Shown piece by piece: positions 1 through 5,732 of a stretch of 5,732 nt of DNA. Numbering within the stretch: position 1 is the stretch's first letter; each line of letters begins with the position of its first letter. The position numbers and the translations under genes are program-made. The DNA comes from Escherichia coli (lineage in GTDB: Bacteria; Pseudomonadota; Gammaproteobacteria; Enterobacterales; Enterobacteriaceae). The notes under the pieces were generated by a model. That model did not search any database. It worked only from the letters and a program-made list of their open reading frames with translations, and was not told the DNA's origin. The DNA lies in assembly GCF_030013595.1 (NCBI RefSeq), contig NZ_CP122774.1; one strand, 5' to 3'.

Positions 1-495
1 ATGGCGGGCACAGTATGGCGTGACATAAGAACGGGAGAGACTGTTTTTCCTATGGGGCACCTGCACCCTCAGAGGTGCTGTGTTGATGTAAACGGTACTT
101 CTGTAGATATAGAAATTAGTTTTGGTTTTCATGTTTTTACTGATGAAAAACAAACCGGAATGCTGATGAAATTTAAGGAGGAACAGAGGTTTTTTTGTAG
201 GGAACGCTATGAGGGCAGCAAAACTATCGTTCACAGAATACTTACAGCGATAGAAAACGGTGAATACATTACAGCATTTATTTCAAAGGGGCAGGGGCAG
301 CGGTATTACCATCTTAGCCATCATGATGACTTCATTTTGATGGAAATAAGAAAGCCTCAAGATAGAAATAATTCTTTGCGTATTCATGTTGTTACAGCTT
401 ACACGCTTGATGAATGGGGGACTGTAAATAAAGGACGTAACCTGCGGTTTAGATATGTGCTGGAACAGCGACTGCAGGGAAAGAAGATTGTGTAA
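1..495 (+). CDS. Hypothetical protein, 164 aa, family not recognised; probable distal gene of a two-gene cargo cassette (candidate effector)
   Basis: Uninterrupted ORF from ATG at 1 to TAA at 493-495. A hairpin with flanking A and T tracts follows immediately (496-530). If the window ends are joined, GGAGG (5723-5727) lies 5 nt upstream of this ATG. AT-rich codon usage differs from the mob backbone. No motif I can name with confidence. Confidence 0.6.
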   Translation: MAGTVWRDIRTGETVFPMGHLHPQRCCVDVNGTSVDIEISFGFHVFTDEKQTGMLMKFKEEQRFFCRERYEGSKTIVHRILTAIENGEYITAFISKGQGQRYYHLSHHDDFILMEIRKPQDRNNSLRIHVVTAYTLDEWGTVNKGRNLRFRYVLEQRLQGKKIV

Positions 496-530
496 AAAAC
501 AAAAAGCGCCTAAGGCGCCTTTGTTTTTTG
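496..530 (+). terminator. Rho-independent terminator, potentially bidirectional (A tract, GC hairpin, T tract)
   Basis: GC stem gcgcc (506-510) pairs with ggcgc (514-518) around a taa loop. It is preceded by aaaaaacaaaaa and followed by ctttgtttttt, directly after the stop of the 164-aa ORF. Confidence 0.7.
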
Positions 531-680
531 CAGAATTTCGGTCTGGCCTTTCGTTATCCCGCTCACAGGCTGGGAGGGTGTGACCCCCGGCATCAGCACC
601 CCTCTCTCGAGGTTCCGGTTTGTGCTGACAACATTAGTATCCTATTCCACATGTTCGTTGTCAAACTAGCGTACTTTTTG

Positions 681-770
681 GTGTTCATTGGTGTTTATAG
701 GTTGTCATTTACCCTCTTTGTGGTTATAAGTGTTTATAGGTTTTCATTGTTTTTTATAGGTGTTCATATG
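681..770 (+). repeat. Phased direct repeats (operator- or iteron-like) overlapping the promoter, SD and start of the HTH gene
   Basis: gtgtttataggttgtcatt (691-709) and gtgtttataggttttcatt (730-748) match at 18 of 19 positions. A third copy, tttataggtgttcat, lies at 753-767 and a degenerate ggttataag at 722-730. The sub-motif GTKKTCAT begins near 681, 701, 741 and 761, so spacings are multiples of about 10 bp. Confidence 0.55.
702..730 (+). promoter_or_regulatory. Putative sigma70 promoter of the HTH gene
   Basis: -35 TTGTCA (702-707), 17-bp spacer, -10 TATAAG (725-730). This predicts a leader of about 30 nt before ATG 768. Both hexamers are embedded in the repeat array. Confidence 0.45.
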
Positions 771-1070
771 AAGTTGCTTGATAGTAATGAAGTGTGTGAG
801 CTCTTAGGCATCAGTAAGTCCACTTTGTATCGTTGGTGCGGGGTGTCTGAGGATTTTTCTGGCTTGGGTCTAAGTAGCGGTCTTCCTCAGGCTAACGCTA
901 CTCAGAACTCTTTAGGCAGGGAAAATAGGCTCGTTAGGAGGGAATTACAGCAAAACGCTCTCGGTGTCGAAGAGACGCCAAGCGACTTCCCTCGTCCTTT
1001 CAAGATCGGTCGTTCGTTTAAATGGAAAGACGCCGAAATTATGGCTTGGCTTGAAACGCGACGCGTTTGA
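768..1070 (+). CDS. AlpA/excisionase-type (HTH_17, MerR-superfamily-like) DNA-binding protein, 100 aa, with an internal insertion of about 45 aa
   Basis: The N-terminus MKLLDSNEVCELLGISKSTLYRWC is the canonical HTH_17 helix-turn-helix. The C-terminus FPRPFKIGRSFKWKDAEIMAWLE is the canonical wing (KxG-R-x-x-W-x-x-x-E-hydrophobic-x-x-W-hydrophobic). AGGTG (757-761) sits 6 nt before ATG 768. The track ORF starts at 528, but residues 1-80 are a translation of the repeat DNA. Confidence 0.6.
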   Translation: MKLLDSNEVCELLGISKSTLYRWCGVSEDFSGLGLSSGLPQANATQNSLGRENRLVRRELQQNALGVEETPSDFPRPFKIGRSFKWKDAEIMAWLETRRV

Positions 1071-1083
1071 TTGATAGATCTTC

Positions 1084-1112
1084 TTGAGATCATTTGGATC
1101 TCGTCGTAGTCT
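1084..1112 (+). promoter_or_regulatory. RNA II (primer) promoter P2
   Basis: -35 TTGAGA (1084-1089), 17-bp spacer, -10 TAGTCT (1107-1112). This is collinear with pMB1 TTGAGA-17-TAATCT as I recall it. Confidence 0.75.
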
Positions 1113-1120
1113 TTTGTCCT

Positions 1121-1227
1121 GTAAACGAAAAAACCACCATGGCAGGTGGTTTTTCGAAGGTTATTTAATCCTGGCAGATTGAATAACCGTGGTAACAGCC
1201 TTGTGCGAGACGTGTCACCAAATCTGT
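1121..1227 (-). ncRNA. RNA I, antisense copy-number and incompatibility regulator
   Basis: It is the complement of the RNA II 5' region. The start aligns with pMB1 ACAGTATTTGG (here the reverse complement of accaaatctgt, ending at 1227). Three hairpins are visible: aaccacc/ggtggtt, ggttatt-aatc/gatt-aataacc, and ggtaaca/tgtcacc with mismatches. Its own promoter lies just upstream on the minus strand. Confidence 0.8.
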
Positions 1228-1233
1228 CCTTTC

Positions 1234-1263
1234 AGTGTAGCCTCACTAAGGCCACCACTTCAA
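1234..1263 (-). promoter_or_regulatory. RNA I promoter P1
   Basis: The minus strand reads TTGAAG (1263-1258), then 17-18 bp, then TACACT (1239-1234). This is conserved with the pMB1 TTGAAG...CTACACT arrangement. Confidence 0.7.
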
Positions 1264-1697
1264 GAACTTTGAATACATCTCTCGCACATCCTGTTTACCA
1301 ATGGCTACCGCCACTGGCGATTTTTCGTGTCTGTTCCGGGTTGGACTCAAGATGATAGTTACCGGGACAACGTGGTAGTCGGGCTGAACGGGGGGTTCTT
1401 GCATACAGCCCAGCTTGGAGCGAACTGTCTAAACGGAACGGGACGTGGTGATTTAGGTAAAGCTTCCACCACAACACGGATGCCGCAGGACGGGAACAGG
1501 AGAGCGCAAGAGGGAGCCGCCAGGGGGAAACGCCTGGTATCTTTAAGTCCTGTCGGGTTTCGCCACCTCTGACTTGAGCGTCGATTTTTGTGATGCTCGT
1601 CAGGGGGGCGGAGCCTATGGAAAAACGCCAGCGGCGTGGCCTTCTCTGGGTTCTTGTTTTTTGCTCACATGTTTCTTTTGGTGTTATCCCCTGATTC

Positions 1698-1706
1698 TGT
1701 GGATAA
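1698..1706 (-). promoter_or_regulatory. DnaA box downstream of the origin
   Basis: tgtggataa on the + strand equals TTATCCACA on the - strand, an exact consensus DnaA box. It is at the same position as the known box in ColE1/pBR322. Confidence 0.6.
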
Positions 1707-1814
1707 CCGCATTACCGTCTTTGAGTGAGCTGATACCGCTCGCCGCAGCCGAACGACCGAGCGTAGCGAGTCAGTGAGCGAGGAAGCGGAAGAGCGTCGG
1801 AAGTTGCATTTTCT

Positions 1815-1985
1815 CCTTACACATCTGTGCGGCATTTCACACCCGGCATGGCGCACTTTTCATACAATCCGCACTGATGCCGCATGGTTAAGCCAGTATA
1901 CACTCCGCTATCGCTACGTGACTGGGTCATGGCTGCGGCCTGACGCGCCCTGACGGGCTTGTCTGCTCCCGGCATCCGCTCACAG
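1815..1985 (-). other. oriT / bom (basis of mobility) with the ColE1-type nic site
   Basis: Collinear with the remembered pBR322 bom region (gatgccgcat.gttaagccagtatacactccgctatcgctacgtgactgggtcatggctgcg ... ctgacgcgccctgacgggcttgtctgctcccggcatccgct.acagacaagctgtgaccgtctccgggagctg). taagccag (1889-1896) is the complement of CTGG/CTTA, the published MbeA nick motif. This places nic between 1893 and 1892 on the minus strand. Confidence 0.75.
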
Positions 1986-2018
1986 ACAAGCTGTGACCGT
2001 CTCCGGGAGCTGTATGTG

Positions 2019-2210
2019 TCAGAGGTTTTCACCGTCATCCCCGAAGCGTGCGAGGCAGCTGCGGTAAAGCTCATCGGCGTGGTCGTGAAGCGATTCACAG
2101 ATGTCTGCCTGTTCATCCGCGTCCAGTTCGTTGAGCTTTTCCAGCAGCGTTAATGTCTGGCTTCTGATAAAGCGGGCCATGTTAAGGGCGGTTTTTTCCT
2201 GTTTAGTCAC
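2019..2210 (-). CDS. rop: Rop/Rom, RNA I-RNA II kissing-complex stabiliser (63 aa)
   Basis: The translation MTKQEKTALNMARFIRSQTLTLLEKLNELDADEQADICESLHDHADELYRSCLARFGDDGENL matches the Rop sequence of pBR322/ColE1 as I remember it. The position (ori, bom, rop convergent with RNA II) is canonical. Confidence 0.95.
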   Translation of the reverse strand: MTKQEKTALNMARFIRSQTLTLLEKLNELDADEQADICESLHDHADELYRSCLARFGDDGENL

Positions 2211-2250
2211 TGATGCCTCCGTGTAAGGGGGGATTTCTGTTCATGGGGTA

Positions 2251-2598
2251 ATGATACCGATGAAACGCGAGAGGATGCTCACGATACGGGTTACTGATGA
2301 TGAACATGCACGGTTACTGGAACGCTGTGAGGGTAAACAGCTGGCGGTATGGATGCGGCGGGTCTGTCTGGGTGAGCCGGTTGCCCGTTCCGGGAAGCTG
2401 CCGACACTGGCACCGCCGTTACTGCGCCAGCTGGCTGCCATCGGGAATAATCTGAATCAGACGGCGAGGAAGGTGAACAGCGGGCAGTGGTCTTCCGGTG
2501 ACCGGGTTCAGGTGGTGGCCGCACTGATGGCCATCGAGAGAGAGTTGCGCAGCTTACGGCAGGTCGTCAGGGAACATGGAGCGCGGGATGATAGTTAA
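2251..2598 (+). CDS. mbeC: MbeC, ribbon-helix-helix relaxosome accessory protein (MobC-like)
   Basis: MLTIRVTDDEHARLLERCEGKQLAVWMRRVCLGEPVARSGKLPTLAPPLLRQLAAIGNNLNQTARKVNSG... matches the remembered ColE1 MbeC. The RHH beta-strand LTIRVTDDE is present. Its stop (2596-2598) overlaps the mbeA start. The start is ambiguous: in-frame ATGs occur at 2251, 2260 and 2275. Confidence 0.88.
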   Translation: MIPMKRERMLTIRVTDDEHARLLERCEGKQLAVWMRRVCLGEPVARSGKLPTLAPPLLRQLAAIGNNLNQTARKVNSGQWSSGDRVQVVAALMAIERELRSLRQVVREHGARDDS

Positions 2599-4330
2599 GT
2601 TTCATGCCAGGGGAAAAGGCGGTGGCAGTGGTCCGGTTGATTACCTGCTGGGAAGGGAGCGTAACCGGGAAGGGGCAACGGTGCTTCAGGGTAATCCGGA
2701 AGAAGTCCGGGAACTCATCGATGCCACGCCATTTGCGAAGAAATACACGTCAGGTGTTCTGTCGTTCGCGGAGAAGGAGCTGCCGCCTGGAGGGCGTGAA
2801 AAAGTGATGGCGAGCTTTGAGCGTGTACTGATGCCCGGTCTCGAGAAAAATCAGTACAGCATCCTGTGGGTGGAGCACCAGGACAAGGGACGGCTTGAGC
2901 TGAATTTTGTCATTCCGAACATGGAGCTACAGACCGGAAAACGCCTCCAGCCGTACTACGACCGGGCAGACAGGCCGAGAATTGATGCCTGGCAGACGCT
3001 GGTTAATCACCATTACGGGCTGCATGACCCCAACGCCCCGGAGAACCGCCGGACGCTGACCCTTCCTGATAACCTGCCGGAAACGAAACAGGCGCTTGCA
3101 GAGAGCGTCACACGCGGGATAGACGCTCTTTATCATGTCGGGGAGATAAAAGGCCGTCAGGATGTGATTCAGGCGCTCACAGAGGCAGGGCTTGAAGTGG
3201 TCAGGGTGACGCGAAGCAGTATCAGCATTGCAGACCCGAACGGTGGGAAGAATATCAGGCTGAAAGGAGCATTTTATGAGCAATCTTTTACAGACGGGCG
3301 CGGAGTTCGAGAAAAAGCTGAAAGAGAGAGCCGAATCTACAGAGACAATGCTGAACGACGAGTTCAGCAAGCTCGAAAAATCTGTAAGCAAGGCTGTGAC
3401 ATCAAACGAGACGAAAATCAAAGACGCTATAGCCCTGTTCACAGCTTCGACAGAGGAATCACTGAAAAAACACCGGGAAGGGGTGAAAGAGGCGATGATG
3501 CAGCACAGGAAGGACGTGTTAAAGCTGGCAGGGAATACGGGCATGATGTTACTGGGGATGGTCCTTTTCCTGTTTACCGTGAGTGGCGGGACGCTCTGGT
3601 ATCTTGGCGGGCGGATACAGGCGAACCTGGAAGAAATCAGGATACAGGAAGAAACATTGCAGAAACTGAACGCGAAGACATGGGGCGTGGAGTTTGTGCA
3701 GGACGGGAGAAGGAAATTTCTGGTCATCCCGCAGGGGAAATCGGCAACGGTGATTCCCTATCAGGAGAAGGACTGGGTACAACTGACGGAGTGACACAGA
3801 GTGACGGAGCTGGAAAGACATTTGCTGAACGCCTTAGAGCAACTGCAACAGGACTATATGCAGCGGCTGAGCGAATGGGAGAGCGCCTTCGTGGAATTGC
3901 AGAAAATGTTTTCGCTTACGCAACGGGACAACGCGATGCTGAACGAGCAGGTCATGCAGTTGAGTCAGCAGGTGCAGCACTTGAGCGAGCGGACAGAACG
4001 CTTGAGCCAGTTATACAGCGAGAACAGGAGATAAGGGACGAACGGCTGATACAGGAGCGCGAACATGAGTTATCCCTGGAGCGTGAGCGCCAGCTGGAAA
4101 TACAGGAACGGACACTGGATGGCATGGTAATCAGAGACAGGCTAAAATGTTGTCAGCGCGTTTCCGGTGCATTTTTTGGGATAATGGTTGGTTCGGGGGC
4201 ACCGGGAACGCGCTTCAGTCAGACCTTGCTGAAAACACAGGAACGCGTTAAAACGCATACGGGCGCGATTCTGGTGTGTCTTTTGTTGCTGTGTTTTGCC
4301 TCTATTGCCAGATCGCGCTCATTCCCCTGA
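2588..4330 (+). CDS. mbeA: MbeA, MOB-HEN family conjugative relaxase (580 aa here)
   Basis: MIVKFHARGKGGGSGPVDYLLGRERNREGATVLQGNPEEVRELID... matches the remembered ColE1 MbeA. Catalytic Tyr19 is at 2642-2644. The HEN signature H97, E104 and N106 lies in WVEHQDKGRLELNFVIPN. I prefer ATG 2588 to the track start at 2576 because ColE1 MbeA begins MIVKF. After ...IQERTLDG (about 4115) the C-terminal end diverges from ColE1, so the true stop is less certain. Confidence 0.88.
   Translation: MIVKFHARGKGGGSGPVDYLLGRERNREGATVLQGNPEEVRELIDATPFAKKYTSGVLSFAEKELPPGGREKVMASFERVLMPGLEKNQYSILWVEHQDKGRLELNFVIPNMELQTGKRLQPYYDRADRPRIDAWQTLVNHHYGLHDPNAPENRRTLTLPDNLPETKQALAESVTRGIDALYHVGEIKGRQDVIQALTEAGLEVVRVTRSSISIADPNGGKNIRLKGAFYEQSFTDGRGVREKAERESRIYRDNAERRVQQARKICKQGCDIKRDENQRRYSPVHSFDRGITEKTPGRGERGDDAAQEGRVKAGREYGHDVTGDGPFPVYREWRDALVSWRADTGEPGRNQDTGRNIAETEREDMGRGVCAGREKEISGHPAGEIGNGDSLSGEGLGTTDGVTQSDGAGKTFAERLRATATGLYAAAERMGERLRGIAENVFAYATGQRDAERAGHAVESAGAALERADRTLEPVIQREQEIRDERLIQEREHELSLERERQLEIQERTLDGMVIRDRLKCCQRVSGAFFGIMVGSGAPGTRFSQTLLKTQERVKTHTGAILVCLLLLCFASIARSRSFP
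3276..3794 (+). CDS. mbeB: MbeB mobilisation protein (172 aa), nested out of frame within mbeA
   Basis: The MSNLLQTGAEFEKKLKERAESTE... product has a central hydrophobic segment, MMLLGMVLFLFTVSGGTLWYLGG. This agrees with the remembered ColE1 MbeB. GGAG (3266-3269) lies 6 nt before the ATG. Confidence 0.85.
   Translation: MSNLLQTGAEFEKKLKERAESTETMLNDEFSKLEKSVSKAVTSNETKIKDAIALFTASTEESLKKHREGVKEAMMQHRKDVLKLAGNTGMMLLGMVLFLFTVSGGTLWYLGGRIQANLEEIRIQEETLQKLNAKTWGVEFVQDGRRKFLVIPQGKSATVIPYQEKDWVQLTE
3801..4034 (+). CDS. mbeD: MbeD mobilisation / entry-exclusion-associated protein (77 aa), nested out of frame within mbeA
   Basis: GTG start. MTELERHLLNALEQLQQDYMQRLSEWESAF..LQKMFSLTQRDNA.L... matches the remembered ColE1 MbeD. 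GGAG (3788-3791) lies 9 nt upstream. The gene starts 7 nt after the mbeB stop. Confidence 0.8.
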   Translation: MTELERHLLNALEQLQQDYMQRLSEWESAFVELQKMFSLTQRDNAMLNEQVMQLSQQVQHLSERTERLSQLYSENRR

Positions 4331-4429
4331 ACTTCTGTTTTCCCGCTCCGGTCCCCGTCTTCTTCGCTTCCGAAAGCATGAAAAAAATCCGTTTCAGCTG
4401 TCTCTGGCTGGCAATTCCTGCGTGATTCA

Positions 4430-4577
4430 CATGGCTGCATAGCTATGCATGTGGTTAAAATTTACCGGGTGCGATCGCGGCAGTTTTTCGGGTGGTTTGT
4501 TGCCATTTTTACCTGTCTGCTGCCGTGATCGCACCGAACGCGTTTCTGCGGTGCGGGCAACGGATGTTATGGTAAAT
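4430..4577 (+). other. cer: cer-like XerCD/ArgR/PepA multimer-resolution site
   Basis: Collinear with the remembered ColE1 cer (ggttaaaattta.c.gg.gcgatcgcggcagtttttcgggtggtttgttgccatttttacctgtctgctgccgtgatcgc..gaacgcgttt). The core is a GGTGCGGGCAA XerC arm (4550-4560), a cggatg spacer (4561-4566) and a TTATGGTAAAT XerD arm (4567-4577). The ARG-box-position palindrome TGCATAGCTATGCA (4436-4449) lies about 105 bp upstream. The left boundary is approximate. ColE1 cer also encodes the Rcd RNA, which I cannot map here. Confidence 0.85.
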
Positions 4578-4693
4578 ATTGGTGCTCTGGGATGAAGCGA
4601 AAATAGGCTTTTTTTCGCTATTTTAGCCTGTTCAGGAACGGCAAGAGTAAATATCTGGGAGCATGAAGCTCGTTAACCTGAATGGAGATCCTG

Positions 4694-4858
4694 ATGATGG
4701 ACAAAGATACCACCACCCTAAAACGCACTTTGGCTCATAATCGAGCCTTTAGCGATAATATTAACCGCAGTGGCATAGCCTGGTGCTATAACACTGAGAT
4801 TGTACTCGCTGCTTGTGAGGCGATTGAAGCCGAACTACAACGGCGAGGATGTTTGTAA
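4694..4858 (+). CDS. Small hypothetical protein, 54 aa (below the ORF-track cutoff)
   Basis: Hand translation gives MMDKDTTTLKRTLAHNRAFSDNINRSGIAWCYNTEIVLAACEAIEAELQRRGCL, ending at TAA 4856-4858. GGAG (4684-4687) lies 6 nt before ATG 4694. A strong terminator begins 8 nt after the stop. An in-frame ATG at 4682 is an alternative start. Confidence 0.5.
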   Translation: MMDKDTTTLKRTLAHNRAFSDNINRSGIAWCYNTEIVLAACEAIEAELQRRGCL

Positions 4859-4865
4859 CAATAAG

Positions 4866-4889
4866 AAAACCCGCATCAGCGGGTTTTTT
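4866..4889 (+). terminator. Rho-independent terminator
   Basis: aaaacccgc-atca-gcgggtttttt. The stem is 4866-4874 paired with 4879-4887, the loop is atca, and the T run ends at 4889. Confidence 0.8.
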
Positions 4890-4960
4890 AGTCTCTGAGA
4901 CGCGCTACCGCTAAATTATTTTTCTCTCTATCCGCCCTGGCTTGCCCCCTACAACCCCAT

Positions 4961-5005
4961 GGAGCACAAGGAGCACAGGGAGAACCATCGAGCACAACGA
5001 GCACC
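4961..5005 (+). repeat. Five tandem, phased GAG(C/A)AC(A) repeats (iteron- or operator-like)
   Basis: GAGCAC occurs at 4962, 4971, 4990 and 4999, and GAGAAC at 4980. Spacings are 9, 9, 10 and 9 bp. The array sits in a GC-rich patch immediately 5' of a very AT-rich tract and the wHTH gene. Confidence 0.6.
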
Positions 5006-5054
5006 GCCTTCCTCTTATAAATCATTATTAATCATATAATTAAACAACTTCATT

Positions 5055-5068
5055 GTAATATATATTAC
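5055..5068. repeat. Perfect 14-bp palindrome GTAATATATATTAC in the AT-rich tract
   Basis: The sequence read directly is self-complementary over all 14 bp. A related tgtaat recurs at 5084-5089. Confidence 0.5.
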
Positions 5069-5163
5069 TTTTTATGTTTTTAAATGTAATGTTTATTGCG
5101 ATTTAGCTTGTTTTTAACTCTATTTTTTCAGATGAGAACAAGCTGCCAGCAATGAATAACTAT

Positions 5164-5191
5164 TTGATTTTATTGGTTTTTTCAATAAATT
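5164..5191 (+). promoter_or_regulatory. Putative sigma70 promoter of the wHTH/164-aa cassette
   Basis: -35 TTGATT (5164-5169), 16-bp spacer, -10 TAAATT (5186-5191). The predicted start near 5198 is upstream of the SD GGGAG (5209-5213). In such AT-rich DNA the hexamer matches are weak evidence. Confidence 0.35.
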
Positions 5192-5219
5192 AGTGTCCAT
5201 AGACAAACGGGAGACGACT

Positions 5220-5732
5220 ATGTCCGCAAGAGCAAGAAAAGCAGGTAAGAGAAATCAGTCAGAACGACGTCAGGATTTGATTGAAAAATTGTGGGAAGAC
5301 GACGAAATCGATACTTGGCATCGACTTGAAAATGATGGGTACTCAACAGTTCCACGTTATTTGCCTTTGATAGGCGATCTCATGGATGGTCTGTCAAAAG
5401 GATCACCATTATCAACAACCTACTTGGCTTTATGGTTCAGGGTTTCTGATGAGGGGTTGATTGAAATAAGAGATAAAGCAGCACTGGCTTTTGAATCAGG
5501 GTTCGCTAGTGAAAGAGGCGTAACTACATGGGCAGGGAGAATGAAAAAGCTAAAAGAACTGGGGTTCATATCCTGTCGTGAAGGCAGCACCGGTGAATTT
5601 CATTACGTGTTAATTGTTCACCCATTAGTTGCAGTCAAAAAGCTGCTTGATGAAGGGATTATCCCTAAAGGAAAGACTTATAACATTTTGTCGGAGCGTG
5701 TAATTGAGGTGGGAGCCTCTTGGGAGGGTTAA
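5220..5732 (+). CDS. Winged-helix-turn-helix-like DNA-binding protein, 170 aa (regulator or Rep-like); proximal gene of the cargo cassette
   Basis: GGGAG (5209-5213) lies 6 nt before ATG 5220, which I prefer to the track GTG at 5193. The layout GYSTVPRYLPL..L...LS..STTYLALWFRV(7)IEIRDKAALAFESGFASERGVTTWAGRMKKLKELGFISCREGSTGEFHYVLIVHP is the helix/helix/recognition-helix/beta-wing pattern of MarR-, RepL- and replisome-organiser-type wHTH domains. The N-terminus is basic, MSARARKAGKRNQSERR. The family is not identified. Confidence 0.65.
   Translation: MSARARKAGKRNQSERRQDLIEKLWEDDEIDTWHRLENDGYSTVPRYLPLIGDLMDGLSKGSPLSTTYLALWFRVSDEGLIEIRDKAALAFESGFASERGVTTWAGRMKKLKELGFISCREGSTGEFHYVLIVHPLVAVKKLLDEGIIPKGKTYNILSERVIEVGASWEG

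Follow-up and report, generated by a model that had tools for sequence, protein, structure and literature searches.

Analysis of a 5,732-nucleotide stretch of Escherichia coli plasmid DNA (hereafter the window, meaning the whole of that stretch) revealed an array of eight direct repeats of 10 bp laid over the start of a gene for a 100-residue AlpA-like protein. The repeats are genuine and occur far above chance. Our analysis suggests that this array is probably the cognate operator of the adjacent AlpA-like winged-helix protein, which would bind it in negative autoregulation. From the same-strand arrangement of the 10-bp units, the protein is predicted to oligomerise cooperatively and head-to-tail on the array. 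The coordinates of the features are listed in Table 1.

Table 1. Features in and around the repeat array, with positions counted from the first nucleotide of the window.
Feature	Position	Strand	Details
Whole array	681-769	+	Eight same-strand 10-bp units arranged as three, a 9-bp gap and five
Left block, units 1-3	681-710	+	Candidate -35 within unit 3
Non-consensus stretch of 9 bp	711-719	+	ACCCTCTTT; in the promoter spacer; shifts the register by 1 bp
Right block, units 4-8	720-769	+	Spans the candidate -10, the predicted transcription start, the Shine-Dalgarno and the AT of the ATG
Possible degenerate in-phase units	651-680	+	651 (ATGTTCGTTG), 661 and 671; weak
Candidate σ70 promoter of the alpA-like gene	702-730	+	TTGTCA (702-707), 17-bp spacer, TATAAG (725-730)
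Shine-Dalgarno	758-762	+	AGGTG; 5 nt 5' of the ATG (768); across the junction of units 7 and 8
alpA-like gene, 100 aa	768-1070	+	HTH 3-24, disordered variable insertion 29-67, wing and C-terminal helix 72-99
sraL-like Hfq-binding sRNA gene	496-629	-	RF01408, 84.7 bits (gathering score 39), full model 1-142
Divergent σ70 promoter of the sraL-like sRNA	636-664	-	TTGACA (664-659), 17-bp spacer, GATACT (641-636)
Promoter of ColE1 RNAII (replication primer), presumed by analogy	1084-1112	+	TTGAGA (1084-1089), 17-bp spacer, TAGTCT (1107-1112)
RNAI	1125-1226	-	77.1 bits

Anatomy and statistics of the repeat array

The eight units start at positions 681, 691, 701, 720, 730, 740, 750 and 760 of the plus strand and share the 10-bp consensus G-T-n-n-Y-Y-A-T-W-G, one unit per turn of DNA. 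Units 1 to 3 read GTGTTCATTG (681), GTGTTTATAG (691) and GTTGTCATTT (701), and units 4 to 8 read GTGGTTATAA (720), GTGTTTATAG (730), GTTTTCATTG (740), TTTTTTATAG (750) and GTGTTCATAT (760). Self-identity of positions 675-769 at a lag of 10 is 0.60, which is the maximum among all 95-nt segments of the plasmid (mean 0.26, sd 0.06) and was matched by none of 5000 dinucleotide shuffles. Two 19-bp copies had been described in the original prediction, and they are present at 691-709 (GTGTTTATAGGTTGTCATT) and 730-748 (GTGTTTATAGGTTTTCATT) with one mismatch between them, as is the third, partial copy, TTATAGGTGTTCAT, at 754-767. Taking a copy of 19-20 bp as the basic unit was nevertheless mistaken: self-identity at a lag of 20 (0.49) is weaker than at a lag of 10, and the actual unit is 10 bp.

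Searches with individual motifs gave consistent results. The sub-motif GTKKTCAT recurs as had been claimed, with the spacings corrected from 20, 40 and 20 to 20, 39 and 20; it is found at 681, 701, 740 and 760 and at an unrelated site, 125, and these five matches compare with 0.68 expected, a count attained by none of 200 shuffles. The 14-mer TTATAGGTKKTCAT, with up to three mismatches allowed, has eight matches against 1.28 expected, six of them in 675-767, and none of 200 shuffles reached eight. A repeat-family search returned a family of 34 nt whose copies are spaced by 39, 10 and 10. Tandem Repeats Finder made no array call at 675-769. The copies have presumably diverged too far for this tool, which according to its documentation needs a similarity of about 70% between copies, and the array was demonstrated by autocorrelation and matrices instead.

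No second phased cluster was found elsewhere in the plasmid, where the matrix matches were isolated and at background level (4499, 5193 and 1299, minus strand). Among the degenerate units to the left of unit 1, only that at 651 exceeds 5 bits with the homologue matrix (6.3 bits, in phase with 681); more speculatively, these units would extend a spreading filament across the neighbouring sRNA promoter. The array is T-rich and its T-runs are phased.

Promoter and translation signals inside the array

The candidate promoter of the alpA-like gene, with 10 of 12 consensus matches, is the best plus-strand σ70 candidate in the interval from the upstream terminator to the ATG (523-775), and both its hexamers and its 17-bp spacer lie where the original prediction had put them. 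A stricter promoter scan left it uncalled because the -10 TATAAG has no T at position 6. Transcription is predicted to start near 737. The claimed overlap of the array with the promoter candidate, the predicted start and the Shine-Dalgarno was observed, and it extends to the ATG.

Both hexamers and the 17-bp spacing are kept in four relatives (L005, L008, L057 and L059; L numbers denote homologue loci), where the sequence of the spacer diverges, and the best candidates in L066, L067, L064 and L009 likewise take a repeat unit (TTGTCA or TTGCCA) as the -35. As both hexamers are also repeat cores, promoter constraint and binding-site constraint are inseparable in this conservation. The sequence TAGGTTGTCATT of the left block is invariant in relatives at 71-87% protein identity, and TATAGGTG is conserved among relatives except for one substitution in L057. 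The stretch at 711-719 varies freely among relatives and the flanking unit cores are fixed.

The AlpA-like protein

The protein matched Pfam HTH_17 with 40.1 bits (cut-off 27) and Pfam Phage_AlpA with 31.2 bits (cut-off 21), the latter in two stretches because of an insertion in the domain. The AF2 model has the order β-α-α-(disordered 29-67)-β-β-α, with strands E3-5, E78-80 and E83-87 and helices H6-13, H17-24 and H88-99; pLDDT is 80-87 in the ordered parts and below 50 at residues 29-67. Both marks of the AlpA family, a profile score above cut-off and the β-α-α-β-β-α fold, are therefore present, the fold by model. The protein thus models as a BldC/Xis/RdfS-like winged helix with a disordered insertion of about 40 residues.

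The top fold matches in the PDB were the BldC-DNA complexes 6ama and 6amk (probability 0.98, target TM 0.73-0.78), with further matches to RdfS (8dgl) and the AlpA-family GIsul2 excisionase (8c3t), the target TM ranging from 0.6 to 0.78 overall; TubR stood far down the list (probability 0.06). The small size of the domain and its division by the insertion keep the E-values of the fold search weak (0.2-0.5). Sequence comparisons gave less: a search of PDB sequences with the family profile returned nothing significant (best E = 0.18), the NCBIfam excisionase model TIGR01764 scored 27.8 bits, below its cut-off of 28.8, and matches to PHROG excisionase families were weak and below cut-off (E about 1e-6). 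A defence-system search (PADLOC) with the protein or the cargo gave only a weak mad1 HTH match (E = 9e-4).

Alignment of the family showed the recognition helix ISKSTLYRW to be almost invariant, with changes from Y to F only. The disordered loop lies between the recognition helix and the wing and measures about 35 to 60 residues in most members of the clade, being shorter in a few. One relative of 62 aa (P0047) has no room for the whole insertion, which suggests that binding and repression may not depend on it. Roughly 21 clusters of the family were found at E <= 1e-10. A long open reading frame (528-1070, 180 aa) runs through the array, and the idea that the array is a coding repeat was rejected, since every family member aligns from MKLLDS at ATG 768 and N-terminal extensions upstream of MKLLDS are not conserved in the alignment. 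In GenBank record CP057081.1 the gene is annotated as a 189-aa HTH protein extended through the array; in several RefSeq records it is uncalled.

Occurrence of the array with the gene

Distant homologues of 44-71% identity were identified in Erwinia, Pectobacterium, Enterobacter, Pseudomonas, metagenomic plasmids and one viral contig, and upstream of them lie arrays of same-strand units that repeat every 10 bp and have the core YCAT. When the matrix of the window units was run on the 160 nt preceding the gene at 12 independent homologue loci, the plus strand had 26 matches against 4.7 expected (Poisson 1e-11), the minus strand giving six, near background, and 11 of the 16 gaps between successive matches were exact multiples of 10 (binomial 3e-8). 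Addition of closer relatives raised the count to 39 against 5.9 expected. A matrix built from the homologues only recovers exactly the eight starts in the window, in phase, with scores of 12.1, 8.7, 10.8, 7.3, 8.7, 12.4, 5.1 and 10.4 bits for units 1 to 8. The original prediction had proposed comparison of homologue upstream regions as a check, and the comparison supports it: period, strand and YCAT core are shared by independent lineages and by different replicons.

The period is 10 in every lineage, and not 9, 11 or 12, and the arrays adjoin the gene's own start in all lineages; at the threshold used, no clear array was found in L033 and L068. No variation in array copy number was seen among close relatives, which differ by point changes and one 2-nt change in a T-run (L027). 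The genomic contexts include a ColE1 plasmid (the window), a Rep3 plasmid (L062), 2.5-kb plasmids with an Abi_2-like gene (L063), a Pseudomonas chromosome (L009, L065) and one viral contig (listed both as L032 and as L069). Because these contexts differ, the array is tied to the gene and not to the replicon. The family is almost confined to contigs of 1-7 kb, that is, to small plasmids, and tblastn found no homologue in phage GenBank records.

Proposed mode of action

In the reading that we favour, one protomer would bind each 10-bp unit through the core YCAT, head-to-tail and one per helical turn, and strong cooperativity between neighbours would build a short nucleoprotein filament that runs along a single face of the bent DNA. 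Spreading could bridge the 9-bp non-consensus gap. Such a filament would mask the -35, the -10, the region of the transcription start, the Shine-Dalgarno and the ATG, and since it would cover all start signals, occupancy would silence the promoter of the protein's own gene, a negative autoregulation that would set in at a steep threshold; the sRNA promoter that lies back-to-back with it, 16 bp left of the array, might be damped too. Binding to the array, the stoichiometry of one protomer per unit, the cooperativity, the bending and the regulatory sign are predicted in this scheme from the layout of the units and from related proteins. The sign is probably repressive, and it is uncertain because proteins of the BldC type activate as well as repress. 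The computational tests agree with the original proposal of cooperative binding on one face by the downstream HTH protein in autoregulation, in which binding and sign are inferred.

Proteins of the same fold (BldC, Xis, RdfS) bind in head-to-tail order on direct repeats one helical turn apart (PMC7498355, PMC5859096, PMC11963761), and RDFs assemble head-to-tail on such tandem repeats (PMC7498355). The type of control is already known, and the protein family is new and rare; current understanding is not overturned by any of these results. If the reading is true, this study would add a clean, motif-defined case to the head-to-tail winged helices of the Xis/BldC type, in which eight sites with the core YCAT follow one another at exactly 10 bp and a recombinase is absent. 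With a protein of 100 aa, an operator of 90 bp and an E. coli plasmid of 5.7 kb, the system is small and tractable; it would lend itself to studies of neighbour cooperativity, of spreading and of the role of a disordered loop inside a winged helix, and it would offer the first functional handle on an unannotated gene of a recurrent ColE1 cargo block. The sraL-like sRNA of the plasmid and transcription reading through into the replication primer are two possible outputs. A broader proposal, which we consider distinctly improbable, is that the split-AlpA clade and its private 10-bp array form a portable, self-contained switch cassette of small plasmids and phage morons, with a filament that would be assembled or dissolved through the disordered loop on a signal, for example stationary phase or infection by a phage, and that would gate toxic or defence cargo (Abi_2-like, PIN), the sraL-like sRNA and, on ColE1 plasmids, read-through into RNAII and hence copy number.

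Comparison with known systems

Apl of coliphage 186 and Cox of P2 are, like the window protein, small Xis-like DNA-binding proteins with same-strand sites at promoters. Their five to seven sites at 10-11 bp are bound with cooperativity between neighbours, with bending and with spreading into non-specific DNA, and the flanking promoters are repressed (PMC7498355; PMC3936717); in the case of Apl, seven sites spaced by 10-11 bp separate two promoters, both of which are repressed (PMC7498355). The array of this study has eight units at 10 bp beside two promoters that are divergent, whereas the promoters of Apl and Cox face each other. Apl and Cox have a further role at attP, together with an integrase, whereas the present plasmid has neither a recombinase nor an att site. 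Beyond the fold class, no sequence relationship to them can be detected, and nothing comparable to the 40-residue disordered insertion is described in either.

BldC of Streptomyces, a MerR-like protein without the dimerisation domain, is the best structural match and also stands alone, with no recombinase. It forms filaments, binding head-to-tail to variable numbers of direct repeats, one turn per protomer, and distorting the DNA (PMC5859096; PMC11963761). The BldC repeat is AATT-N4-C, at 9 bp in whiI, compared with G-T-n-n-Y-C-A-T-W-G here, and identity in the fold alignment is 11-12%, so the likeness is one of fold and binding geometry only. BldC lacks an insertion between recognition helix and wing, and it is a chromosomal global regulator, whereas the window protein is encoded beside its own array on small plasmids.

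RdfS of ICEMlSymR7A forms head-to-tail oligomers and acts on its own promoter in negative autoregulation (PMC11963761). Like the GIsul2 excisionase, it resembles the window protein in its winged-helix fold, but both serve the integrases of integrative elements. Moreover, RdfS has sites without a clear sequence motif and an extra N-terminal oligomerisation helix, in contrast to the clear 10-bp motif here and a protein that lacks the helix. In the parC/ParR system of plasmid R1 and in tubC/TubR, same-strand repeats of 10-12 bp stand in two blocks by the promoter of the binding protein, which binds cooperatively and represses itself. The array shares this two-block tandem arrangement at the binding protein's own promoter; ParR, however, is a ribbon-helix-helix protein, and both systems need a filament-forming NTPase, which is not encoded here.

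Alternative explanations

The same protein might act positively, either by distorting the promoter as BldC and MerR-type regulators do or by being loaded from the array onto RNA polymerase as an antiterminator, and so drive the downstream gene or transcription towards RNAII. An antiterminator of this kind has been reported in the AlpA of P. aeruginosa. The imperfect -10 would suit an activated promoter, and homologues lie directly 5' of cargo genes (Abi_2-like in L060, L063 and L066, PIN7 in L032, a glycosyltransferase in L065). Also in favour of activation, RdfS activates PintS, RdfS1271 activates the rdfG and rdfM promoters (PMC11963761), and the BldC regulon includes key developmental regulators (PMC5859096). 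However, units that run across the -10, the start region, the Shine-Dalgarno and the ATG form a pattern typical of occlusion and not of class I or II activation, the spacer is already at the optimal 17 bp, so that re-phasing of the MerR type is needless, and no downstream terminator that an antiterminator would have to overcome was found in the window. Positive action is judged unlikely. A function in recombination, in which the array would be an architectural RDF site and the protein would direct an integrase encoded elsewhere, or XerCD at the cer-like site, drew on the excisionase matches below cut-off and on the folds of RdfS and the GIsul2 excisionase. Tandem same-strand sites about one turn apart, the RDF signature (PMC7498355), are present in the window and in homologues, the cargo block starts at a Xer core (4550-4577) and one homologue (L004) lies between Xer-like cores. 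Yet no partner tyrosine or serine recombinase was found in plasmid annotations, cargo ORFs or homologue flanks (about 0.4 to 6 kb a side in the members examined), no att arm beside a recombination core was seen, the sole recognised core being that at 4550-4577, about 1.9 kb from the array, and the array always abuts the start of its own gene and not an att-like core. With no recombinase present, this role has a very low probability, slightly lower than that given to plasmid maintenance below, and of the excisionase- or RDF-type option in the original prediction the binding mode is supported and the recombination function is not.

A site for plasmid maintenance, either centromere-like, with the disordered insertion mediating interactions in plasmid clustering, or a copy-number valve, is a very unlikely alternative to the autoregulatory operator. 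The valve was considered because transcription from the array promoter would head into the RNAII primer promoter, whose -35 lies 13 nt from the stop codon of the alpA-like gene with no terminator called between, and the centromere because the layout of three units, a gap and five round a promoter resembles parC of plasmid R1; the confinement of the family to small contigs fits both. Against this, no ParA, ParM or TubZ partner is annotated or detected, high-copy ColE1 plasmids do not need active partition, and the family is represented on chromosomes and on a viral contig too, where the genes downstream are different ones, so that a position beside the origin is not a trait of the family. A partition centromere would moreover have ParA, ParM or TubZ in the same operon. 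An iteron or second origin, which would have iterons of about 17-22 bp beside an AT-rich stretch and a DnaA box, next to the gene of a Rep initiator, was rejected on the ColE1-type replicon, the lack of a Rep domain in the cargo ORFs and the presence of arrays on unrelated replicons. The least probable explanation, to which we give very little weight, is that the repeats act through a host factor or through DNA shape (PhoB, H-NS or another nucleoid protein on phased T-tracts, or curvature as an upstream element) or are non-functional slippage repeats. The T-rich array with its phased T-runs would suit such a use, and its TGTCAT/TTGTCAT resembles the pho box, with its core CTGTCAT. A scan for the pho box, defined as at least two 11-bp repeats of CTGTCAT and four A/T bases 10 bp upstream of the -10, nevertheless gave no match at up to three mismatches, and the period is 10 in all lineages against 11 bp in the pho box, so a PhoB operator was rejected. 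The GC-richer arrays of Pseudomonas retain the CCAT/TCAT core without T-tracts, which indicates conservation of sequence and not only of shape, and arrays co-occur with a rare gene family across hosts and replicons.

Plasmid context and neighbouring genes

The window matches whole plasmids of 5775 bp end to end, whose annotated genes are Mob, Rop, HTH and hypothetical only. The replicon is of the ColE1 type, with RNAI (77.1 bits) and the Rop and Mob genes. The -35 of the RNAII promoter, whose hexamers we assign by analogy with the RNAII promoter of pBR322/ColE1, starts 13 nt past the stop codon of the alpA-like gene, and the scan called no terminator between 1070 and 1120.

The sraL-like sRNA, predicted to be about 134 nt long, is transcribed away from the array and ends at a bidirectional terminator (502-522). 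Its promoter, which the original prediction had missed, has 10 of 12 matches in the promoter scan and a -35 placed 16 bp left of unit 1; it is conserved in relatives, where the -10 is improved to GATAAT, and transcription is predicted to start near 629, at the same place as the Rfam match has its 5' end. Blastn gave no chromosomal match in 5426 E. coli genomes that would point to a chromosomal origin of the sRNA. The cargo block begins exactly at the cer-like Xer core, and two Xer-like cores flank the L004 homologue. The block is recurrent in ColE1-type plasmids of human and pig E. coli.

An array of 10-bp units over the candidate alpA-like promoter

Analysis of the region upstream of the alpA-like gene revealed that the deeper structure of the array is a 10-bp unit, repeated eight times on one strand (see table). 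The lag-10 self-identity of the array (0.60) is the highest of all 95-nt windows in the plasmid (mean 0.26, sd 0.06) and was reached by none of 5000 dinucleotide-preserving shuffles; self-identity at lag 20 is 0.49. The repeats listed in the original prediction were all found in place, save that one spacing of the GTKKTCAT sub-motif is 39 and not 40 bp. Its two 19-bp copies are present but are not the basic unit; each is a pair of 10-bp units, since lag 10 dominates and lag 20 is weaker. The 14-mer motif occurs 8 times against 1.28 expected and GTKKTCAT 5 times against 0.68, and no shuffle scored as high for either. The array was not detected by Tandem Repeats Finder.

The bidirectional terminator should end transcripts coming from the upstream operon, and the alpA-like gene therefore needs its own promoter. 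The only good σ70 candidate on the + strand between this terminator and the ATG matches at 10 of 12 positions; a strict scan did not call it because its -10 lacks T at position 6. Unit 3 has the candidate -35 as its core and unit 4 contains the candidate -10, while units 5 to 8 span the inferred start, the Shine-Dalgarno sequence and the ATG. At four loci holding homologues (L066, L067, L064 and L009) the best promoter candidate likewise takes a TTGTCA or TTGCCA unit as -35. As the hexamers are themselves repeat cores, their conservation is no proof of promoter function.

Features of the window (approximate positions marked ~)
Feature	Position	Strand	Remarks
YjaZ-family ORF	1-495		164 aa
sraL (RF01408) match	496-629	-	Hfq-binding sRNA family; full-length; Rfam 84.7 bits, gathering score 39
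Bidirectional terminator	502-522		
sRNA σ70 promoter	664-659, 641-636	-	TTGACA, 17-bp spacer, GATACT
Unit 1	681	+	GTGTTCATTG
Unit 2	691	+	GTGTTTATAG
Unit 3	701	+	GTTGTCATTT
Candidate alpA-like promoter	702-707, 725-730	+	TTGTCA, 17-bp spacer, TATAAG; inferred start near 737
Non-consensus stretch	711-719		9 bp, between units 3 and 4
Unit 4	720	+	GTGGTTATAA
Unit 5	730	+	GTGTTTATAG
Unit 6	740	+	GTTTTCATTG
Unit 7	750	+	TTTTTTATAG
Shine-Dalgarno sequence	758-762	+	
Unit 8	760	+	GTGTTCATAT
alpA-like gene	768-1070	+	100 aa; stop codon 1068-1070
ColE1-type backbone	~1077-4577		rop, mobC with mbeA, mbeB, mbeD
Presumed RNAII promoter	1084-1089, 1107-1112		TTGAGA, TAGTCT
RNAI	1125-1226	-	
Presumed cer-like Xer core	4550-4577		GGTGCGGGCAA-CGGATG-TTATGGTAAAT; backbone end
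58-aa ORF	4682-4858		phrog_35409 match, E = 3e-13, unknown function
GC-rich hairpin and T-run	~4867-4888		intrinsic terminator-like
9-bp tandem repeat	4961-5004		GGAGCACAA, 4.8 copies
10-bp tandem repeat	5015-5039		TTATAAATCA, 2.6 copies
170/179-aa ORF	5193-5732		

Conservation of the array across homologues

Loci of family members were drawn from genomes, assemblies, metagenomes and plasmid records. Where protein identity is 87-91% (E. coli, Enterobacter kobei, E. hormaechei), the array is kept with few point changes. In relatives with about 70% identity (Erwinia, Pectobacterium, metagenomes) the array geometry is kept, TAGGTTGTCATT, TTATAA, TCATTGTT and TATAGGTG are conserved, and the 15 bp between the promoter hexamers diverge freely. 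The upstream regions of distant members (44-62% identity) are unalignable, yet same-strand 10-bp units are present. Seven contiguous units occur in Pseudomonas sp. PA15 (ATTGTCATAG, GGTTCCATTA, ACATCCATAA, GACGCCATTT, GTTGTCATTG, GCTATCATTG, GCGATCATGA), seven in viral contig L032 (the L069 contig), six or seven in P. fluorescens, three in an Enterobacter kobei plasmid (GTACTCATTG, ATTGTCATTG, GTATTCATAG) and three to six in several metagenomic plasmids. Two further loci, L033 and L068, gave no clear array at the threshold used.

A matrix of the eight window units, applied to 160 nt upstream at 12 independent loci, found 26 hits on the + strand against 4.7 expected (Poisson 1e-11) and 6 on the minus strand, close to background. 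Gaps between successive hits were exact multiples of 10 in 11 of 16 cases (binomial 3e-8), and 10, not 9, 11 or 12, is the preferred period in every lineage. A second matrix, made only of 32 units from distant homologues (consensus GTTTTCATTG, information concentrated in YCAT), picked exactly the eight window units, in phase, and found only isolated background-level hits in the rest of the plasmid.

The alpA-like protein and its proposed binding mode

The 100-aa product scores above the Pfam cut-offs for HTH_17 and Phage_AlpA, the latter matching in two pieces. Alignment of the family revealed a near-invariant N-terminal helix-turn-helix (MKLLDSxEVCELLGISKSTLYRWCG), an unconserved linker, some 35 to 60 residues long in most members, and a conserved C-terminal wing and helix (FPRPFKIGRxxKWxxxEIxxWLE). 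The AlphaFold2 model comprises β1, α1, α2, residues 29-67 at pLDDT <50, a β-hairpin and α3. Residues 29-67 make up a disordered insertion of ~40 residues between recognition helix and wing, whose length differs across the family; the 62-aa relative P0047 is too short for the full insertion. Among solved structures, the model comes closest to the BldC-DNA complexes 6ama and 6amk (probability 0.98, target-normalised TM 0.73-0.78), the RdfS excisionase 8dgl and the AlpA-family GIsul2 excisionase 8c3t. E-values for these fold matches are weak (0.2-0.5), in keeping with a domain of 55 residues that an insertion interrupts. Members of this rare clade are few: a word-indexed search gave 34 clusters, and a profile search run exhaustively over 1.84 billion representatives gave 21 at E <= 1e-10, beyond which the hits are ordinary AlpA/Xis-like proteins, 55-75 aa long, that align in two stretches. 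A TTG-initiated long ORF (528-1070) runs through the array, and one GenBank record, CP057081.1 (L003, 647-1213), annotates it as a 189-aa HTH protein; several RefSeq records leave the 100-aa gene unannotated. The alignment of family members favours the ATG at 768 as the genuine start.

RDFs occupy tandem repeats one turn apart head to tail and highly cooperatively, bending the DNA and extending into non-specific sequence; for Apl of phage 186, seven sites of this kind, spaced 10-11 bp apart, lie between two promoters, both of which it represses (PMC7498355). Cox of P2 is likewise multifunctional, acting as repressor and as RDF (PMC3936717). BldC lacks a recombinase partner and assembles into filaments on direct repeats whose number varies, each protomer taking up one turn (PMC5859096; PMC11963761), and RdfS forms head-to-tail oligomers and exerts negative autoregulation at its own promoter (PMC11963761). 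The geometry of the array is exactly that of sites of the Apl/RDF, BldC and RdfS class, and it co-occurs with a protein of the same fold; on these two grounds we propose that one protomer would occupy each 10-bp unit, with YCAT read by the invariant recognition helix. Adjacent protomers would touch wing to HTH, and a 3 + 5 filament would bridge the 9-bp gap. By covering the promoter and the ribosome-binding region, such a filament would impose a threshold-like negative autoregulation. All functional statements here rest on sequence, comparative and modelling evidence, by which the array is very probably the cognate site of the alpA-like protein; the full statement, cognate site plus repression, we consider fairly likely.

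Positive control or antitermination by the alpA-like protein, in place of repression, is unlikely. Array and gene occur together on ColE1 (the window), Rep3 (L062), Pseudomonas chromosomes and a viral contig with lysis genes; a plasmid-maintenance role for the array, as a centromere-like element or copy-number valve, appears improbable. An RDF site for an unseen recombinase or Xer, close to the excisionase-type site of the original prediction, would share the geometry of known RDF sites; the window plasmid encodes no integrase, Rep or partition NTPase anywhere, and in the readable flanks of family members none was found beside the gene, except at L062, where a Rep3 gene lies ~2.2 kb downstream on the opposite strand. 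We rate this reading slightly lower still, and a host factor, DNA curvature or no function, set beside a phased pattern recurring across lineages, lowest. The pho box was tested and excluded, and iterons and partition centromeres were ruled out since their defining partner proteins are missing.

For repression by a cognate filament, the binding mode and logic have precedents in Apl and Cox, BldC and RdfS. The novelty lies in the family, a rare AlpA clade whose winged helix is interrupted by a disordered insertion; in the defined 10-bp YCAT motif of this clade and its stand-alone occurrence, with no recombinase, on small plasmids; and in the local wiring, set between the promoter of a plasmid sraL-like sRNA and that of the ColE1 primer.

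Neighbouring sRNA and replication primer

The sraL-like sRNA and its promoter were overlooked in the original prediction. The predicted start of this promoter is the 5' end of the Rfam match, and the promoter is kept in relatives, where the -10 improves to GATAAT. A divergent control region of 138 bp contains the array, whose first unit is 16 bp from the sRNA -35. One weak in-phase unit occurs at 651 (6.3 bits), and on this hint we speculate that a filament might, by spreading, extend to the sRNA promoter. A blastn search of 5426 complete E. coli genomes found the sRNA in 23 places, all on plasmids and none chromosomal. Some of these plasmids lack the alpA-like gene and have YjaZ-family genes adjoining and different upstream sequence, so the sRNA is independent of the array; on plasmids without the alpA-like gene, the annotated genes that the match overlaps are listed as YjaZ family or hypothetical protein.

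Downstream of the array, the alpA-like stop codon lies 13 nt from the putative RNAII promoter, which we place by analogy with pBR322 and which the position of RNAI fits. A terminator scan between the two called none. Transcription from the array promoter would thus enter the replication primer region, and we infer that tight control of this promoter would limit read-through into the primer.

Plasmid and gene neighbourhoods

The window matches, end to end and at ~99% identity, 5775-bp mobilizable plasmids of the ColE1 type, circular molecules found in E. coli from humans and pigs; relative to one such record it has three indels and 17 substituted bases, none within 600-800. Compared with NZ_CP122590.1, 23 bp are missing at 1935, within a 10-bp GCGCCCTGAC repeat, and 11 bp at 4123, close to where the mob region ends. 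The remainder outside the backbone is a cargo block of about 2.2 kb, in the order 58-aa ORF, 9-bp repeats, AT-rich stretch, 170/179-aa ORF, YjaZ-family ORF, bidirectional terminator, array region and 100-aa gene. Similarity to other ColE1 backbones breaks off at ~4554-4578, the end of what we take to be a cer-like Xer core, and returns at ~1077, shortly ahead of the putative RNAII promoter; in Enterobacter kobei plasmid L004 (4640-4880) a homologous gene and array adjoin two GTTATGGTAAAT Xer-like cores. This suggests, from sequence comparison, cargo exchange at Xer sites.

The 58-aa ORF opens the cargo block and is followed by the hairpin. The GGAGCACAA repeat lies upstream of the AT-rich stretch and 170/179-aa ORF, and its copy number is polymorphic, as the window has one unit fewer than NZ_CP122590.1. 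The TTATAAATCA repeat, in the AT-rich region ahead of the 170/179-aa ORF, contains TCAT cores with a 10-bp spacing (5022 and 5032) that bear a loose resemblance to the array core; matrix scores there are at background level. Because the circular plasmid was cut between them in the window, the TAA of the 170/179-aa ORF directly abuts the ATG of the YjaZ-family ORF. Searches of Pfam, NCBIfam, PADLOC and PHROGs gave no family match for the 170/179-aa protein; the pair of ORFs is kept with the sRNA and alpA-like gene in Erwinia, Pectobacterium and metagenomic plasmids.

Among homologue loci, the YjaZ pair is the upstream neighbour in the window, L008 and L057-L059. The neighbour is a large glycosyltransferase at L065, and the downstream gene encodes a PIN7-domain protein on viral contig L032. 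An Abi_2-like (abortive infection) gene lies downstream at L060, L063 and L066 (plasmids or contigs of 2.5-5.7 kb), the matches being just under the Pfam cut-off (best 24.5 bits against 25.6). These genes lie at 3318-4073, 2670-3428 and 2506-3423, respectively, on contigs of 3.5-5.7 kb, and L063 resembles a tandem dimer of a ~2.5-kb plasmid with only the alpA-like and Abi_2-like genes.

Follow-up and report, generated by a model that had tools for sequence, protein, structure and literature searches.

Background

Regulators encoded upstream of bacterial immune operons include BrxR/CapW, CapH/CapP, CapK/CapS and RptR (PMC9122601, PMC11662680, PMC13373217, PMC12255303), and BrxR/CapW, proteins with the wHTH-WYL-WCX architecture, co-localise with diverse anti-phage systems (PMC9122601, PMC11662680). 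In the NetFlax network of Panacea/DUF4065 antitoxin domains, one upstream gene is combined with dozens of unrelated toxin or defence partners (PMC8832971, PMC10440598). As for the recognition of repeated sites, lambda Xis, RdfS and BldC are small, single-domain proteins of the winged-helix or MerR-like type, which assemble cooperatively into head-to-tail filaments on short direct repeats (PMC11963761, PMC5859096). Few families of regulators are known, and it is an open question how suicidal immune effectors are kept silent yet ready in bacteria.

Winged-helix proteins of the OmpR/PhoB type bind head-to-tail to direct repeats of ~10-11 bp upstream of the promoter, as six OmpR molecules do on F1-F2-F3 and as is the case for pho boxes, and their distal sites act by DNA bending or looping with IHF. 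Among plasmids, short direct repeats directly 5' of a small wHTH/HTH gene are the hallmark of pSK1 Par, R388 StbA/stbDRs and TubR/tubC. The iterons of theta replicons are ~17-22 bp long and usually lie ~two helical turns apart, and the Rep_3/RepA initiators consist of two winged-helix domains in ~250-350 aa; such origins have DnaA boxes adjacent to the AT-rich unwinding element and can serve a plasmid as its sole replicon.

We analysed a 5732-base stretch of DNA from Escherichia coli (hereinafter the window, that is, the stretch at its full length), in which an array of GAGCAC repeats lies upstream of geneA, an unannotated gene for a 170-aa winged-helix protein, together with loci homologous to it. 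By analogy, the module formed by the array, geneA and the effector gene that follows appears closest in function to the regulators upstream of immune operons, and its presumed mode of DNA binding appears closest to that of the tandem wHTH binders OmpR/PhoB, Xis/RdfS and BldC. Like BrxR/CapW, CapH with CapP, CapK with CapS and RptR, geneA encodes a small, putative DNA-binding protein just 5' of varied anti-phage systems; however, promoter control is known for those regulators whereas for geneA we infer it. Moreover, BrxR/CapW combine the wHTH with WYL and WCX domains whereas the geneA product lacks WYL and any other sensor domain and is matched by none of the Pfam or PADLOC models, and the sites of the defence regulators are a palindrome or short repeats inside the promoter whereas those of the geneA module are six 9-bp units and a C-rich box at a distance of ~152 bp. 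From the OmpR/PhoB type, geneA differs in the lack of a receiver domain, with no sequence relationship detected, and in an array that has a 9-bp period and lies ~150 bp from the promoter in most lineages. Xis, RdfS and BldC have roles in excision or development, whereas the geneA modules are coupled to effectors and usually have no adjacent recombinase. Finally, the Panacea/DUF4065 domains act by direct binding of the toxin, whereas geneA is unchanged when the partner is swapped and is accompanied by a DNA array.

Results and discussion

Organisation of the plasmid

The window reads as a complete small mobilisable plasmid of the ColE1 type. The features to which we refer below are the following.

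1-495, plus strand: geneB, 164-aa protein of the YjaZ family (PF27200), in the effector slot; its ATG comes right after the geneA stop codon
496-629, minus strand: sraL-like RNA (Rfam RF01408, 84.7 bits) and bidirectional terminator, convergent on geneB
1125-1226, minus strand: RNAI (Rfam, 77.1 bits)
2019-2210, minus strand: 63-aa ORF, Rom-like by comparison with the Rom sequence
4550-4577: cer-type XerCD core, GGTGCGGGCAA-CGGATG-TTATGGTAAAT, by comparison with the cer core consensus
4941-4960, plus strand: C-rich box, CTTGCCCCCTACAACCCCAT, which immediately precedes the array and is invariant in diverged plasmid relatives
4961-5005, plus strand: array of five 9-10-bp units with the core GAG(C/A)AC, putative wHTH binding sites in tandem
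5006-5155, no strand assigned: AT-rich spacer, GC 0.22-0.28, ~151 bp from the last unit to the promoter motif
5055-5068, no strand assigned: palindrome GTAATATATATTAC, candidate dimer operator, a conserved block in alignment A5
5086-5099, no strand assigned: second, imperfect palindrome, GTAATGTTTATTGC, in which TGTAAT...ATTGC is conserved in close relatives
5156-5191, plus strand: promoter-like element ATAACTATTTGATTT, with a -35 TTGATT at 5164-5169, a 16-nt T-rich spacer and a -10 TAAATT at 5186-5191
5220-5732, plus strand: geneA, 170-aa winged-helix protein (from a structure model), putative array binder and operon regulator

The features of a ColE1-type replicon, namely RNAI, the Rom-like ORF and the cer-type XerCD site, are all present, and the overlapping ORFs at 2251-4330 read as putative mobilisation genes of the MbeA-D type. 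The end of geneA (5220-5732) coincides with that of the window, geneB starts at base 1, and the two genes, which meet across the circular junction, form one operon on the circle; there is no gap between the geneA stop codon (5730-5732) and the geneB ATG (1-3), and in L015 and L016 (here and below, homologous loci are designated in this manner) the gap is 1 nt. A megablast search with the array region showed that E. coli, Enterobacter and Klebsiella have near-identical plasmids, which are 5413-5775 bp long.

Several other elements of these plasmids are worth recording. The sraL-like RNA (RF01408, 85-92 bits) is found also in L003 (1958-2092), L004 (1201-1334) and L016 (3704-3838), lies immediately beyond the stop codon of the YjaZ-type geneB in convergent orientation, and is present in all four of the scanned modules with the 164-aa effector and in none of the modules with other effectors; it thus accompanies the YjaZ-type effector cassette, perhaps as an antisense or terminator element. 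The yjaZ gene of E. coli K-12 also has a convergent small RNA downstream, SroH, which is not homologous to the sraL-like RNA, and the region upstream of the K-12 yjaZ contains neither the array nor geneA. A second layout of direct repeats followed by a small HTH gene occupies positions 675-1070, between the module and the RNAII promoter: four GTGTTTATAGGT-like repeats with a phase of ~10 bp (675-767) lie directly 5' of a gene (768-1070) for a 100-aa HTH protein of the AlpA/excisionase type (HTH_17, E 4e-10; Phage_AlpA, E 2e-7), and these repeats and gene are missing from pIMVS1 and p643bA. On the other side of the module, a 58-aa ORF (4682-4858) that matches phrog_35409 (E 3e-13, function unknown) and the adjacent bidirectional terminator (4866-4887) comprise an insertion that separates the cer-like core (4550-4577) from the array; in L003, L004, L009 and L011, the core is only ~60-80 bp from the array. 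L003, the 3.4-kb plasmid pIMVS1_EHS, also carries direct repeats of the TACATCAAAAG type at 120-250 that are unrelated to the GAGCAC array.

The array and its distribution

A preliminary description of this DNA had reported five copies of GAG(C/A)AC, starting at 4962, 4971, 4980, 4990 and 4999, and these are present as claimed, far above chance expectation; the order that it gave, repeats followed by ~190 bp of AT-rich DNA and then by a wHTH gene, is correct as well, the gene being that of the 170-aa protein, modelled as a winged helix. The array of the window is one unit short of those in its near-identical twins (the 5775-bp E. coli plasmids, L015), which have six units instead of five, the extra unit being the 9-bp indel CGAGCACAC; this difference between near-identical plasmids indicates that the array can gain or lose whole units. 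On neither strand does the region over the array have RNA structure above that of shuffled sequences (z 0.44 and 0.00).

On unrelated plasmids of 3.3-8.8 kb retrieved by the same megablast search, the only part of the region that is conserved is a block of ~90 bp with the C-rich box and the repeats (~81% identity), and there too it is followed by a 172-aa geneA homologue and then by a 164-aa gene. With the geneA protein as the tblastn query, we retrieved 164 plasmid records, from Enterobacterales to Rhizobiales. A further 53 loci came from a scan in which each species was represented by one genome; they belong to Beta-, Alpha-, Gamma- and Deltaproteobacteria, Nitrospira, Acidobacteriota, Planctomycetota, Verrucomicrobiota and Bacteroidota, and many lie on chromosomal contigs of 0.2-1.3 Mb. 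The search for the same arrays upstream of the wHTH homologues, which the preliminary description had proposed as a check, succeeded across many phyla: under the requirement for at least four strict units upstream of, and on the same strand as, the geneA homologue, arrays were detected in 46 of the 64 loci. The remaining 18 loci have no array by these strict criteria, and a relaxed pattern recovers some. Strict chains of units numbered 31 within 650 bp upstream of the gene versus two across the remaining ~1 Mb on both strands, and one of these two is probably a real array located further upstream.

Six is the modal number of units (34 of the 46 arrays), and the spacing between units in the 46 arrays is mostly 9 bp (n=112) or 10 bp (n=41), with 8 bp (n=11) and 11 bp (n=12) making up the rest. 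The unit consensus is a-n-n-G-A-G-C-A-C-a, in which each of the G-A-G-C-A-C positions is conserved in 86-100% of the units whereas the bases between units vary. We also sought a conserved partner, such as a recombinase or ParA, 5' of the arrays, and found heterogeneous neighbours that share no pattern, with three integrases, two ParA and assorted housekeeping genes among them. As no relationship links these upstream genes with each other, the array marks the left edge of the module, and the unit that moves consists of the C-rich box, array, spacer, promoter, geneA and effector.

Two P2-like temperate Burkholderia phages, Musica (L077) and vB_SBP7 (L078), carry the array and geneA near the integrase end, which in P2-like phages houses accessory or defence genes; in Musica, geneA is followed by a gene for a 428-aa hypothetical protein.

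Fixed geometry of the array and the promoter-like motif

With the criterion of at least two CCC runs in the 30 nt that precede the array, the C-rich box (CCCCCTnnnnACCCCA) occurs in 35 of the 46 loci, and the C fraction in these 30 nt is 0.44 versus 0.27 across the loci overall. It could be a boundary, a nucleation site or a site for another factor. The box is always found on the promoter-distal side of the array.

On the other side of the array, the AT-rich spacer is conserved across loci in length but not in sequence, and it leads to a promoter-like motif with the cross-locus consensus (A/G)TAA(C/G)TnnTTGATTT, which a position-weight scan retrieved in most loci. The close relatives of the window (alignment A5) show no variation in TTGATT, in the T-tract within the next 16-17 nt or in TAAATT, after which comes an RBS. 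A simple consensus promoter scanner did not list the 5156-5191 element, so the promoter call rests on its conservation. The 5' part of the motif fits the IHF consensus on the other strand (YAANNNNTTGATW), and the exact YAANNNNTTGATW sequence occurs in 18 of the 46 spacers compared with 0.4 expected; inspection of the homologous loci by eye for a sigma-54 promoter revealed no GG-N10-GC 3' of this IHF-like motif. Two palindromes of the window lie within the spacer, and the first of them has counterparts elsewhere: GTAAT-N4-ATTAC is found 161-178 bp 5' of the start codon in gammaproteobacterial plasmid relatives, and AACTCA-N5-6-TGAGTT occupies the same relative position, in the middle of the spacer, in other lineages.

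The distance between the last unit and the start of the motif falls into discrete classes, namely 151-156 bp in 22 loci, 140-142 bp, that is, one helical turn less, in eight, 137-138 bp in Acidobacteriota, 11-13 bp in the Pseudomonas/Burkholderia/Halopseudomonas group, and ~13-18 bp in the two P2-like Burkholderia phages. Such quantised spacing across phyla, with the sequence in between not conserved, suggests two sites that face each other on the helix and hence looping or wrapping of the intervening DNA.

A separate feature of some of the distant homologues (L032, L033, L036, L052, L040, L057, L026 and L030) is a long 5' leader between the motif and geneA that carries two hairpins with (C)CUCCAAA loops, which are anti-Shine-Dalgarno-like and match no Rfam family. 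These leaders may be a conserved cis-regulatory RNA; the leader in the window is only ~20 nt long and has no such hairpins.

The geneA protein family

The structure model of the geneA protein is a single wHTH with flanking helices. Searches of Pfam, NCBIfam, PADLOC and PHROGs gave nothing usable, in particular no Rep family and, in Pfam, no WYL domain, and neither single-sequence nor profile searches against the PDB sequences produced a match. The family has ~850 representatives (50% identity clusters, E <= 1e-3, among 1.84 billion proteins). Its HTH is characterised by the pattern ESGF...R..TW..RM, in which ESGF, R99, T103, W104, R107 and M108 are invariant or nearly so, and the correspondence between these invariant residues and the invariant GAGCAC core is what one would expect of a reading head that fits its site. 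In the lineages with GATTAC or GATAAC units, the recognition helix shows no clean matching change. We found no paper on the geneA family and its array, and no binding, transcription or phenotype data, in a literature that was covered incompletely; thus, the protein family and the architecture with the array at a distance appear to be undescribed, whereas the functional class, a regulator of defence or toxin operons, is already familiar.

The effector slot and the toxin-antitoxin alternative

The gene after geneA, at a distance of -9 to +60 bp, is hypervariable. The following families were identified in this position.

YjaZ family (PF27200): the window, L003, L004, L015, L016
PBECR2: L012
MuF_C: L017
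SRAP: L030
Abi_C (HEPN): L032 (tested with Pfam), and L033, L035, L036, L038, L048, L052 (these six assigned by near-identical sequence)
Abi_2 / PD-T4-5 / AbiD: L040 (tested), L042 (assigned by near-identical sequence)
DUF3800: L041
Ppl (PHP and ATPase), 899-aa: L043
Mrr_cat: L047
CAP12/Pycsar-type TIR: L049
ThsB-type TIR: L059
DUF5343/PDC-M34A+B (PDC-M34A, then PDC-M34B): L050
SIR2-APAZ, then short pAgo, a complete system: L057 (E 1e-205 and 5e-200)

The matches to defence proteins downstream of geneA comprise Ppl, PD-T4-5/AbiD, Aga_SIR2 with pAgo_I, PDC-M34A with PDC-M34B, PDC-S35, a ThsB-like TIR, Abi_C and Mrr_cat, so that geneA is located directly upstream of diverse known defence systems. 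Several geneA homologues have no obvious downstream effector.

This arrangement invites interpretation of the module as a type II toxin-antitoxin system, in which geneA would be the antitoxin that neutralises geneB by contact, and the array and the palindromes would be the operator, with cooperativity that depends on the toxin. Such an interpretation shares the DNA-binding step with the operator reading that we favour and adds a role of geneA as a protein partner. In its favour are a small DNA-binding gene followed by a small gene whose product has a RelE/BECR-like fold (for geneB, the match to the RelE-like fold is weak), the bicistronic order with adjacent or overlapping stop and start codons, the nuclease-toxin domains PBECR2 and MuF_C that relatives have in the same slot, and the plasmid setting. 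However, nearly identical geneA proteins precede unrelated effectors with their termini unchanged: those of L003, with a YjaZ partner, and L017, with a MuF_C partner, are nearly identical, C-termini included, and the geneA of the window is 77-79% identical to copies paired with PBECR2. In addition, SIR2-APAZ/pAgo, PDC-M34A with PDC-M34B and the 899-aa Ppl are not classical toxins, and many homologues have no adjacent partner. That geneA stays unchanged while its partners, some of them complete defence systems, are swapped favours a regulator over a partner-specific antitoxin, and we consider the toxin-antitoxin interpretation unlikely, although geneA may have a dual role, as an antitoxin for the small BECR-type effectors.

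A putative operator array of a two-gene module

In our preferred reading, the array serves as a conserved cis-element 5' of a two-gene module, geneA and a swappable effector, and it would control the operon promoter via cooperative binding of the wHTH protein. This reading, to which we assign a probability of roughly 0.6 on the strength of comparative sequence analysis, draws on the linkage between array and gene, the wHTH fold, the range of effectors and the constant spacing between array and promoter-like motif. The suggestion of a cooperative operator of an autoregulated operon, which the preliminary description had offered as another fit to the same layout, thus appears broadly right, with the addition that the array is tied to the geneA family and to a fixed distance from the promoter.

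We infer that geneA binds the units as ~six protomers, with an effect on transcription. Specifically, ~six protomers would line up head-to-tail, one per 9-bp GAGCAC unit, in a short nucleoprotein filament in which successive protomers spiral around the helix. A stretch of constant length and helical phase (~152 bp here) would separate the filament from the TTGATT-N16-TAAATT promoter, and the filament, through a loop or wrap of the AT-rich spacer, possibly with the involvement of the palindromes and an IHF-type bend, would control the geneA-geneB promoter; in the 12-bp class, the filament would directly abut the promoter. The predicted outcome is tightly set, autoregulated expression of a potentially toxic or defence effector. 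The regulation could be activation or repression. In the 12-bp class, the array extends from roughly -55 to -110, where activators such as OmpR or PhoB classically bind, whereas the need to keep a toxin silent argues for repression. An array ~190-240 bp 5' of the inferred start site would be unusual for a simple repressor, so that looping or wrapping would be required. Conceivably, the palindromes, rather than the array, could be the operator.

A more ambitious version of this model, which we put forward only tentatively and which may well prove incorrect, is that the C-rich box, the six-unit array, a phased ~152-bp spacer and the wHTH protein make up an undescribed multi-phylum chassis for the expression of plug-in immune or toxin effectors, among them the HEPN Abi, TIR, Ppl, and SIR2-APAZ with short pAgo already seen in the slot; a six-protomer filament would poise a wrapped or looped promoter and release it upon an infection or stress cue. 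If this is true, defence regulators or sensors would gain a new class, one that has its own portable cis-architecture.

Other interpretations of the repeats

The repeats could, alternatively, serve as a centromere-like site for a partition or stability system with one protein, in which the wHTH protein would coat the array to assist plasmid segregation and the array would double as the operator. The layout of the array does match the hallmark of pSK1 Par, StbA and TubR, and the module is found on many plasmids. Yet, many copies are chromosomal, the coupling to toxin or defence effectors is tight, a high-copy ColE1 plasmid with a cer site (4550-4577) has little need of such a system, no NTPase partner is present, and the fixed distance to the promoter would have no obvious role, all of which makes partition very improbable.

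Another possibility, which was raised in the preliminary description, is that of a second, iteron-type replicon, with the repeats as iterons, the AT-rich tract as the unwinding element and the 170-aa protein as the initiator. The order of elements in the module is indeed that of iteron plasmids (pSC101, pPS10, R6K; Rep_3-type), in which direct repeats and AT-rich DNA are followed by a possible IHF site, by inverted repeats close to the promoter and by a wHTH gene, but the module differs from them in unit length, protein architecture, the DnaA box and sole-replicon status, so that the likeness to pSC101-type origins is one of layout only. We rejected the units as iterons, which they fail to match at 9-10 bp with a 6-bp core instead of 17-22 bp, and rejected geneA as a Rep_3/RepA initiator, given its single 170-aa wHTH and no Rep signature. 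The only matches to the DnaA box TTWTNCACA in the window are at 489-497 and 1698-1706, with none in 4900-5220. In a limited sample, every small module-bearing plasmid that could be checked has another replicon, and we sought and did not find one that lacks it: RNAI is present in the window as well as in L003, L004, L005, L008, L010, L011, L016 and L017; L007, an Acinetobacter plasmid, has RepM; and L006, a Pasteurella plasmid, has a rep-less, ColE1-like, non-coding region of 730 bp that is common to many Pasteurellaceae plasmids, one of which, at 2.5 kb, has no room for the module too. With these replicons, the chromosomal copies, the unit size, the missing DnaA box and the lack of a Rep match all against it, and because the array lies at a fixed distance from a promoter-like motif with a swappable toxin or defence gene downstream, the second replicon is unsupported and we deem it extremely improbable.

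Equally remote is the notion that the repeats act as RNA, in a leader or a transcribed protein-binding or sponge element, rather than as DNA sites, for which one could cite minus-strand promoter-like sites (5084-5057 and 5059-5031) that point into the array, the bidirectional terminator at 4866-4887 and a GGA in three of the five units, but against which stand structure no greater than in shuffled sequences on either strand, the lack of an Rfam family, a small ORF over the repeats that is not kept between the window and pIMVS1, the absence of a terminator 5' of the array in pIMVS1, and the spacing of 9-10 bp (occasionally 8 or 11) and phasing with the promoter, which fit DNA recognition.

Conclusions

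The module described here offers another putative regulator of immune effectors, namely a compact wHTH protein that has no family model and comes with a well-defined, portable cis-site, in a range that extends from ColE1 plasmids of E. coli to Acidobacteriota, Planctomycetota and two P2-like phages. Because its geometry is fixed, the proposed mechanism lends itself to direct tests, and genomes could be searched for the conserved array to find new effector genes downstream of geneA. As regards the plasmid, the idea of a second replicon independent of Pol I is not supported, and the analysis suggests instead that its cargo is a toxin or abortive-infection module that may affect plasmid stability or phage resistance.

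Follow-up and report, generated by a model that had tools for sequence, protein, structure and literature searches.

The window analysed here, a 5,732-nt stretch of Escherichia coli DNA, is one complete unit of a closed circular ColE1-type plasmid, and its cargo is read, with about an even chance of being right, as a mobile three-part cassette made up of a winged-helix regulator (gene 1), a YjaZ-family RNase-like effector (gene 2) and an SraL-family sRNA partner (see Table 1). Under this reading, the gene-1 protein would bind palindromes at 5055–5099 and control its own promoter and the coupled downstream gene. Gene 1 and its control region would act as a general-purpose regulatory unit, reused before varied toxin and defence effectors, of which gene 2, with a putative RelE/BECR-like C-terminal half and a predicted RNA-directed activity, would be the one carried by this plasmid. 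The sRNA would be a long-term partner of the YjaZ-family gene, most likely exerting a post-transcriptional, antitoxin-like restraint or else acting as an RNA ligand.

Table 1. Features of the putative cassette and its control region in the window
Feature	Position	Strand	Description and basis
Candidate operator O1, perfect palindrome GTAATATATATTAC	5055..5068	no strand	Pattern search and upstream alignment
Candidate operator O2, imperfect second copy GTAATGTTTATTGC	5086..5099	no strand	Pattern search and upstream alignment
Operon promoter-like element	5164..5191	+	−35 TTGATT 5164–5169, 16-nt spacer, −10 TAAATT 5186–5191; positional conservation
Gene 1 (WP_001276096.1, 170 aa)	5220..5732	+	Winged-helix protein of an unnamed family; proposed transcriptional regulator of the cassette
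Shine-Dalgarno GGAGG of gene 2	5723–5727	+	Within the 3′ end of gene 1; sequence reading
Gene 2 (WP_000929316.1, 164 aa)	1..495	+	YjaZ family; N-terminal beta-rich part and putative C-terminal RelE/BECR-like part; predicted RNase-type effector
SraL (RyjA)-family sRNA gene	496..629	−	Convergent with gene 2; full-length match to Rfam RF01408
sRNA promoter	636..664	−	−35 TTGACA 664–659, 17-nt spacer, −10 GATACT 641–636; transcription start near 629; consensus scan

The first-pass annotation had proposed that the two ends of the window fit together as a Shine-Dalgarno/stop/start arrangement, and this was borne out. The TAA of gene 1 (5730–5732) and the ATG of gene 2 (1–3) were read directly off the window sequence, and after joining of the ends the GGAGG is separated from the ATG by the five nucleotides GTTAA. 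The trimer record NZ_CP127261.1 has the CDS of the gene-1 protein directly abutting that of the gene-2 protein, and positions 1–5732 could be aligned over their full length to a single 5775-bp unit of this trimer, all 45 gap positions being internal. A query spanning the junction gave contiguous matches of 99–100% identity in monomer records that are linearised elsewhere (e.g. NZ_CP051611.1, 806–2155), and the TAA/ATG junction was also unbroken in metagenome contigs (L011 and L055–L058). The full plasmid complement reported earlier likewise agrees with a match to RNAI (Rfam, 77 bits) on the minus strand at 1125–1226 and with the annotation of Rop, MobC, MbeB and MbeD in near-identical records. 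In homologous cassettes gene 1 and gene 2 are spaced by 0–10 nt or overlap by 4 nt. The results support translational coupling of the two genes and, as had been suggested, their location between cer and oriV, in the cargo slot.

The product of gene 1 is predicted to consist of a winged helix with flanking helices only, in agreement with its initial description as a wHTH protein, while its start was moved from the GTG at 5193 to the ATG at 5220, which is preceded by a conserved GGAG. Scans against Pfam, NCBIfam, PADLOC and PHROGs gave no family match for gene 1, and its family profile had no match in the PDB. The PADLOC check advised in the first-pass annotation (PADLOC-DB 2.0) returned no model at E ≤ 1 for either protein of the pair or for three gene-1 homologues. 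Members of the gene-1 family were found across many phyla, in plasmids, in prophages and on chromosomes. Prophage copies have a regulatory placement, next to a serine recombinase; approximately one quarter of the gene-1 loci in GTDB have no same-strand downstream ORF, which was counted against the main reading. A 148-aa gene convergent with solo copies of gene 1 was considered as a YjaZ-family member and rejected, as it encodes an HTH protein. It is hardly credible that gene 1 serves plasmid maintenance, its product working at the palindromes in the manner of a replication initiator or a centromere-binding protein, with gene 2 as incidental cargo. Solo copies of gene 1 in Rep3 plasmids, beside the Rep3 operons, and the position of some YjaZ-family genes behind Rep3 initiator genes would suit such a role, but the present plasmid replicates by the ColE1 RNA I/II mechanism, gene 1 matched neither Rep nor Par families by sequence, and chromosomal and prophage homologues of gene 1 sit beside defence genes.

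Upstream of gene 1, a palindrome pattern search detected the O1 copy and one copy with three mismatches, against a chance expectation of 0.09. Alignment of the upstream sequences of eight diverged cassettes with differing downstream partners showed the invariant columns G36, T37, T44, T46, T47, A48 and C49. These palindromes are candidate operators at which the gene-1 protein probably binds; they lie approximately 65–110 nt upstream of the −35 region, which is an unusual spacing for a simple repressor and was counted against the main reading. The promoter-like element noted earlier as the only one for the pair matches the consensus at only 8 of 12 positions and was not called by the consensus scan, but its −35 TTG and −10 TAAATT keep their position across diverged homologous cassettes. 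The palindromes, the −35 and −10 regions and the Shine-Dalgarno sequence were found to be kept whichever partner follows, be it YjaZ, MuF_C, PBECR2 or a family of approximately 185 aa. An inverted repeat at 5105–5144 was rejected as a conserved element, being absent in relatives, and GC-rich repeats upstream of distant gene-1 homologues were uninformative.

The partners encoded downstream of gene 1 comprise the YjaZ family, PBECR2, MuF_C, the unannotated family of approximately 185 aa, Abi_C, SIR2-APAZ (short pAgo; E = 1e-205) and Ppl (E = 5e-32); two unannotated partner families were encountered. PBECR2 and MuF_C are predicted RNases of the PBECR clade, and the SIR2-APAZ and Ppl partners are complete defence systems without need of an antitoxin. 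The gene-1 proteins of a locus with a YjaZ partner (L059) and one with a MuF_C partner (L013) are 97% identical, those of loci with YjaZ (L012) and PBECR2 (L007) partners are 81% identical, and those preceding a remote YjaZ-family gene (L036), Abi_C (L028) and SIR2-APAZ (L046) are 66–70% identical. In the gene-1 tree the partner types are interleaved. Gene 1 is thus read as a cassette regulator rather than a partner-specific antitoxin, because proteins of 97% identity carry different partners. That it would be a generic regulator is suggested by the winged-helix fold, the conservation of the control region whichever partner is present, the interleaving of partners in the tree, the solo copies, the placement of the prophage copies and the partners that are complete defence systems.

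These results bear directly on the possibility that the pair is a classical type II toxin-antitoxin system, in which the gene-1 protein neutralises the gene-2 toxin, the complex of both represses the operon and the sRNA is unrelated cargo. The layout is that of such a system, with small, adjacent, co-oriented and coupled genes in antitoxin-first order, the stop codon abutting the start codon, an internal Shine-Dalgarno sequence and a first gene of the DNA-binding, winged-helix type. Close YjaZ-family genes (at least 49% identity) all have a gene-1 homologue 0–10 nt upstream, a remote pair occurs in Burkholderia (L036) and further YjaZ-family genes lie behind an Xre-type gene. Hyperpromiscuous antitoxin domains, such as PanA/Panacea, are also an established concept. 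An antitoxin matched to its toxin was nevertheless not found, as gene-1 proteins of 97% and 81% identity have unrelated partners, and an interface specific to one partner could hardly be accommodated at the 97% identity between proteins with YjaZ and MuF_C partners. Whole defence systems are among the partners, gene 1 is found alone, and YjaZ-family genes without an upstream partner still have the sRNA. A type II system is considered unlikely. The resemblance to toxin-antitoxin and defence modules proposed in the first-pass annotation stands as far as the partners are concerned, but a simple DNA-binding antitoxin plus toxin fits poorly with the swapping of partners. As to the co-occurrence of the two genes, suggested there as a check, the closer YjaZ-family genes always follow gene 1; gene 1 also occurs alone or with other partners and YjaZ-family genes also occur without gene 1.

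BrxR and CapW are regulators of defence islands, of wHTH-WYL (and WCX) make-up, that are found upstream of varied defence systems. The proposed regulator role of gene 1 is similar in that a winged-helix protein together with its own control region is reused before unrelated effectors, but the resemblance is functional only: the gene-1 protein is approximately 170 aa in length, has neither a WYL nor another sensor domain, has no sequence relationship to these regulators and did not match the Pfam WYL and BrxR models.

The description of gene 2 as an orphan did not hold, as all 16 of its 16 homologue clusters carry the precomputed Pfam annotation PF27200 (“YjaZ”) and some RefSeq records label the gene “YjaZ family protein”. 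Judged by its sequence, gene 2 belongs to the YjaZ family yet is no equivalog of the K-12 YjaZ, its score against NCBIfam NF007263 being 26.6 bits, which does not reach the equivalog cut-off of 324. Gene 2 itself had no match in the Pfam model set searched, which did not include PF27200, and none in PADLOC or PHROGs. The family profile had no match in the PDB, Foldseek gave no significant match against the viral structures of BFVD, and the family was absent from the IMG/VR viral contigs searched. In the literature, no mention was found of WP_001276096.1, WP_000929316.1 or PF27200, and nothing on the function of yjaZ or sroH.

In the structure model of the gene-2 protein, the C-terminal half superposes, with a low structural score, on the RelE/ParE superfamily and other BECR-fold nuclease toxins, so that it may be likened to toxins such as RelE, HigB, YafQ, colicin E5/D, CdiA-CT and the PBECR domains. 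A constellation of H20, H44, R63, R69, S73, S/T132 and Y134 was found to be conserved in YjaZ-family sequences, with S/T132 and R69 each present in 51 of 51. In the BECR core an N-terminal helix is followed by a sheet of four or five strands; for the active site, an S/T conserved in strand 4 and, within that helix, a His or Arg are described (PMC5512222). The positions that the model gives for two residues fit this active-site description: S/T132 would lie in the last long strand of the core (125–135) and the basic residue R69 in the first helix of the domain (67–73). This constellation suggests a metal-independent endoribonuclease or other RNA-directed activity. Gene 2 is read as a putative RNase-like effector because S/T132 and R69 match the BECR site, because PBECR2 and MuF_C occupy the same position behind the same regulator as alternative partners, and because other YjaZ-family genes sit in a toxin-like placement behind an Xre repressor or a CI/LexA-like HTH-S24 repressor.

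Gene 2 also differs from the BECR toxins. No significant sequence or profile similarity to the PBECR clade (Pfam PBECR2, MuF_C) was found: BLASTP detected none between gene 2 and the PBECR2 partner, hhalign of the YjaZ profile against PBECR2 gave a probability of 0.2%, and against MuF_C only a marginal probability of 13%, on the V-S-A-Y strand. An additional beta-rich N-terminal part of approximately 65 residues bears the two invariant histidines, H20 and H44, outside the RelE-like core, and the conserved partner of gene 2 is an sRNA, with no dedicated protein antitoxin. The weak profile matches, the empty viral Foldseek search and the location of the histidines were counted against the effector reading, as was the case of K-12 yjaZ, which lies on the chromosome, has not been reported to be toxic and has had its former htrC assignment retracted.

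A third conserved component, overlooked in the first-pass annotation, is the convergent sRNA gene following gene 2. It matched model positions 1–142 of Rfam RF01408 with 84.7 bits (gathering threshold 39), and its promoter agrees with the consensus at 10 of 12 positions (2164–2136 of locus L001, corresponding to 664–636 of the window). The −35 and −10 regions are kept in 13 loci, including K-12 ryjA, and compensatory changes were found in 11 of the 24 pairs of the RNA structure. The hairpin at 496–530, earlier taken as the terminator of the second gene, is real and was detected on both strands, but it is the terminator of the sRNA gene, with the stem of the intrinsic terminator at 505–517. More than 20 diverged loci were found to have the sRNA next to a YjaZ-family gene; among loci with enough flanking sequence, it adjoins every YjaZ-family gene at least 29% identical to gene 2. 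It was absent from all examined loci in which gene 1 has a non-YjaZ partner.

Small plasmids of a similar kind and metagenome contigs account for many of these loci, and one ancestral segment with both genes could have been copied around, the RNA hitch-hiking without a functional link to gene 2; the failure to find conserved pairing with the gene-2 mRNA would agree with this. Such hitch-hiking is nonetheless very improbable. Where protein identity has fallen to 29–38%, the RNA persists with its promoter and in the same position, the compensatory changes point to selection on the RNA, upstream partners and replicon backbones vary, and adjacency is retained in two loci with inverted orientation.

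In these two loci (L003 and L086) the YjaZ-family gene and the sRNA share a strand, which disfavours a strict antisense mechanism by 3′ overlap. Unrestricted folding of sRNA-target duplexes gave whole-length duplexes without meaning, and a restricted search was used in its place. In the window this detected a 10-nt anti-Shine-Dalgarno match, ACCCUCCCAG : UUGGGAGGGU, which was not conserved in other loci, and no conserved pairing with the translation start of gene 2 was found. Pairing of the sRNA with the gene-2 start is not claimed because of this lack of conservation. Toxin systems with RNA antitoxins and enzyme toxins are known (SymE/SymR, RalR/RalA), as are type I pairs that overlap at their 3′ ends, e.g. 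txpA/RatA. The present arrangement is similar in having a nuclease-like gene with an adjacent sRNA gene, here convergent and with a terminator region in common. It differs in that the overlap is confined to the terminator, conserved pairing was not found, the orientation varies in two loci and a protein regulator gene is added.

The plasmid RNA shares with SraL/RyjA its helices, its terminator, its promoter layout and the unpaired ACCGGAAC loop, which is invariant and common to both the plasmid RNA and K-12 SraL. K-12 sraL (ryjA) is convergent with soxR and overlaps its 3′ end, in the same manner as the sRNA gene of the window and its neighbour; the sRNA gene of the window is plasmid-borne, with a YjaZ-family gene instead of soxR as its partner. 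Chromosomal SraL is a trans-acting regulator that represses tig, with Hfq binding and RpoS dependence reported (PMC3753932). The promoter of the plasmid sRNA is near-consensus sigma-70 (TTGACA-17-GATACT), in contrast to the reported RpoS dependence of chromosomal sraL. The idea that chromosomal sraL next to soxR is a remnant of such a locus was rejected, as the metagenome loci with YjaZ and the sRNA showed no similarity to the K-12 soxRS-ryjA or rpoC-yjaZ flanks.

K-12 yjaZ (b3989, formerly htrC), of the same PF27200 family and with the weak NCBIfam match as a link, also has a convergent sRNA gene, sroH, located 1 nt beyond it. The relationship is remote (26.6 versus 324 bits), K-12 yjaZ being chromosomal and without a gene-1-like regulator. 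SroH was tried as a diverged SraL and rejected: no convincing alignment was obtained and a purpose-built model gave zero matches, so that it is not detectably homologous to the plasmid RNA.

These chromosomal loci bring in a reading without any conflict system, in which YjaZ proteins would be RNA-binding or RNA-processing factors for the adjacent SraL/SroH-type sRNA, like FinO/FinP or Rop/RNA I/II; the plasmid would carry the pair to modulate host physiology (e.g. tig or rho, reported SraL targets) and gene 1 would merely regulate it. Consistent with this are the strict co-occurrence of YjaZ gene and sRNA even when the orientation flips, the chromosomal location of K-12 yjaZ/sroH, the Lys/Arg-rich tails at the end of many YjaZ-family members, the bona fide trans-acting regulation of tig by SraL (PMC3753932) and the invariant loop shared with K-12 SraL. 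Against it, the other gene-1 partners are toxin or defence domains, the structural neighbours of gene 2 are nuclease toxins, and the SraL of the E. coli and Salmonella chromosomes functions with no YjaZ-family gene next to it. This reading is judged quite unlikely.

Beyond the three-part cassette, a more general proposal, put forward as rather unlikely, is that a YjaZ gene with an SraL sRNA represents a widespread undescribed module, in which an RNase-like effector is restrained by, or acts through, a convergent Hfq-type sRNA. The well-studied chromosomal SraL of E. coli and Salmonella would then be its domesticated orphan, with K-12 yjaZ-sroH as a sister pair. As a separate point, the gene-1 proteins would constitute a new and widely used family of plug-in regulators, serving toxin and defence cassettes of plasmids, prophages and islands. 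If true, this would give the YjaZ family, including the K-12 gene with the retracted assignment, a first function open to testing, that of an RNA-directed effector. It would link a protein partner to SraL and, on grounds of position alone, to SroH, which could explain the origin of SraL, and would suggest that protein-toxin/sRNA arrangements extend beyond the usual small-peptide type I systems. The unnamed winged-helix family would mark toxin and defence cassettes whose effectors are swapped (RNases, Abi_C, short pAgo, Ppl) and could be useful as a marker for the discovery of effectors by guilt by association, the two unannotated partner families included.

It should also be noted that the cassette was present in 16 of 5426 complete E. 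coli genomes and was plasmid-borne in every case. Given this rarity, its practical importance would lie in mechanisms rather than in epidemiology.

The first-pass annotation had proposed that the ends of the window join and that a two-gene operon is divided between them, and this was borne out. By direct reading, the window opens with an ATG and is closed by a TAA (5730-5732), with a GGAGG (5723-5727) lying 5 nt from the start codon of gene 2 once the ends are joined. Mobilizable E. coli plasmids of ~5.8 kb showed, as a group, 99% identity to the whole window. In the trimeric record NZ_CP127261.1, no spacer separates the CDS of gene 1 (winged-helix protein WP_001276096.1, 170 aa) from that of gene 2 behind it (WP_000929316.1, 164 aa), and one 5775-bp trimer unit aligned with the window from first to last base, with all 45 gap positions being internal. 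A junction-spanning query matched contiguously in monomer records with other linearisation points. By the same query, 16 out of the 5426 complete E. coli genomes carry the cassette, on a plasmid in every case. Abutment of the two genes was repeated in independent contigs, and RNAI was detected in the window with Rfam. As trimer unit, junction matches, independent contigs and RNAI agree, the window is a circular plasmid with its operon split by the linearisation point. Gene 1 starts at ATG 5220, preceded by a conserved GGAG. Both proteins of the window are also encoded, with no sequence difference, on contig L011 (NZ_UNOZ01000043.1, 6239 bp), which is filed under Pseudomonas reidholzensis; the explanation may be contamination or a host range unusually wide for an E. 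coli ColE1-type plasmid.

Gene 2, previously regarded as an orphan, belongs to a family. Every homologue that could be detected is assigned to Pfam PF27200 'YjaZ', which postdates the Pfam copy used for the scan; the K-12 YjaZ model of NCBIfam was matched weakly, and 'YjaZ family protein' is now the name of gene 2 in some RefSeq records. YjaZ is listed as uncharacterised, its htrC assignment having been retracted. Clustered at 50% identity, this small family has 199 representatives in a collection of 1.84 billion proteins, and all of them are single-domain proteins of about 160-190 aa. Among 51 diverse members, H20, H44, R69 and S/T132 never vary, and there is little variation at R63, S73, A133 and Y134. 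Iyer et al. (PMC5512222) assign MuF_C and PBECR2 to the PBECR clade and give the BECR hallmark as S/T in strand 4 with His or Arg in the N-terminal helix. R69 and S/T132 agree with this description of the active site. Behind the same regulator, it is precisely PBECR2 and MuF_C that take the place of YjaZ. Support for a relationship of gene 2 to PBECR2/MuF_C at sequence level was absent or marginal (BLASTP, hhalign) and no solved structure was matched by sequence, so gene 2 is described only as a probable, predicted RNase-like effector. Other YjaZ-family genes stand behind genes for Xre repressors, CI/LexA-like HTH-S24 repressors or Rep3, as would suit a stress-inducible effector whose transcription is controlled in various ways. 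In two metagenome contigs (L074:210-452 and L085:224-610), Rep3-type initiator ORFs, short and possibly truncated, end 12-13 nt before the YjaZ-family gene.

A third component was detected with Rfam, namely an SraL (RyjA)-family sRNA whose 3' end lies directly against the stop codon of gene 2. The hairpin earlier reported as the only terminator, after the second gene (496-530), is present; it belongs to this convergent sRNA. Both promoter hexamers of the sRNA are kept in 13 loci, K-12 ryjA among them, and its fold showed compensatory changes in 11 of 24 pairs (16-sequence alignment). By Rfam and by a model built in this analysis, the sRNA lies directly downstream of the YjaZ-family gene in over 20 diverged loci, with proteins down to 29% identity, different backbones, and upstream partners that differ or are lacking. 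Neither detected the sRNA at any of the gene-1 loci examined that have a different partner or no partner. Beside this distribution, mere hitch-hiking of the sRNA is quite improbable. That gene 2 is instead an RNA-binding factor dedicated to the sRNA, with which it is so regularly linked, is also unlikely. In K-12 (L103, NC_000913.3 4189786-4190487), yjaZ has the same layout, with the convergent sRNA gene sroH 1 nt beyond its end; SroH showed no detectable homology to the SraL-like RNA, and K-12 ryjA/sraL is convergent with soxR. No paper tying YjaZ to SraL or SroH was found in the literature.

Gene 1 had no family match in Pfam, PADLOC, NCBIfam or PHROG. Its family is nevertheless conserved and wide: it forms 43 clusters in the protein collection and occurs in 44 GTDB species, on plasmids in Enterobacterales and, at the other end of the range, on chromosomes in Burkholderiales, Desulfobacterota, Planctomycetota, Verrucomicrobiota, Nitrospira and Acidobacteriota. 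The same-strand gene downstream differs between loci, and partnerless copies also occur.

Features of the cassette and its surroundings, and partners of gene 1 (L, loci carrying homologues)
Feature	Position or loci	Strand	Remark
SraL (RyjA) sRNA	496-629	-	84.7 bits vs gathering score 39, full model
sRNA terminator stem	505-517		
sRNA promoter	664-636		near-consensus TTGACA-17-GATACT
YjaZ-family gene with sRNA directly downstream	window, L003, L004, L011, L012, L059, L060, L063-L077, L079-L086		sRNA on opposite strand except L003, L086
Iteron-like repeats	675-767		four copies, ~10-bp-phased, GTGTTTATAGGTT-like
AlpA/HTH_17/excisionase-like ORF	768-1070	+	100 aa
Small ORF	4682-4858	+	58 aa; annotated as 54-aa hypothetical protein WP_000968835.1
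Tandem repeat	4961-5004		9-bp GGAGCACAA x 4.8
Palindrome, candidate operator	5055-5068		perfect, GTAATATATATTAC; conserved in upstream alignment
Second palindrome copy, candidate operator	5086-5099		conserved in upstream alignment
Inverted repeat	5105-5144		AGCTTGTT...AACAAGCT; 15-nt arms, 80% complementary
-35 TTGATT	5164-5169		conserved in upstream alignment
-10 TAAATT	5186-5191		conserved in upstream alignment
SD of gene 1			conserved in upstream alignment
Partner: YjaZ family	window, L011, L012, L004, L059-L063; remotely L036		
Partner: PBECR2	L007-L010		E 1e-15
Partner: MuF_C	L013		
Partner: unannotated family	L014, L097, L100		~185-199 aa
Partner: unannotated protein	L020		168 aa
Partner: Abi_C	seven loci		~271 aa
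Partner: SIR2-APAZ protein of short pAgo systems	L046		PADLOC E 1e-205
Partner: Ppl	L035		

In the gene-1 tree the partner types are interleaved. Identity is 97% between the gene-1 proteins of L059 (YjaZ partner) and L013 (MuF_C partner) and 81% between those of L012 and L007, and Burkholderiales copies ahead of remote YjaZ, Abi_C and SIR2-APAZ share 66-70% mutual identity. An alignment of diverged cassettes showed that the upstream control region is kept irrespective of partner, its palindrome pair being beyond chance (0.09 matches expected). In prophage-like contigs the gene-1 homologue has a serine recombinase and DUF2924 as neighbours and precedes a sigma-70-like gene; this is a regulatory position. 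Variable partners, the interleaved tree, the retained control region and this position point to gene 1 as a transcription factor with its own promoter and operators, reused ahead of exchangeable effectors. A maintenance role for gene 1 is very improbable. The earlier comparison with toxin-antitoxin or defence modules stands as a likeness, and the cassette would work like regulator-plus-effector conflict modules. However, antitoxin-toxin specificity is lacking, as 97% identical gene-1 proteins precede unrelated partners, which is hard to reconcile with a partner-specific protein antitoxin, and the cassette has an extra sRNA partner; a classical type II system is rather unlikely. PADLOC holds no system model for the cassette. 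The cassette is of interest chiefly because it links YjaZ with SraL and because its regulator family is promiscuous.

As a reusable transcription factor, gene 1 would set operon transcription through the conserved control region, and gene 2 would be produced by coupled translation and act on RNA. The convergent sRNA, which would have at least its terminator region in common with the operon transcript, may limit or direct gene-2 activity. The role of the sRNA is the weakest link of this model, since no conserved pairing with the gene-2 start was found and two loci have the sRNA on the same strand; these two cases also disfavour a purely 3'-antisense mechanism.

Several minor observations were made. 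On IMG/VR contigs, 20 of which carry gene-1 homologues (L104-L123, about 40% identity; e.g. L109:605-5703), a conserved prophage-like block has the serine recombinase and DUF2924 on one strand and the homologue, a coiled-coil protein and the sigma-70-like protein on the other. The ~185-199-aa family that replaces gene 2 (L014:4516-5079, L097:4510-5109, L100:3045-3605) shares GGWDW and YLE motifs at 27-36% mutual identity, had no match in Pfam or PADLOC and is a candidate new effector. Further small proteins directly 3' of gene-1 homologues (L020:3085-3591, L040:4642-5100, L049:4563-4982) had no family match. Copy number of the tandem repeat, which precedes the palindromes by about 60 nt, differs from that in the 5775-bp relatives and explains part of the 43-bp length difference. 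The inverted repeat between the palindromes and the -35 showed no conservation in related cassettes. Homologues of the AlpA-like ORF, which the iteron-like repeats precede, adjoin the cassette at 52-87% identity in L004-L006 (inverted), L011, L012 and L055-L058, and not in L059-L063. The 58-aa ORF, which has a terminator behind it, gave a match to phrog_35409 (E 3e-13); in ColE1-like plasmids its homologues precede gene 1 whatever the partner (L011-L014).
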